64,000 nucleotides of DNA from IMG/VR virus record IMGVR_UViG_3300036791_001907, positions 1 to 64,000 of that record. One strand, 5' to 3'. Below are positions 1 through 64,000 of this stretch, one piece after another. The notes under the pieces were generated by a model, which was given only the letters and a program-made list of their open reading frames with translations, was not told the DNA's origin and ran no database searches. Made by a program: the position numbers and the translations under genes. Position 1 is the stretch's first letter. The number at the start of each line of letters is the position of its first letter. This DNA is from a virus.

Positions 1-549
1 TATTACCGCAACCAGAACCGCTACACCTGGAAGCTGATCAACGAATGGTGCCGGCGGGCCAACCTGCCGAAGTACGACCTGGGCGGGCGGATCGACTGCC
101 CCCCGGGCTACCAGTCGATCGACCTCCTCGATGCCGACATCATCTGCGACGTGACCCAGGGGCTGCCGTTCGAGGACGACTCGGTCGGCGTCTTCCGGGC
201 GGCCGACTTCCTGGAACACATTCCCCGGGAGCACGTCGTTGCCGTCATGAACGAGCTGTGGCGCTGCCTGGCGCCCGGCGGCTGGTTGATCAGCCGCACC
301 CCTTCGACGGGCGGCAAGGGGGCCTTCTGTGATCCGACCCATGCGTCCTTCTGGAACGACTTGAGTTTCCGGTATTATTGCGACCGCCGTTACGCAGCGT
401 ATGTCCCCGAGATCAAGTGCCGCTTCAAGGCGGTGCGGGTCTGGGAGTGCTATCCGAGCGACTGGCACAAGCGGAATGAGCTGAAGTACGTGTACGCTGA
501 CCTCGTGGCACTTAAAGGCCAACGGTATCCTGGACTTCAGCTTATATGA
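1..549 (+). CDS. Class I SAM-dependent methyltransferase domain protein (5'-truncated by the window; possibly the C-terminus of a glycosyltransferase fusion)
   Basis: Frame 1 is open from base 1: YYRNQNRY...KYDLGGRIDCPPGYQSIDLLDADIICDVTQGLPFEDDSV...DFLEHI...MNELWRCLAPGGWL...DPTH. These are Methyltransf_11-type motifs. Confidence 0.75.
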   Translation, partial: YYRNQNRYTWKLINEWCRRANLPKYDLGGRIDCPPGYQSIDLLDADIICDVTQGLPFEDDSVGVFRAADFLEHIPREHVVAVMNELWRCLAPGGWLISRTPSTGGKGAFCDPTHASFWNDLSFRYYCDRRYAAYVPEIKCRFKAVRVWECYPSDWHKRNELKYVYADLVALKGQRYPGLQLI

Positions 550-1094
550 ATGATAAACGATGCAACCGGTGCAAGCAACGTTTGCCTTTGTCCGCGTTCA
601 ATAAGGATCGGGCAACCAAGGATGGTCTGAACTACGACTGTCGTGGATGCTCACAAGCACGGGCCAAGGCATACTATGCCGCCAATTGTGAGGAGAAGAG
701 AGCCAAGAACCGGGCACGGCGTGCGGCTGATCCAGAACGGCATAACGGCTACTGGAAGAGGTGGGCCGCCAAGTCAGGCTATACCGCGCGGTCAGGTCAT
801 CTCAAGCGAAAGTATGGTATCACCGAAGTCGAGTACGCCGCGATGGTTACCACCCAGGGCGGCCTCTGTGCCATCTGCCGCCAGCCGGAAACGATGATGC
901 GAAATGGCGTGCCGGTTCCGCTCTCGGTCGATCATGATCACGTGACAGGCGAGATCCGCCAGCTTCTCTGTTATCTCTGTAATACCGCCGTGGCCATGCT
1001 CCGCGAAGATCCCGAACTGGCGCGTCGCGTCGCAGCGTACCTGGAAGAGCATCATGGGCTTATCAGGCTTGCAGCTGATCTAGCCACGCCGTAG
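546..1094 (+). CDS. Endonuclease VII-family (His-Me finger) nuclease with N-terminal zinc-finger; probable free-standing homing endonuclease
   Basis: N-terminal CxxC...CxxC (KRCNRCK...DCRGC); LKRKYGIT...QGGLCAICR...LSVDHDHVTGEIRQLLCYLCN is the EndoVII motif. Codon usage is visibly more AT-rich than the neighbours. 4-nt overlap with the upstream stop. Confidence 0.85.
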   Translation: MNDKRCNRCKQRLPLSAFNKDRATKDGLNYDCRGCSQARAKAYYAANCEEKRAKNRARRAADPERHNGYWKRWAAKSGYTARSGHLKRKYGITEVEYAAMVTTQGGLCAICRQPETMMRNGVPVPLSVDHDHVTGEIRQLLCYLCNTAVAMLREDPELARRVAAYLEEHHGLIRLAADLATP

Positions 1095-1153
1095 AATCGG
1101 CGCCTGGTAGCCCATGGCCTGCACGGAGGTCATCTGAGGAAAGGGAGTTCCCC

Positions 1154-1699
1154 ATGGCAGCTTCGGTTGACATCCTGCGGTGGTGCGGTGCGGTCGGCAG
1201 CCCCACCAAGACCGTCATCACCGGCATTAACACCCGCGCCAACGCCATGGACGCGCACTCGACGGCCGACACGTCGAGCCCGGTCCAGATCCCGGCCACG
1301 GGCAGCAACTACAGCTACTGGGTGTGCACCCGGCTGACGGCCAACACGTCACCGGCCGGGACCATCAATAACCTGCGGTGGTATTCGTCAGGTACCAACA
1401 ACCTGGGGACCGGGATCACCTGCCAGGGGAACGAGGCCACGGCCTACACCCAGGCCAGCGGCACCGTCGGTCAGACCGGGATCCAGCTCACCACCGCCAA
1501 CTACGCCTCGGTCACGACACCCGCGGACGTCTTCGGCACGTTCACGGCGGCCGCGCCCAAGAGCCTGGCCGGCTCGATCGCGAACCCGACCACGGGCGAC
1601 TTCGGATCATGGTTCGTGTACCAGATCTCGGTCGCGAGTACCGCCTCGCCGGGAGCCACGGCCCAGACCACGTTTACTTATAAGTATGATGAGACTTGA
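1154..1699 (+). CDS. Putative virion fibre/decoration subunit (Thr/Ser/Gly-rich beta protein ending ...TFTYKYDET)
   Basis: SD AAGGGAG before ATG; strong GC3 codon bias; beta-rich composition; location in the structural region. Confidence 0.55.
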   Translation: MAASVDILRWCGAVGSPTKTVITGINTRANAMDAHSTADTSSPVQIPATGSNYSYWVCTRLTANTSPAGTINNLRWYSSGTNNLGTGITCQGNEATAYTQASGTVGQTGIQLTTANYASVTTPADVFGTFTAAAPKSLAGSIANPTTGDFGSWFVYQISVASTASPGATAQTTFTYKYDET

Positions 1700-1728
1700 T
1701 GTTGGTCCGTTGATGTAAGGACAGTGCC

Positions 1729-2412
1729 ATGCCCGATCCCCGCCAACCCCAACGACCCGGCCAGCCGCCGCGACCCGGCCAGCCCCAGCGCCCGGTCCAG
1801 CCGCCGGCCCGGCAGGCAGCACCATTGCCACAGCGGGGTCAGCCCGTGGAGCGGCCCGTTCCTCACGATACTGCTGCCGACCATCTGGGCGCTCCCGACA
1901 TCCACGCCGGTGATCCGGAAGCCGCCGCCAAGCAGGCCAAGGCCCGGCCGGTGCGGCCGCTGGCGCCGGAAGACCAGGCGCCGCCCGTCGAGTTCGAGCG
2001 CAAGCTCAAGAAGGGCGAGAGCTACTGGGTCGTCGGCAACGAGGACATGCCCACGGTCCGCAAGGGGCGGATCATCCGTCTCTCGGACGAACCGGGCAAG
2101 GCCGTTGGTCTCGAGTTCGACGAGCCCATTGAGGGCGTCAACCACACCTGCGACGGCCGGGGCAAGCAGGGGCACTGCCTCTACGCGCGGCCCGACCAGG
2201 TCCTGGACGACAAGGCCATGGAGGCCTGGAAGGCCCACAAGAAGGAAGCGCAGGCGCCGTCGCCGTACGAGGACTTCGACGAGCTGACCGTCGGTCCCCA
2301 GCATTCCCAGCCGCTGACCCCGATGATCGAAGGTCGGGAGCAGATGACCCTCACCAGGGGCGACGTCGGCAAGCTCGATCTCAGCAGGAAGGGCGACGAG
2401 GACGAAGAGTAA
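1729..2412 (+). CDS. Hypothetical protein: Pro/Gln-rich N-terminus plus CAP-Gly/SH3-like domain
   Basis: SD AAGGA; PQRPGQP repeats; GRIIRL...AVGLEFDEPIEGVNHTCDGRGKQGHCLY resembles the GVE(L/F)DEP motif of CAP-Gly-like folds. Confidence 0.55.
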   Translation: MPDPRQPQRPGQPPRPGQPQRPVQPPARQAAPLPQRGQPVERPVPHDTAADHLGAPDIHAGDPEAAAKQAKARPVRPLAPEDQAPPVEFERKLKKGESYWVVGNEDMPTVRKGRIIRLSDEPGKAVGLEFDEPIEGVNHTCDGRGKQGHCLYARPDQVLDDKAMEAWKAHKKEAQAPSPYEDFDELTVGPQHSQPLTPMIEGREQMTLTRGDVGKLDLSRKGDEDEE

Positions 2413-2489
2413 CCCGTGCCAGGACCGGCCGCCGCCGAATACCATCGCCGGCGGCCACTTCGGGTCCAACCCAACAGGAGGGCAATACA

Positions 2490-3293
2490 ATGCCTTTCGC
2501 CTGGACCGCCTTCTATCACGATGGCGGGTTCGCGCAGCAGCGCCGCAACGACCCGCTTCACCTTGACACCAGGATGCTCCGGAGCATCCAGCTCGCCGAC
2601 CACGAGGGTCGGCCCTTTCTTGAGCAGCTCTTCGAGCCCCAGCAGCGGGCGATCTACCACGTCCTGCCCGAGACCCCGATCTCCGGAGCACCCTGCCACA
2701 TGCTGGGCTGGCAGGAGACGCTCATGCGCAATGGCCGCCAGATCTCGGTCCAGCACATCGCCTACGCCTCGGAGGACGGCCGGATCGTGATGGCCGGTCG
2801 TTATGACGAGGGCCTGCCCTGGTTCGCCGTGGCTCGTGATGTCGACGACCGGATCCCCGACCTGACCTGGGTCGCCCACTATGAAGACGGCAAGAGCGAC
2901 CCGATGGTCGAGCCGGTCACCCGTACCGAGATCTCGACCGAGCAGCTCGATCGCAGCCGCCTCCTGTCCGTGGTCCTCTACGGCAACGGCGGCCTGCCCT
3001 GGTTCGAGCAGTACTTCGACCGGGGCCAGCGGATGATCTTCCGGCGGCGCCGGTATGAGGCGCCCGGCGGCCTGGGGGTGGACCAGAAGCAGATCGTCAA
3101 CATGCTGGGCTGGCAGCTCACGGCACAGGCCCAAAGCGGCCATAGCTCCAACGTGCAGCACATCGCCTACGCGATCGAGGACGAGTCGATCATCATGGGC
3201 GGCGCCTTCCAGGAGAACCACCCCTGGTTCCACGCCCCGCAGTATGTTCCCGCTGACGGCTGGGAGATCGGCGGGGTCTTGCCCGAGACCTGA
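2490..3293 (+). CDS. Hypothetical protein made of two tandem copies of a ~125-aa domain
   Basis: SD AGGAGG; both halves contain W-x-A-x-Y-x-DG ... MLGWQ ... VQHIAYAxED ... PWF. Confidence 0.7.
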   Translation: MPFAWTAFYHDGGFAQQRRNDPLHLDTRMLRSIQLADHEGRPFLEQLFEPQQRAIYHVLPETPISGAPCHMLGWQETLMRNGRQISVQHIAYASEDGRIVMAGRYDEGLPWFAVARDVDDRIPDLTWVAHYEDGKSDPMVEPVTRTEISTEQLDRSRLLSVVLYGNGGLPWFEQYFDRGQRMIFRRRRYEAPGGLGVDQKQIVNMLGWQLTAQAQSGHSSNVQHIAYAIEDESIIMGGAFQENHPWFHAPQYVPADGWEIGGVLPET

Positions 3294-3321
3294 CTGGCCC
3301 CCCGGCCCACGGAGGGGCCCT

Positions 3322-6300
3322 GTGCCACCCGCCCAGCCAACCACGTCGCACGGTACCTCGACCGCCCTGGTCGCGGCGCCTGGCGTCGCGCCGCGCGCGT
3401 CGCTTCTCGAGTTCGTCCAGCGCGACAACTGGCGCAACGGCTTCTGGATCGGCCAGTACGGCGCCCAGGGTTATTCCGTGCTCCAGTTCGCCGGCACGCC
3501 CGACGTGCTGCCGCCCGGCTGCACGGTCACCTACGCCGGCGGCACCCTCAGCACCAACTGGGTCAGCGGCACCGACCCGCGAGGGCTTCAAGTCCCGGGT
3601 AGTCCTGGCCAGTTTGGCCTCGGGAACTACGACTCGAACGGCTGCACGGTCACGTTCCAGATCACTGATGGTCTCCCGCATGCGCTGTCGTTCTACTTCT
3701 GGGACGCCAGCCTGATCCACCGCCAGCAGACCATCGCGGTCTACGACGTTACCGGTACGACCGTACTGGAGGGGCCCAGGGACTGCGGCGACTATGACAC
3801 CACCGGCGTGTACATGACCTGGAACACGTCAGGTTCGGTCCAGTTCAAGTTTGCCGTTGGCTATTATTCGGCATTTTTCTGCGCCTGGTTCGTCGATCCG
3901 CCCAAGACAGTCCGTGGCCGGGCGCACGGTACTGACACGGCGCTACTGGCGCCGACGGCCGTGTTTGTGCAGCGCGACAACTGGCGCAATGGCTATTACT
4001 GGATCGGCACATACGGCGCGCAGGGCTATTCGCTCCTCCAGAACCAGGGGGTGGTCGACGTCCTGCCGCCGTCATCCAAGGTGACTCTGAGCAACCCCGC
4101 CAACCTCGCGGTCAACTGGGCCAACTGCGGCCCTCCGGGCGGCCTGGCGATCCCCGGCGGCGGCACCGCTGGGGTCTCGATCTACTACACGAGCGGCAGC
4201 GCGATCATCAGCATCACGTTCCAGATCGGCGACGATCTTCCTCACGCCGTGTCGCTCTATAGCTTTGACACCGGCTATGGCTGGCGGGGGACTCTTGCGG
4301 CCTACGACGGCAGCGGCGGCCAGCTGCTTGACGGGCCCCGCGACATAGGCGACTACAGTACGACCGGCGTCTACATGACCTGGAACATCCGGGGCGCGGT
4401 CCAGTTCCAGCTCGCCGCAACAAACGGGAACATCCTGATCGACGGCTGGTTCATCGACCGGCCGAAGTCAGTCGGCGGCGGCCAGGCGCACGGCACTGAC
4501 ACCCTGTTGCGCGCGCCGACGGCAAGCTTCGTGCAGCGCGACAACTGGCGCAATGGTTTCTGGGTCGGCCCGTACGGCAACCAGGGCTACTCACTCGCCG
4601 GGTACAACAGCATCCCTGATGTTCTGCCGCCGTCGTGCTCATGGACTGTGCCTACCGCTGGCATTGCGAACCCATGGTATACCGGCAGTGATCCCCGCTA
4701 TCCCCAGCACCCTGATGGCTCTGCGGCCACCGGCCTCGCGGCCTATTACGGCGGTGGCTGGACCATGACGTTCCAGCTGGGTGACGGCCATCCCCACGCG
4801 ATCTCGCTCTTCTGTCTCGATGCCGAGAAGATGCGTACGCAGACCATCACGATCTACGACATCACCGGCACCAACATCATCGACGGACCCAGGGACTGCG
4901 GCGACTTTGGTACCACCGGCATCTACATGACCTGGAACGTGAACGGTCCGGTCTACGTTTACGGCATATATACAGGGACAACGGGATATAACGCGGTGAT
5001 CTCGGCCTGGTTCGTCGACCGGCCGATCACCGTCGGCGGCCAGGCGCATAGCAGCGACAGTCTGATCGTGGCGCCCACGCCGGCCGCGCCGACCAGGGCG
5101 CACGCCAGCGACTCGCTCCTGCTCGGCAACCTGATCTCATGGTGGCGTCTGGACGAGACCGCGACGGGCGCGGTCGCGGTCGACTCGGCGCCTCCCGCGG
5201 CCAATGCCACCGACTCGGCCGGCACCACGACCGCGTCGACCCCGGCGCCGATCAACCCGGCGCCCAATGGCTTTCCCAACCCGGGCGGCCGCCACTTCCC
5301 CGGTACCACCGTCTGCCTCGACGCCGGGATCCAGCCCTATCACAACCTCACCAACAACTTCACCGTGGCCGCGTGGGTCCGGCTCGCGGCCGCGAGCACC
5401 TATGCGGTCGTGGGCCACTGCGACAACACGCCATCGACGCAGGGCTGGCTCCTGGGCACGCAGGGCGGCATACCCTACATGGGGGCGTCCAACAATGGCA
5501 TGGGCACGGCGGCCGCCGATGCGGCCCTGACGGCCGGGGTCTGGGCCCACATCACCGGGACCATTGTTGCCGGCAGGGAGCGCATCTACGTTGGTGGCCG
5601 GTTGCAGGCGGGCCAGAACGGTGTCGTACCGCTGCCCAGCCCGACCATGCACACGTACATCGGCCGCAGCGCCACGACGGGCACGGCCCAGTATTACAGC
5701 GGCGACATCGATGACGTCCGTATCTACCGCGTCGTTCTGACCAACGACCAGATCCAGAGCCTGGCCGGCGGCAATGAGCCGCTCTCCGTCACGCCCACAA
5801 CCCAGACGCACAGCACCAATACTTGGGTGATGACGCCGGCGGTCAAGATCTGCACCACCGACATCCGGGTGGTGCGCACGTCGGTCTGGCCGCATGGCAC
5901 CGATGCCATGCGGCATCTCCAGCTAAACGAAGCGCACGACACTGATACCGCGCTGCGCGCGACAACGCCCCGGGCCCACGGCACCAGTGTCACGCCGTGC
6001 GCGCCAGTGTTCCAGGCCCATGCGGCTGATACCTATCTGGAGCCCGAGACCGCGGTGTTCATCCAGCGCGACAACTGGCGCCAGGGCGCCTGGATCGGCC
6101 AGTATGGCGCGCAGGGCTATTCCCTGCTCGGCTACGGTGGGACGCCCGACGTGCTGCCGCCGCAGTGCACGGTTAGCCATGCGGGCGGCACCCTCGTGAA
6201 CCCGTGGGTCTCGGGCACTGATCCGCGCTATCTTCAGACTCCCAGTGCTGGCACCCCGGGGCTTGCCGCGTATCACACGCCGATCACGACCGTGGTCGAG

Positions 6301-6696
6301 CTTGGAGAGACCGGCCCGCACGCCCTGACGTTCTACTGCTTCGATGCCAACCAGATCGGCCGCGACCAGACGATCGCAGTCTATGCCGCCGACGGCGTTA
6401 CCCTGCTCGACGGGCCCCGGGACTGCGGTGACATCGGCACCACCGGCGTCTACATGACCTGGAACGTGCAGGGCACGATCCAGTTCATCTTTACCGCGGT
6501 CAACCAGGATGCGGTCTTTTCCGCCTGGTTCATCGACTCCTGGATCAAGGTCTACGGACCGTTCTACAGTACCGACACCATGTTGCTCGCGGTGCCGACC
6601 ATGACCCATTCGACCGGTTCGTTCCTCGTCAAGATCGTGGCGTCGCGCTCCCGCACCCAGCGGGTGGGCACGCGCCCCACCGCCTTCGGAGACTAA
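3322..6696 (+). CDS. Large fibre/adhesin: four FVQRDNWR beta-sandwich repeats, a LamG/concanavalin-A-like domain and HxTD repeats
   Basis: GGAGG at 3311 precedes GTG 3322 (the track start 3055 overlaps the previous gene). Repeats start at 3412, 3964, 4528 and 6058. LamG motifs LISWWRLDE...FTVAAWV...WAHITGT...IYVGG...YSGDIDDVRIYRVVLT at about 5125-5790. Confidence 0.8.
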   Translation: MPPAQPTTSHGTSTALVAAPGVAPRASLLEFVQRDNWRNGFWIGQYGAQGYSVLQFAGTPDVLPPGCTVTYAGGTLSTNWVSGTDPRGLQVPGSPGQFGLGNYDSNGCTVTFQITDGLPHALSFYFWDASLIHRQQTIAVYDVTGTTVLEGPRDCGDYDTTGVYMTWNTSGSVQFKFAVGYYSAFFCAWFVDPPKTVRGRAHGTDTALLAPTAVFVQRDNWRNGYYWIGTYGAQGYSLLQNQGVVDVLPPSSKVTLSNPANLAVNWANCGPPGGLAIPGGGTAGVSIYYTSGSAIISITFQIGDDLPHAVSLYSFDTGYGWRGTLAAYDGSGGQLLDGPRDIGDYSTTGVYMTWNIRGAVQFQLAATNGNILIDGWFIDRPKSVGGGQAHGTDTLLRAPTASFVQRDNWRNGFWVGPYGNQGYSLAGYNSIPDVLPPSCSWTVPTAGIANPWYTGSDPRYPQHPDGSAATGLAAYYGGGWTMTFQLGDGHPHAISLFCLDAEKMRTQTITIYDITGTNIIDGPRDCGDFGTTGIYMTWNVNGPVYVYGIYTGTTGYNAVISAWFVDRPITVGGQAHSSDSLIVAPTPAAPTRAHASDSLLLGNLISWWRLDETATGAVAVDSAPPAANATDSAGTTTASTPAPINPAPNGFPNPGGRHFPGTTVCLDAGIQPYHNLTNNFTVAAWVRLAAASTYAVVGHCDNTPSTQGWLLGTQGGIPYMGASNNGMGTAAADAALTAGVWAHITGTIVAGRERIYVGGRLQAGQNGVVPLPSPTMHTYIGRSATTGTAQYYSGDIDDVRIYRVVLTNDQIQSLAGGNEPLSVTPTTQTHSTNTWVMTPAVKICTTDIRVVRTSVWPHGTDAMRHLQLNEAHDTDTALRATTPRAHGTSVTPCAPVFQAHAADTYLEPETAVFIQRDNWRQGAWIGQYGAQGYSLLGYGGTPDVLPPQCTVSHAGGTLVNPWVSGTDPRYLQTPSAGTPGLAAYHTPITTVVELGETGPHALTFYCFDANQIGRDQTIAVYAADGVTLLDGPRDCGDIGTTGVYMTWNVQGTIQFIFTAVNQDAVFSAWFIDSWIKVYGPFYSTDTMLLAVPTMTHSTGSFLVKIVASRSRTQRVGTRPTAFGD

Positions 6697-6700
6697 CGCC

Positions 6701-7252
6701 ATGAAGGAGCGGCAGCAGAACAGCACCATCTACCCGATCGGGTTCCTGCTGGTCCTGAGCACCGATCACATCACCGGCGCCACCGGCCGCGCCGCCACGC
6801 TCACCCTGACGATCTCCAAGAACGGCGGCGTGTTCGCCGCCCCCGTCGGCATCGTCACCGAGACCGGCTTCGGCTGGTACAGCTGGTCCCCCAGCTCGGG
6901 CGACCGTGACACCCTGGGCGAGCTGAAGCTGCACGTCGTCGATGCGCTCTCTGATCCTTACGACGAGAAGTACGACATCGTCGCCTACGATCCGTTCGCC
7001 GCCGTGGCGCTGCCGGCCGCCGAGCACACGGCCATCGCCGACGCGATCCTGACTCGCGACTGGACCCAGATCGCGAGCTGGCCGACCCGCTGTTTGCTCC
7101 AGGGCCTGCGGCTGCTGCGCAACAAGTGGTCGATCGCTCCGGCTACGGGCGTGCTCACCGTGACCACCGAGGACGACGCGACCCAGGCCTGGCAGATGCA
7201 GACCCAGAGCCAGGCGGGCGCCGCACCGATCGTGGGCCAGACCCCGATGTGA
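6701..7252 (+). CDS. Virion structural protein, paralogous to the C-terminal domain of the 7265-12934 protein
   Basis: Shares RQ...T.Y..GFLLV...GWY...DR...GE...AIADA.LTR...AWQ...PI.G..PM with residues encoded at about 12400-12934. Confidence 0.65.
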   Translation: MKERQQNSTIYPIGFLLVLSTDHITGATGRAATLTLTISKNGGVFAAPVGIVTETGFGWYSWSPSSGDRDTLGELKLHVVDALSDPYDEKYDIVAYDPFAAVALPAAEHTAIADAILTRDWTQIASWPTRCLLQGLRLLRNKWSIAPATGVLTVTTEDDATQAWQMQTQSQAGAAPIVGQTPM

Positions 7253-7264
7253 CGGACCCTATTC

Positions 7265-10200
7265 ATGGCCTCGATCCCGTTGACTCCCGATGCTGGACCG
7301 ACGGCGGCCCACGGCGCTGACGCCTGGCTGCGGCCCGTTGCCGCGCGGAGTCACCGGACCGGCACGGTCAACGTGGGCCTGGGGCAGACCCGCGCGCAGG
7401 CCATGTCGGTCGTTACGCAGCGTATTGAGGACCGGGGACACGCGACGGCCACCACGATGATCCTCGTGGGGGCAGGCACGCACATCACCGGTGCGCGCGC
7501 CCGTGCCGAACTGACCCAGGTGCATGCGACCGCGACGATCGTGGCTGGTCTGGCGCGCGCCACGCCCCGCGCCGCCAGCCCGGGCTACACGAGCCCGCTC
7601 GGCATCTGGTTGGGTGGTGCCTCCCAGGCGAACTTCAGCGTGCCCACGAGCCACGGCACCAGCACGCTGACGGTCTTCCGCCGCGTGCTCACGTACAGCA
7701 CCGACACGATGGAGCAGGGCATCCCGGCGCGGGTTCAGATCAGCGATACGCTAACGTGGTTCGCCGCGACGCCCATTCACGGCACCAACACGGTGGCGTA
7801 TGCGCGGCTCGCCCAGGCACATCAGACCGATGTGCTGATCCGCACCGCGGCTGCGCGGGTCCACACCACCGGTAGCTTGATCGCATTGCTGCGCACCAGC
7901 GCCCGGGTTCAGCTCACGAACAGTCTTGCCAGAAGCACCTCGACCCGAAGCAGTGCGACCGACAGCCGGACCTACAGTACTGCGCTCCCGGTGAATATCA
8001 CTGATGGATTGCTCCGCGCCACGACCGTCCGGTCCCACGCGACCAGCACGCGCTGCCGCGCCACGGCCGTCCGGTCCCAGACGACCAGCACGCTCTGCCG
8101 TGCTACGCCCATCTGGTCCTTCATGACTGATGCGCTCCGGCGCGCGACCGGAAGCCATCCGCACGCGACCAGCATCCTGCGGTTCGCGTCCGTGAGCCGG
8201 GCGCATGCGACCGATATCCGGACCCGCAGCGCTATCGTCCATGTGCACACGACCGATGTTCGCGCCGCGGTGCGAGTCAGCGCCGCGGTGCTCCATACGA
8301 CTGATGTCGATCGCCACGGGATCGTGGTCCGGACCCACGCGGCCGACGGTCTGAAGCTTTCCCCTGGTGCCTGGGTCTACAACACCGACGCGGCAACCCG
8401 CATCGCGCGGCTCCAGACGCACGGTACCAGCACGCAGGTCGCGCAGCTGGCGGCGCGGCTGCGGGCCAACTTGACCGACACGCGCTCCCGCTGGATCTCG
8501 ATCCGGTCCCATGGCACCGATACCCTGGTCATGCCGGCGGTGGTCGGCCTGGAGGTTTACTCCACTGATATCGTCCTTATGCTGGTCGCGCAGCCTGCCC
8601 ACGGCGCTGACGCCCTGGTCGCGCAGCTCATGGCGACTCCGCAAACCCATGCGGCCGACGCCGATCTCATGGGTCACTGCCATCCGCCCCACGGGACCGC
8701 CACCCTATTCAGCGTATTGACGGCGGCGGTGCACACGACCGACACCAGGATCGCAACGCGCGCGACACAGCAGCGAGTCCATGTCAGCGATACTCTGCTG
8801 CGGCCGCTGGTGGCCTTTGTCCAGCGCGACAACTGGCGCAATGGCATCAACTGGATCGGCCAGTACGGCGCCCAGGGCTACTCGCTCTACAGCTACAACA
8901 ATGTGCCCGACGTGTTGCCGCCGTCCTGCAACTACACCGTCACGAACCTCGGCATCGTCCCCAACTGGGTCACCGGCACGGGGGACCCGCGCTACCTCCA
9001 GGTTCCCAACTCCAGCACCACAGGAGCCGCGGTCTACTACGTGACGACCGGCCCGCCCGGATTGATCACGTTCCAGCTCAATGACAAGCATCCCCACGCG
9101 GTGACGCTCTACAGCTTCGACAAGGAGAAGGCGGGTCGCAAGCAGACCTGGGCGGTCTACGACGTCACGGGCACCACGCTCCTGGATGGTCCCCGCGACT
9201 GCGGCGACTTCGGCACCACCGGCATCTACATGACCTGGAACGTGGACGGGCCGGTCCAGTTTCAGCTCACCGACATGGCGGGCCCCGGGGCCAACGCGGT
9301 GACCTCGGCCTGGTTCATCGACCGGCCGATCACGGTGGGCGCGCGGGCGCACGGCAGCGACGTCGACATGGCGCGGCCGTTCTCCGGCAGGGCCCACTCC
9401 AGCGACACCATGGTGCGGGCAGCGACCGCGGTCTTCGTGCAGCGCGACAACTGGCGGGCATGCTACTGGATCGGCCAGTACGGCGCGCAGGGCTACTCGC
9501 TCTTCCAGGCGGGCGGCGGTGCCGGCACGCCCGATGTTCTGCCGCCCTGGCTCACATACAGTCTGAGCGGTACTGCTGTCCGGAACTGGGATGACGGCTA
9601 TCCGCCCTACTTCCTTGAGATCCCCAACAGTCCCGACGGTATTACCTGGATCTCGATCTTTTACACGGGCACCACCGCGACCGTCACGTTCCAGCTCACT
9701 GACGGTCTTCCTCATGCCCTGACGCTCTTCAGCGAGGACGGTGGCCAGGGCTGGCTGGGGACCATCGCGGTCTACGACGTCACCGGCACCACCCTGCTGG
9801 ACGGGCCCCGGGATGTGGGTCCCATGAGTGCCAATGGCATCTACATGACCTGGAACGTGACGGGCTCGGTGCAGTTCCTGCTTACGGCGACGAATGGCAA
9901 CATGATGGTCGATGCCTGGTTCGTCGACCGGCCGATCACCGTGGGTGGGAAGGCGCACGGCAGCGATAGCCTGACCGCGCAGGTCACGACGGCCAGAGCC
10001 CATTCCAGCGACGCCTTACTGGTACCGGCGGGACCAGCAACCTTCGTACAGCGCGACAACTGGCGCAACGGTGGCCGGTGGATCGGCACCTACGGACTTC
10101 AGGGCTACAGCATCTTCCAGTTGTCCGGAACGCCCGATGTGTTGCCGCCGAACTGCACGGTGATCCCGGCGGGCGGCGGCCTGGTTCAGGACTGGTTTGC

Positions 10201-12934
10201 CTCGAACCCGGGCTACGCCAGCGACCTGCGCCTGATCGAGATCCCCAGCAAGCCTGGCGCCCCTGGGCTCTCGATCTACTATACCAACGGTACCTACACA
10301 TTCACATTCAACTGCGATGACGGTGCCGCACACGCGGTGGCGCTCTACTTCACCGATCCCACAGGCAATAACTGGACGGGAACGGTCACGGCCAAGGACG
10401 TCAACACCGGCGCCGTTCTCGATCCGGTGCGCAATGTGGGCGATGACTGGACGACCGGCGTCTATCTGGTCTGGAACATCATCGGCCATGTCCAGTTCGA
10501 GCTTAGCCCCACGGTGGCGGGCACGAACTTCCCGACTGCGGCCTGGTTCATCGATCGGCCAAGAGCGGTCGGCGGGCAGGTGCATGGCAACGACAGCCTG
10601 ACGGCACTACCCACGCCGGCCGCGCCTGCCGTGGCGTACGCCAGTGACAGCATGCTGCAAAAGCCAGCCGCGCTCTTTGTGCAGCGCGACAACTGGCGCA
10701 ACGGTTTCTGGCTTGACCAGTATGGCGCCCAGGGTTATTCGCTCTTCGACTATAGCGGGGTGCCTGATATTCTGCCTCCCGGATGCACATACAGTGTCGC
10801 CGGCTGCGCCTTCGCGAACCCCTGGCATTCGGGCAGTGATCCCCGCTATCTCCAGGTCCCCAGCGCCTATGGCACCACTCCCGGAGCCGCGGTCTACTAC
10901 ACGACCACGACCGGGACCGTGACGTTCCGGCTCAATGACAACCTTCCCCACGCTGTGACGCTCTTCAGCGTCGACATCGATCGGGTCGACCGCCGGCAAA
11001 CCTGGACGGTCTACGACAGTACCGGCACCAGGATTCTGGACGGACCGCGGGACTGCGGCGACTTCGGCACCACGGCCGTCTACATGACCTGGAACGTGCA
11101 GGGCTCGGTCCAGTTCGTCCTCACCTTTACGGTGAACGCCAATGCGGTACTTTCTGCCTGGTTCATCGATCGACCCTTGCTGGTCGGCGGGCAGGCGCAT
11201 GCCGCCGATAGTTTGGCCCAGACGTTCAGTATCTGCCTCTGGGCCCAGACCACCAGCACGGACTGTCGCGGCGCGGTCATTCGCGCGCATGCCACGAACA
11301 GTCGGATCTATCGTACCGTCGCGGCAGTCCATTCCACGGATCTGTGGACCCTCGCCACAGGTCTGCGCGCGCATGGTACTGACAGTCAGGTTGCGCGGCT
11401 CAGCACTTCGGCTCCAGCGCATACGACCGATAGCAGTCACATCCATACGGCCAGCTGCGGCCATGGCACCAGCAGCGCGGCCCAGTTCATCTTCGCGCAG
11501 GCTCATGGCACCGACGCCGGGACTCGGCTGGTTAGCAGATCCAGCCACGCCACCAGCAGCTGGCTGATGAAGCCCGGCGTCGGCCTCCTGATGCAGACGA
11601 CCGACGTCGACTGCGCCGGTACGCGGCTCCGGATCCACAACACCGGCAGCCTGCTCTCGCAGATCACGGTACGGAAGCATGCCGCGAATGCGCTGGCACG
11701 GCAGACGTTCGTCCGCGCCCAGACGGCGGATAGTTTGCTGGTGCGACCGGCCACGCTGATCCACGCCACGGACGTGCTCTGGCAGCAGCCGGCCATCCGG
11801 GCGCATGCCACGGATCTGCGGACCCACGGGACGTACGCGGCGAACCAGGCGACCGACAGCTGCGCCTTCGCGGCGCACACGGTCACGACCACGACCGATA
11901 CCGGCACCGCGTATCTCCAGGTCAGACGTCATGCAACGGATAGCCGGCCAATGCGGCTCACCACGCGTGCGCACACGGCCGACGCCATGCTCTCCGCGCA
12001 GCGGGCCACGAGCCACGGTACCGACACGGGCAAGCTGGGCTTGTCGTGGCGGCCCAGCTACATCGACGGCCTGAAGCGTGGCACCCTGGTCCGGACGCAC
12101 AACACGAACGCATACGCTGCCGTCGTCCGGACCACGGCGCACGGGACGAATGCCGCGACCTACGGGCTGCGGCTCCAGACGCACGCGACCAGTGCGCTCC
12201 TGGTGCAGTCGCGGTCGTACATCATCAGCACGGATGCGTCGCTCCTGCGGCTGCCGGCGGCCAGGCATCAGACCAACACGGCCGCGGCCGTGCTCAGGGC
12301 GCATGCGCATCAGACCTCGACCATGACCACCATCGCGCCGATCGTCGGCCGCTGGGCCGCGCAGCGGGTCATGACGCGGCAGCCGGCCCAGCTCGCTTCC
12401 CACGATCGCCAGGAGACCAACACGACCTACGGCGTCGGGTTCCTGCTGGTCGGGCCCGACCGGATCACCCCGGTGCTCGGCGCCACGCCCACGGTCCGGC
12501 TCCTGAAGTCGGGGACCACCAGCTGGGTACCCGCCATCGGCACCGTGCGCGAGATCGGCCAGGGCTGGTACGAGCTGATCGGCTCGATCTATGATCGCAA
12601 TGTGGCGGGCGAGACGATCCTGATGGCCACTGCGCCGGGGGCCGAGACCGCCTGGACCAAGTTCGATGTCGTGGTTTCTGCCCCGTATGCCTACATCAGC
12701 TTCGGCACGACGGAACTTGCGGCGATCGCCGACGCAACTCTTACCCGGAGCTTCGGTTCCGCGGCTCTCGTGGCCGCCCGTTCGGTACTCCAGGCGGCCC
12801 GGTCGCTGTTCCAGTGGAACGCGGCCCAGGGCATGCCGTTGAAGATCGTTGCCGAGAATACGACGACGGCGTGGCAGGCCAACACGACGACCGATCCCAC
12901 GATCAACCCGATCCGGGGGGTGGACCCGATGTAG
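7265..12934 (+). CDS. Giant fibre/adhesin (1889 aa): HxTD repeat shaft, four FVQRDNWR domains and a C-terminal anchor-like domain
   Basis: Dozens of ~16-18-aa repeats centred on H-[GAT]-[TSA]-[DSN]; FVQRDNWR domains start at 8816, 9434, 10043 and 10676. Confidence 0.8.
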   Translation: MASIPLTPDAGPTAAHGADAWLRPVAARSHRTGTVNVGLGQTRAQAMSVVTQRIEDRGHATATTMILVGAGTHITGARARAELTQVHATATIVAGLARATPRAASPGYTSPLGIWLGGASQANFSVPTSHGTSTLTVFRRVLTYSTDTMEQGIPARVQISDTLTWFAATPIHGTNTVAYARLAQAHQTDVLIRTAAARVHTTGSLIALLRTSARVQLTNSLARSTSTRSSATDSRTYSTALPVNITDGLLRATTVRSHATSTRCRATAVRSQTTSTLCRATPIWSFMTDALRRATGSHPHATSILRFASVSRAHATDIRTRSAIVHVHTTDVRAAVRVSAAVLHTTDVDRHGIVVRTHAADGLKLSPGAWVYNTDAATRIARLQTHGTSTQVAQLAARLRANLTDTRSRWISIRSHGTDTLVMPAVVGLEVYSTDIVLMLVAQPAHGADALVAQLMATPQTHAADADLMGHCHPPHGTATLFSVLTAAVHTTDTRIATRATQQRVHVSDTLLRPLVAFVQRDNWRNGINWIGQYGAQGYSLYSYNNVPDVLPPSCNYTVTNLGIVPNWVTGTGDPRYLQVPNSSTTGAAVYYVTTGPPGLITFQLNDKHPHAVTLYSFDKEKAGRKQTWAVYDVTGTTLLDGPRDCGDFGTTGIYMTWNVDGPVQFQLTDMAGPGANAVTSAWFIDRPITVGARAHGSDVDMARPFSGRAHSSDTMVRAATAVFVQRDNWRACYWIGQYGAQGYSLFQAGGGAGTPDVLPPWLTYSLSGTAVRNWDDGYPPYFLEIPNSPDGITWISIFYTGTTATVTFQLTDGLPHALTLFSEDGGQGWLGTIAVYDVTGTTLLDGPRDVGPMSANGIYMTWNVTGSVQFLLTATNGNMMVDAWFVDRPITVGGKAHGSDSLTAQVTTARAHSSDALLVPAGPATFVQRDNWRNGGRWIGTYGLQGYSIFQLSGTPDVLPPNCTVIPAGGGLVQDWFASNPGYASDLRLIEIPSKPGAPGLSIYYTNGTYTFTFNCDDGAAHAVALYFTDPTGNNWTGTVTAKDVNTGAVLDPVRNVGDDWTTGVYLVWNIIGHVQFELSPTVAGTNFPTAAWFIDRPRAVGGQVHGNDSLTALPTPAAPAVAYASDSMLQKPAALFVQRDNWRNGFWLDQYGAQGYSLFDYSGVPDILPPGCTYSVAGCAFANPWHSGSDPRYLQVPSAYGTTPGAAVYYTTTTGTVTFRLNDNLPHAVTLFSVDIDRVDRRQTWTVYDSTGTRILDGPRDCGDFGTTAVYMTWNVQGSVQFVLTFTVNANAVLSAWFIDRPLLVGGQAHAADSLAQTFSICLWAQTTSTDCRGAVIRAHATNSRIYRTVAAVHSTDLWTLATGLRAHGTDSQVARLSTSAPAHTTDSSHIHTASCGHGTSSAAQFIFAQAHGTDAGTRLVSRSSHATSSWLMKPGVGLLMQTTDVDCAGTRLRIHNTGSLLSQITVRKHAANALARQTFVRAQTADSLLVRPATLIHATDVLWQQPAIRAHATDLRTHGTYAANQATDSCAFAAHTVTTTTDTGTAYLQVRRHATDSRPMRLTTRAHTADAMLSAQRATSHGTDTGKLGLSWRPSYIDGLKRGTLVRTHNTNAYAAVVRTTAHGTNAATYGLRLQTHATSALLVQSRSYIISTDASLLRLPAARHQTNTAAAVLRAHAHQTSTMTTIAPIVGRWAAQRVMTRQPAQLASHDRQETNTTYGVGFLLVGPDRITPVLGATPTVRLLKSGTTSWVPAIGTVREIGQGWYELIGSIYDRNVAGETILMATAPGAETAWTKFDVVVSAPYAYISFGTTELAAIADATLTRSFGSAALVAARSVLQAARSLFQWNAAQGMPLKIVAENTTTAWQANTTTDPTINPIRGVDPM

Positions 12935-12973
12935 CCGTGGGGATAGGATCGAACCGGCACGGAGGCTCCTTCC

Positions 12974-14203
12974 ATGGCCTTTGAACCGTACACCAGGGTT
13001 GACTTCGGACCCGCCCGGGCCGGCCTCAGAGCCGTCGGCTACACGCTGGTCAAGGCCGGGCGGCCGATCGGCCCGCGGATCACCCGGGGGATCGAGGACC
13101 TGGGGAGCGGCCATTACGGCGCCGCGGTGGACTACCCGAGCCACTTTCGTGGCCAGCTTGTCTGGGACACGGGCGGTCCCAGTCCGCAGACCGTCGCCTT
13201 CAACGTCACGCCCGAAGAAGGCGCCGTCGTGGTGGGCACGGCCGCCGCCGTGAAGCGGGCGGCCGGACCGGCACGCCGCGGTGCGCCTCGGCCGCGCATC
13301 GTGCCGCCGCAGGCCGCCCTGGGCTCTTACCTGGAGGGCTGTGAAGCGCCGCCGGCCGCGCCCGTCATCGGGACGATGGACTCGCTGCCGGTGTCGCCGC
13401 GGCTGCGGTCGGTCATCGTTCCCTCCTGTCCCTGTCCCACGATCTCCTGGACGATGGTCGACGCCGAGGGCTGCCCCATCGACCTGAGTGCCTGCGAGGT
13501 GGGCGCCCAGTTCCAGATCCTGGGCGCGCTCAGCATCGTGCCCGACTGCTTCAACTATCTGGTCACGTTCAACGCGTCGTCGCCAGATCCGCCGGCCGGC
13601 CTGATGGTGGCTGCTATTGATCCGGTGCAGCTCCAGGGCCCGGGCATCTACATCGCCGAGATGGCCGTCTTCGATGCCGACGGCGAGTGCGTGGCGGCGC
13701 AGAACCAGTTCTACCTGGTCGTGCAGCAGAGCCTCTTCGGCGCCAACTTCCAGTGGCGCGGGCCGCCCAGCATGGCCGAGATCCGGCTCGAGCTGCGCGA
13801 CAGCTCGCCCCTGGAGAACGACCTGCTCGACGACTCGGTGGCCTTCGACAACGCCGAGATCGCGGTGGCGCTGCGCAACGTCGTCGACTACTGGAACGAG
13901 TCGCTGCCGCCGATCGCGCCCTACACCACCCAGAACTTCCCGTTCCGGTATTGGTGGAAGCGGGGCGCCAAGGCGCAGCTCTTCTGGATGGCGGCCGAGT
14001 GGCATCGCAAGAACCAGGTCGCCTACTCGGCCGGCGGCGTCTCGTTCGATGAACACGGCCAGAAGGCGCAGCAGTACGATGAGGCCGCTGCGACGATCTG
14101 GCAGGAATACCGGCAGTGGGCCCAGCAGAAGAAGATGTCGATGAACATGGAGCAGGGCTGGGGCGAGGTCGTCTCCGACTATTCGAGGTATAACGCCTGG
14201 TGA
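12974..14203 (+). CDS. Putative head-tail adaptor/neck protein with N-terminal Ig-like domains
   Basis: SD GGAGG; C-terminal helical domain EIRLELRD...NDLLD...VDYWNESLP...NQVAYSAGGVS; position upstream of the sheath gene. Confidence 0.55.
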   Translation: MAFEPYTRVDFGPARAGLRAVGYTLVKAGRPIGPRITRGIEDLGSGHYGAAVDYPSHFRGQLVWDTGGPSPQTVAFNVTPEEGAVVVGTAAAVKRAAGPARRGAPRPRIVPPQAALGSYLEGCEAPPAAPVIGTMDSLPVSPRLRSVIVPSCPCPTISWTMVDAEGCPIDLSACEVGAQFQILGALSIVPDCFNYLVTFNASSPDPPAGLMVAAIDPVQLQGPGIYIAEMAVFDADGECVAAQNQFYLVVQQSLFGANFQWRGPPSMAEIRLELRDSSPLENDLLDDSVAFDNAEIAVALRNVVDYWNESLPPIAPYTTQNFPFRYWWKRGAKAQLFWMAAEWHRKNQVAYSAGGVSFDEHGQKAQQYDEAAATIWQEYRQWAQQKKMSMNMEQGWGEVVSDYSRYNAW

Positions 14204-15153
14204 TGCGGGACCCGGTCTTCAAGCGGCTGCGGATCGACCACATGGTGCTGGGCCAGACCCGGCTGACCTGGGAGATCGCGCCCTGGTTCTGCGACCCGGA
14301 GCCCTGGGAATTCCTGCCCCAGATCTCGGACACGGGCGTCGAGACCTCGGAGTGGGACGACCTGACGGACTGGCTCCCCAACTGGTGGACCTTCATCGTC
14401 GATCCGTTCACGCTCGGCGGCCGCAACCTGACCGCGCACTTCCGGGTCCTGATGCGTACGCCTCACGGCCAGTACACCTCGCGGCCCCAGGGCGTCTTCG
14501 GCACCCTGGCCAGCAGGGAGTGGGTCAAGGCCCGCGTGATCGTCAAGAAGGAGTACCTGCGGTTCCGGATCGCCGGCGTCGTCAAGGGCTGGTTACTCAA
14601 GCGCAAGCGCCGCGGCGATATCCCTGATCCCACGGACCGCCGCAACTCGGTCACCGACTTCCTGACCGGCGAGATCACCAAGACCGTGGATCCCGACACG
14701 GTCGGCACCGAATATCTGGGCGGGTTTTATCTGCCGGTGCCCTATGACCTGGACGCCGAGCCGGGCGGGCTGTATGAACAGCGTGACGAGGTTCAGCAGC
14801 GCGGCACCGTCGATGATGATTCGCTGGTGCGGCAGGCGCGGATCATCCACGACCCACCGGTGGCCTACTGGGATGCCTTCGTCGCCGACCAGTCGGATCT
14901 GCGGTTCTACTTTCACCGGCTCAAGCATGTGGCCGAGATCGGCATGGTGCCGCTGGTCTCCCAGGCCGAGTTACGGCTGGCACCGTTCAGCGACGTGATC
15001 TACACTGTGGAGGTTCCGCTGACCCGTGAGCAAGCCCGAGGACACTGCATCATCGCCCCGCAGCCGATCCAAACCATGGCGGGGCGGCCCGTTGTTGCCG
15101 AAGCTGACGCCCAGGGACATGATGAGCTACGAGCCGGACCCGGAGCTACTTGA
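14200..15153 (+). CDS. Putative neck/head-closure protein
   Basis: Coupled to the upstream stop (GTGA overlap); GTEYLGGFYLP motif; synteny between adaptor and terminator candidates. Confidence 0.5.
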   Translation: MMRDPVFKRLRIDHMVLGQTRLTWEIAPWFCDPEPWEFLPQISDTGVETSEWDDLTDWLPNWWTFIVDPFTLGGRNLTAHFRVLMRTPHGQYTSRPQGVFGTLASREWVKARVIVKKEYLRFRIAGVVKGWLLKRKRRGDIPDPTDRRNSVTDFLTGEITKTVDPDTVGTEYLGGFYLPVPYDLDAEPGGLYEQRDEVQQRGTVDDDSLVRQARIIHDPPVAYWDAFVADQSDLRFYFHRLKHVAEIGMVPLVSQAELRLAPFSDVIYTVEVPLTREQARGHCIIAPQPIQTMAGRPVVAEADAQGHDELRAGPGAT

Positions 15154-15194
15154 TCAGCTCCTGGGCCCGCCAGGAGGCAAGGAGGCCGAGCGTC

Positions 15195-15884
15195 GTGAAC
15201 GGAAGCCCTTCCAACGGTGACCCGGAACTGCGGATCGAGCACTTCTCGAGTCCGTGCTCGTTCGGGCTCACGCCGCTCCTGATGACCGGCTTCCTGATCC
15301 AGTGGCTCGGGGACCACTTCTCCCAGCGCTCGAACCTCGAACATCCCGAGCTGCGTGACGTTCTCTGGAGTGCCAACACCAGAAATGGTATCCTGATCGC
15401 GAGCATCACGGACTGGGATCCCAGCGCTGTCGAGAAGCGACCGGGCATCATCGTCAAGCGAAATGCCTGGACGCCCGAGCGGATCGCCATCGACGATCGG
15501 CTGACGCCCACGGCCGATGGTTATGAGTACTACAGCGTGATCATGCGTGGTTCACATACCATCTTTTGCCTGGCGGGCGAGGGGGCCGAGGTCGAGATCC
15601 TGGGTGCCGAGGTGTTCCGGGAGTTGATCGGGTTCAGTTCGCTCATCCGCCGGACACTGGCTCTGAAACGGTTCAACGTCGGGGAGCTGGGTCCAGTCAA
15701 CGAGCTACAAGAGTCGACGGAGAACTACGCCGTTCCGATCACCGTCGCGTACGCTTCAGACCTGTCGTGGCGCCTCGAGCAGGATTCGCCCAAGCTGAAG
15801 CGGTTTGTGCTATCGGCGAACATTTTGTCGTCAACGGACAATGGCGGCCGGCTCTGCGGGGGTTGCAACCCTGCGGCCGGATAA
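15195..15884 (+). CDS. Putative tail terminator/completion protein
   Basis: GGAGG at 15181 before GTG 15195; EKRPGIIVKR motif; lies immediately before the sheath gene. Confidence 0.5.
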   Translation: MNGSPSNGDPELRIEHFSSPCSFGLTPLLMTGFLIQWLGDHFSQRSNLEHPELRDVLWSANTRNGILIASITDWDPSAVEKRPGIIVKRNAWTPERIAIDDRLTPTADGYEYYSVIMRGSHTIFCLAGEGAEVEILGAEVFRELIGFSSLIRRTLALKRFNVGELGPVNELQESTENYAVPITVAYASDLSWRLEQDSPKLKRFVLSANILSSTDNGGRLCGGCNPAAG

Positions 15885-15932
15885 CAACGGAGTGGATGCA
15901 ATCGTTCGACCTGCATGGAGGCTCCGATAGCG

Positions 15933-18680
15933 ATGGCCTACATTCTGCCCCAGGTGCTCGTCTTCCAGGAATTCGACATCACGCCGGCAGGGTTGACGGG
16001 CACCCTGAACGCGCACATCTCCGGACCGCACGCCTTTCTGCTCCGCTACGCGGACCCCACCGAGAAGGATCTGGCCTACCTGGGCGCGTACGATCCCCTG
16101 AACGGACTGGTCAGCAACTGGCCGCAGCGGCCGCCGGGCGGGCTTGTCGATACGACCTACACCAAGATCTACATCGACAACGCGCTGCTTCAGTACTTCC
16201 AGAACCTGATGGGCAGCGGTGATACCGTCGTGCCGGTTGCTGCCAACAAGGTTCAGCTCAACAGTCCGACTTACGGCTTCGTGGGCAATGGCACCGCCTA
16301 CCCCAGGCTCCCTGCGCTCTATGATCGTGACGTGCAGCCGGGTGACCGGGTCCATATCCGCGGCGCCGTGGCGAGTGTGAACTACGACCTCGATACTTAC
16401 GTCACGGCCATCGAATCCAACCCGGTCAGCGCAGTCGTCGGCGCCGCCTACGCGGACCAGAGCAACGGGCCCACGCAGGCCGCGACCTCGAGCGCCAGCC
16501 AGACCGCCGGCACCGACAACTCGATCACGCTGGCCGCCGACACCACCACCTACAGCGCTCTGACCGATGGGGCACTCTCCGACACCTACACGGTCACGGT
16601 GATCAACGGATCGGTCGGCGGCGACTTCACGACCGCGCAGCTGCGGATCACCACGGCCAGCGGCAATGACGACGTTCTGGCGATCGCCCCGGCGGCCGCC
16701 GGCACGGCCTTCCCGGTCGGCAACCGCGGCCTCTTGCTGACGTTCTCCCGCACCTTGGCGACCGATGATCTGATCGCCGGCCAGACCTTCGAGGTGCAGA
16801 TCCAGCAGGCATACACGGCCATCGTCGCCACCTCGGCCGGCACCTACCGCGGCTCACAGTCAACGACCTACGTGATCCAGTTCACCCAGGGCGGCATGTT
16901 CAATGCGGCCGACCCCGCGCTGCGGCCCCAGTTCAGCGCCATCACCGTGCATGGCACCGACAGCAGCCCGCCGCTGCCGGTCGACGCCCCGGCCACGGCC
17001 TACCCGGTGGGTACTCAGGGCGTGACGGTCCACTTCGGCGCCAGCCCGGACGGCGTCCGCAAGGGGGACCGTTTCTACGTCCCTGTCACCGGCGCGCAAG
17101 ATGGCCAGATGAATATCCTCGTGCTGGCCAACAACCTGCCGGCGCAGCTCTGGACGCCGACCCCGGCCACCGATCTCGATCTGACGCTCTCCGTCGAACG
17201 TGACATCATGGTCGACGAGATGGCCGGCGGCATCACCAACTGGACGCAGAGCGACATCCAGATCATTCTCAACGCGGGCATCGAGGCCTACGACGAGAGC
17301 TTCACCCAGGGGGGCGAGCCCTACGCCCTGCCGGTCATGTCCGGCCTGGTCTATGTGGAATACCGCGCCTGGGTTCCCGAGTTGTCCACCTCGGTCGGCG
17401 CGATCTACGACGTCGGCGATCTGGACGCCCTGATCAGCGGCCCCTTGACCCCCGACAACCCGCTCAAATGGGGCGTGTTCAAGGCGCTCTCGAACAGCAA
17501 CGGCACGAATGTCATGTTCACGTCCGTTGCCGATCCCGCCGACATCGACAGCTGGGACGCCGTGCTGGCGCTCCTGATCGGCCGCACCGATGTTTATAAC
17601 CTGGTGCCCCTGACGTTTGACCGCACGGTCCTCGACCTGTACGCGGCCCACGTCGATGACGAGTCGTCGCCGGAGCAGGCCCGCTGGCGGGCGCTCTTCG
17701 GCTCGATCCAGGCCACCACCCAGGCGGCGATCGTCTCCCAGGCCGACTCGACGGACGGCAACGTCGTCATGGCCACCATCGCGCAGGATCCCCAGGCTGT
17801 CGGCAATGACTTCATCATGCTGACCGTGCCTGCCCAGAACTCCGGCTTCCTGACCAACCAGGTGCAGCCCAGCGACATCGTCCGCACCAACTACGGCGTC
17901 GATCAGAACGGCAACGAGATCTACGACGAATATGTTGTTGACATTGTCCTGAATGAGGACTCGCTCCAGCTGATGTCCGGGCCCGCCGAGGCCGTGACGG
18001 TGGCCCAGAAGATCGAGATCTGGCGCTACCTGTCGAAGGACGAGATTGCCGCGGACCTTGCGACCCAGGCCGGCAGCTTCGGCGACCGGCGGGTGAAGAT
18101 GGTCTGGCCGGACACGGTCGGCTCAGGCGGCATCCTTCAGGAGGGCTACCACCTGGCCGCGGCGCTGGCGGGCCTGCGCTCGGGCGTCGTTCCCCAGCAG
18201 GGCCTGACCAATGTTCAGGTCATGGGCTTCGACGACCTGTCCCGCACCACCGACTTCCTCTCCGGAGCCCAGCTCAACACCATGGCCACGGCCGGCACGT
18301 GGATCGTGACCCAGGCCCCTGACGGGACAGTCTATAACAGGCACGCGCTGACCACGGATAACACGGATGTGAATTCTTCAGAGGAGATGGTCACGTCCAA
18401 CCTGGACTCGATCTCGTACACGTTCGCCAACCAGCTGGCGCCCTACATCGGCCGGATGAACGTCACGCCGTCAGCACTCCTGGTTCTGGGCACCGAGATC
18501 GACTCGGTGATCGACTACCTGAAGTCCAACGGGTATGTCCCCCGCCTCGGCGGTCAGCTGGTCGATGCCACGATCATCAGCCTCCAGCCGCATGCCATCC
18601 TCGCCGACCGGGTGGTCTGCGTCATCGATGTCACACTGCCCTACCCGATGAACAATCTCGAGCTCCATCTGGTCGTCTGA
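15933..18680 (+). CDS. Contractile tail sheath protein
   Basis: SD GGAGG at 15917; starts MAYILPQVLVFQEF; C-terminal sheath core AAALAGLRSG...LTN...QLNTMATAG...RHALTT...YIGRMN...LPYPMNNLELHLVV. Confidence 0.9.
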   Translation: MAYILPQVLVFQEFDITPAGLTGTLNAHISGPHAFLLRYADPTEKDLAYLGAYDPLNGLVSNWPQRPPGGLVDTTYTKIYIDNALLQYFQNLMGSGDTVVPVAANKVQLNSPTYGFVGNGTAYPRLPALYDRDVQPGDRVHIRGAVASVNYDLDTYVTAIESNPVSAVVGAAYADQSNGPTQAATSSASQTAGTDNSITLAADTTTYSALTDGALSDTYTVTVINGSVGGDFTTAQLRITTASGNDDVLAIAPAAAGTAFPVGNRGLLLTFSRTLATDDLIAGQTFEVQIQQAYTAIVATSAGTYRGSQSTTYVIQFTQGGMFNAADPALRPQFSAITVHGTDSSPPLPVDAPATAYPVGTQGVTVHFGASPDGVRKGDRFYVPVTGAQDGQMNILVLANNLPAQLWTPTPATDLDLTLSVERDIMVDEMAGGITNWTQSDIQIILNAGIEAYDESFTQGGEPYALPVMSGLVYVEYRAWVPELSTSVGAIYDVGDLDALISGPLTPDNPLKWGVFKALSNSNGTNVMFTSVADPADIDSWDAVLALLIGRTDVYNLVPLTFDRTVLDLYAAHVDDESSPEQARWRALFGSIQATTQAAIVSQADSTDGNVVMATIAQDPQAVGNDFIMLTVPAQNSGFLTNQVQPSDIVRTNYGVDQNGNEIYDEYVVDIVLNEDSLQLMSGPAEAVTVAQKIEIWRYLSKDEIAADLATQAGSFGDRRVKMVWPDTVGSGGILQEGYHLAAALAGLRSGVVPQQGLTNVQVMGFDDLSRTTDFLSGAQLNTMATAGTWIVTQAPDGTVYNRHALTTDNTDVNSSEEMVTSNLDSISYTFANQLAPYIGRMNVTPSALLVLGTEIDSVIDYLKSNGYVPRLGGQLVDATIISLQPHAILADRVVCVIDVTLPYPMNNLELHLVV

Positions 18681-18736
18681 CAGACCCATAACCCGCGGGT
18701 ATCCACCCGTTTCCCAGGCACGGAGGCACATCAGCA

Positions 18737-19261
18737 ATGCCCGACATCTTTGGCAAGAGCACTCACGGGCTAGGGGCGGCATGGTCCGCCGACGGCGCGG
18801 CGGTCTCGTTCTCGGGCCAGGCGGCCGGCCTGCTCGGCGCCGGCATGATCGTCCAGCAGGTCAACATCGGCTACCAGCAGCAGGTCACCCGGCTCTACGA
18901 GATCGGCTCGAGCCTGACCTACTTCGTCGCGGGCCGCGCTCAGGGTAACATGTCGGTCGGCCGGATCGTGGGCCCGGGCGTGATCATGTCGGCGTTCTAT
19001 TCACGGTTCGGCGACGTCTGCAACGCCAGCCAGAACACGATGAACCTCTACATCGGCACCGGCTGCCGGACCGTCGGCACGACCGCCACCGCCGGCCAGA
19101 CCGCGACGTTCACGAACGCCCGGTTCAAGATGAGCTACGTCGTCCTGATCAATGTCGGCATCTCGGTCGGTGCCATGGACATGGTGATCAACGAGCAGCT
19201 CCAGTGCATGTTTGTTACACTCGAAAACAACGACGCCGCAACCGCCGGGATTGCGGCCTAG
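18737..19261 (+). CDS. Tail tube protein
   Basis: 174 aa directly after the sheath gene; VQQVNIGYQQQVTRLYEIGS...GRAQGNMSVGRI is a tube-like motif; SD GGAGG. Confidence 0.8.
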   Translation: MPDIFGKSTHGLGAAWSADGAAVSFSGQAAGLLGAGMIVQQVNIGYQQQVTRLYEIGSSLTYFVAGRAQGNMSVGRIVGPGVIMSAFYSRFGDVCNASQNTMNLYIGTGCRTVGTTATAGQTATFTNARFKMSYVVLINVGISVGAMDMVINEQLQCMFVTLENNDAATAGIAA

Positions 19262-19330
19262 CGGCGCAGCGGCCAGCGTGCCGTCTGCCGGGCCTCTTGT
19301 GCCCACAACCTCACCGTAAGGTGGTCTCCA

Positions 19331-22048
19331 ATGCCAGGCGAGAACAACCAGGGGCGTCGGCCGCTCTTCGGGCCGATGTCCCAGACAGCGTACGGGCTGG
19401 ACTGGCAGCGGAAGGCGCACCCCAGCTCGGTCTGGGCCCCGATCGACGATGCCCAGGGGGCCTCCCACGACGCGCGCAGGAACCTGAGCATCGGCCCCGG
19501 CATCTATCGCGGCCGGGTCGTGGATGTGGTCGCCTACGCCCAGTGCTACCGCGTGCTGCTCGAGCGCCAGGGGGGCGTGGTGCTCTGCATGGCCATGGCG
19601 GCTACCGGCTTCCTGCCCGTCGGTCCCATCTCGATCCAGTCGATCGGCCCCGGGTCCGAGGTCTACGTGCTGCGGCCCGTGGGCGGCGGCTACGGGATCA
19701 TCCTGGGGGGCATCCCCAGTGCGCAGACGGCCCCCGAGATGGCCCTCTCCGACTTTATCCACCAGACCAGCCGGTGTGGTCTGCGGATCGACAAGGTCCA
19801 CTCGGCGCCGTTCGGGTGCGCCGACCATGGCAGCATCGCCGACTGGTCCAACGGCCGGCCGTTCGACGGCCTGTCGCTGGGCGAGTGGGGCGCGATCACG
19901 GAAACCGGACTGCGGCAGTTCCTGGACCCGTTCATGGCCCAGTGCGCCGTCGACGAGGCGACCGGCGTCTTCGCGTTCTACCATGACCAGCTGCTGCGGC
20001 TGGCCGGATACAACACCCAGATGTTCTCGGGGGGCAACGAGCTCGAGATCTACGTCGATCAGCTCGAGACGCATCACTACGACGGCTTCACCCCCTACCC
20101 CTGGGAGCAGTGCGGCGCCATCGCGCCGGGCGTTGACCCCTATCGGGAGATCGATCCCCAGGACGTCCAGTTCAACAAGCCCTACTACGGCGCCTGGGAA
20201 CCACAAAATGACGACCAGATGCCCTTTCACCGCTCGCTCCTGTTCCGGGGCTACCTGGGGCAGGGGGGCAAGCGGATGGTCCAGGCGCCGCCGCCGAACG
20301 AAAGTGACGTGCCCGCCGCTGGCCGCGACGCCTCGAGCGGACTCAACACCTATGGCGACGACAACCAGTACGCGGCGCTCTTCGAGGAGAACCTCGGCCT
20401 CGACGGCCGCTACTCGCTGCGCTCGGCCAAGGCAATTCATATCGTGAAATGGCCAGCGATCCCGGCCGTGAAGCGGATGATGCGGATCGAGAACGCCGAG
20501 GGGGACAACGAGGACAACTACAAGTTCGCCGGCTACGAGGGGGGCGGTCAGGATCACAAGGTCACGGGCGAGATCGAGGCCGACTCCGATACGCCCCATC
20601 TCCAGCAAGCCGCCGGTCTGATGGATGTCCATGCCTGGGTCTTCAACTGGCTGGGCGCGCACCCGTTCTTCTATCACGAGAACGACTGGCGCATTCAGGA
20701 TGAGGCCGACACCTTCATCCAGAAGGTCGAGGAGCCGATCTCCTTCGGCGATCTGGCCGATGAGTTCTATCTGCCCCGCCCCGACGCCGTGGAGCAGCAG
20801 ATCGACCACCGCTACGAGAAGGTGAAGTACTTCCCGAACCTTTCATACATTGGCATGCATGATGACGGCGGCGTCGTGATCGGCGACGGCTACGGCGCCG
20901 AGATCCGGATGTGCGGCGGCCATATCTTTCTCACGGCACCAGGTGACATCTGGGCCAAGCCCGGCCGCAACTTCAACGTCCTGGCTGGTTATGACGTCTG
21001 CCTGCGGGCCAAGAACTCGATGGACCTGTCGACAACGGAGCATGATCTACGGCTGAAGGCCGAGCACAACCTGCACATGCTTGGCGGCAATAGCGGTGAG
21101 ATCGGCGGTGTGCTGATCGAATGCAAGGCTCCGGGCGCCTACGACTACCAGAACGTCGTCGGCGAGGACGTGACGATGGGGGGCTTTCAGGTGAAGGTGG
21201 ACAAGGGGGACGCCACCCTCTGGGCCTCGAACATCTATCTTCGCACCGGCGGCGGCGATGTGCAGCCAGGCAGCATCACCCTCGACGCCGACGCCGGCAA
21301 GCAGACGATCACGCTCCAGGCCAGCACGATCGCCAACTTCGTCACCAACACGATCCTGGACAACTTCGGTACCGTCGGCAACGTCACGGTCACCCACCTG
21401 TGGGGGGCCGAGTCCAACATCATCGGCTCGGGCTGCTTCATCAACGGCTTCGGCACCTTCACCAACAGTATCCTTGTCGAGGGATGGGTCGAGACCATCG
21501 GCGGCTACTTCGCCAGCGAGCTGGTCAGTCCACAGAACGAGGGTCGGGTTGACGCGATCATGGGTTATGGTCTGAGCGAAGCTTACCAGAACATCAAGAC
21601 GGACAAGGATGATGCGGCCAAGGCTGTGACTGATGCCCAGGCGTTCTGGCAGGATCTCTTCGCCAAATATCTCTATGCGGAGAACCAGGCCGGCAACGAC
21701 GACACCATCACGGCGGTTCACTTCACGTTCCGGAACCCAGCCCAGTACCGCACCGACAACTTCCAGCTCTTCGAGGACCGCTGGCAGCAGATGGCCCGCC
21801 TGAGCGGCCAGGAGCTGAACACGTGGGAGGAGAAAACGATCACCGGCGGCGCCGAGGAGACGATGCCCTATCCCGGCAAGGAGCCCTGGAATGACGATGA
21901 TACTTACATGCAGATGGACCTGAACCTCTATGATCCCGAGGAGGGGATCAGCAAGACCCGAGCGGATTCCCAGAGCGACTACGAGGAGCCCAAGTTCAAG
22001 GATCCGGAGCCCCAGCCGCCGTCCAAGGGCTATCTGGTCATCGTGTGA
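19331..22048 (+). CDS. Baseplate central spike, gp5/VgrG-like (OB-fold plus beta-helix)
   Basis: N-terminal GRVVDV...PGSEVYVL...IILGGIP OB-fold; later beta-repeat region SYIGMHDDGGVVIGDGYGAEIRM...APGDIWAKPGRNFNVLAG. Confidence 0.7.
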   Translation: MPGENNQGRRPLFGPMSQTAYGLDWQRKAHPSSVWAPIDDAQGASHDARRNLSIGPGIYRGRVVDVVAYAQCYRVLLERQGGVVLCMAMAATGFLPVGPISIQSIGPGSEVYVLRPVGGGYGIILGGIPSAQTAPEMALSDFIHQTSRCGLRIDKVHSAPFGCADHGSIADWSNGRPFDGLSLGEWGAITETGLRQFLDPFMAQCAVDEATGVFAFYHDQLLRLAGYNTQMFSGGNELEIYVDQLETHHYDGFTPYPWEQCGAIAPGVDPYREIDPQDVQFNKPYYGAWEPQNDDQMPFHRSLLFRGYLGQGGKRMVQAPPPNESDVPAAGRDASSGLNTYGDDNQYAALFEENLGLDGRYSLRSAKAIHIVKWPAIPAVKRMMRIENAEGDNEDNYKFAGYEGGGQDHKVTGEIEADSDTPHLQQAAGLMDVHAWVFNWLGAHPFFYHENDWRIQDEADTFIQKVEEPISFGDLADEFYLPRPDAVEQQIDHRYEKVKYFPNLSYIGMHDDGGVVIGDGYGAEIRMCGGHIFLTAPGDIWAKPGRNFNVLAGYDVCLRAKNSMDLSTTEHDLRLKAEHNLHMLGGNSGEIGGVLIECKAPGAYDYQNVVGEDVTMGGFQVKVDKGDATLWASNIYLRTGGGDVQPGSITLDADAGKQTITLQASTIANFVTNTILDNFGTVGNVTVTHLWGAESNIIGSGCFINGFGTFTNSILVEGWVETIGGYFASELVSPQNEGRVDAIMGYGLSEAYQNIKTDKDDAAKAVTDAQAFWQDLFAKYLYAENQAGNDDTITAVHFTFRNPAQYRTDNFQLFEDRWQQMARLSGQELNTWEEKTITGGAEETMPYPGKEPWNDDDTYMQMDLNLYDPEEGISKTRADSQSDYEEPKFKDPEPQPPSKGYLVIV

Positions 22049-22055
22049 GGTTTTC

Positions 22056-23276
22056 ATGCCTGAAAAAAGAAAGCTTGATCTTCGCAGGCGGCCCCAGCCG
22101 CAGCCGCCGCCCGCCGCGCCGCCGCCCACGCTCCGGGAGACGCTGGGGCCCGCCCTGTTCCAGCCGGGCCGGCTCATCGATCCCAAGTTCATGACGACCT
22201 GGGAACGGAAGCAGCTGGAGGCCATCGGCTGGGAGCCCGGGACCCCGGTTCCGGGCAATGCCGCCGAGCTGATCGCGGCCGCCCAGAAAGAAGCCACAAG
22301 TGAACTGCTACCAGTGCCACCGGACACGCCGCCGCTCGAGATGCCGGAGCCGGTCGATATCAGCCGGCTGTCCGCCGCGAAGCAGCAGGAGCTGCGCGAG
22401 GCGCTCGCGGACGCGGCCCATTATCAGGAGCAGTTCCAGGCGCAGGAGGCGGCCGTCGCCGGCAAGCCCGCCGGCATCGCCGAGGCGATCCGTGTCGCCG
22501 ACCGGGTCACCCAGGAGGGACAGCCGAACCTGGGCATCTCCGTCGTCGACGATCGGCCGCCCCGGCCGGCGGCGGTACCAGCCGCGGCCCGGCCCACAGG
22601 CTGGCGGCAGCCTGATCCGCCGCCGGAGTCCAAGCCGACGGGCTGGCGGCAGCCGGCGCCGCCGCCCCAGCCGGCGCCGCCAGAACCGGCCGCCGATCCG
22701 CCGGTCGGCGACCTCTCCGATGCCGGCGGGATCGGGATCACCCATTGCCCGCATTGCAACTGGGACCTGAAGCGGCCTGATCCCAGCACGCCCACCGATG
22801 ACGACAAGCGGACCTACCTGATGGCGACCCTGGCCGGTCCCGGCCACCGGTTCACCCGCGAGATCGTGCTCCTGGGCGGGACCGTCAGGGTCGGCTACCG
22901 CGAGCTGACCGGGGGCGAGGCCGACGCGGCGCTGACGCAGATCGCCGAGGACGTGCGCAAGAGCCGGGTCGTGGGTGACGGCGAATGGTGGCAGCGGCTG
23001 ATGGACTACCGGATGACCCAGGCCATCGACTACATCGAGATCCGCAGCGTGGGCCGCGTCCACGAGGGCGTCGACCTGGCGGACATCGAGTCCGACGACG
23101 GCAATTCCACGCCGTACCCGGCGCTGATCGATCACCTGCTGGGCAGCGTGCTTCAGAGCGAGAGCCTGCGGCGGGCGATCGGTCAGGGCTTCATGCGGTT
23201 CCAGCGGCTCTGCGAGAAGCTCGAAGCCAATGCGGATGAGGAGTCTTTCTGGAACGGGATCGGCTCGCTGCGCTGA
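22056..23276 (+). CDS. Putative tail assembly chaperone (Pro-rich N-terminus, CPHC zinc ribbon)
   Basis: ATG 22056 follows GAGG; lies two genes before the tape measure; acidic C-terminus ...ADEESFW. Confidence 0.5.
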   Translation: MPEKRKLDLRRRPQPQPPPAAPPPTLRETLGPALFQPGRLIDPKFMTTWERKQLEAIGWEPGTPVPGNAAELIAAAQKEATSELLPVPPDTPPLEMPEPVDISRLSAAKQQELREALADAAHYQEQFQAQEAAVAGKPAGIAEAIRVADRVTQEGQPNLGISVVDDRPPRPAAVPAAARPTGWRQPDPPPESKPTGWRQPAPPPQPAPPEPAADPPVGDLSDAGGIGITHCPHCNWDLKRPDPSTPTDDDKRTYLMATLAGPGHRFTREIVLLGGTVRVGYRELTGGEADAALTQIAEDVRKSRVVGDGEWWQRLMDYRMTQAIDYIEIRSVGRVHEGVDLADIESDDGNSTPYPALIDHLLGSVLQSESLRRAIGQGFMRFQRLCEKLEANADEESFWNGIGSLR

Positions 23277-23698
23277 TGGTGCAGGCCGCCACTGCCGGGG
23301 TTGTGGACTTCGGCAGGGCCGATCCCCGTGATCTCAAGTGGTGGCGGCACCTGCGGCTGATCGTCGATCAACTGGAGCGGAATAACCTCAGGGAATATTA
23401 TCGGCTGTACTATGATCGGACCGTGACTGTTCTGGGGCGCACCGACCTGTCGCACGAGTCGGCCACGCGGTTGCTGGACGAGTCGGATACGCGGATCGAC
23501 AGCATCGCCAAGCTGCTCTTCCCGTGGATCACCTGGGATCGGCAGAAGATCCGGGAACAGGAGGCCGTGCAATTGCGTGCGTCCTGGGAGGCCTGGTTCG
23601 GTAAGCTGGACGATCCAGATACCCAGCGACGGATCCGCGAGACGGCGGCGTGGCTGCGAAGTACCACCCGGAAGACCCCACGGATGGGAAGGCGCTAG
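23276..23698 (+). CDS. Putative second tail assembly chaperone (possibly a -1 frameshift extension of the upstream gene)
   Basis: TGATG overlap; lies in the -1 frame of the upstream gene, open from 23240; directly precedes the tape measure. Confidence 0.5.
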   Translation: MVQAATAGVVDFGRADPRDLKWWRHLRLIVDQLERNNLREYYRLYYDRTVTVLGRTDLSHESATRLLDESDTRIDSIAKLLFPWITWDRQKIREQEAVQLRASWEAWFGKLDDPDTQRRIRETAAWLRSTTRKTPRMGRR

Positions 23699-26600
23699 AT
23701 GGCAAGCGGCTACTCGAACCCACTGCTCGACGAGTTTGCCATGCACCGCGGCCTCTTCGGCGGTGCCCAGGAGTGGCCGCAGCGCATCGACTTCAACTTC
23801 GGCGACGCCGGCATGGGCGGGCCGTTCGCGAGCATCGCCCCGTTCATCATCCAGCCGGCGATCAACGCCATGTTCGGGCACGGCGGCTTCATGCCGGCCC
23901 AGTTCATGCCCACCCAGAGCTTCCGCGACCAGATGCTGTCCAAGCAGTACTGGCAGGCCCGCCAGGGGGCGATGGCGACCGCCGCGCAGGCCGATCGCGA
24001 GACCTACGTCCGGATGCTCCGCGGCATGGCCCAGATGCGCGGTACGCCGTGGGGCCTGGATCAGCAGCGTTCCGCCAACGTCATGGCGGGCGACCTGGCG
24101 TTCATGGCGCCCTTCCTGGCGCAGGCGATGCCCGAGACGTTCGACGCTCTGCACGGCGTCCGGGGGTCGGCGACGGTCATGGCCTCGTTCCTCCACCGCG
24201 CCGGCCGCTTCGGGGTGGATCCGGCGACCGGCCGGACCGGCCTGTCGGGCGACTCGGCCGGCATTCTCGCCGCCGAGATGCACCAGCGGTTCTTCGGCGC
24301 CGATGCCAACCTGGCCGACTGGCGGGGCCTCTCCGCCGGCCGGGCCGGCGCCCTCTACGATGAACTTCAGACCCGCGGCCTGATGGGCATGTCGATCGGC
24401 GCCATGACCCAGCCCGAGCAGCTGCGGGCATTGACCGGCTCGGCGACCAGCCGGCAGGACGTGCTGCGGCTGCTGCGCGAGCAGAACCCGGACCAGTTCG
24501 CCAGGCTCGGCGGCAGGACGGATGCCGCCGGGCTGACCAATGTACTCCAGGACCTCCAGACCGGTAATGCAACCCAGTTCGATGCGCTCCTGCGGCAGTT
24601 TGACGCCAACCAGGTCGGCAACCGCCTGAAGGGCATGTCCGGCGCCGTGGCGGCGATGCGCGAGATCTTCGGCGATCTCGGCCGGCCCAACGCGCCGATG
24701 ACGCAGCTGATCGAGGGCCTGAATGCATTGACCCAGGGGGGTCTGGCGACGATGAGCCCGGCCGACCTGGAACGGACGGTGCGCACGACCCAGGTCATCG
24801 CGCGCACCAGCGGCATGGGGATGACGGCGCTCCAGGGGATGACGGCGCAGGGCGCCGCCATGGCGCAGCAGATGGGTCTTGATCCCCGCTTTGGCATGAC
24901 GGCGGCCCAGGGTGCCGCCGAATTCGGCGCCGCCTATGGCCAGGTCGGCCGCGGCGATCTCGCCGCCTGGGGCCGCGTCAGCCGCGATCAGCTGACGCTC
25001 ATGGATCAGCAGCTCCGGCTCAACGCGGCCAGCTCGCCCATGGCCAACCGCCTGGGCGCCGCCATGCGGACGGTCGAGACCCAGGAGCAAGCCGGCGTCG
25101 CGGTCACGGGGCCGCTGGCAGCCCTGGCGCAGGCAGTCCGGACCGGCGCCACCGAATTCATGGGTCCGGGCGGACAGATGCAGTCGTTGAACATGAACGA
25201 GACGCAGTGGCGGCAGATGATGGCCGCGAGCAACATCGACGCGGGGACGGCGATGGCCATGCTGCGGTCGCCGGCCGCCAACCAGCCGCAGATCGACCGG
25301 TACCGGTTCCAGGACGTCGCACGGACATTCCAGGGAGGTGAACTCGTCAACATGATGAGTCAGAGCATGCGCGAGCCCGTCCTCTCGCGCCTGTCCGCGG
25401 CTGGCATGCGCGATCCGGGGCGGATGCGCGATATCGCCACGACCGCGGCGCGCGCCCAGGCGGAGGCGTTCATGAACATGCCGGTCGAGATCCGGACCGA
25501 CGATCAGGCCCGCAACCAGTTCATGATGGATGCGACCCGCTCGGCCATGATGGCCCAGGGCATGAGCGAGGCGGAGTTTGACCGTCTCTTTCCCCGCGAG
25601 CAGTTCGCCGCGATGGTGGCGGCCGGTCTGGGCCGGGCCGAGCAGCGCCGCGCCAGCGACCCGCGGCTCCGCGCCTACACCAGCTTGAACGCGATGGCCG
25701 ATCTCAATAACCGGGCCGTGCTCAAGCGCCAGGCCTTCCTCCGGCAGGAGACCGCGGCCGAGGTGGCCGTGGGTACGGCCCTGGGCGGGCTGGGCACGGC
25801 GGGCCCACTGGCGCGGCTGATGGAGGAGATCCAGGATCCATCGCCCAATATCGGCGACGCGATCAAGAAGTTCCTGGGCGGCGTCAGTCCGGAGACGGTT
25901 CGCGAGCGGCTGGGCGGTATCGACGTGACCCGCATCGAGGCCGAGGGGGGCGTCGGCGCCACGGAGCGGGTCGGCGTGATCATGGAGGAGCTGATGACCG
26001 CCACGGAGGCCTACCAGCGTGGTCAGGCTGGTCCGGGAACGGATGCGGAGAAGCTCCGCGCCAAGGAGGCATTCGCGACCCACGCCGCGGCGCTACGGCG
26101 TGGCGGCACGCTGGCCCGGGACCGGGCCCGGCAGGTCCTCCGTGATGCCGGACTCATTGGCGACAGCGCCACCCCGGCCGACGTGCAGGCCAAGATCAAG
26201 GAGGTGCTCAACGACAAGAATGCCAACCCGGCGCTGCGGAAGACGATCGGCGCCCTCGCCGCCGCCGGCGCCACGGCTGATAACGCGGCCATCTATCAGC
26301 AGCAGGTGACGTTCCTGAAACAGCACGGGGTCACCGATCCCGCGGCGATCCGGGCCGCCATGGCGGGCGACCTGGACAAGCTGCCGGATGAGGCGGCGCG
26401 CGATCGGTTCCGGCAGATCGGTGGGCTGCGGGGCGGCCTGGACGTCCATGCGGCCAATGCCGGCATGGCCACAGGGGCCGCGGTCGGGGCCAAGGATCTG
26501 GCCGACGTGACCGCACAGCAGGCGCTCCTGGACACCGATCTGGCACGGGCCCGGACCCTCGTGGGTCCCGAGGAGCGGGACGCGATCGCCGCGCGGATGC

Positions 26601-27439
26601 GGCACGCCGGTGCCGTTGTTGATCGCAGCCGCGACGTGGTCAGCGCGCTACTGGGGGACAGCGCCGCGATGCGCAACCTGGGCGAGGGCGGCTTCGACAA
26701 GGCCAAGGGAGTTCGGGACAAGCAGCAGGAGATCGACCGCCTCATCGGCGAGACGGGGTTGACGCTGACCGACATCGTGGCCGGCAACTATGACGAGAAC
26801 AAGCTGAACGCCGATCAGGTGACGGCCGTCAACCGGATCAAAGGGCTCCAGACCGATGTCGTGAAGGGGATCGGCGAGCTGGGCGGCATGATGCGCCGGC
26901 CGACCGGCAAGATGAAGCCCGAGGAGGTGGCAAGGCTCACCAAGTACCAGGCCGAGCAGCGGCGGTCGGATGATGACCGGAACCGGGAAGCGATCAACGC
27001 GGCCGCCAAGGCGCTGGGGATCACCGTCGATGATGACAAACGGGCCACGTTCATGAAGCAGCTGGGCGCGGGCCCGGAAGCCGCGGCGCGGCGCTACGCG
27101 CTGGGCCGGGGCGTAAGTGCCCAGCAAACGCTCGAGATGATCGCCGAGGAGGAGGGCGTCAGCTTTGCGCAACTCAAGAAGACGGGCGGAGCCACCGTCA
27201 AAAAACTGTTCAAGGAGGCCGGCGCCCTGGCGGAGGGTGAAACCAGCGCCGTCATCGGCGCGGCGCTGAACCAGATCAACGAGCGGCGCGGGCAAGCGGC
27301 CGAGGCCGGCAGCAAGGCGGCCGCCGCGGGTGACGGCAAGTTCCAGATGTCGGGCACGGTGAAGGTGTCGTTCAAGGACGGCACGATGGACATGGCGGGG
27401 GCGACTGGAACCATGGGATCGACACCGGTAGCAGGGTGA
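23699..27439 (+). CDS. Tape measure protein
   Basis: 1246 aa, Ala/Gly/Met/Gln-rich and helical; canonical position after tube and chaperones. Confidence 0.8.
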   Translation: MASGYSNPLLDEFAMHRGLFGGAQEWPQRIDFNFGDAGMGGPFASIAPFIIQPAINAMFGHGGFMPAQFMPTQSFRDQMLSKQYWQARQGAMATAAQADRETYVRMLRGMAQMRGTPWGLDQQRSANVMAGDLAFMAPFLAQAMPETFDALHGVRGSATVMASFLHRAGRFGVDPATGRTGLSGDSAGILAAEMHQRFFGADANLADWRGLSAGRAGALYDELQTRGLMGMSIGAMTQPEQLRALTGSATSRQDVLRLLREQNPDQFARLGGRTDAAGLTNVLQDLQTGNATQFDALLRQFDANQVGNRLKGMSGAVAAMREIFGDLGRPNAPMTQLIEGLNALTQGGLATMSPADLERTVRTTQVIARTSGMGMTALQGMTAQGAAMAQQMGLDPRFGMTAAQGAAEFGAAYGQVGRGDLAAWGRVSRDQLTLMDQQLRLNAASSPMANRLGAAMRTVETQEQAGVAVTGPLAALAQAVRTGATEFMGPGGQMQSLNMNETQWRQMMAASNIDAGTAMAMLRSPAANQPQIDRYRFQDVARTFQGGELVNMMSQSMREPVLSRLSAAGMRDPGRMRDIATTAARAQAEAFMNMPVEIRTDDQARNQFMMDATRSAMMAQGMSEAEFDRLFPREQFAAMVAAGLGRAEQRRASDPRLRAYTSLNAMADLNNRAVLKRQAFLRQETAAEVAVGTALGGLGTAGPLARLMEEIQDPSPNIGDAIKKFLGGVSPETVRERLGGIDVTRIEAEGGVGATERVGVIMEELMTATEAYQRGQAGPGTDAEKLRAKEAFATHAAALRRGGTLARDRARQVLRDAGLIGDSATPADVQAKIKEVLNDKNANPALRKTIGALAAAGATADNAAIYQQQVTFLKQHGVTDPAAIRAAMAGDLDKLPDEAARDRFRQIGGLRGGLDVHAANAGMATGAAVGAKDLADVTAQQALLDTDLARARTLVGPEERDAIAARMRHAGAVVDRSRDVVSALLGDSAAMRNLGEGGFDKAKGVRDKQQEIDRLIGETGLTLTDIVAGNYDENKLNADQVTAVNRIKGLQTDVVKGIGELGGMMRRPTGKMKPEEVARLTKYQAEQRRSDDDRNREAINAAAKALGITVDDDKRATFMKQLGAGPEAAARRYALGRGVSAQQTLEMIAEEEGVSFAQLKKTGGATVKKLFKEAGALAEGETSAVIGAALNQINERRGQAAEAGSKAAAAGDGKFQMSGTVKVSFKDGTMDMAGATGTMGSTPVAG

Positions 27440-27445
27440 TCAGCG

Positions 27446-28147
27446 ATGGCCGATATCTTCAGCAACAGGCCTGGTGTCGTCGCGGTGCTCAACACGGGCG
27501 GCATCGACGACAACCCGTTCCGGGTGACCCTTGACGGCTTCTCGCAGAACGGCGCGCAGAGCGGCGTCATCTTCACGGAGATGGCCATCCAGCGCGCCGG
27601 TAACTACCAGTTCCTGCACACGCTCAACGACCTGGTCTATGTCTATAGTTTTGGTGAGCGGATCGGCCAGATCCGCGCCAGCGGCATGCTCTTTGCGCAG
27701 CTGTGCAACGGCGTCGGCGGCCTGTCGACTCTCCTGGCGTATTACGAGGCCAACCGGCTCGAGGCCCGCCCGGACCCGGTCTCGATCATCATCGGTACCA
27801 GTGATGCTGGCCGGTTCCGCGGCTTTCTGGTCGAGCTGAACGTCGACGTCGCGCGGCCTGATGCCCGGCTGGCCCAGTTCGGCATGCAGTTCCAGGCGCT
27901 GCCCAGTTCCAGCGCCAGCGGCAGCGGTGGCGGGTTCTTTGGCGGCGGCGGTGGTAATGGCAGTGGCGGTGGTGGCGGTGGTGCTGGTCCGGGTGCGCTT
28001 GCAGCCGCAGGTGCCGCCGGACTCGCAGGTGCCGCCCTGGGTGCCATAGGTGCCCCCGCGAGTGCTGTGGGAGCAACGGAAGGCGACTTCGCCAGCGGCG
28101 GCATGGGCGGGATCCCTGGGGGCATGGGATCCCCGGGTGGGTTCTAA
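27446..28147 (+). CDS. Tube-initiator/baseplate tube-like protein with Gly-rich tail
   Basis: NYQFLHTLNDLVYVYSFGERIGQIRASG is a tube-fold-like motif; follows the tape measure; poly-Gly C-terminus. Confidence 0.55.
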   Translation: MADIFSNRPGVVAVLNTGGIDDNPFRVTLDGFSQNGAQSGVIFTEMAIQRAGNYQFLHTLNDLVYVYSFGERIGQIRASGMLFAQLCNGVGGLSTLLAYYEANRLEARPDPVSIIIGTSDAGRFRGFLVELNVDVARPDARLAQFGMQFQALPSSSASGSGGGFFGGGGGNGSGGGGGGAGPGALAAAGAAGLAGAALGAIGAPASAVGATEGDFASGGMGGIPGGMGSPGGF

Positions 28148-28162
28148 ACTCGAGTATCAGCC

Positions 28163-28954
28163 ATGGTGAACCATGTACGCACACTTCTGCTGAACCGTCC
28201 GGCGTCGGCCGTGACGCCGATGGGCGAGTACGTGCCGCCGTCGTTCCGCACCGTGGCGCTGCCGTCCTATCTTCAGCAGGCGCGCGGGCTCCTGTTCGGC
28301 CCCCGGCCCGATGCCACGATGCTCGACTACCGGCTCCGGCAGTACATGGCGCTACTGCATTCGACCGAGCTGGTGGAGTTCGTCACCGCCCCCGATCCGC
28401 GGATCACCTACACGCCGGGCGACCGCACCATGGCGGACTTCAGCTTCGCGCCGGCGGTGCTGCCGGTCGGCCACGACAACCTGCTCTACATCGTCGGCGA
28501 TCCGCCGATCGCCACCGACGGCGGGATGGTCTACTCCTGGCAGGTCAAGGTCCTGCTTGCCGGCCGTCCGGCACCGGTCGCGGCCGTGACCCAGCGCAGT
28601 CCGGTCCAGGGTTACGTCGAGCACGCGATCAGTTACACCGAAACACTATCGAATGAGTTCCCCCTGGATGGCTCGCCGCTCCTGGCGCGCTTCGGCAGTA
28701 CCGGCATCGTCGACGGCACGACGTGGATCGTCACCTGCCTGGCGCCGCCGGCGGAGGACCCGGGCCAGGTCGCCGCCACCTTCCGGGCCGTCGGCGGCAC
28801 GATCCTGGGCCAGCTCTTCGGCGGTGCCATCGCGGAGCCTTATATCACCGGGTATTCACTCTGGGACTCCGTCCAGCCGCTGCCCTACCGGCTGGGGGCC
28901 GTGCTGCTGGCCGTCGCCACCCGGACCGATGAGATTCGCAGGGGGATCAGCTGA
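28163..28954 (+). CDS. Hypothetical baseplate-region protein
   Basis: Good codon bias; MVNHVRTLLLN start; operon context. Confidence 0.55.
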   Translation: MVNHVRTLLLNRPASAVTPMGEYVPPSFRTVALPSYLQQARGLLFGPRPDATMLDYRLRQYMALLHSTELVEFVTAPDPRITYTPGDRTMADFSFAPAVLPVGHDNLLYIVGDPPIATDGGMVYSWQVKVLLAGRPAPVAAVTQRSPVQGYVEHAISYTETLSNEFPLDGSPLLARFGSTGIVDGTTWIVTCLAPPAEDPGQVAATFRAVGGTILGQLFGGAIAEPYITGYSLWDSVQPLPYRLGAVLLAVATRTDEIRRGIS

Positions 28955-30639
28955 TGCCGTCGGACGCACCGTGGGCCCGTTATGATCCGCGGATCCGCCT
29001 GCTGGTTAGCGGCCAGGAGATGCCCTGTATTCGCTGCTCGGTGGACTACGAGCTGAACGCCATCCCGCAGGCGGCGGCAACCCTCGCCGTGGGCCGCGAC
29101 ACCTACAGCGGCGCGCCGTCGCCGGTACACGGGCTGGTCGAGAACTTCGTCGACCGGGCGCCGGCCGAGATCTGGATCAACCCCTACGCGCAGGGCCCAT
29201 CCGATAGCTCGGCGGCGCAGCCGGGCGACCTGGGCCTTCCCGGCGGCTGGGTGCGGATCTTCGACGGCTTCGTCACCGGGGCCGGTTTCAGCCGCTCCCG
29301 CGGGCATGCGCAGTTCACCATCCAGATGGAGAACTGGCTCTCGGAGCTGGGGTTCAGCTCGATCTTCTCCAAGATGAGCCACCCGGCCAATCCGGGAAAG
29401 TATTCCTTCGGGGCGCTGGGCCCGACGGGCAGCGCCGGCGCCGTCTGGGCCAACATGGCGCTCGGCGCCGATCTCATCGACGCCGGCAATCTCAGCGTCG
29501 ACTTCTGGGGCGAGGCGCTGAAGCCGTTCTTCCTGATGCTCTGTGACATGGATGCCTTCTGGGCCTGGGATCCGGCCCTCCACGGGGAGGGCGCCAACGA
29601 CGGCGCCAAGGCGGCCCTCCAGCGGTTCAACAGTCCCTGGCAGCAGCCGCTGGCCATGGACATGACGCCCGATGCGGATGTCGTCGCCAACATCGTGGCC
29701 CACATCAGTGAAACCACCGGCGATCCCTCGCAGCTGGCCAACCAGACGCTCTGGGATGTGCTGATCGGATCGTTCGCCTCCGAGTACCTGTTCGCGATCG
29801 TGCCCCGGGTCGAGGACGCGGTCGTGGCTGCGTTCCTTCCCGGCTACCGCCAGAACTTCACCACCATCTCCGCCAACACGGAGACCCAGATCGAATGGAT
29901 GCGCGGTCTCGGCCGGCCGCTCCGCGGCGTGGGCATCCTCTGCGGCACGGACTCCACCACCGGCGCCACGAAGCCCGGCGAGGGCGCTGATCCGGAACTC
30001 GGCATCGGCGGCTTCTACTCGCCCTATGCGGCCGAGGACGCCAGCGCCAAGGGCATGGTCATCATCACCCAGGGTCCGGCCTGGATGACCAAGCTTTACT
30101 GGCCCAGCCTGTACGGCGCGGAGTCCACCGGGGTCAGCGGCGGCAACGGCAACGGCGGCAACCCCGCGCAGCGGGCCGCGGGCGGCGGTAACGCCATCGG
30201 CAATGCCGTGCAGCCCGGGGGCAAGGCCGTGAACAACGTGCCGGATGACGTGAAGCAGCGCCTGAACGGCATCGTCCTGCCGTTCCTTTCCCGGTATGCG
30301 CAGGCGCGGTATGCCCTCGAGAAGCTCCGCACCCGCCAGGCCGTGTGCTCCTGCCCCTTCCGGCTCGATATTGCTCCCGGCTCGACGGTCATGGTCCAGA
30401 ACGCGGGCGAGCAGTTCATCGCGGGCGATCCGTTTGCCGCGCCGTTCTTTGCGCATGTCGCTCGCGTCTCGCTGGCCGTGGACGGCGAGCAGCCCATGAT
30501 CGGCACGTCGTTTCACCTGTCGCACATCCGCAGTGCCAAGGAGAATGGCCAGGACACGACGTCGGTCGCCTCGCATCCGCTTTACAAGCAGACCTTCGCG
30601 GGATGTCCCCTGGTCGGTAACCCCGCAAAGCAGAAGTAG
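28954..30639 (+). CDS. Baseplate hub protein (gp27/gpD-like)
   Basis: N-terminal SVDYELNAIPQAAATL...IFDGFVTG and C-terminal FRLDIAPGSTVMV...HVARVS; size and position fit a hub. Confidence 0.6.
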   Translation: MPSDAPWARYDPRIRLLVSGQEMPCIRCSVDYELNAIPQAAATLAVGRDTYSGAPSPVHGLVENFVDRAPAEIWINPYAQGPSDSSAAQPGDLGLPGGWVRIFDGFVTGAGFSRSRGHAQFTIQMENWLSELGFSSIFSKMSHPANPGKYSFGALGPTGSAGAVWANMALGADLIDAGNLSVDFWGEALKPFFLMLCDMDAFWAWDPALHGEGANDGAKAALQRFNSPWQQPLAMDMTPDADVVANIVAHISETTGDPSQLANQTLWDVLIGSFASEYLFAIVPRVEDAVVAAFLPGYRQNFTTISANTETQIEWMRGLGRPLRGVGILCGTDSTTGATKPGEGADPELGIGGFYSPYAAEDASAKGMVIITQGPAWMTKLYWPSLYGAESTGVSGGNGNGGNPAQRAAGGGNAIGNAVQPGGKAVNNVPDDVKQRLNGIVLPFLSRYAQARYALEKLRTRQAVCSCPFRLDIAPGSTVMVQNAGEQFIAGDPFAAPFFAHVARVSLAVDGEQPMIGTSFHLSHIRSAKENGQDTTSVASHPLYKQTFAGCPLVGNPAKQK

Positions 30640-30666
30640 CCGTTACGCCGCATAACGCGGGAGCCC

Positions 30667-31461
30667 GTGATGCCCGGTTTCACCCCATTCAAACCCGATC
30701 CTGGCTTCGATACGCCAACCAACCGGCTCGAGCCCCGGTTCGCGCCCGCCTTCCATGCCTGGTCGGCTGATCCCAGCCCGGCGCGCGCCGGCGAGTTCCT
30801 GAAGACCATCGATCCGGTGATCCAGGAGGGACTCTCGGTTTACGGCGGCGCCAACGCCAACCCGATGATGCGGAGCCGCGCCCGCCAGATCGCGCTGGAC
30901 GCGGCCCGGAAGTATGATCCAGCCCGGGCCAGCCTGAAGACGCACCTGATGGCCCATTTCCAGGGCCTGCGCCGCTACGGCGCGCAGCAGACCCAGGTGA
31001 TCCATGTCCCCGAGGCGGTGGCGCTGGACCAGCAGCACCTGGTCACGGCCGAGACTGAGCTGCGCGACCGGTTCGGCCGCGACCCTTCCGACCTGGAGCT
31101 GGCCGACCATACCGGGCTGTCGCGCAAGCGCATTGCCCACATCCGGGGCTACCGGCCGGCGGTGTCCGAAGGGCAGCTGGCTGTCAGCGGCGATGAGGAC
31201 GAGGAAGGGGGCGCCGGCGGCGGGTTCGAGCCGGCCGTCGAAGGACCTGACCGATCCATGCTGCGCGCTCAGTTCCTCTATCACGACCTCGGCCCGCATG
31301 ACCAGGTGATCCTGGAATACGGCATGGGCCTAAACGGCAACCCCAGACTGCCGGCCGCGCAGATCGCGCGGCGGCTGCGGATCTCGCCGGGTGCCGTCAG
31401 CCAGCGGGCGGCGCGGATCCAGCAGCAGCTCGACGAGCTCGAGGACTCCGAGGTGCTCTGA
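30667..31461 (+). CDS. Phage RNA polymerase sigma-70-family factor (FliA/WhiG/SigF-like)
   Basis: Region 2 KYDPARASLKTH; region 3 ELRDRFGRDPSDLELADHTG; region 4 HTH DQVILEYGMGLNG...AQIARRLRISPGAVSQR. Confidence 0.85.
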   Translation: MMPGFTPFKPDPGFDTPTNRLEPRFAPAFHAWSADPSPARAGEFLKTIDPVIQEGLSVYGGANANPMMRSRARQIALDAARKYDPARASLKTHLMAHFQGLRRYGAQQTQVIHVPEAVALDQQHLVTAETELRDRFGRDPSDLELADHTGLSRKRIAHIRGYRPAVSEGQLAVSGDEDEEGGAGGGFEPAVEGPDRSMLRAQFLYHDLGPHDQVILEYGMGLNGNPRLPAAQIARRLRISPGAVSQRAARIQQQLDELEDSEVL

Positions 31462-31485
31462 TAGTCACCGACCAGGGGAGCCGCG

Positions 31486-32001
31486 ATGAGTAACGGGTCT
31501 AGCAGCGACCAGGGCGGCAGCCAGAGCAAGGGCAAGATCCATGATATCTTCCAGAAGAATATTGAAGGGCTGGCAACGCAGGGCGGCGAGCAGGGCGATG
31601 CCATTCGTGGTACAGGATTCCGTCCCTGGAACCGTCCGGATCAAACCACAAGTGACACCCGCGCAGCGCGCAGCATGGACCCGCGCGACGCCGCCGGCAT
31701 GGATCCGCTTGATATCGCCGGCATCACCGACGGCTACAACCGCGACGAGATCGATACCAACTACGGCGAGCTGATCCAGTCGGGCGAGGACGCGGGGACC
31801 TGCGGCGACGTGATCGCGGTCAAGACCCAGGCCGACTACGTCGCGATGCAGGAGCGCGGCTACCGGGCCCGCAACGCGACGCCGGTCCGGTGCATCGGCC
31901 ACGCGATGGCCCGCCGCAAGGGCCACTCCAATGACGCCGGCGTCTTCCTGGGCGGCGTACTCAAGCACGTGCAGAGCGCGATCAAGGCGGGACAGGGATG
32001 A
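31486..32001 (+). CDS. Hypothetical protein
   Basis: SD GGGGAG; good codon bias; coupled to the downstream gene. Confidence 0.55.
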   Translation: MSNGSSSDQGGSQSKGKIHDIFQKNIEGLATQGGEQGDAIRGTGFRPWNRPDQTTSDTRAARSMDPRDAAGMDPLDIAGITDGYNRDEIDTNYGELIQSGEDAGTCGDVIAVKTQADYVAMQERGYRARNATPVRCIGHAMARRKGHSNDAGVFLGGVLKHVQSAIKAGQG

Positions 32002-32474
32002 GCAACGGTACCCTGCGGGTCTACGATGTCCTGGCGCTGCAAGGGGCCAGGCCCACCGGCGAGGTCCAGCTCGAACAGATCCTGTTCGATGCGGATGCCG
32101 CCGGCATGCTCTGCACCGGGATCCAGAAGCTGGCCCAGCGGTTCGTCCTGGAGCTGCTCACCGAAAAGGGCTCCATGCGCTACCTGCCCAGCCGCGGCAC
32201 CACGTTCATGACCCAGCTCCGCCAGGGTTACCTCCGTACCGAGACTGATGTCTTCATCGCGTTTAACCTTGCCCTGAACGATCTCGAGCTGAACCTGACC
32301 GCGGAGGATGCGACCACGGACGCGCCCGACGAGCAGTACGCCAGCGCCACGCTCAATAGCGTGACGATCCTGGCCGGGACCGTGGTCCTGCACGTGACGC
32401 TCATGAGCATGGCCGGCATCGCGCGCCAGGTGGTCATGCCGGTCTCGACCACACCGGGCATCGTCCCGAGCTAA
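31998..32474 (+). CDS. Baseplate wedge subunit, gp25-like
   Basis: TGIQKLAQRFVLELLTEKGS...RGTTF is a gp25/GPW motif; 158 aa; precedes the J-like gene. Confidence 0.7.
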   Translation: MSNGTLRVYDVLALQGARPTGEVQLEQILFDADAAGMLCTGIQKLAQRFVLELLTEKGSMRYLPSRGTTFMTQLRQGYLRTETDVFIAFNLALNDLELNLTAEDATTDAPDEQYASATLNSVTILAGTVVLHVTLMSMAGIARQVVMPVSTTPGIVPS

Positions 32475-32485
32475 CGGAGACACCC

Positions 32486-34147
32486 ATGGCCGACATCCTC
32501 GATGTGCTCGACCTGTCGACGATCGACCCCACGCTCGTGGACCTGGTGCACCAGCAGATCTCCGAGCGGATGGCGGAACAGTTCCCCGAGCTGGAGATCA
32601 AACGGGGAGTTATTCATGATATCGTCCTGTATCTGATGTCGATCCTGGGTGCCGAGCAACGGACCCGGATGCAACTGATCTTGCAATCCAACAGCCTGCT
32701 GTCGATCTCCCAGAACCCGGCGCTGAGCGACGACACCACCGTCGATCTGCTGCTCTCGAACTTCCGGATCACCCGCGAGCCCGGCGCGCCCGCCGCCGGT
32801 ACGATCACCATCATTCTCAGCGCGCTGACACCGGTCGTGATCCCGGCGGCCGCCCTGTTCTCTTCCGGCACCATGACGTTCACGCCCGGCCAGGCCTACG
32901 CGGCGCGGATCAACGCCGCCACGGCCACCACCGATACGGACCGCGTGCTCTACCCGCTGGGCGACGGCACTTACGCATTTTCAATACCGGTGACGGCCAC
33001 GGCGGCGGGTTCGGCCGGCATGCTCCGCCGCGGCGCCGGCCTGACGCCCCTGGACCCCATCCCCTACTTCGACCGGGCGTTCGCCGAGAGCGACTTCACG
33101 GGTGGTTTCGACCCGGAAACCAACCAGGACATGCTCAACCAGCTCCAGAGCGGCATGGCGGCCCAGGCGTGGTCGAACCGGGTCACGATCGACGCCTCGA
33201 TCCGCGCCATGCCCGAGTTCTCCCGCATCCTTCAGACCTCGATCATCGGCGCCGGCGATCCCGAGATGCTCCGCGACAAGCATACGGTGATGCCGATCGC
33301 CAACTTCGGCCGGGTCGATCTCTATGTTCGCACCCAGGCGCTGCCGGCGTCGCGCACCCTGACCTACACGGCCACCTTCATCCAGGCCACTTCCGGCGGC
33401 GGGATCTGGCAGTTCTCGGTCGCCTCGGCCGACGCCCCCAGCTTCTACGTGGTCGACCGGGTCGGGCCGCCGCTGGGGCCACAGGATGATGCGGGTTACG
33501 AGATCACCAGCGACATTCGCGGCGTGGATCTGAACTACCCCGGTTTCGTGCCCGACATCATGAACCCGCTGGAGGCGACCTATAGCCGCTATCAGGCGGC
33601 GACCGTCCAGTTCCTGGACACGGACACGCCGGTTACCGGCCTGGTTCCGAACCAGTCCACCGCGCAGTACTCCGTCTCGCTCCTGCTGATGCCCCTGATC
33701 GACGCGATCCAGGATACCGTCTCCGGCCGCTCCTTCGGCGCCCCGGCCGGGGACTGCCTGGTCAAGGCCCCGGTCCCCTGCTTCCTGACGCTCAGCTTCA
33801 ACATCAACAAGCGGGCCACCGTGATCGTCGATCAGCCGACCATCGATGGCATCAGTACGTCCGTGGCCAGTCTGGTCAACTCGCTGGGCTTCATCGGCCA
33901 GCTCTACGCCAGCCTGCTGGCCGAGACGATCCAGCAACAGCTGCCCGATGGCGCCTACCTCGGCGCCATCGATATGTTCGGAACCATCCGGCTGCCGGAC
34001 GGCACGATCCGGCGGATCCGCAGCCCGGAGGTCCTTGAAGTCCCTGATATCCCTGCGCTGATGGTCACCGCGCGCACGGTGATCTTTCTGCTCGACCCGC
34101 TCGACATCGGTATCTCCGTGATCGATGTGGACATGCCCGACATCTAA
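32486..34147 (+). CDS. Baseplate J-like (gp6) wedge protein
   Basis: NFRITREPGAPAAGTITI...VTATAAGSAG...FTGGFDPETNQDM...GRVDLYV are Baseplate_J motifs. Confidence 0.85.
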   Translation: MADILDVLDLSTIDPTLVDLVHQQISERMAEQFPELEIKRGVIHDIVLYLMSILGAEQRTRMQLILQSNSLLSISQNPALSDDTTVDLLLSNFRITREPGAPAAGTITIILSALTPVVIPAAALFSSGTMTFTPGQAYAARINAATATTDTDRVLYPLGDGTYAFSIPVTATAAGSAGMLRRGAGLTPLDPIPYFDRAFAESDFTGGFDPETNQDMLNQLQSGMAAQAWSNRVTIDASIRAMPEFSRILQTSIIGAGDPEMLRDKHTVMPIANFGRVDLYVRTQALPASRTLTYTATFIQATSGGGIWQFSVASADAPSFYVVDRVGPPLGPQDDAGYEITSDIRGVDLNYPGFVPDIMNPLEATYSRYQAATVQFLDTDTPVTGLVPNQSTAQYSVSLLLMPLIDAIQDTVSGRSFGAPAGDCLVKAPVPCFLTLSFNINKRATVIVDQPTIDGISTSVASLVNSLGFIGQLYASLLAETIQQQLPDGAYLGAIDMFGTIRLPDGTIRRIRSPEVLEVPDIPALMVTARTVIFLLDPLDIGISVIDVDMPDI

Positions 34148-34156
34148 GGAGGAGTC

Positions 34157-34642
34157 ATGACGACCGCCATTCTCCAGGGACATCGACAATGCGTTCGCGA
34201 CTTCATCGACACTGTGCTGGAGGCCCACTATAACCTGGGCGCAGCCCGGCCCACGCTGGCCGGCCTGGTCGCTTGTCTGACCGATGAGGAGATCACTGGC
34301 CCGTCGCGCGACGAGCCACTGGCTGTAGCGCCTGAGTTCCGTCAGCCCCATCCGACCGGCTGGCTCCGCCGCGACCACGGCAGCGCCGGCGTCTGGGCAC
34401 ATCTGCCGGACACGGGATGTTACCTGCACTTCCCGGATCGGTTCGCAGTCCGCTACAAGTTCGAGGTCAGCGGTGACTACGCGGCGCTGTCACTCCAGGC
34501 GGCGCCGCCGCTTCCGGGATTCGTGTTTTCGGAGAACTTCGTCGAGGTTCCGATCGGTCGGCTGATCATCGACGCGACGCTGATCACGATCCTCGTGCTC
34601 GATCATTCTCCGCATCAGGACGTTGAGATCCTCGTCTCATGA
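34157..34642 (+). CDS. Hypothetical protein inserted in the baseplate operon
   Basis: Strong SD AAGGAGGAG; ATGA overlap with the next gene; weaker codon bias. Confidence 0.55.
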   Translation: MTTAILQGHRQCVRDFIDTVLEAHYNLGAARPTLAGLVACLTDEEITGPSRDEPLAVAPEFRQPHPTGWLRRDHGSAGVWAHLPDTGCYLHFPDRFAVRYKFEVSGDYAALSLQAAPPLPGFVFSENFVEVPIGRLIIDATLITILVLDHSPHQDVEILVS

Positions 34643-36159
34643 CCTACGCCTACGTCGACAGCGATCTGCACAATGCCCGCAAGCTGCTCTCCTTCCTGGG
34701 CAGCTTCTGGGGCGACACGTACCAGGGAGTCGACCAGATCGTCGCGTACTGCGCCGATCTGGGCGAGGCCGGCTACCAGGCCAGCATCGACCTGTCGGAG
34801 GTGATCAACGCGGTCGGCCGCCATACCGTGCCGGTGTACCACACGGAGCAGTGGCAGGTTTATTACCTGCTCGGGTCCCAGAAGGGCATCGCCCCGGTCA
34901 GCTACGGCGCTCCGGGGGCCGGCAGCTTCGGCGGCAGCCTGGTCTACGGCTCCAGCGGCGGCGCGCCGGCCTACTCCTGGACCTGTCCGGTCACCACGGT
35001 CGACCTGATCTTCAACCGCATCTACGAGCCGTCCGCCACCTTGACGCGCGGCGTGGACTTCGACATCACCGCCGGCCGGCTGGTCTTCCGCGCTGACCCG
35101 TTCGCCGATCCGCGGTTCATCGCGCAGCCGGTCATCGACGATACCGGCCAGGAGGTCGACAGCCAGCTGGCGCTGTGGCTGTTCCGGCCGGCCATCGATC
35201 AGGAGTTCATCTGGACCCAGTTCGGCTACGTCATGGGTATCCGCCTGGCGTCGTCCCAGGACTACAAGGACCTGGTCAACGCGCTCCTGGATGCGATCGT
35301 CGGCTGCACGGCGGCCGATCAGCTGCTCGCCGCGCTGGCCGCCGTGACGGACTGTCCGCTGGCCCGCGGCAATGAAGTCGTCGAGGACATCGCCATCGTT
35401 GCCGATGAACTTCTGGTGATCACCGATGGCTGGGTTTACCGGTACTCGACGGCATGTACGGCCGTCGTTGCCATCGGTGATCAGCTCACCGCCGGCGACG
35501 CGCTCGTCGACACGGTCGAGACCCATTACCTGAACCACGGCACGGTGCCGGACTGGCTGGATGCGCTGTCGGTCGGGCACAACCTGCTGCTGGCCAGCTA
35601 CCTGTCGGACATCATCTTCAGCAACACCGAGACGCCCCTTGTTGTCGAGCTGAATGTTGACGGCTACACCAGGGTCAGCTGGGCCCTGGGCGGGTTCCCG
35701 GCCGACGTGACCGAGTTCTGGGACCAGGTCCACAGCCGCGGGGTGTCCAGCGGCACGACCCTGGCCCACCTGCTCGATGTCCGGACCAGTCCGGTCGGCG
35801 AGCCGACGGCGGCCAGTCTGCCGGCGACGATCAATCCGCTCGAGTTCCTGGCGGCCAACTACTTGCGGCACAACGCCCTGCTAGTCAGGATCAGGACCGG
35901 CGGCTTCGGCCCGGGAGCGCTGGGCCTGGAACAGCTCCGCCATCTGCGGCGGATCATACCACCCCATGAGCTGGTCCTGATCGTGATCGAGATGCCGGTC
36001 GTGTCGGACTCTGTTACAGTGGACCAGGTCGCTGAGGCCCTGCTATCCTACAGCGCCGCAGAGCCGCTCTATGAGGTCGCTGATCCGAGCCTCATCGGCG
36101 ACGGGCCAGCCACCGGGAGCGTGGTCCTGGGCACCTGTTACGCGAGGGCTGGTTCATGA
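34639..36159 (+). CDS. Baseplate wedge protein (gpI/gp7-like)
   Basis: Follows the J-like gene; LLSFLGSFW start, FGYVMG...YKDLVNALLD and LRRIIPPH motifs. Confidence 0.6.
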   Translation: MTYAYVDSDLHNARKLLSFLGSFWGDTYQGVDQIVAYCADLGEAGYQASIDLSEVINAVGRHTVPVYHTEQWQVYYLLGSQKGIAPVSYGAPGAGSFGGSLVYGSSGGAPAYSWTCPVTTVDLIFNRIYEPSATLTRGVDFDITAGRLVFRADPFADPRFIAQPVIDDTGQEVDSQLALWLFRPAIDQEFIWTQFGYVMGIRLASSQDYKDLVNALLDAIVGCTAADQLLAALAAVTDCPLARGNEVVEDIAIVADELLVITDGWVYRYSTACTAVVAIGDQLTAGDALVDTVETHYLNHGTVPDWLDALSVGHNLLLASYLSDIIFSNTETPLVVELNVDGYTRVSWALGGFPADVTEFWDQVHSRGVSSGTTLAHLLDVRTSPVGEPTAASLPATINPLEFLAANYLRHNALLVRIRTGGFGPGALGLEQLRHLRRIIPPHELVLIVIEMPVVSDSVTVDQVAEALLSYSAAEPLYEVADPSLIGDGPATGSVVLGTCYARAGS

Positions 36160-36413
36160 TGACGACAACCGGCGCAGCCGGACCCGAGCGGCTCTTTCGC
36201 GAGACCAGGCCCGGCGATACCTTCCAGGCCATCTGGAAAGGGAAGCGCGGCGACTACATGACCCTGGACCTGGCCCGGGCCGCACCGGACAGCAACAAGC
36301 CATGGGACTACCGGGCGGCGGCTCATCTTGAGACTGGCGAGGTGGTCTGGTTCGCGGACACTCAGATGGTCGCCATGACCCAGATGAAGGCGGTTCCCCT
36401 GACGAACACCTAG
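36156..36413 (+). CDS. Small hypothetical protein inserted in the baseplate operon
   Basis: Overlapping start; fills the gap; ETGEVVWF motif. Confidence 0.5.
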   Translation: MMTTTGAAGPERLFRETRPGDTFQAIWKGKRGDYMTLDLARAAPDSNKPWDYRAAAHLETGEVVWFADTQMVAMTQMKAVPLTNT

Positions 36414-36429
36414 CAAGGACGCAACTTCC

Positions 36430-37020
36430 ATGGACGGACCCAGGGCTGGCGGCAAGCACATCGCCTTCCATGTCGACGACCGGACCAGGATCTGGACTCC
36501 GATCCAGCGCCTGCACACTCCGAACACGCTGCTCTACACCTGGGGCTACATCGTCGCGCGCTCGGTCGGGATGGGCGATCCGAACTACCGGGTCGCCTGG
36601 GCCTACCTCGAGTTCGAGAACAACTCCGGCACCATTTCCGTCCCATCGTTCAGCCGCGCCGATGGGCTCCAGTACTACATGGATCTGTCATCCAGCTCGG
36701 TCCGGGACTACCTCCGGGTGCCGATCCGGCCCTACCCCGAGATCGTCGTCGCCCCCGGCTTCGAGCAGTACCTGGACCCGAGTCAGGGCAACCAGTGCAT
36801 CTTCTACGCGCAGAGCGCAGGTGGTACCGGGGTGCATGGCCGGCCATTCTCGGATGGGGTGCAGTCCAAGGTCTTCGGGATCGCCCTGGCGGCCGGCCCG
36901 GCTCCCAATGATCCGTCGCAGGACGTGCTCTTCGCCCGCAGCTACTACGACCCGGCGAACCAGGTCCCCAAGGTGCCCTCGGGACAGATCGGCGTCCAGT
37001 ATCCAATGACCTTCGAGTGA
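36430..37020 (+). CDS. Baseplate/fibre attachment protein
   Basis: SD AAGGA; YLEFEN and DVLFARSY motifs; position before the fibre genes. Confidence 0.5.
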   Translation: MDGPRAGGKHIAFHVDDRTRIWTPIQRLHTPNTLLYTWGYIVARSVGMGDPNYRVAWAYLEFENNSGTISVPSFSRADGLQYYMDLSSSSVRDYLRVPIRPYPEIVVAPGFEQYLDPSQGNQCIFYAQSAGGTGVHGRPFSDGVQSKVFGIALAAGPAPNDPSQDVLFARSYYDPANQVPKVPSGQIGVQYPMTFE

Positions 37021-37038
37021 GCGCTCAGGGAGGAGCTG

Positions 37039-38853
37039 ATGCCCGGGACATGGATCAACCGCATCCAGCACGTCAACGACGGCGAGCCCGTCAGCGGCGC
37101 CGTCGACAGCCGGCCGACCCGCGGCCTCGAAGGCAACACCCAGTACCTCAAGGACCGGCTTGACTCCGCCGAGCTGGGCGAAGGGGTCTGCGCCTACGGT
37201 GAGACGGTCGAGGCCGCGGCGGCCGTCGGCATGCCCGTCTACCGCAACAGCGTCACGGCGCAGTACGAGCGGGCCTTCGCCGCCGTCGTGCCGGACCCGG
37301 CGACCGGTGTGCTCGTGCCGGCCCCGTCCTGCGACTGCGTGGGCATCATCATCTTCAAGTACAACGCCACCCTGGCCGACATCCTCCTGGGCGGCCAGCG
37401 GCAGGTCGATCTTTCGGCGGCCGTCGATCCCACGCTGCTCGTCGATGGCGTGGCGCTCCCGGGCCGGTATTACCTGTCCAGCGCCACGCCCGGCATGCTC
37501 GTCCAGCAGCGTCCCCCCGTCTCGGTCTCGGTGCTGGTCTACACCGATGACGGCCTGGCGATCGTCCAGCCGGTGCAGCGCGACTTCCTCGAAGACCACA
37601 TTCATTACAAGGTCCAGCTCTATGCGCAGCCGGCCGGAACCAATGTCATCAGCGCGGGCCGCCACTCGGTGGGTTCACCGGACCCGACCCTGCCGGGCTG
37701 GCTGCCGGCCGGCCACCCCAGCTTCAACGGCCGGGCGCCGACCGGCGCCGCGTTCGGTTACAACCTGGCGGCGCACCCGCAGCTCTCGCGGATCTTCCCG
37801 CCGATCCCCCCGTCGGGAGCGGTCGTCTACCTCGATCGCGGCGAGGACAGTACCGGCGGCAAGCTGGTCCCCATGGGTCCCGGCGGCCTGTGCTCAGTCG
37901 ACTCGTTCGGCATCTGGTGGATGAGCGACTGTCAGGATGATGCCCCCTGGCCTGTGAACTGGTCCGCCCCCATCAACGACCAGACCGGTAACGCATCCAG
38001 CGGCCCCGAATGCCCGCGGATCGTGGACTTCGTGATCACGCTGTCCTACACCATGATGGTCTTCACCACCGAGCGCACCTGTGTGACCAGCTTGCAGCCA
38101 GCCGAGGGCAGCCCGCTGGTGTTCACCGACTGCGACGGCGATCCCGCGACGACCGGCGATCTGCTGGCCGACATGGATCTCAGGTTCCTGGTCGGCCCCG
38201 GCCCGGTCACCGGCAGCCTGGTCTTCAAGGAGCTGGACGGCGCCACCTTCTATCAGGGCCTCGTGGTCGAGGGGCTGACGGCCGGCCCCGGCTGCGCGCT
38301 CTCCTCCACGAACCCGACGCCCCAACCCGGCGGCGGCACCCTCCATCAGGGGATCGTCCAGGTCGCGATCGACACGGCGCCCGCGGAGCAGGAATTGCCG
38401 GTCGACCTGATCCGGCTGGCGCAGACCGAGGAGCGGTTCTATCTCGAGATCCCCTACATCGGGTTTGACCCCGGGGTCTCGACCAGCCTGCGAATGCGTT
38501 TCTACGTCCCTCCCGACGGCCTGCCCGCCAGCCCCATGGTGGCGCTGCGGATGCAGCTCCTGGGCCGGTCCGCCGGCACGCTGCCGCAGCTCACCGTGAC
38601 CTACCGGATCCTGCCGCGGCCGCAGGTGGCGACCAACCTGCCGGACATGACCGCCGAGCAGGCCATGCAGATCGTCACCAACGTGCCGGTCGGGGCCAAC
38701 CAGTACATCGAGGTCCAGGGTACGGCGTTCTCCGTCAGCGCTGGCGACACGATCCTGGTCAACCTGGTGCGGAGCAACAACGACGGCTACACCGATGAGG
38801 TCGGGTTGCTCCGCCCGGTCGGCATCCTGACGGGCACGGGCCCGGGGAGCTGA
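37039..38853 (+). CDS. Tail fibre-proximal/baseplate protein
   Basis: SD GGAGGAG; N-terminal DGEPVSGAVDSRPTRGLEGNTQYLKDRL resembles fibre N-termini; GRYYLSSATPGML motif. Confidence 0.6.
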   Translation: MPGTWINRIQHVNDGEPVSGAVDSRPTRGLEGNTQYLKDRLDSAELGEGVCAYGETVEAAAAVGMPVYRNSVTAQYERAFAAVVPDPATGVLVPAPSCDCVGIIIFKYNATLADILLGGQRQVDLSAAVDPTLLVDGVALPGRYYLSSATPGMLVQQRPPVSVSVLVYTDDGLAIVQPVQRDFLEDHIHYKVQLYAQPAGTNVISAGRHSVGSPDPTLPGWLPAGHPSFNGRAPTGAAFGYNLAAHPQLSRIFPPIPPSGAVVYLDRGEDSTGGKLVPMGPGGLCSVDSFGIWWMSDCQDDAPWPVNWSAPINDQTGNASSGPECPRIVDFVITLSYTMMVFTTERTCVTSLQPAEGSPLVFTDCDGDPATTGDLLADMDLRFLVGPGPVTGSLVFKELDGATFYQGLVVEGLTAGPGCALSSTNPTPQPGGGTLHQGIVQVAIDTAPAEQELPVDLIRLAQTEERFYLEIPYIGFDPGVSTSLRMRFYVPPDGLPASPMVALRMQLLGRSAGTLPQLTVTYRILPRPQVATNLPDMTAEQAMQIVTNVPVGANQYIEVQGTAFSVSAGDTILVNLVRSNNDGYTDEVGLLRPVGILTGTGPGS

Positions 38854-38854
38854 C

Positions 38855-39802
38855 ATGCCGACCGGGATCTGGAACTTAGAGTTTTTGAACCACAACTCGC
38901 AGCGGTCCTACCCGCTGGCCGAGGATGCCACCAAGACGGACCTGACGGGCACGTTCACGCTGCCTGACGACTTCATCGTCGAGCTTTACTTCCCCATCAA
39001 CGCCGGCAACGACGTCGACGCCGACCTGTTCTTCATCGCCTCGATCGCGGTCTTCGCAACCGGTTTCAATATCTCTATTGGTTACAATGACGGTTCCGCA
39101 AACCCGCCCATCGTTGCCTCGGCGATCATCAGCCAGACCACCTTCACGCCCAACCTGTCCTACGCGCTGCCCGGCGTCGAGCCGTTCGACGACTCGGTGG
39201 GCAAGATCGTCATCGGCCGGCTCGACTCGATCAACCTCCAGCCCTCCGGCCAGTTCTTCTTCAGCTACGAGGGGGGCAAGCTTGATAGCGACGCCATCCG
39301 GCCCCAGATCCGCGGCATCCAGTCGATCCGCGTCCTCAACAATGGCGAACTCAGCGACCGCCTGACGGGGCATGTGATCCTCTCGGCGGGCACCAACTTC
39401 CAGATCTCGGTCACCCAGGTAGCCGGCCAGCCTGCCCAGATCCGCTTCGATGCCGTCGACGGCGCCGGCCTGACCGAGAGCTGCGACTGCGAAGGTACGA
39501 TCAGCGGGCCGATCATGACGATCAACGGCCTGGCACCTGATATCAATGGTAACTTCGCCCTGGTCGGCAACCAGTGCCTCGATATCGAGCCGATCTCGAA
39601 CGGTCTTCAGCTCACCGACACCTGCTCGACGCCCTGTTGCGGCTGCACCGAGCTGGAGCAGATCACCCAGGAACTCCAGATCATCGGCAGCGGCGCGGCG
39701 ACCGTCGACAACTTCGTCCAGCAGCTTGCCGTCCAGATGAATACTTTTAGTCAAGTGATATTGGGTTCGCGCTTGAACGATCAGGGGTGCATGCAGTCCT
39801 AG
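38855..39802 (+). CDS. Cys-rich virion protein, paralog family member 1
   Basis: N..RSYPL N-terminal motif; TINGLAPDINGN; CSTPCCGC followed by a coiled coil. Confidence 0.65.
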   Translation: MPTGIWNLEFLNHNSQRSYPLAEDATKTDLTGTFTLPDDFIVELYFPINAGNDVDADLFFIASIAVFATGFNISIGYNDGSANPPIVASAIISQTTFTPNLSYALPGVEPFDDSVGKIVIGRLDSINLQPSGQFFFSYEGGKLDSDAIRPQIRGIQSIRVLNNGELSDRLTGHVILSAGTNFQISVTQVAGQPAQIRFDAVDGAGLTESCDCEGTISGPIMTINGLAPDINGNFALVGNQCLDIEPISNGLQLTDTCSTPCCGCTELEQITQELQIIGSGAATVDNFVQQLAVQMNTFSQVILGSRLNDQGCMQS

Positions 39803-39814
39803 AGGGCGACGCTG

Positions 39815-41152
39815 ATGTTGGTTCTCCCGACCGGCGGCATGGGTATCGGCGTCGAGGCCGAAGGGTCCAACTTTCCCTTCGTGGCTCCGAGCAGCGATAT
39901 CCAGGGTCTGCTTGCCGACCTCTGGGTGACGACCGATATCCCGTTCGCGCCGCCGCTGACCGTGACCCGGCTGGCGGGCTTCCAGGAAGCCTTCGATGGT
40001 TTGCCGTCGGCGGCCGGCATCACGATCACTGACGCCCAGAGCGCGACCGTCTTCGACTCGACCGGCGCGACCTACTGGTGGAAGGACTGGGGCGCCCGGC
40101 TGCGGATCCACGAGTGGCTCTTCGCGGGCTCGGTCTGCCGGGTCGTGCAGCACCGGGCCGTCCCCGCGGTCCGGGCGCCGTGGCCCGAGGAGATCGTGCC
40201 CGCCAGCGGCGTGCTCGACGAACGCACCTCGGAGCTGATGTCCCAGCGGCTGCTGGTCCTGAGCGAGGCGTCCAGCGGCGCGGCGGTCACGGGCGAGATC
40301 ACGCTGGCCGCCGGCTATAACATCGTGATCAGTGAAGCGCCCTATGCCGAGCCGCTGCGGAACACGACCATGCTGACCTTTAGCGCCATTCCCGGTAACG
40401 GTCTGGGCCGTGCCCCTGGTTGCCTGGCCCCCAGCAGCGCCATCCGCGCGATCAATGGCGTCAAGCCCGACGCACAGGGCAACTTCGCGCTCGCCGCCGG
40501 CCAGTGCTACTTTGTCCGGCAGCCGGTCAATGTCGTCGGCGCGCAGGGCGTGCCGATCGCGGCCACCCTGGACCTGGGCAACGACTGCGGGCCGTGCTGC
40601 GAATGCGACGACTTCGTCAATGTCCAGCAGGCCATCCTCAACATCGAAACACAGGTGCGGGGCACAGGGGCGCTGGCCGAGGCCACGCGTGATGAGATGA
40701 ACACGGGCATCGAACGATGGAACCAGCAGAAGGAATGTCGCGAAAGCCATGCGGTGTCGACGACGGCGGGCACCACGGCGCGGCTCTACGCCGACATCAA
40801 CATCCTGATCGGCAACCCGACGAACCAGTGCATGACCGAGCTCATGGTGAGCTTCACGGTCGTGACCCAGCCGGCGGGGCACTGGAGCGTGGTCCCGGGC
40901 ACGACCTACATCTCGGAGGCCAACTCGGCGGCGATGATCCCCTACCAGCTGGTCGGGCCCACTCCGAGCGGCGCCGCGGCCGCCCATCTCGACGCGATCA
41001 ATCCCGGATCCTCCGGCCGGGTGCGCACCCGGCTCGTCTGGGACTACCCGATGCCGCCGGGAACGATGCTCACCGTCACGGTGAAGGTCGACGGCCGGTC
41101 TGCCGGCAACCTGTTCCCGCAGTACGCCGCGTACACGACCATCATGACCTGA
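39815..41152 (+). CDS. Cys-rich virion protein, paralog family member 2
   Basis: SNFPF; AINGVKPDAQGN; CGPCCEC followed by a coiled coil. Confidence 0.65.
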   Translation: MLVLPTGGMGIGVEAEGSNFPFVAPSSDIQGLLADLWVTTDIPFAPPLTVTRLAGFQEAFDGLPSAAGITITDAQSATVFDSTGATYWWKDWGARLRIHEWLFAGSVCRVVQHRAVPAVRAPWPEEIVPASGVLDERTSELMSQRLLVLSEASSGAAVTGEITLAAGYNIVISEAPYAEPLRNTTMLTFSAIPGNGLGRAPGCLAPSSAIRAINGVKPDAQGNFALAAGQCYFVRQPVNVVGAQGVPIAATLDLGNDCGPCCECDDFVNVQQAILNIETQVRGTGALAEATRDEMNTGIERWNQQKECRESHAVSTTAGTTARLYADINILIGNPTNQCMTELMVSFTVVTQPAGHWSVVPGTTYISEANSAAMIPYQLVGPTPSGAAAAHLDAINPGSSGRVRTRLVWDYPMPPGTMLTVTVKVDGRSAGNLFPQYAAYTTIMT

Positions 41153-41164
41153 GCGAGGAATTCC

Positions 41165-42895
41165 GTGGGTGCCATCAGCCAGGACTGGTACGCCGGTAAC
41201 GCGACCCGCGCCTACCCGCTCGACGACGCCGCGACGGCGCGCGACGACGCTGGTCTGGAGCTGCCGCCACAGATCCTGGTCGACTGTCGCGTTCGCTTCC
41301 CGCTCGACCTGGGGCAATTCGCCTACCTGGGGGGCGTGACCGTCGGGCCTGCCATTGTGACCGCCATCTTGATGGCCGCCCCGGACTCAGTCCGGCCACC
41401 GGCGGACGTGCCCCCCTACGGCACGCCCCTCCAGCCCCTGGGGGCCGTCTCGCTGCCGCGGCCGGTCGTACCCAACCGCCATTACCCGATCCAGCCGCTG
41501 GCCGACGGCGTCGGCGGCTGGATCGTGTTCGGCCGCGGGATCGATGAGTTCTACTCGGGCCGGTTCTCGACGCCGGCCCAGTCGCTGCTCCTGCCCCGGG
41601 TCGCCTCGGCCTATCATCCCCTGCCCATTCCCACCCTGGGCAAGCTGGGGCTGGCCGATGCGCTGACCGGCGTGGTCCAGCTTCTGGGCGGCACCGATCT
41701 GGAGGTCGTGCAGGACCTGCGCACCATCAATGGCGCCGAGGTTAGCGCCGTCATCATGCGGTTGACCGACAGCCTGAACCGCAACGTCTACCAGTTCTAC
41801 ACGGGTCCCTGCGACGGCCGCCCCGAGAGCCAGAGCTGCGGCACGCCGGTGCTTGAGTCGATCAACTCGGTTTCCCCCGACTGCAATGGGAACCTGACCA
41901 TTGACTTCAGAGGTGTGGATATCTATCCGTTCGAGGGGGGCGGCGGCCTCGCCCTGGATCTGGCGCTGGGCCTGGCCGATGTCTGTACCGGGCAAGACTA
42001 CTTGCCCGATGACACCGGCAAGCTCCCCAGCGACTACACGGGCGACTGCGCGCCGCCCGAACCACCCGTATCACCCACACCCACACCCACACCAACGCCG
42101 CCATTGCCGAGCGGCTGCACGGCGCTGCCCTTCTACGACAGCTTCGATGAGCCGGTCCTGTCCAATGCCTGGGTCATCTCCAACGGCGCCTTCGGCTTCG
42201 AGGCCGATGACTCGCCGGGCGAGCCCTTCGGTCTGATGGCACCGGGCACGGGCGCGCCGCTGCCCGGCCATCCTCCTGGTATTCCGGGGCTGCCCCCCTT
42301 GCACCGGGCGCAGGCGATCGCAGCCCTGGGCGGCACCCCGATCAACCAGTGCTATTCCGCGACCAGCCAGTCGCAGCGCAACGTGGTGGCATGGGACTGC
42401 GACTATGACTACCGGACGACGGACCTGACCTGCCTGACCCATCTCAAGCTGATGCCCGGGCCCCAGATCAATGGCGGCATCGTGTTCAACTACAACGGGA
42501 GCGACTCTCGCTCGGGCGGCCGGCCGACCTACAACATCGCCTCGGTCAACCCGGTCAGCGGCTACCTGGAGATCGACGCCTACACCGGTTACTCCATGCT
42601 GCCGCTGGTCATCGGGTGGTCATTCGCCGCCTACAATATCCCGCTTCCCCGCGCCGGCGACTGGTACGCGCTCCAGATCCGCACCCGGCCCGCTCCGATC
42701 GCCGGCTGGGCCTCGCGGATGCTGATCGACCTGACGCTCAGCGGGGTCTCGGACCCGCATTTCCCGGTGATGAGCATCCCCAACCAGCCCATCGGCGGTA
42801 ACACCGCGTCCCCCGCGCCCAGCAAGTTTGGCCTCGGTGCATACAACGCCTACACCCGGTTCAGCTTCTTCTCCCTGGAGGTGACCCCGCCATGA
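41165..42895 (+). CDS. Virion protein, paralog family member 3, with C-terminal lectin-like beta-sandwich
   Basis: NATRAYPL; SINSVSPDCNGN; PT-repeat linker, then a concanavalin-like domain (FYDSFDE...GDWYALQI...FGLG). Confidence 0.65.
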   Translation: MGAISQDWYAGNATRAYPLDDAATARDDAGLELPPQILVDCRVRFPLDLGQFAYLGGVTVGPAIVTAILMAAPDSVRPPADVPPYGTPLQPLGAVSLPRPVVPNRHYPIQPLADGVGGWIVFGRGIDEFYSGRFSTPAQSLLLPRVASAYHPLPIPTLGKLGLADALTGVVQLLGGTDLEVVQDLRTINGAEVSAVIMRLTDSLNRNVYQFYTGPCDGRPESQSCGTPVLESINSVSPDCNGNLTIDFRGVDIYPFEGGGGLALDLALGLADVCTGQDYLPDDTGKLPSDYTGDCAPPEPPVSPTPTPTPTPPLPSGCTALPFYDSFDEPVLSNAWVISNGAFGFEADDSPGEPFGLMAPGTGAPLPGHPPGIPGLPPLHRAQAIAALGGTPINQCYSATSQSQRNVVAWDCDYDYRTTDLTCLTHLKLMPGPQINGGIVFNYNGSDSRSGGRPTYNIASVNPVSGYLEIDAYTGYSMLPLVIGWSFAAYNIPLPRAGDWYALQIRTRPAPIAGWASRMLIDLTLSGVSDPHFPVMSIPNQPIGGNTASPAPSKFGLGAYNAYTRFSFFSLEVTPP

Positions 42896-43653
42896 GGATC
42901 ACCTATCCGGAATTCCGCAGCGAGAACCTGGACTCGCGCTACCCGTTCGCCGACACGGCCACGCTCCTCTCCCGCGACAAGCTCGCCATCGATCCGGCGA
43001 TGCTCATCGACGCCGTGGTTTACCCCATTGGCGCCGCGGCGCGGCTCTACATTTCGACGATCGAGGTCTCGAACCGCCTGGTCACGATCTGGATCGGCGA
43101 CTCCACCCAGCCCCAGCTCGCGTCAGGGTCCTTTGACCCGCTGGCGCCGCTGGCCACGATCGTCCTGACGGATCCCTACGGCCGGCCGGCCGGCATGTTT
43201 GTCACTGATCCCATTCTTCTGGCCTCGGCCCAGGCGTGGCCGTCCGGCGCGCATACCTTCGATATCGGCAGCACCGAGTTCGCCGCCAGCTGCACGATCG
43301 CCACGCCGGAAGCCGGTGTCCGGGGTCTGATCACGGCGCAGGGCCCGCTGGCGGCCGGCGACGTCTGGCTGGTCGGCGAGGGGGGGATCATGATCAGCCT
43401 GGACGAGGATGGCTCGATCCGGGTCGACGTGGTGGGCGACCCGCTCTTCGCGCGCCGGCTCTGCACCCCGGTGAACCTGTTCGCCGCGCCCCGGTTCGTG
43501 CAGACGATCAATGGCGTGCCCCCCGGTCCCGACGGCGACTTCCAGATCGCCGTGGCGACCGCGAGCGCCGCCGATACGGTCCTGCGGATCATTCCCCAGC
43601 CCCCCGATACGCTGCGTATTGGCCTGGTGGGCCGGTCGGTCCAGGGAGGTTAG
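42892..43653 (+). CDS. Virion protein, paralog family member 4
   Basis: NLDSRYPF; TINGVPPGPDGD. Confidence 0.65.
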   Translation: MRITYPEFRSENLDSRYPFADTATLLSRDKLAIDPAMLIDAVVYPIGAAARLYISTIEVSNRLVTIWIGDSTQPQLASGSFDPLAPLATIVLTDPYGRPAGMFVTDPILLASAQAWPSGAHTFDIGSTEFAASCTIATPEAGVRGLITAQGPLAAGDVWLVGEGGIMISLDEDGSIRVDVVGDPLFARRLCTPVNLFAAPRFVQTINGVPPGPDGDFQIAVATASAADTVLRIIPQPPDTLRIGLVGRSVQGG

Positions 43654-43655
43654 CC

Positions 43656-44630
43656 ATGGCGCTGCCGGGGTTCTACAACGAGAACGAGGGACGGGCCTAC
43701 CCGCTGGTGCCCTTCTCCAGCGTGACGCTGGGCCCGGATGATCCCAGCCCGCCGGTCCGGATCTCACTCCCCCTGGATACCCTGATCGACTTCGGCTGCC
43801 TGGTCGGCCTCGACGCCGAGTTCGACGATGCCCGGCACGTCATCTACCTGCACGAGGTCAGGCGTACAGGCAGCCAGTTCGCATTCGACTTCCGCTCAAA
43901 TGCCCCAGGTCTCCTGGACTACGCACTCATATTCACCCGGGACGTGGCCGACGGCGAGTATGCGACCGGCTACGCCGAGGCCACACCGCTAACCGGCCCC
44001 ACGGACGCCCAGGGGCCGCTCTGGGAGGGTTTCCTGGTCACCGGGACCATGGACAGCCTCGATGTCGTGCTGCCCTGGGACGGGGCCTTGACGGCCTCCA
44101 CCGGTGCGCAGGTCGAACCGGCCCTCGTCCAGAACCTGGGTCTCAGCTACCTCCGGACGATCAACCTGGCCAACCAGGACCGCACGCATGCATTGCCACC
44201 CCCCGGCTGTCCCGGCGACACGACCACCGACGACTACGCCTACATCGTCAACGCCACCGGCCTGGCGGGCGACCTCCGGTTCAAGGAAGGCTACAACCTG
44301 TCGATCCGGCAGACGGCCCGGACCAACTCCCTGGCCTTCTCGGCGATCCAGGGCGCCGGCGCCGGCGCGCAGTGCGGGGAAGTGCCGCTCTATGCCGGCG
44401 AGCAGCCCCCCGCGGGCAGCACCCTGCTGACGGGCGGCCCATCCTGCGACGAGGTCGTGACCAGCGTCAACGGCCTGACAGCCAGTACGATCCAGCTGGT
44501 CCCCGATCTGGGCACGCAGATCATCCCGTCGCCCGATGACCCGAACACGTTGATCGTCGACTTCGACCGCAACAACATGACGGTCTGCGGTCCCATCGTG
44601 ACGATCGTCGAGGACCTGGGCGATGGCTGA
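43656..44630 (+). CDS. Virion protein, paralog family member 5
   Basis: SD GGAGG before ATG 43656; NEGRAYPL; SVNGL. Confidence 0.65.
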
Positions 44631-45690
44631 TCTACCAGATCCCATCTTCGATCCCGCGAAGTGCCCGGTACCGCCCCTGGCGCCGGTCAGCACCGAGCCG
44701 TTCATCAACGACTGCACGGTGCCCGACGCGCCGGATCCGATCTTCGACTTCCCGCCGGTGATCGATATCCCGATCATCGGCCCCAGCGGTCTCCAGGGGA
44801 TGCTCGGCATTCAGGGTCCGTCCGGCCTGCAAGGTCCACAGGGACCACAGGGTCCGCAGGGACCACAGGGACCACAGGGCATCCAGGGGCCGCAGGGACT
44901 GCAAAGTCCCGAGGGACCCGCCGGTCCCATGGGACCGCAGGGTTTCCCCGGTCCCGAGGGACCAGAAGGGCCGGAGGGGCCAGAGGGTCCTGAAGGGCCA
45001 GAGGGTCCTGAAGGGCCAGAAGGGGCGGCGGGACCGGACGGATCGCCGGGACCGTCGGGACCACCAGGGGCGCAGGGGCAGCAGGGGCAGCAGGGCGCCA
45101 AGGGAGCGTCTGGGCCCCAGGGAACCCAGGGAAACAGTGGTAACCGAGGCCCGCAAGGGTTGCAGGGGAATACCGGCAACTCGGGCCCGCAGGGAACGCA
45201 GGGGAACCAGGGAAATACCGGGTCGACGGGGAACCAGGGCCCGCAGGGGAACAAGGGCCCGGACGGCTCCCAGGGGGACAAGTACGCCATCGTGCCCCTG
45301 CACGGCGGCAAGGATGACTACGTTGGCCTGTTCTGCGCCGAGATGCCCGAGTCGCGGTTCTTCGATCTCTACGACGTCAGCAACATCGATGAGGGAAGCC
45401 ACCTGGTCTGCCGGCTTGATCACCGGTTCATCGACGTCTGCGTGCCGGGCTCGATCGTGCCGGTCTCGGTGGCGCCCAACCGGCCCTGCCAGGTCGGCGT
45501 CGCGGTCAAGGACGGCGGCATCTGGATGGACATCGTCGCCAGTACGCACGGCGTGCCGACCCGCCTGACCGTGACCGTCTCGGGCATCCGCCGCGGCAAG
45601 AAGGGAGACCGGTTCCCGGCCTTCAAGGCCGATACGGCGCAGCGGAACCGGGCATTCTGGTCCCAGGCTTACGAGCCCGGAACGGACTAA
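44623..45690 (+). CDS. Collagen-like fibre protein with C-terminal tail-fibre domain
   Basis: About 55 Gly-X-Y triplets (44779-45279; GPQ, GPE, GNQ). The C-terminal [13 protein letters not shown]...RFIDV...SGIRRG resembles the terminal domain of phage fibres. Confidence 0.8.
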
Positions 45691-45721
45691 ACATCCGCCT
45701 GAAAACCTGTCATCTATGGTG
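45687..45721 (+). promoter_or_regulatory. Candidate promoter CTAAA-N17-GTCATCTATGGTG
   Basis: Begins at the collagen gene's stop codon and runs into an AT-richer gap; the same bipartite motif recurs at 47062. Confidence 0.4.
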
Positions 45722-45779
45722 AGGCCGTCCCTGGTGTGGGGCCGACCCGGTTCGCCGCCCCGATAAGGACTCTGATCCG

Positions 45780-46106
45780 ATGAAGAAGCCATCCAAGATG
45801 ATCGACCCCAAGGTGCTCAAGGTCGACATGCTGGAACTGCTCGCCAAGGCCAAGAAGAAGGGGCTGACGGTCGATGAGGCCGCCGCCCTGCTGCTCGGCC
45901 AGGAGACGTACGCGCACTACATCAAGGACAAGAAGTACGTCCATGAATGGGCCCAGTCGATGCTCCAGAAGCTCGCCAAGGAGCAGCTGGCCATCCTCAA
46001 GGACGACCGTTACGTCCTGGTGCCGACGCCGATCTTGCAGGACACGCCGCCGGCGCCGGAAGAGTATCTGCCGTCCGAGGTCGTCAAGCGCGGCAAGCAA
46101 AAGTGA
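45780..46106 (+). CDS. Lys-rich hypothetical protein
   Basis: SD TAAGGA; strong codon bias; downstream of the candidate promoter. Confidence 0.65.
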   Translation: MKKPSKMIDPKVLKVDMLELLAKAKKKGLTVDEAAALLLGQETYAHYIKDKKYVHEWAQSMLQKLAKEQLAILKDDRYVLVPTPILQDTPPAPEEYLPSEVVKRGKQK

Positions 46107-46176
46107 TCGAAGGGTCGCCCCGCGTGGGGACGTCCGCTATGCTAGGCGGAACGCACTGGGGTCAGGAGGACACGCG

Positions 46177-46662
46177 ATGGCCACGACGTCTACGGTCCAG
46201 CAGTTCGGGGACGCCATGGTCGTCGCGGTCGGCGGCCTGTCGATCACGGTGTTGCCCACATTCCAGCAGGGGTATGTGCCCAACGTGGTCGACGGCTTCC
46301 GGTTTACCATCCAGATCACCGGCGCGACCCAGATGCCGACCAAGATCTTCCGCTACCGGCTGGTGCCAACCAAGATCCAGCCTGCGGTCAACCAGCCGCC
46401 TACTGCCATTGAGTACCTGGGCACGCTCGACGGCGTGTGCAGCCCAGCTGACCTGGAAGACTTCCCCGAGGACTGGCCAGTCCAGAATGCGAGACCACCA
46501 TGGTACCGGCTCGACTACGTCGACCTGATCGTCCGCAGCCGCTCGATCGCCGACCAGGCGTACCAGGCCATCCTGTTCGAGGTGCAATCGCTGGTCGATA
46601 CCCTCTACCTCATGAACCAGCAGGTCGCGGCGCCGCCGGTCACCATCACGCCGGGGGGTTGA
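46177..46662 (+). CDS. Hypothetical (probably virion) protein
   Basis: SD AGGAGG before ATG 46177; DGVCSPADLEDFPE motif. Confidence 0.65.
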   Translation: MATTSTVQQFGDAMVVAVGGLSITVLPTFQQGYVPNVVDGFRFTIQITGATQMPTKIFRYRLVPTKIQPAVNQPPTAIEYLGTLDGVCSPADLEDFPEDWPVQNARPPWYRLDYVDLIVRSRSIADQAYQAILFEVQSLVDTLYLMNQQVAAPPVTITPGG

Positions 46663-46664
46663 AC

Positions 46665-46985
46665 ATGCTGCCGGATCAGCCCCGCGGCCCCGCGCACAAC
46701 CTGGTCGTGATCGAGAACCATCTGATCGACTCGCTGGCGGCCAACGACATGTTCCGCCGCGAGTTCCCCTACCTGGCCGCGCTGGTGCGGCCCAAGACGG
46801 GCCAGGGCTGCCGCCGCTGCCCCAAGAAGCAGCGGGCCACCCTGGCCGAGTACCGCACGTTCAAGGATAACCTGGCGGCGCTCCAGCCCGAGGAGAAGAT
46901 CCGCTTCAAGCAGTTCCTGAACGCGAAGCAGGTCCGGGTCGTGCACGTCAACGCGGCCAACCGGATCACCAACCGGATCTTCTGA
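46665..46985 (+). CDS. Hypothetical protein with CxxC
   Basis: ATG 2 nt after the upstream stop; GCRRC; good codon bias. Confidence 0.6.
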   Translation: MLPDQPRGPAHNLVVIENHLIDSLAANDMFRREFPYLAALVRPKTGQGCRRCPKKQRATLAEYRTFKDNLAALQPEEKIRFKQFLNAKQVRVVHVNAANRITNRIF

Positions 46986-47012
46986 TCCGGGATCATTGAT
47001 AGCAACCGATGA

Positions 47013-47058
47013 ATGCGGCCTGAGGTGGGAAAACCCGCCCCAGGCCGCATGCGTTTTT
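47013..47058 (+). terminator. Rho-independent terminator ending the structural module
   Basis: ATGCGGCCTG...CAGGCCGCAT stem with inner GGTGGG/CCCGCC, followed by GCGTTTTT. Confidence 0.7.
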
Positions 47059-47061
47059 CAC

Positions 47062-47096
47062 CTAAACTTTGATCACTTTCCGGTCATATATCAGTG
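47062..47096 (+). promoter_or_regulatory. Candidate promoter CTAAA-N16-GTCATATATCAGTG
   Basis: Immediately after the terminator at the module boundary; matches the motif at 45687. Confidence 0.45.
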
Positions 47097-47162
47097 GACC
47101 AGCCTAGTGGCTGGATCTGCTGGCTTCATGTGAAGCCGGTGACGACAACAGGAGATCCGGCA

Positions 47163-47462
47163 ATGAAGGGACGTTTTCCGGATGTCAACCTGGCGGCCCA
47201 CTTCCTCGGCCTGGTGCCGCGGAACTCCCGTCGCCTCTGTGTTCACTGCGATGAGCTGGATGGGGAATGCCGCGTCTTGCTACCAAGAAGGCGCCGGCGT
47301 GACCTCGTCAAGCGGCTCTGCGCGCCGTGCGCGCGCCAGGTCCTGGGCTACGACCCGCTCGCGGTGACGGACAGCCAGGATGAGCTGGTGCTATGCGAAT
47401 ACATCGCGGTCTGCCTTCTCGACCGGCTCCCTGACCGGCGGACCGTGGCGTACCGCGCCTGA
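47163..47462 (+). CDS. Small zinc-finger protein
   Basis: SD AGGAG; CVHC...CAPC. Confidence 0.55.
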   Translation: MKGRFPDVNLAAHFLGLVPRNSRRLCVHCDELDGECRVLLPRRRRRDLVKRLCAPCARQVLGYDPLAVTDSQDELVLCEYIAVCLLDRLPDRRTVAYRA

Positions 47463-47471
47463 GCGGCGCAG

Positions 47472-47684
47472 TGGGCCGGCCAATGATCCTCCATCTTCCG
47501 CCGCATGACGGGGAGGATCATCGACTATGGCCGGCCCATCCCAGTCACCTCGACCATCTGAGTCAGTCCCGTCCACGGGGGCTGCCGCTGGCTCCTTCTT
47601 CTTCCCTTTTGGTCGAGGTGGGGGAGAAGGCAGTCGCAGTAGGCGGCGGCCCCGTGTGTTTCTGACCTCGACCAACCTCGACCG
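47472..47684 (+). ncRNA. Candidate structured RNA or leader (two long hairpins plus pseudoknot potential)
   Basis: Stems at 47472-47538 and 47574-47656; loop TGGTCGAGGT is complementary to ACCTCGACC at 47547, 47665 and 47675. Confidence 0.4.
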
Positions 47685-47714
47685 TTTCGTTCTTTCACCT
47701 GGAGAATTCCTACC

Positions 47715-49193
47715 GTGGCTAAACGCCAACCCGCCTCGAAGTCCGTCAAGTCCACCAAGTCCACCAAGTCCACCAAGTCCATCAAGGCCAGCAGCAAGGC
47801 CTCCCGTAAACCCGCCCCGATATCGGCTCCGGAGCCGACCGTGGAGCAAACCCAGGCAGCCGCCCCGGCGCCTGGTGCAGAACCGATCGTGACGCCGGCA
47901 CCGGAACAGGCCACGGCGACGGAACAGGCCGTGGTGCCGGCCGTCACGTCGGTTGAGGAGCCGCCCGCGGATCCCGGCGACAGGCGCAATCTGCCGCGGC
48001 CGCGGTGGGCGCCCAGGCCACCGCTCAAGCGGCGGCCGCGGCCTGCCATGCGTGTGGCGCCAGCGCCCGCTCCGGCGCCGGCAGCGGCGCCGGCAGCGGC
48101 GCCGGCCGCCACGGCCGCCCCGATGTCGGCGGAGGCGGCCGGTGATAAGCTCGCGGAGGTGCTGGCTTCGGCCATGCCCGCCGAAGGCATCGCCTACGAG
48201 CCGGACAACGTGATCGAGGCCCCGTTCCAGGTGATCTCCGTCACGGACAATCCGGCTCCGTCCGCCCCGGGTCCGTTTGCCCGGGCTGGCATGGCCGGCA
48301 GGGCTGCGGCGGCGACGGCTCGGGTCGCGGCACAGCCGCAGGCGGCTCCGACAGCACAGCCGCAGGCAGCCGCGACGGCGCAGCCGCAGGCAGCTCCGAC
48401 AGCCCAGCCGCAGGCAGCCGCGACGGCGCAGCCGCAGGCGGCCCCGACCACGCCGCCGCCTGGCTTCTTCCAGTTCCGCGAGTCGCCCCTGGTCAAGGAC
48501 TTCGGGCCGATCTTCCGGTGGCTCTGGAGCGTCATCACGTGGATCGGAAAGGGCATCGCGAAGCTGGTGATCTGGCTCCGGGACAAGATCGCCACCAAGC
48601 TCCGAGCCACGGAGACGGGCCGGGCGATCGCCAGGCACCGGTACAGCATCGGGATCGCGGCGGCCGCCGTGGTCACGATGATCGCCGGGATCTGGGTGTA
48701 CCCGTGGCTCCAGATCAGCACACCCACGCTGGGCGTGCTGGCTCCCCGCGGCACGGTGGTCACGACGACCCCGTCCGGCCAGGTGGTCGTCACGAAGACC
48801 GCCGGGTCGGCCCGTCTGCCCTGGGCCGAGGTGCCTGGCCCTGGGTTCCGGCCGGACAGCCTGATCCAGGAACTGGTCGTGCGCCTCAATGGCGAGCGCG
48901 CGCCGGTGGCTCAGGTCGTCAGCGAGCTGGCCGCACAGGTCGGCAGCAACGGCTACATCGCCATGTGGGCCGAGGAGTGGCCCTGTGGCGCGGTCGACGT
49001 CCACCTGGAGGTCGAGCGCGACACAGCCCTGACGATGTTCCCCGGCATGGCGCAGATGCGTGACCAGGTCACGACCTGCTGCCGCGACGGAAGCGTCGCC
49101 GTGAAGGTCATCCATGACGGCCCCAAGCCGGCCGCCCCGTTGTCCTCGCCCGTAGTACCGGCCGCCCCCAGGGCGTTCCTGGTCAGCCAGTGA
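47715..49193 (+). CDS. Single-pass membrane protein with long low-complexity Ala/Pro/Lys N-terminus
   Basis: SD GGAG; KST repeats; AQPQAA(P/A)T x5; TM segment IGIAAAAVVTMIAGIWVYPWL; small C-terminal domain. Confidence 0.7.
   Translation: MAKRQPASKSVKSTKSTKSTKSIKASSKASRKPAPISAPEPTVEQTQAAAPAPGAEPIVTPAPEQATATEQAVVPAVTSVEEPPADPGDRRNLPRPRWAPRPPLKRRPRPAMRVAPAPAPAPAAAPAAAPAATAAPMSAEAAGDKLAEVLASAMPAEGIAYEPDNVIEAPFQVISVTDNPAPSAPGPFARAGMAGRAAAATARVAAQPQAAPTAQPQAAATAQPQAAPTAQPQAAATAQPQAAPTTPPPGFFQFRESPLVKDFGPIFRWLWSVITWIGKGIAKLVIWLRDKIATKLRATETGRAIARHRYSIGIAAAAVVTMIAGIWVYPWLQISTPTLGVLAPRGTVVTTTPSGQVVVTKTAGSARLPWAEVPGPGFRPDSLIQELVVRLNGERAPVAQVVSELAAQVGSNGYIAMWAEEWPCGAVDVHLEVERDTALTMFPGMAQMRDQVTTCCRDGSVAVKVIHDGPKPAAPLSSPVVPAAPRAFLVSQ
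47739..47783 (+). repeat. 9-bp tandem repeat AAGTCCRYC x5 (KSV/KST/KSI)
   Basis: Seen directly in the sequence. Confidence 0.85.
48330..48449 (+). repeat. 24-bp coding tandem repeat x5 (AQPQAAPT/AQPQAAAT)
   Basis: Seen directly in the sequence. Confidence 0.85.
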
Positions 49194-49200
49194 TCCCAGT

Positions 49201-49238
49201 GACGGCGGCCGCACAGTGCGGCCGCCGTCTTGCTCTTC
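49201..49238 (+). terminator. Perfect inverted repeat or terminator-like hairpin
   Basis: GACGGCGGCCGCAC-A-GTGCGGCCGCCGTC, then TTGCTCTT. Confidence 0.55.
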
Positions 49239-49262
49239 CCACCCTGACCAGGAGAGATCACC

Positions 49263-49616
49263 ATGATCCGCCGGTTCTTAACCAAGGCCGCCCTGATGGC
49301 GGGCTTTTGCGTCGTTTACTTGCTCGTTTACTCCGTTGCGATCAATGTATGGCCCGAGACTTACTGGTCTAACCCAGTCAAGCCTAAACCCACCTCGGTG
49401 TACATTGCCGGCTGTATCTTGTTTACCACTGTCTGGATCGCCTACACCAGCATCGTGAACACGATGATCCCGGGCATCGTGTTCCGGCATTTCCCCGAGG
49501 CGCGCTGGCTGGCCCCGGAAAAGATCGAAACCCGAACCGTGGCGCGGAGGACCATGCGATGGTCACCACGCCACGAGCCGGAACCAACGGATCTACCTGG
49601 TTCATCCCAGGTGTAG
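49263..49616 (+). CDS. Small two-TM membrane protein
   Basis: SD AGGAG; two hydrophobic segments; lower GC. Confidence 0.6.
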   Translation: MIRRFLTKAALMAGFCVVYLLVYSVAINVWPETYWSNPVKPKPTSVYIAGCILFTTVWIAYTSIVNTMIPGIVFRHFPEARWLAPEKIETRTVARRTMRWSPRHEPEPTDLPGSSQV

Positions 49617-49696
49617 TCCACGCCAGGGATCGGCAAACCATTGTCGCTACAACCGCTGCGGCGGTTCAAACCTCGATGCGTCGAGGTGCGGGGGAC

Positions 49697-49763
49697 GAGT
49701 CCCCCAGGGGTACGATCGCAGACAGCTTCCCCAGCTGTCAACGATCGTATTCCCTGGGGACTC
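49697..49763. repeat. Long imperfect inverted repeat (about 28-bp stem) in an intergenic region
   Basis: GAGTCCCCCAGGGG-TACGATCG-CA-GACAGCT-loop-AGCTGTC-AA-CGATCGTA-TTCCCTGGGGACTC. Confidence 0.75.
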
Positions 49764-49910
49764 ATTGCGCGCCGGCGCGCCGGCCTTTTGGTTTAGCTTT
49801 TGGCTTTAGCTATTGCCGCTCCGGCACATGCAATTGATCGCCGTGCGCCCGCCCTGTACGATGGCCGCGAGGTACCAGACAAGCTCGCAGGCCAGCGCAG
49901 GAGCAGCAAC

Positions 49911-50195
49911 ATGGGCGTCACGCTCGTCGATCAGCCGGAAGGGGGCAAGATCACCGTCAACGGGCCGAAGGCCATGGTGACCGTCGAGGCGGACACCTCG
50001 CGCGAGGTGAGCGACTCGGTCGCCCGGACCGCGGCGCTGAACGCAGCCCGTGGTTTTCTCACCCGGCCTGGCATCGCGGGTCAGAGTGGACCCTATCCCG
50101 TGGACGCGGACGGCAACCAGCTCGAGGACCTGACCAAGGGGCTCCCCGAGGGCTTCCGTTACCGTCAGGACTACACGATCCAGGAGGGCATGTGA
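49911..50195 (+). CDS. Hypothetical protein
   Basis: SD AGGAG before ATG 49911; good codon bias. Confidence 0.6.
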   Translation: MGVTLVDQPEGGKITVNGPKAMVTVEADTSREVSDSVARTAALNAARGFLTRPGIAGQSGPYPVDADGNQLEDLTKGLPEGFRYRQDYTIQEGM

Positions 50196-50752
50196 CTGGA
50201 AACCAGATCGAGATCCCGGCAATCCAGGCACCCAGCCTCACCGAGGCTGAGGTCCAGGCGCTCTTCCGGCTCATCATCCGGCGGCCGGCGCCGCGTCGGA
50301 ACGACGACAAGCTCACCACGGCCGAGGTGGTCCTCATCACCGCGACCAACCTCCTCAGAGGCAGTTACGGCTTCGACCTGGCATCCACGCTGGCGATCGT
50401 GAGCCGGCTCTGGCCCTGGCTCGAGGCCGACGACCAGCAGATCTTGATGTTCAATATTGTCGACCGCCGCTATGTCGGCTGGACCTGCCGGGAACACAGC
50501 ATCCTGATCGACGCGGTCACTGGCGACGAGGTGGCGCCGTCCCAGATACTATCCCGCGTACTGGAGTCGACCGCGTACAATCTCTACGAGATGCTCGACC
50601 GGCAGATGGCGCTGGTCCGCGGCGCGCGGACGTCGTTCTGGGAGGGAAAGGATGCCCCTTCGCAAACCCCATGTGGTACGGCGGCAGCAGACGGCGACGG
50701 CCTGGGAGAACCCCAAGTCGTTCGCGACGACCCTGGTGCACCTGTTCCATGA
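50192..50752 (+). CDS. Hypothetical protein
   Basis: GTGA coupling to the upstream gene; the last 101 nt overlap the next ORF. Confidence 0.55.
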   Translation: MTGNQIEIPAIQAPSLTEAEVQALFRLIIRRPAPRRNDDKLTTAEVVLITATNLLRGSYGFDLASTLAIVSRLWPWLEADDQQILMFNIVDRRYVGWTCREHSILIDAVTGDEVAPSQILSRVLESTAYNLYEMLDRQMALVRGARTSFWEGKDAPSQTPCGTAAADGDGLGEPQVVRDDPGAPVP

Positions 50753-51419
50753 TGAGTATTTCGATCCCAGGGATCCGCCGGGAGAGAACTGCTACACCTG
50801 GCATCCCGGCACGATCCTGCTCGAGATCCGCGACGACTTCGGCGTCGAGCTGCCGCGCGCCAGCTTCGACCGGCTGATGGCGGGGATCCAGCTGGTCACG
50901 TCGGACGCCTTCTATAAGAACGCGCCGACGTTTGTCGACCTGTGCAACGTCCTGGCCGGGGGGCTGTATGACCCGGCGACATGGGACCCGGCCGACGCGA
51001 CGGAATGCGCCTGGGGGATCACCGAGGCCATGCTCCTGGCACCACCCGACGATGACGATGAGGAGCCATTCTCTGCGGAGATCCGCGGCTACTTGGGCGC
51101 AGTCCTGGACGAGGAGGGTATACTGGACCCACCCGACGTGCTCCGGATCGCGCTGCGGGACGGCGGGCTGAACCAGACCGCGCGGGTTCATTCCCAGTTC
51201 GACGATCCCGGGATCCGTGCGGCCATCACTGGAACCGAGGCTGCGAAGGTCAAGGAGATCAATGACCACGTCCGCTCAAACCTACGAATGCTGATCGGCC
51301 AGCTTGAAGCGCTTCACCTGGCGCACGGTGACGCCAGCGCGCTGGCAGGCAAACTCGCCCAGGCCATGGGCACGGAGGGATCGCAATGGTTCTCGTCGCC
51401 AAGCAGGAAAAGTACGTGA
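50652..51419 (+). CDS. Acidic hypothetical protein
   Basis: SD GGAGGG; WHPGTILLEIRDDF...TSDAFY...ECAWGITEA; globular composition. Confidence 0.65.
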   Translation: MPLRKPHVVRRQQTATAWENPKSFATTLVHLFHDEYFDPRDPPGENCYTWHPGTILLEIRDDFGVELPRASFDRLMAGIQLVTSDAFYKNAPTFVDLCNVLAGGLYDPATWDPADATECAWGITEAMLLAPPDDDDEEPFSAEIRGYLGAVLDEEGILDPPDVLRIALRDGGLNQTARVHSQFDDPGIRAAITGTEAAKVKEINDHVRSNLRMLIGQLEALHLAHGDASALAGKLAQAMGTEGSQWFSSPSRKST

Positions 51420-51874
51420 TCATGAAGGGTGGCCTGTACGCCAACGTGGACCGCAAGTTCGGCGGCAAGCCCAAGGTATACACCACCCTGCGCGAGGCCC
51501 AGTACGACAACACCCACTATGCCGCGCTGCGAGCCGGCGTCATCGCGCCCTACACGGGCACGGAAGTGGCCCGGACCCCGGGCGTCGCCGCGACCACCAA
51601 GCCCCGATCGGGACCGGTGCCGCCGCCCCGGCCGGCGCGCGCCGCCGCCGGTATGGCCACCAGTGCGAAGACCGTCAAGCCCAGGGTTTCCGGTCCACCG
51701 CCTGGCACCACCAGACTCGCGCCGCCGTTGCCGTCGGGCAGACTGGTCCCACTGGGGCGCGCCGCTGCCGCCGCTCCTGTGGCCAAACCGGCGGACAAAC
51801 CGGCGGACAAGGGCAAGACCAGGAAAACGAAGACGGTCAAGGTCACGGCAACGAAGCGAACCACCAGCAAGTGA
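51386..51874 (+). CDS. Basic protein with Lys/Thr/Pro/Ala-rich histone-like tail
   Basis: SD GGAGGG; C-terminus KPADKPADKGKTRKTKTVK. Confidence 0.6.
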   Translation: MVLVAKQEKYVIMKGGLYANVDRKFGGKPKVYTTLREAQYDNTHYAALRAGVIAPYTGTEVARTPGVAATTKPRSGPVPPPRPARAAAGMATSAKTVKPRVSGPPPGTTRLAPPLPSGRLVPLGRAAAAAPVAKPADKPADKGKTRKTKTVKVTATKRTTSK

Positions 51875-51973
51875 CGGTGCAAGCGCTGGTCACTACGCCC
51901 GCTGCAACGGCACGCTCCGTAGCGGGCGTTTCCCTGCGCAGCTATTCTGTGGTAGGCCAAGCGAGGACCATCC

Positions 51974-53689
51974 ATGTCGATGATCAATCCGAACGTCAAG
52001 AAGCGAGTGCAGATCCTCTGGGGATCGAGTCAGACCATTGTCTCGGTGCGGACCGCCGAGGACGGCCGGTTCGTGCGCGACATCGAAACGATCATGAGCG
52101 AGACCGAACCCGAGTGCGTGCTCGTGGTCTGGGATCGGGCCCGCGGGTTCAACTGGAACCGCGTCGACAAGCACGGCTACATGCTGGAGTTCCCCTTTGG
52201 CAAGGGGGGTACCAACATCAAGGGCACCGACTTCACCAGCATGCTGGTGGCCCTGGAAACGATCGCCGTGCTGGACTCGACGAAGCTGAAGAGGGCGGTG
52301 TTCATCTTCCTGGACCCGCATGATGTCTTCGACGATCCGGTCGAGGGCCCCGCCTGCCGGCGGGTCGTCAAGACCATGGTCAATGAGCTTCAGCTCTCCC
52401 GGGCCAAGGACAAGGAGACCGGGGCTCCGGGCCATCGCCGCCAGGTGATCTTCGTCTCGCCGGGGCCGGTCCACCATGAGCTGCACGACTACGCCGTGCC
52501 CCTGGACTATCCCCGTCCCACCGAGCAGGAGCACGTGGACACGGTCGGCGTGGTCGAGAGCGGCACCGACGGCAAGAAGTGCCCGGAGGAGATCCGCCAG
52601 GCCCTGGCCGCCATCGGCGTCGGTCTGACCATGGTCCAGTTCGAGAACGCCGTGGCCGCGGCCACGCACGAGCACAAGGGCTTCTCGCCCGCGGTCCTGG
52701 ACTCGGTCGAGCGCAAGAAGGCCGATCTGATCGCCCAGCAGGGGTTCCTCACCTACGTGCCGTTCAGTGAGCTGCCCCATGAGGGTGACATCCGGGGGTT
52801 CGATGAGGTCCATGACTTCCTGGGCATGCAGGCCCAGTCCTACAAGAAGGCCGACCGGGGTCTTGATCGGCCCAAGGGCATTCTCCTGATGGGCGTGGCC
52901 GGGACCGGCAAGAGCCAGATGGGCAAGCTGGCGGCCCGGATCTTCTACACCCAGACCGGCAAGCGGTTCCCGGTCTACCTGCTCAACGTGCCGGCGCTCT
53001 TCGGCGGCATCGTCGGCCAGACCGAGGCCAACGTCCGCTGGGTCACCGAGACCCTGAGCGCGCAGGGCCACTACATGCTTGTCATCGACGAGCTGGAGAA
53101 GATGCTCGCGACCGGCGGCTACAACGGCGACAGCGGTGTCTCGCTCCGCGCCGTCGGGCAGATCCTCAACTGGCTGTCGGAGCGGGTCAGCAATCCGCTC
53201 GACCGGGGCTACATCATCGGCACCCTGAACACGATCGAGGGGATCCGCCCCGAGTTCTTCCGCCGCTTTGGCGCTGTCTTTGCCACCGATCTGCCCACGC
53301 CGGACGTCCGCCGGGAGATCATCGCCAGCCACTTCCAGCGCCGCGGGGTGGATCCCGGCAAGATCGTCGGCCTGAACGGCGCGCCCTTGACGGCGGCAGA
53401 CTGGGACGCCCTGATCACCGGCACCGAGAACTTCATCGGTTCCGAGCTGGAGGACGTGGTCGTCCAGTCCCGGGAGCTGGCCTCCTACAGCCGAGACACG
53501 GCGATCCCGGTCTTCGAGGAGATCGAGGAGACCGTGCGCAACCGGGCCCAGAACATCGTGGCCAAGACCCACAGCGACGAGGTCCAGGCCGTCCGCGAGT
53601 ACTGCCGGACGTCGGCCCGCCCGGTCCATGTGCAAAAGGCCCCGGTCCGGGGTGTGAAACGTTCACGGCAAGTTAATACAGGTGACTGA
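51974..53689 (+). CDS. AAA+ ATPase, Ycf46/SpoVK-like
   Basis: PKGILLMGVAGTGKS (Walker A), LVIDELEK (Walker B), GTLN...PEFFRRF; degenerate N-terminal AAA domain (FIFLDPH). Confidence 0.9.
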   Translation: MSMINPNVKKRVQILWGSSQTIVSVRTAEDGRFVRDIETIMSETEPECVLVVWDRARGFNWNRVDKHGYMLEFPFGKGGTNIKGTDFTSMLVALETIAVLDSTKLKRAVFIFLDPHDVFDDPVEGPACRRVVKTMVNELQLSRAKDKETGAPGHRRQVIFVSPGPVHHELHDYAVPLDYPRPTEQEHVDTVGVVESGTDGKKCPEEIRQALAAIGVGLTMVQFENAVAAATHEHKGFSPAVLDSVERKKADLIAQQGFLTYVPFSELPHEGDIRGFDEVHDFLGMQAQSYKKADRGLDRPKGILLMGVAGTGKSQMGKLAARIFYTQTGKRFPVYLLNVPALFGGIVGQTEANVRWVTETLSAQGHYMLVIDELEKMLATGGYNGDSGVSLRAVGQILNWLSERVSNPLDRGYIIGTLNTIEGIRPEFFRRFGAVFATDLPTPDVRREIIASHFQRRGVDPGKIVGLNGAPLTAADWDALITGTENFIGSELEDVVVQSRELASYSRDTAIPVFEEIEETVRNRAQNIVAKTHSDEVQAVREYCRTSARPVHVQKAPVRGVKRSRQVNTGD

Positions 53690-53690
53690 C

Positions 53691-53885
53691 ATGGCCAAGC
53701 AGATCGTCTTCACGATCGACCAGAACACCGGCGGCGTCACGATCGAGGCCTCGGGCTACAAGGGCCCCGAGTGCAAGGTCGCCACCGCCCCCTACGAGAA
53801 GCTCTTCGGCACCCCGGCGTCGGATACGCCCACCAAGGAGATGGGGATCAAGGCCACCGAGCAGGTGCGCCAGAGACAGGGGTGA
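53691..53885 (+). CDS. DUF2997-family small protein
   Basis: IVFTIDQNTGGVTIEASGYKGPECKVATAPYEKLFG fits the family pattern; usual neighbour of Ycf46-type ATPases. Confidence 0.75.
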   Translation: MAKQIVFTIDQNTGGVTIEASGYKGPECKVATAPYEKLFGTPASDTPTKEMGIKATEQVRQRQG

Positions 53886-53888
53886 GCC

Positions 53889-54236
53889 GTGGCTCAGGAA
53901 CTGGTTTTTAACATTGGCCCGGACGGGGTCGTGCGCTACATCCACAGCGACGAGGCAGTCCGCCTGGCGGCGGGCGCCCTCGGCCGTCCCGTCATCAACC
54001 GGGCCAGCCATGTCGAGTACGACAACGAACGAGGCGGCTGGACAGCCGACATGTCCCCCCTCGGAGCGCCCGTGATCCTCGGGCCGTACACCACCAGGGA
54101 AGAAGCCCTCGAGCGCGAGCATACATGGCTCGCCGCGTACATGCCGATGCTGCCCTGTGCGCAGTATCGCGCGGTCGACTACGGTACGCTGCCGGCCGGC
54201 AGACCGGGCGAACTTCCACCACGAGACTCGACATGA
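53889..54236 (+). CDS. Conserved small protein of the AAA/DUF2997 cluster
   Basis: I.PDG.VR.I...LG...I.RASHVE...W.ADMSP.G...LGPY..R.EAL..E..WL motif. Confidence 0.7.
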   Translation: MAQELVFNIGPDGVVRYIHSDEAVRLAAGALGRPVINRASHVEYDNERGGWTADMSPLGAPVILGPYTTREEALEREHTWLAAYMPMLPCAQYRAVDYGTLPAGRPGELPPRDST

Positions 54237-55258
54237 GCACGGTCATGGAACCCCAGAAGGAAGCCGTCCTGGCGGACGGCGTCAGCGTCCAGGACGTCAA
54301 GCTGGATACCGACATCTATTTGCTGGATATCGTCAAGCACCGCTGGTCCGGCGAGCACGTTCTCGACCCCAAGGCCCACGCCAAGGTCGAGGTCAAGGGG
54401 CAGGAGGTCAAGGACAAACTGGTCAAGAAAACCGTCTGTCTGATCCCCAAGTCCTTGAGCAGCGTGCTGACGCCCGGCTACGCGCAGGTGGACCACGTGC
54501 TCGCCCGGTTCACCACCAACTTCTCCGGCGCCCGGGCGCTCTCGGGGCCGGCGAAGGAGCAGTTCTTCACCGAGCTGAAGGCGGCCCGCGCCTTTCTGGC
54601 CGAATGCGTCGCCGAGTTCGTCGGCCGCTACCAGGCGGAGGTCATCGACTACAACCAGGCAGAGTGGGAACCCACGCTGGGTGCTGACTACGGCGTGGTC
54701 ATCGGCAAGCTGCTCACGGCCGTTGAGTATGTTGGCGAACGGTTTCGCTACAGCGTGCGCAACATCCGCCGGCTGGAGGCGCCCAGCGAGGAGTACAAGA
54801 AGATCGCGCGGCTGGACAAGGAGCTGCTCGCCGAGGTCCGCGCCAACAAGCGCGATGACTACGAGGCGGCCATGGACGAGCTGGTGGCCGGCCCCCGCAA
54901 GGTTCTGGCCGAGTCCCTGGACGGTCTGATCCAGCAGCTTCAGGACGGCAAGATCATCCAGCGGGCCTCGTTCAACGCCGTCCTGGACGCGATCGCGCTG
55001 AACCGCGCGTTCGCGGGCACCATCACCGACGCCAAGCTCCTGGCTACATCCCAGGCGCTGGAGCAGGCGATCGACAAGGCGATCGTCACCGCCGAGAACA
55101 ACAAGACCAGTTCCACGAGCTGGTCCGATCTGCTTTCGGCCCACAAGGGCGACCTGGAAAAGGCCATCGCACCGGTGGCCGAGGCCGCCAAGGACTCCGC
55201 CGCGGTGGAGCAGGTCCGTCGACGCCTGAATGCACGGGTCCGCCCGGTCGATGCGTAA
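54233..55258 (+). CDS. DUF3150-like helical protein
   Basis: ATGA coupling; LLDIVKHRWSG...LIPKS and a helical remainder; cluster context. Confidence 0.55.
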   Translation: MSTVMEPQKEAVLADGVSVQDVKLDTDIYLLDIVKHRWSGEHVLDPKAHAKVEVKGQEVKDKLVKKTVCLIPKSLSSVLTPGYAQVDHVLARFTTNFSGARALSGPAKEQFFTELKAARAFLAECVAEFVGRYQAEVIDYNQAEWEPTLGADYGVVIGKLLTAVEYVGERFRYSVRNIRRLEAPSEEYKKIARLDKELLAEVRANKRDDYEAAMDELVAGPRKVLAESLDGLIQQLQDGKIIQRASFNAVLDAIALNRAFAGTITDAKLLATSQALEQAIDKAIVTAENNKTSSTSWSDLLSAHKGDLEKAIAPVAEAAKDSAAVEQVRRRLNARVRPVDA

Positions 55259-55278
55259 GCTGATGACGGAGCCGCGCC

Positions 55279-55920
55279 GTGGGCATCACGGTCAGCTACC
55301 TGGCGCCGGCCGCGGCCGGCGCCACCTTCGCCTACTCGGTTGAACGGCAAGCAGATGGCAAGTTCTTTGACTTTACCCTGAACACGTTCCGGCATTCCGC
55401 GCTGGTCCTGACAGCCGCACGCACCCGGCCACTGGTCCCGCGCGACGAATTCATGGACATGGCCGCCGAGTTCGCTCATGTCGAGGACGGCGCGACCTAC
55501 ATCATCCGCATCCATCGCACCGACAGGGTCACCCGGATCGTCGCTGCGCTGCCAGTGACCGTCTGGTTCGCCGGGGACCGGGTTACGACCGTCGAGGAGG
55601 GACAGCTCGTGGAGCCCAGCTACCGGGCGGGCAAGAAGTTCTTCGAGGGCCGGACGATCGAGGCCAAGTGGCGGCTCACGTTCTATGGCGATGATGGGTT
55701 CACCATCCATACCGCGACGCTCTGGGAAGATGCCACCAGTTCCTGCAACTGCCCGCGCTGGTGCCGGAAGATGCAGGGCCAGCGGCGCAGCTGTCCGCAC
55801 GCGGAGCGGGCGCTGACGCTCACCGCCAACGTCGACGAGACCGGCGCGCAGCCGGCGGTCCCCAGTGCGCCGCCGCCGCCCGTTCCACCCCGCCAGCGGT
55901 CCCGGCCCGTCGATACCTGA
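55279..55920 (+). CDS. SWIM zinc-finger protein (paralog 1, with extra N-terminal domain)
   Basis: SCNCPRW...CPH (CxC...CxH). Confidence 0.7.
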   Translation: MGITVSYLAPAAAGATFAYSVERQADGKFFDFTLNTFRHSALVLTAARTRPLVPRDEFMDMAAEFAHVEDGATYIIRIHRTDRVTRIVAALPVTVWFAGDRVTTVEEGQLVEPSYRAGKKFFEGRTIEAKWRLTFYGDDGFTIHTATLWEDATSSCNCPRWCRKMQGQRRSCPHAERALTLTANVDETGAQPAVPSAPPPPVPPRQRSRPVDT

Positions 55921-55943
55921 TGGCGGCCCGCAAGGAGAATCCA

Positions 55944-56261
55944 ATGACATTCCATGGCGGCCAAAAGTTCATCGGCAGCCTGGCGATCTCGGCCAGATAC
56001 CGCCTCACCTGCTTCGGCAGCGATGGGGTCACCATCTACACCGCGACCCTCTGGGCCGATGGTACCAGCTCCTGCAACTGCCCGGCGTGGCGGTTCGAGC
56101 GCAACGGCGTACGCAAATGTAAGCACGCCACCCGGGCTCTGAGTCTCACTGCCGACGTCGATGAGACCGGCGGACAGGCTCGTCCTACACCAGCCGCCGC
56201 GGAGGAACCGGTACAGGGAACCAACCCATTCCGGCGGCGCTCCCGACAGGTGGATACCTGA
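55944..56261 (+). CDS. SWIM zinc-finger protein (paralog 2)
   Basis: SD AAGGAG; SCNCPAW...CKH; alternative start at 55920. Confidence 0.7.
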   Translation: MTFHGGQKFIGSLAISARYRLTCFGSDGVTIYTATLWADGTSSCNCPAWRFERNGVRKCKHATRALSLTADVDETGGQARPTPAAAEEPVQGTNPFRRRSRQVDT

Positions 56262-56262
56262 G

Positions 56263-56526
56263 ATGTACCACGTCAAGTACCGCGACTTCTTCGGCAAGCT
56301 CGTCCTCTGTGCGGGCCGGTCCACATTCGAGGACGCGCAGTCCGAGGCCGAAGACCATGCCCACGCGGGCCAGCGCGAGGTGGCGATCCTCATCGACCTG
56401 GACACGGCCGACGTCAGCATGGAGGTGGCCGCGGCCCTCTCCCGTCGCCATTCCCTTCCGGGGACAGCCCGACCGGGCTGCCGCGACGATGGCCGCACGC
56501 AGACGCAGGCCGCGACTCTTCGGTGA
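56263..56526 (+). CDS. Small hypothetical protein
   Basis: Starts 1 nt after the upstream stop; good codon bias in the 5' part. Confidence 0.5.
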   Translation: MYHVKYRDFFGKLVLCAGRSTFEDAQSEAEDHAHAGQREVAILIDLDTADVSMEVAAALSRRHSLPGTARPGCRDDGRTQTQAATLR

Positions 56527-57274
56527 CCCCCACATCGCCAAGCTGGGCGGGCTGATCTACCCGTTCTCGATCCCGGCCATCCGCACCTGCCCCGGCCGGA
56601 GCGGCTTCTGCGAGTCGATCTGCTATGCCGACGATGGGTTCTTCCTGATGGAGAGCGTGCGGCAGAAGCACATCGCCAACCTGAAGCGGACTCGCGAGCC
56701 CGAGTTCGTCGCTGACGCCGTGGCCGAGATCAAGTCCCGGTGCATGGGCGTCGTCCGCGTGCACATGGCCGGCGACTACTACACGGCCAAGTACGCCGGG
56801 AAGTGGGTGTCGATCGTCCGCCAGTGCCACCGGACCACCTTCCTCTGCTACACGCGAAGCTGGAAGGTCGATGCGATCCTGCCGGTCCTGGCCACGCTGG
56901 CGACCCTGAAGAACATGAACCTGTGGTTCTCCACGGACCACGAGATGCCCGATGCGCCTGCTATTCCTGGTGTGCGAATTGCCTACCTGCTGGCTGACGA
57001 CGAGGACCCGTCCCGGGTTCCCGCTGGGCAACATCTCGTCTTCCGTGACAATGAGCGCGTGCCCCTGAAACGAGCCAACGGCGTGCTCGTGTGTCCTTAC
57101 GAGCAGGGCATCAAGCGCCAGGTCAAGATCACGTGTTCCAATTGTCGGATCTGCTGGACCCCTGAGAGGAAGAAGCATCATGGCCAAGCAGCCACCGAAG
57201 AAGAAAACCGCCGCCCGCCGCGCGCCGCGCGCCGCCAAGCCCGTCCCGGCAACTCCGGCCGCTCCGGCCGCTGA
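56489..57274 (+). CDS. Gp88-like (radical-SAM-related) Fe-S protein
   Basis: FSIPAIRTCPGRSGFCESICYA, VRVHMAGDYY, YTRSW and C-terminal CPY...CSNCRIC. Confidence 0.75.
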   Translation: MAARRRRPRLFGDPHIAKLGGLIYPFSIPAIRTCPGRSGFCESICYADDGFFLMESVRQKHIANLKRTREPEFVADAVAEIKSRCMGVVRVHMAGDYYTAKYAGKWVSIVRQCHRTTFLCYTRSWKVDAILPVLATLATLKNMNLWFSTDHEMPDAPAIPGVRIAYLLADDEDPSRVPAGQHLVFRDNERVPLKRANGVLVCPYEQGIKRQVKITCSNCRICWTPERKKHHGQAATEEENRRPPRAARRQARPGNSGRSGR

Positions 57275-57926
57275 GCCCGTCGTGGTCGACACCGGCACGG
57301 ACATCGTCGTTGCCGGGACCGAGCGCCCCAACACCCGGATCGTGCTCGATCTGGGGATCGACAACTTCGTCGCCGTCGGCGTGGTCCGCGCCGAGACCCG
57401 GCTGACCGCGCGGCTCGAGCAGCACGTCAGCGAGGCCCACCGCCTGGGCGTCGCGATCAGCGACCGGCTGGCCCAGCTCCACACGATCTACAAGGAGGTC
57501 AAACCGGATCCCCAGTTCGTGCGGGATTGCGAGGCTCTGGTCGAGGTGGCGGCGAAGGTTGGCATCAGGCTGTCGTTCGAGACGATCACGGGGGACTTCA
57601 ACCCGGACACCCTGAGGTATAACGTCGCCGTCCGGTTCCGCGGCGAGCTCACGACAAACCGGATCTACACCGTGGATGATAGGAATGCCGAGGCGCTCCG
57701 CGACGAGATCGCCGTGCTGCGAGTGCAGCAGAATGGGCAGACCCGGGAAGCCAAGGGCACCAAGGAGCGGCTCAACCCGGGACGGCTCGAGAAGCTGATG
57801 CGCGCCGGCATCGCCGAGAACGCGATGCGCGGCACCGAGGAAGGCGCCCAGACGCTCGAGGCCTGGCTCGCCTACATCGACGCGGCCGTCGACGGCCCCC
57901 TGCCTCGCCAGATCGGTGTCGACTGA
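57180..57926 (+). CDS. Hypothetical protein (basic N-terminal tail, coiled coil)
   Basis: SD GAGGA; good codon bias. Confidence 0.6.
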   Translation: MAKQPPKKKTAARRAPRAAKPVPATPAAPAAEPVVVDTGTDIVVAGTERPNTRIVLDLGIDNFVAVGVVRAETRLTARLEQHVSEAHRLGVAISDRLAQLHTIYKEVKPDPQFVRDCEALVEVAAKVGIRLSFETITGDFNPDTLRYNVAVRFRGELTTNRIYTVDDRNAEALRDEIAVLRVQQNGQTREAKGTKERLNPGRLEKLMRAGIAENAMRGTEEGAQTLEAWLAYIDAAVDGPLPRQIGVD

Positions 57927-57927
57927 C

Positions 57928-58158
57928 ATGGGCGATATCGTCTACTTCCTGGTCCGATCCGGGCGGGGAACATGGATTGACCCGGATGGCTTTACCGATG
58001 TGATCAGCGGCGGCTGGCGCGTTCCCCGCCGGCACCAGGGAGACTGGCAGTCGGTCACCTGGAAGCGCCGCCGCTATCAGCTCTTCGGCGGTATCCGCAC
58101 GGGCTACTTCATCTGCACCAACAACCCACTTCGGAGGCGTACATGCCCAAAAAAGTGA
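57928..58158 (+). CDS. Small basic hypothetical protein
   Basis: Tightly packed between neighbours. Confidence 0.55.
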   Translation: MGDIVYFLVRSGRGTWIDPDGFTDVISGGWRVPRRHQGDWQSVTWKRRRYQLFGGIRTGYFICTNNPLRRRTCPKK

Positions 58159-58991
58159 AGGCGGCCGTTACGCCGCGTAACGCCGGACCAGTCGACATGG
58201 AGGCCATCCCATCGTTCCCACTGACCAGCAACCAGTCGCTGGACTACGTCCGGGCGGTCCACCGCCATGTCTTCGGTAACGACTCGTTCCTGGTCGTGCT
58301 CTACGGCGCCCTCAATGTGGGGGGTCTTATTGGCACGGAGCACAACGGGATCGCCGTGCTCTGGGAGAACCGTGGCAAGGTCGTGCTTCTGGGTCACTAC
58401 CGGGACAGGTCATACATGCAGCCGAGCAATTCCCAGCGCCAGGAATATGCGCGGATCTGCGTCCTGAAGGCGACCCAGTTCCGGTCGTTCATCAACAGCC
58501 ATCCGTTTGCGCAGTGCCAGGTCATGGTCGCCCGGCCTCAGCCGATCGTCCGGCCGAAGCTCCGGTTCAGAGCTGCCGACTTCACGGCGACCCCGTTTCA
58601 TTCGGCCCGGAGCAAGGTCGCATTCCTCAAGGCCCTGATCCAGTTCCTCTGCGACCACTGCGACCAGGATCAGTTCAGTCGGCAGCTCTACGATGGACTA
58701 TCCCAGCATCTGGGGCACATCGCCCATTACAACCGCGATGGGTTCTACGCCGAATGGTTCGTGGACCCGGCCGCACGGATCCGGTTCCTTGAGTACCATA
58801 CTCGTGTGCAGCTCTGGGGCGACTGGAGCGATGTTCGCAAGGCGCTCCAGCAGTGGATCGAAGGACCGGAGGGGCAGGCCGTGTCCGGGCACTGGCGGAA
58901 CGTGCTGGCGGCGGCGCGCGAGCAGGCCGAGCGGCGGGAGCTTGCCCGGCTCAAGGCCGTGTACGAACCCGCCAATGGGGAGGCACCATGA
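58143..58991 (+). CDS. Two-domain hypothetical protein (GHIAHYNRDGFYAEWF motif)
   Basis: SD GGAGG; the C-terminal motif is typical of MGE hypothetical proteins. Confidence 0.6.
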   Translation: MPKKVKAAVTPRNAGPVDMEAIPSFPLTSNQSLDYVRAVHRHVFGNDSFLVVLYGALNVGGLIGTEHNGIAVLWENRGKVVLLGHYRDRSYMQPSNSQRQEYARICVLKATQFRSFINSHPFAQCQVMVARPQPIVRPKLRFRAADFTATPFHSARSKVAFLKALIQFLCDHCDQDQFSRQLYDGLSQHLGHIAHYNRDGFYAEWFVDPAARIRFLEYHTRVQLWGDWSDVRKALQQWIEGPEGQAVSGHWRNVLAAAREQAERRELARLKAVYEPANGEAP

Positions 58992-60208
58992 GACGGAAGA
59001 GGCGGAGACGATACGACTACAGCCGCGACGAGAAAGCGTTGCCCAAGGCGGAGCCACTCACGGGCGAGATCATCGGGGCGAGGCGACTGGGCGTGCGGTT
59101 CCTGGAGGAGGGGATCATCGCGCTTGGGCACGTCGCCGAGCGGTGGCGGCTCACTGATGACATCGACGCCTTGCTGGCCCCCGATGACGAGTTCGTTGCC
59201 GGCAGCTCGTATCGCGAGATCAGGAAGGCCCTGGAAGCACGGCATCCCTCGCCGGTCCCTGGCGTGAGCCGGGTCGAGATCTGCAACGGCAGCGACATGA
59301 AGCTGCACGTCATGCCGTTCGCCGACTCGGTGATCGTCCAGGTCAGGAGGAACCCGCAGCACGTCCAGTACCGTTGGGGTGATAGTTACATCAAGACCTG
59401 GATCATCAATGCGATCGAGACCCTCACACGGCTCACCGCCGGGGGCGAGGACCTGCTGATCTCGCACGAGGCCGAGGAGATCATTCGTACCCGGGAGGAC
59501 TTCGAGGGATCGGACCTGGTCATCGCCCGCCGCGACAACTGGTACTCGATCGTCAAGTACCGGCCCAGCAAGGCCGCAGCACGGCGGCATACCAGGACCA
59601 CGATCAAGAAGAAGGATGAACACGCCAATGAACTGGTCGTGGCGGCCCGCGAGCTGCGCGGCGCCGCGATCGAAGCTTATGCTGCGCTCCGCGAGGAGCT
59701 GGACCGGTTCGGCGCCTGCGCCGTTCTGACCGAGATCAAGCCCCAGAGACACTATCACAGCGATGACGACACGAATTCGCTGGTCGGGGTCCGGTACATC
59801 CACGCGCTGCTGCCGATCCATGCGGCCCTCCTGGGCAAGCATGCCTATCGTTACAATCTCCTCTGGCAGGGGTTTCTCGACAAGGTCCGGGCCCGCCTCC
59901 AGGACCTCGACGATGTCACCTGGGGCAACTACGGGGACGTCAAGCCGTGGCTCGAGGCTGAGTGCCGACTCCGGAAGCTGCCGCCGACGGCGAAGATGCT
60001 CGCCGCGAAGGCTGCGGCCGAAGCCGAGGAACTGCGGAAGCTGACCTGCGCCCGCTGCGGCGACCCCGTGCCCAACATTCATCACCTGAGCTGGCCACCG
60101 ACCGGATGCCGGACCCGGTATCCACGGGAAGCCAGGCTCTGCGGCGCCTGCTGGCAGTTCGAGTACGAGACCATCGGTGTGGCGGAACCCGTGGCCGCGG
60201 ACGGCTGA
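58988..60208 (+). CDS. Hypothetical protein with C-terminal zinc finger
   Basis: SD GGAGG; CARC...CGAC. Confidence 0.6.
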   Translation: MRRKRRRRYDYSRDEKALPKAEPLTGEIIGARRLGVRFLEEGIIALGHVAERWRLTDDIDALLAPDDEFVAGSSYREIRKALEARHPSPVPGVSRVEICNGSDMKLHVMPFADSVIVQVRRNPQHVQYRWGDSYIKTWIINAIETLTRLTAGGEDLLISHEAEEIIRTREDFEGSDLVIARRDNWYSIVKYRPSKAAARRHTRTTIKKKDEHANELVVAARELRGAAIEAYAALREELDRFGACAVLTEIKPQRHYHSDDDTNSLVGVRYIHALLPIHAALLGKHAYRYNLLWQGFLDKVRARLQDLDDVTWGNYGDVKPWLEAECRLRKLPPTAKMLAAKAAAEAEELRKLTCARCGDPVPNIHHLSWPPTGCRTRYPREARLCGACWQFEYETIGVAEPVAADG

Positions 60209-60236
60209 TCCGTCTGGGAACTCCGGGAGGAACATC

Positions 60237-60785
60237 ATGGTCGGGAAAGCCTACGGACCACGGGGCATGATGAAGTCCCGCGAGGATGTGACCCAGGGAT
60301 GGGCCCAGGCCATCAAGGCCAACGTCCGGCCGCCTGAAGGCGGCGTGCTCACGGACGCGGCGGCCAGCGACTACGCCGATCAGTTCTGGAGGTCGCTGGA
60401 GCAGCGCCATGTGCCGATCAAGGAGATCATGGCGGTACCCGGCAGGGACGCTGTGGCATGGGTGCTGCTCGCCGCAGCTCCGGCTACAACCATTGAGATC
60501 GACGCGATGGCGATCGACGAACCCCCGGAATTCGAGGAGGACCATGTGAAGACGGCGCAGGGCAAACCCATCGATCTGGGGACGCGCGATGTGACGGTAT
60601 CGGTATACGCGCTCCTCAATGCCACGATCCGCGTCAAGGGCGATGACGGCGAGTATCATCCCGTGCCTGTCCAGGCCGAGCTCGAGATCCATCACGGGAG
60701 TCTGCGCCAGCTGGTCCAGAAGGCCAACACGAACATGTCGAAGAAGAGCAGCGACGGCGCGGTGACCGTTCGCATCCGCGGGTAA
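60237..60785 (+). CDS. Hypothetical protein
   Basis: SD GGGAGG before ATG 60237. Confidence 0.55.
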   Translation: MVGKAYGPRGMMKSREDVTQGWAQAIKANVRPPEGGVLTDAAASDYADQFWRSLEQRHVPIKEIMAVPGRDAVAWVLLAAAPATTIEIDAMAIDEPPEFEEDHVKTAQGKPIDLGTRDVTVSVYALLNATIRVKGDDGEYHPVPVQAELEIHHGSLRQLVQKANTNMSKKSSDGAVTVRIRG

Positions 60786-60799
60786 CCCAATGAAGGAGG

Positions 60800-61057
60800 A
60801 TGATGGGCATGTGGACGTCTTATCTTCAGCTCCGCGGCGCCGAGGCCCGTGCGGCCGGACGGTCCCGCGACGATCACCAGCTCGACAGCCAGGACGCGGC
60901 GCTGTGGCTGGAGGGCTACGATGCCATGAACCAGAGGATCACGTCGCTCCTCGGCGAGATCCGCAGGGGTTGGCTGGTCCCGCACGTCGTCTTCGTCCAG
61001 CGAGAGCGACCCAGCGTTCCCGTGGTGATCACTCCGATCCGAGGATTGTCCGAATGA
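60800..61057 (+). CDS. Small hypothetical protein
   Basis: SD AAGGAGG; the start may be 60803 or 60809. Confidence 0.5.
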   Translation: MMGMWTSYLQLRGAEARAAGRSRDDHQLDSQDAALWLEGYDAMNQRITSLLGEIRRGWLVPHVVFVQRERPSVPVVITPIRGLSE

Positions 61058-61278
61058 ACAAGCCCAAGTATCACCGCGGCCAGAAGTTCCGGATGGGCAG
61101 CGACGGCTCGCGGTTCGAGATCGAAAACGTGCGCGTGCTGGCACCCGATGATCGGATCGGCTACGAGCTGCGCGGCCTGGAGGAACCATTCCAGGGAATG
61201 GTTCTTCACCGCTTCGAGGCCGAGCTGGAACGCGACTTCGAGCTGGAGCCAGAACCACCAAAGGAGGACCCAGCGTAA
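61054..61278 (+). CDS. Small SH3-like hypothetical protein
   Basis: SD GAGGA; PKYHRGQKF start. Confidence 0.55.
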   Translation: MNKPKYHRGQKFRMGSDGSRFEIENVRVLAPDDRIGYELRGLEEPFQGMVLHRFEAELERDFELEPEPPKEDPA

Positions 61279-61289
61279 CGATGCAGCGA

Positions 61290-61318
61290 ACCGACGGCCA
61301 GCGGTATATCTGGCGGTG
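61290..61318 (+). repeat. Array leader hairpin, copy 1 (ACCGACGGCCAGCGGTATATCTGGCGGTG)
   Basis: 29-nt repeat also found at 62220 and 62529. Confidence 0.9.
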
Positions 61319-61320
61319 AT

Positions 61321-61688
61321 GGCAGCGATGGGTATGTTGCGGCGGGCCGAGCTACGTCGTGGTAGGTCCGGCAGCTGCGGTTGGGTTCGTCATGGCGAGC
61401 CGAGCATGGGTATGCTCCGTCATGGCAGCCGAGGCATGGTTTGTTGGACCATGGCGAGATGAGCTTAGCCGAGCTTCGGCGAGGCAGCCGGGGTGTGGTT
61501 CGGCGGGCTGTGCGGCGCCACGCCAGGGTTGGGCAGCTCAGATCAGGTGTGGACAGCTCTGGCCGGCAGCGCCAGGTCATGGCAGCCGAGGATAGACCTG
61601 GCCAGCCACGCGGAGCCGTCGTGAGCCGGGGCAGCATTGGCTGGTCACGTCATGACACGGCCAGTCGAGCACGGCCATGTTATGTCAG
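61321..61688 (+). ncRNA. Pentamer-periodic guide-RNA array 1 (7 units; GNY-NN modules)
   Basis: GGCAG anchors at 61321, 61370, 61424, 61483, 61532, 61581, 61630 and GTCAG at 61684. Spacings are 49, 54, 59, 49, 49, 49, 54, all 9+5n. Confidence 0.8.
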
Positions 61689-61706
61689 CATTGAAAGGAG
61701 GTGAAT

Positions 61707-61928
61707 GTGTCAAAGATAGTTCATTTGATCTATCATCGCGTCCCCAACGATCGGATCTCAGACATGAGCGAGGTCGTGGGGGTCGTGACCACGGGCTGGC
61801 AGGATGCCGATGCGATCGTGGATCAGCTCAACGCGCGGGACCCATCCGGATTCGGCTGGCAGCGCGACTACTGGAAAAAGGAGGTTGATGTCATCACCAA
61901 GGATGATGTTCCGCGTCGCACTCCATGA
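61707..61928 (+). CDS. Small hypothetical protein between arrays
   Basis: Perfect SD AAGGAGGT; GTG 61707. Confidence 0.6.
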   Translation: MSKIVHLIYHRVPNDRISDMSEVVGVVTTGWQDADAIVDQLNARDPSGFGWQRDYWKKEVDVITKDDVPRRTP

Positions 61929-61940
61929 CAGGAGACAGCG

Positions 61941-62207
61941 ATGATCTGTCCGGAATGCGGGCATTCCAACCCGGTGATCGCCGCCGAGTGTCTCAAGTGC
62001 CGGTGCCGGTTCCTGGAACACGGTTGTTTTTCCGAGCAGTATCAGCACCCGCTCGTCGGCAAGCGAATCCAGGTCAATACCAGGACCGGCTGCATGGCCG
62101 AAGGGGTCGTGGAGCGGGTGGTGTCTTCACGTTTCGGCCTGCTCGCCTGCCTGGAAGGCGAAAACGGCAGGGCCTGGGCCGTGAACCAATGCACGCCGGT
62201 CACCTGA
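61941..62207 (+). CDS. Zinc-ribbon protein between arrays
   Basis: SD AGGAG; CPECG...CLKC. Confidence 0.65.
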   Translation: MICPECGHSNPVIAAECLKCRCRFLEHGCFSEQYQHPLVGKRIQVNTRTGCMAEGVVERVVSSRFGLLACLEGENGRAWAVNQCTPVT

Positions 62208-62219
62208 CCGGCGTCATGG

Positions 62220-62248
62220 ACCGATGGCCGGCGGTATATCCGGCGGTG
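62220..62248 (+). repeat. Array leader hairpin, copy 2 (ACCGATGGCCGGCGGTATATCCGGCGGTG)
   Basis: Compensatory stem change GCCAG/CTGGC to GCCGG/CCGGC. Confidence 0.9.
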
Positions 62249-62250
62249 GT

Positions 62251-62522
62251 GGCTAGCCCTGGCGACATCAGCAATGGTCGCGCGAGCACTGCCGTGGCGC
62301 GTTCAGGCAGTACAGGCGGGGTGATGCGGGCAACGGCAGGGCCGGGTCCGTCCGGCGATGTCATGCCACGGTATGGCAGCTCAGGTGAGTTCAGATCGGC
62401 CATGCGCGGGCTGGCTGCGGTGACCAGAGGTGGGTCGAGCCGTGGCGAGGCAGCGTAGCCATGGAAGGGTCGGGTCGGTTGAGCTGCGGCGAGCCCAGCT
62501 GACGCAGGGCTGGCCGCGGCAG
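62251..62522 (+). ncRNA. Pentamer-periodic guide-RNA array 2 (4 units)
   Basis: Anchors GGCTAG 62251 and GGCAG 62306, 62375, 62449, 62518; spacings 55 (1-nt insertion), 69, 74, 69. Confidence 0.8.
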
Positions 62523-62528
62523 CAAAGA

Positions 62529-62557
62529 ACCGATGGCCAGCGGTATATCTGGCGGTG
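62529..62557 (+). repeat. Array leader hairpin, copy 3 (ACCGATGGCCAGCGGTATATCTGGCGGTG)
   Basis: Third copy of the 29-nt repeat. Confidence 0.9.
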
Positions 62558-62569
62558 ACGGGAAGCATC

Positions 62570-62628
62570 GGCAGCGACGGAATGGCAGGGCAAGTTGCGT
62601 CTTGTTCCGGCCAGCCAAGTCATGGCTG
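62570..62628 (+). ncRNA. Pentamer-periodic guide-RNA array 3 (single unit matching the adjacent Cas7-like gene)
   Basis: GGCAG 62570 to GGCTG 62624 (54 nt); the NN string matches 62854-62883 at 9 of 10 dinucleotides. Confidence 0.8.
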
Positions 62629-62754
62629 CGTCGTATTGCCGATCACTACGAGGACGATCCGCCTGCGCGGTGGATCGGAACACGTACTGAACACCCTACA
62701 GTTGCAGGGCCGCGGGACGCGCGGCCCGTCTCACTGGCGACAAAGGATGATCCA

Positions 62755-63666
62755 ATGCCAGCCAAGAAAGGTCCGGCCAAGGGGACAGTCCCGGTCAACA
62801 TCCCCCAGCCACAGATCCTCGACTTCGGGATCGGACTCATCGGCGTGACGCCGACGATCTCGAACGCATTCCCGCAGAAGATCCGTGAGAAGCTCGTGGC
62901 TGATCACATGCACATGCCTGAGGCCCTCATCCCCCACGAGGCCAAGGACCCGTGCGCCAACTTCAGCGCGTGCATCCACTACGTCAAGTCCAAGGACGGT
63001 GGGGTCAACTTCGCCATGCCCGGCTCCTCGTTCAAGGGGGCCATGGTCGCGGCGTGCCGGATGACCAACAAGAAGTTGGACATGGCCAGTGCCAAGCAGT
63101 TCTTCCAGGTGATCCCGTTCCGGGTCCAGATGTACGGCGACGAGCCGATCATGTGCGAGCACCGGGTCCGCAACGACAACGGCGGCGTCGACATCCGGCA
63201 CCGGGCCATGTACTGCCGTTGGTCGGTGATCCTGCCGATCCGCTACCACGCGGGGTCGATCTCCAAGGAGTCCCTGATCTACCTGGCGGAGCTGGCCGGC
63301 TTCGGCTGTGGCATCGGTGACTGGCGGATCGCGGCGCCCAAGAGCCCCAACGGGCAGATGGGCGCCTTCCGCGTGGCCCGCGAGGGCGAGATCGTCGGCC
63401 CGGCGTACTCCAAGTGGTGCGCCAAGAACCCGTTCGACTGGGACGAGTTCGAGCAGTACGGCATCGTCCCGCCCGCGCGGGTCGAGTACTACCGCAAGGC
63501 CGCCGAGATGGTTCGCGGCCTGCCGCCCGAGCAGCGGGGCACGCCCAAGAAGGGCAAGAGCCGGAAGGCTGTGCCCACCGCTGCGGCCGCCGCGGCGATC
63601 ATCAACGGCGTCCAGCCCGTCGACGGCCTTGAGCCGCCCGATGACGGCTACGTGCCGCAGCAGTAA
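62755..63666 (+). CDS. Stand-alone Cas7/RAMP-like RNA-binding protein (candidate guide-RNA effector, Vipr-like)
   Basis: SD AAAGGA before ATG 62755. RAMP hallmarks: beta1 IGLIGVTP, MPGSSFKGAM (cf. IPGSSLKGA), thumb region HRVR...DIRHRAMY..W and Gly-rich loop AGFGCGIGDWR...GQMGAFRV. Confidence 0.75.
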   Translation: MPAKKGPAKGTVPVNIPQPQILDFGIGLIGVTPTISNAFPQKIREKLVADHMHMPEALIPHEAKDPCANFSACIHYVKSKDGGVNFAMPGSSFKGAMVAACRMTNKKLDMASAKQFFQVIPFRVQMYGDEPIMCEHRVRNDNGGVDIRHRAMYCRWSVILPIRYHAGSISKESLIYLAELAGFGCGIGDWRIAAPKSPNGQMGAFRVAREGEIVGPAYSKWCAKNPFDWDEFEQYGIVPPARVEYYRKAAEMVRGLPPEQRGTPKKGKSRKAVPTAAAAAAIINGVQPVDGLEPPDDGYVPQQ

Positions 63667-63741
63667 CCACTTCGTGCAGGAGGACGACCGGGGGCCAGGA
63701 TGGCCCCATCTTTCCCGCAACCCTAGCAGCAAGGATCGAAC

Positions 63742-64000
63742 ATGCCATCGGGTGTCAAGAAGAAGTCATCAGCGCCGGCGCCGGCGCTCAAGTACGAGTT
63801 CCGGGCCTGCTTCCGGAGCCCGCTCGATCCCAACGTCGTCGCGGCGCGGCTCGAATGGCTCAGAACCAGACTGAGCCGGGACCCGGAGGGTCAGGACGTC
63901 CTGGAAGACGCCCGGCCCGTCGGCTCGCCGTTGCATGATCACTTCGACTGGAATGACTACGAGGCCGGCGAGAAGCATCGGCTCGGCCAGGCCACGGATC
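63742..64000 (+). CDS. Partner protein of the Cas7-like gene (3'-truncated by the window; absent from the ORF track)
   Basis: SD AAGGA; open to the window end: MPSGVKKK...DVLEDARPVGSPLHDHFDWNDYEAGEKHRLGQA. Confidence 0.7.
   Translation, partial: MPSGVKKKSSAPAPALKYEFRACFRSPLDPNVVAARLEWLRTRLSRDPEGQDVLEDARPVGSPLHDHFDWNDYEAGEKHRLGQATD

Follow-up and report, generated by a model that had tools for sequence, protein, structure and literature searches.

Systems known as VIPR (Viral Interference Programmable Repeat) combine a protein, Vipr, with vrRNA guides (bioRxiv 2026, 10.64898/2026.04.26.720920 and 10.64898/2026.04.26.720927). On the GGY triplets of a vrRNA, the RAMP protein Vipr assembles into a polymer by which the NN dinucleotides are presented (10.64898/2026.04.26.720920; structure in 10.64898/2026.04.26.720927). 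These dinucleotides recognise double-stranded DNA by a pairing that passes over every third base of the target (usually the wobble position), and the outcome of targeting is the transcriptional silencing of rival mobile elements (10.64898/2026.04.26.720920). It was argued that wobble skipping makes the guides immune to synonymous escape, and staggered arrays with one-base overlaps were described (fig. S18; 10.64898/2026.04.26.720920, 10.64898/2026.04.26.720927). In the SUSP1 system, R-loop formation proceeds 3' to 5', starting at the 3' pseudoknot end (10.64898/2026.04.26.720927). Targets are called in the VIPR papers at 80% NN identity, and the published surveys report no self matches at 80% or more (10.64898/2026.04.26.720920). 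A further class of guides, solo vrRNAs directed against early codons of rivals' vipr genes, was described mainly on VIPR-null phages, with self-matches lower than non-self matches (10.64898/2026.10.15.759431).

Here, we analysed a stretch of 64,000 nucleotides (the window; positions 1 to 64,000 of IMG/VR virus record IMGVR_UViG_3300036791_001907), in which a candidate for a vipr-directed guide stands directly upstream of an intact vipr gene. The guide is carried by a soil jumbo-phage contig of 161,481 bases with 65% GC, and the locus is phage-borne. Its two protein-coding elements are:

62755 to 63666, plus strand: vipr, encoding a 303-aa RAMP/Cas7-like Vipr protein (profile match, hhalign and Foldseek)
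63742 to 64000, plus strand: start of a putative accessory (vap-like) gene of 177 aa, which runs to 64275 beyond the window and occupies a conserved ORF position

A profile built from the 303-aa protein and nine homologs had a sole match in the PDB, SUSP1 Vipr (36pp_D, E 1.6e-5), in the G-loop region aGfGCGiGdWR, and hhalign against SUSP1 gp039 returned a probability of 94%. The AlphaFold model (pLDDT 67) gave top Foldseek matches that were all Csm3/Cas7 chains (probability 0.97-1.0, E about 2e-3). The protein is therefore a Vipr, a homolog of the characterised minimal RAMP protein with its RRM core, G-loop and thumb. The alignment to SUSP1 Vipr covers the C-terminal G-loop region alone and does not place the lysine of the motif ISNAFPQK, which is discussed below, against the essential K33 of that protein. 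An ORF of 174-193 aa is found 3' of vipr here and in the relatives with enough downstream sequence, with a 79-aa ORF between the two in L045/L046; the 177-aa product of the present locus had no match among Pfam and PDB sequences that would place it in one of the classes vap1-6.

Between 61.3 and 68 kb, the plus strand carries 44-49 runs of 7-15 GNY-NN pentamers, which end in GGCAG and often overlap the next run by one base; relatives carry such arrays, too. Two small ORFs (61707-61928 and 61941-62207 of the window) lie between two guide blocks. One of their products is an 88-aa protein with zinc-ribbon-like character (a weak Pfam match below cutoff). A 3.4-kb contig from the source run has this pair of ORFs ahead of vipr, too. 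Judged by its sequence, the locus is a VIPR system, composed of a Vipr RAMP protein and GGY/NN vrRNA arrays in a staggered layout. It shares with the published systems a relative of SUSP1 Vipr as its RAMP protein, GGY/NN arrays that flank vipr and a putative accessory gene beside it, a wobble-aligned code with one-base skips, the phage-borne location and a staggered array with one-base overlaps. In contrast to the published systems, Vipr has 303 aa including a C-terminal extension (195 aa in the published protein), a pseudoknot motif stands 5' of the guide instead of capping its 3' end, the units are delimited by GGCAG, and a native guide has 90% NN identity to its own contig.

This guide and its surroundings comprise the following features:

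62522 to 62561, plus strand: conserved pseudoknot-type motif of about 40 nt at the head of the guide block (direct-repeat family D1)
62562 to 62588, plus strand: post-pseudoknot linker TGAC GGGAA GCATC GGCAG, then a linker-like CGAC GGAAT GGCAG (module comparison)
62570 to 62629, plus strand: vrRNA guide unit, in which ten GNY-NN pentamers are informative, from GGCAG (5') to GGCTG (3') (pentamer parse)
62584 to 62588, plus strand: pentamer 3, ggcAG, whose AG is the sole dinucleotide that mismatches the gene (register and alignment; it shares the frame of the eight pentamers behind it and does not reset the frame as a boundary would)
62706 to 62727, plus strand: GC-rich hairpin between guide and gene (fold; the counterpart in relatives is a strong intrinsic terminator)
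62854 to 62883, plus strand: guide-matching site, codons 34-43 of vipr (TISNAFPQKI), with the skipped base at the wobble position (alignment)
62860 to 62862, plus strand: Ser36 codon TCG, codon 36 of vipr (sequence)

The pseudoknot-type motif occurs in 11 copies with stem covariation in the genome and in many copies in relatives. Each block of several units has a single copy, which in the present block stands 5' of the guide; an Rfam search with it gave no family match. A lone copy followed by a short pentamer run was seen at genome positions 85327-85460, about 17 kb from the main arrays. The intact vipr starts 125 bp 3' of the guide, so that the carrier is VIPR-positive rather than VIPR-null. 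A consensus scan called no promoter or terminator, and the hairpin at 62706-62727 is without a T-run. The arrangement of pseudoknot motif, one guide and hairpin in front of vipr is shared by the relatives L039, L045 and L047. This slot extends over 62522-62730 in the window and corresponds to L045:7835-7990, L047:3010-3150 and L039:5750-5990; in L045 and L047, its hairpin forms a strong intrinsic terminator, and its guide differs in every lineage.

Parsed into pentamers, the unit reads ggcag cg AC gga AT ggc AG ggc AA gtt GC gtc TT gtt CC ggc CA gcc AA gtc AT ggctg. Its dinucleotides AC AT AG AA GC TT CC CA AA AT stand against the codons ACg ATc TCg AAc GCa TTc CCg CAg AAg ATc of the phage's own vipr, a same-sense match of 18/20 bases in which the lone difference is AG versus TC at Ser36. 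The sequence-only reading had pointed out a single guide/gene mismatch at this serine, which the alignment bears out; the count of one rests on the parsing of ten informative pentamers. It was also right that serine alone has codon families (TCN and AGY) differing at both positions 1 and 2, with AGR coding for Arg. At sequence level, the match fits the one-base-skip rule, as 18/20 is reached under an NNx pattern in the codon frame with the skips on wobble positions. It is bounded by GGCAG and GGCTG, and the flanking codons P33 and R44 match at one of two bases each. Contiguous searches of the window with the guide (exact 10-mers, and 16-32-mers allowing at most 5 mismatches) were without result since the match is gapped.

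Over both strands of the genome (161,481 bases), the second-best site for the guide reaches 14/20. When the order of the dinucleotides was shuffled 300 times, no site went above 16/20 and site counts dropped about 6-7 fold per added match, which extrapolates to a chance of about 1e-3 per guide per genome for at least 18/20. A self match of at least 15/16 was found for one of 44 parsed guide runs, namely 62570-62629, and among all fetched loci no cross-match at this level was seen apart from that of this guide. A chance or decaying match, perhaps the relic of an older guide, whose near-identity to vipr is without consequence, would fit the deviation of the first two triplets (gcg and gga) from GGY. 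We consider this explanation very improbable: the value of about 1e-3 decreases further for an in-frame site inside vipr, which makes up 0.6% of the genome, no other N-terminal motif of the clade is as conserved as the target, and triplets such as gga are present in many other units. Another guide (67018-67057) decodes as (F/L)PAAAGP(S/R) and matches LPAAAGPS at genome positions 159263-159286 in 8/8 amino acids, with family swaps at Leu (TT/CT) and Ser (AG/TC). This candidate for a second self-match was rejected as probably due to chance, as its site resembles an out-of-frame translation and shuffles yield 0.25 such matches per trial.

Why should the only mismatch be an AG? The guide module itself offers one possible answer. 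The module at 67119 is nearly the same as the pre-vipr module (62515) as far as GGCAGCGACGG, beyond which the two diverge, so that the first dinucleotide, AC, falls in the shared leader. GGAATGGCAG, the ten bases that follow, has the same sequence as the linker behind the pseudoknot at 66241 (module at 66219) and fits the canonical post-pseudoknot linker of relatives, TGAY-GGRAN-GGCAG. The second, linker-like copy CGAC GGAAT GGCAG contributes guide dinucleotides 1-3 (AC, AT and AG), and the two modules, alike up to GGCAGCGACGG and divergent thereafter, suggest an evolution of guides through duplicated modules and inserted pentamers. With a GGCAG delimiter, a linker-like GGAATGGCAG and an AC from the leader, AG may have been constrained or inherited rather than chosen. 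Taken further, CGAC GGAAT GGCAG would be a duplicated linker, AG nothing but array punctuation, the guide proper AA GC TT CC CA AA AT, and the correspondence to serine accidental. This option was absent from the sequence-only reading. It draws on the identities just described and on the frequency of GGCAG, which terminates 24 of 49 parsed runs and occurs 74 times in 7 kb. We nevertheless regard it as improbable, because the register is unbroken from the upstream GGCAG through pentamer 3 (4/4 in frame versus 0/4 staggered), both dinucleotides upstream of AG match the gene at T34 and I35 (1/256 by chance), and in-frame internal GGCAG occurs elsewhere at about random expectation. The aligned codon would moreover be serine by chance in about 5-10% of cases, so that punctuation would turn the correspondence into a coincidence of about 1 in 10-20. 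More generally, the linkers behind the pseudoknots are built to one scheme of TGAY, then 0-2 pentamers and then GGCAG (62562-62588; genome 66260-66273 and 67160-67185).

The close homologs of the protein amount to nine, with 44-60% identity and all of metagenomic origin, and the DNA of eight other lineages was compared. ISNAFPQK is nearly invariant in this near clade and is its most conserved N-terminal motif; in the wider Vipr family (2806 representative clusters, E up to 1e-3) it is confined to the near clade. Ser36 is invariant in the nine Vipr lineages with DNA and is written TCG in four and AGC in five of them. Codon and guide match at this site are as follows:

G000 (self): Ser36 TCG, guide match 18/20
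L044: Ser36 AGC, guide match 17/20
L039: Ser36 AGC, guide match 16/20
L040: Ser36 AGC, guide match 16/20
L045: Ser36 TCG, guide match 15/20
L047: Ser36 TCG, guide match 15/20
L048: Ser36 AGC, guide match 14/20
L056: Ser36 AGC, guide match 13/20
L058: Ser36 TCG, guide match 8/20

The best non-self match is thus 17/20 in L044, compared to 18/20 in self with one internal double mismatch. L044 agrees with the guide core AT AG AA GC TT CC CA AA at 16/16 bases and mismatches at the ends only. At the threshold of 80% NN identity, three of four near-clade members with AGC pass (L039, L040 and L044, with L048 at 14/20), whereas the non-self members with TCG fail. The sequence-only reading had counted a lack of AGY at this serine in all homologs among the findings that would speak against it; this case does not apply, as five of the eight other lineages write AGC. 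Two of its proposals, a guide that targets the orthologous effector of a close competitor while sparing self and a phage that recoded its serine to escape self-targeting, both gain from these five lineages and from the 16/16 core match of L044. They are inseparable, since the Ser36 codon family switched at least twice on the tree and its ancestral state is ambiguous.

The clade formed by L044, L045 and L047 (81-85% nucleotide identity) shares nine serine codons, of which Ser36 alone switches family. At 65-70% nucleotide identity, Ser family switches are common at other columns as well, so the TCG of G000 is unexceptional by itself and the polymorphism is suggestive but not significant. TCG and AGC are the two commonest Ser codons in the genome, which makes a swap at Ser36 neutral for codon usage. 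A family difference also exists at the clade-invariant Leu108 (63076-63078), which is TTG in G000 and CTN in six of six near-clade relatives. It would be visible to a wobble-blind guide, and no matching guide was found.

Taking these observations together, we suggest, with a probability of about 0.5, that the guide is an anti-vipr vrRNA aimed at relatives of the AGC type and that self is partly spared by the Ser codon-family swap. Vipr protomers would align on the GNY triplets of the guide and present its ten dinucleotides, which would pair with the template strand of vipr at codons 34-43 with each wobble base skipped, and the pairing would halt transcription in the early part of the gene. Read as codons, the guide gives (T)ISNAFPQK(I) with serine as AG and would hence fit family members with AGY at the invariant serine, while the phage's own TCG would place a two-base mismatch within the site and lead to weaker self-binding. 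A Ser family swap would be the only synonymous change in the site that is visible to the wobble-blind code. We infer that the guide is expressed and loaded onto Vipr, that the mismatch at Ser36 weakens binding, and that the real target is a closely related phage with AGY at codon 36. In favour of this reading, AG is one of 15 possible non-matching dinucleotides and the sole one synonymous with serine, and the guide footprint covers early codons (34-43 of 303) of a vipr gene in wobble alignment. Alignment to early vipr codons is also a property of the solo anti-vipr vrRNAs of VIPR-null SUSP1-like phages (10.64898/2026.10.15.759431), and the idea of a self-match kept below the non-self match as a means of avoiding autoimmunity is common to both. 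The present case differs from them in a VIPR-positive carrier whose nearest match is its own vipr, in a single Ser family swap as discriminator, which is absent from that paper, and in another host and phage lineage (here from soil, 65% GC).

It counts against an anti-rival guide that self, at 18/20, is the best-scoring site known and lies above the 80% NN target threshold. The VIPR literature (10.64898/2026.04.26.720920, 10.64898/2026.04.26.720927, 10.64898/2026.10.15.759431) contains no mismatch-tolerance series. If the polarity of SUSP1 holds here, where the pseudoknot is 5', seven dinucleotides would pair perfectly before the mismatch in pentamer 3 is reached, and self-binding might largely persist.

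Such persistence would suit a different function. Effector-adjacent guide-like RNAs with imperfect complementarity to their own effector gene or its promoter are known from CRISPR systems, where CreR and the long-form tracrRNA of S. pyogenes cause repression rather than destruction through partial contiguous pairing to a promoter. The guide described here is likewise a guide-like RNA beside an effector with an imperfect match to the effector's own gene, but its site is inside the coding region, its code is gapped, and the feature is not conserved in relatives. By analogy, the guide could load Vipr on its own early coding region and cap the Vipr level, with the Ser mismatch tuning the affinity or simply being tolerated, which is the attenuated autoregulation that the sequence-only reading had listed last. 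In favour of this proposal, self is the best site found (18/20 versus 17/20), with 14/14 bases matched over the 3' seven dinucleotides, so that unwinding 3' to 5' as in SUSP1 would reach the mismatch late. Furthermore, the guide is directly upstream of vipr in the same orientation, the site is about 100 bp into the gene and suits a transcriptional roadblock, and 90% NN identity exceeds the threshold used for natural targets. The relatives do not follow this pattern: the pre-vipr slots of L039, L045 and L047 hold unrelated guides without a match to their own vipr genes (best score 13/16, at noise level), so a self-match to the own effector is not conserved among related loci, and an ISNAFPQK guide is absent from all relatives. 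Autoregulation also runs against the published surveys without self matches at 80% or more, and it would make it a matter of chance, between 1 in 9 and 1 in 15, that AG is the sole Ser-synonymous alternative. On balance, we hold autoregulation to be unlikely, yet the most serious of the alternatives to a self-sparing anti-rival guide.

The VIPR system and the class of anti-vipr guides are already known (10.64898/2026.04.26.720920, 10.64898/2026.10.15.759431). New are a VIPR-positive phage in which a native guide comes close to matching the phage's own vipr, a lone difference between guide and self that consists of a Ser codon-family swap, and an invariant Ser36 that alternates between TCG and AGC across the family. 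As far as we are aware, this is the first native guide whose identity to its own contig reaches 80% or more; the surveys reported none. The use of six-fold degenerate codons as a loophole in a wobble-blind code is not discussed in the VIPR papers (10.64898/2026.04.26.720920, 10.64898/2026.04.26.720927, 10.64898/2026.10.15.759431). Serine with its families TCN and AGY, and to a lesser degree Leu and Arg, are an exception to the proposed immunity against synonymous escape, because a change of family alters the positions that are read while the protein remains unchanged. We tentatively propose, as an idea that may well turn out to be wrong, that Ser36 is under arms-race selection: closely related jumbo phages would target each other's vipr at the invariant ISNAFPQK, the serine family would decide who is hit and who is spared, self included, and family swaps of six-fold degenerate amino acids would be the only synonymous changes visible to the code. 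If the swap indeed separates self from non-self, this would account for a VIPR-positive phage that is armed against the family of its own effector. Sites of escape and counter-escape in vipr and in other targeted genes could then be predicted, and self-sparing guides would have a simple design rule.

Searches for the supposed rival covered viral, genome and metagenome collections. A 20/20 target was found in none of the three, which weighs against an anti-rival guide. The exact gapped pattern ACNATNNNNAANGCNTTNCCNCANAANAT had 0 matches in viral contigs and 38 in genome contigs, where about 17 were estimated by chance (18 fixed bases, both strands, 596 Gb). We rejected these 38 as targets, as their number is about that of chance, they stem mostly from AT-rich taxa and none is inside vipr. 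Back-translated ISNAFPQK with an AGY serine gave 0 viral matches, and its six metagenome matches were discarded as all are in stop-filled frames. A search for related loci based on the Vipr alignment found none in viral or metagenome contigs, and protein searches with shorter fragments and with the N-terminal region alone added nothing new.

Two short contigs come nearer to the site. A 276-nt contig of the source run aligns to 62814-62851 only. In a second soil run, a 735-nt contig is about 91% identical to vipr 62956-63537, which shows that a relative far closer than any assembled homolog exists; the contig ends about 45 bases short of the guide site and about 95 short of Ser36. In the named phage collection, relatives have about 30% identity only and belong mostly to Mycobacterium and Gordonia phages. 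Distant Vipr homologs of about 180 aa (26-30% identity) are annotated as hypothetical proteins in 25 Mycobacterium, 5 Gordonia and one cyanophage record, e.g. NC_051648 (37427-37960) and MN234179 (32525-33061) along with 29 others.
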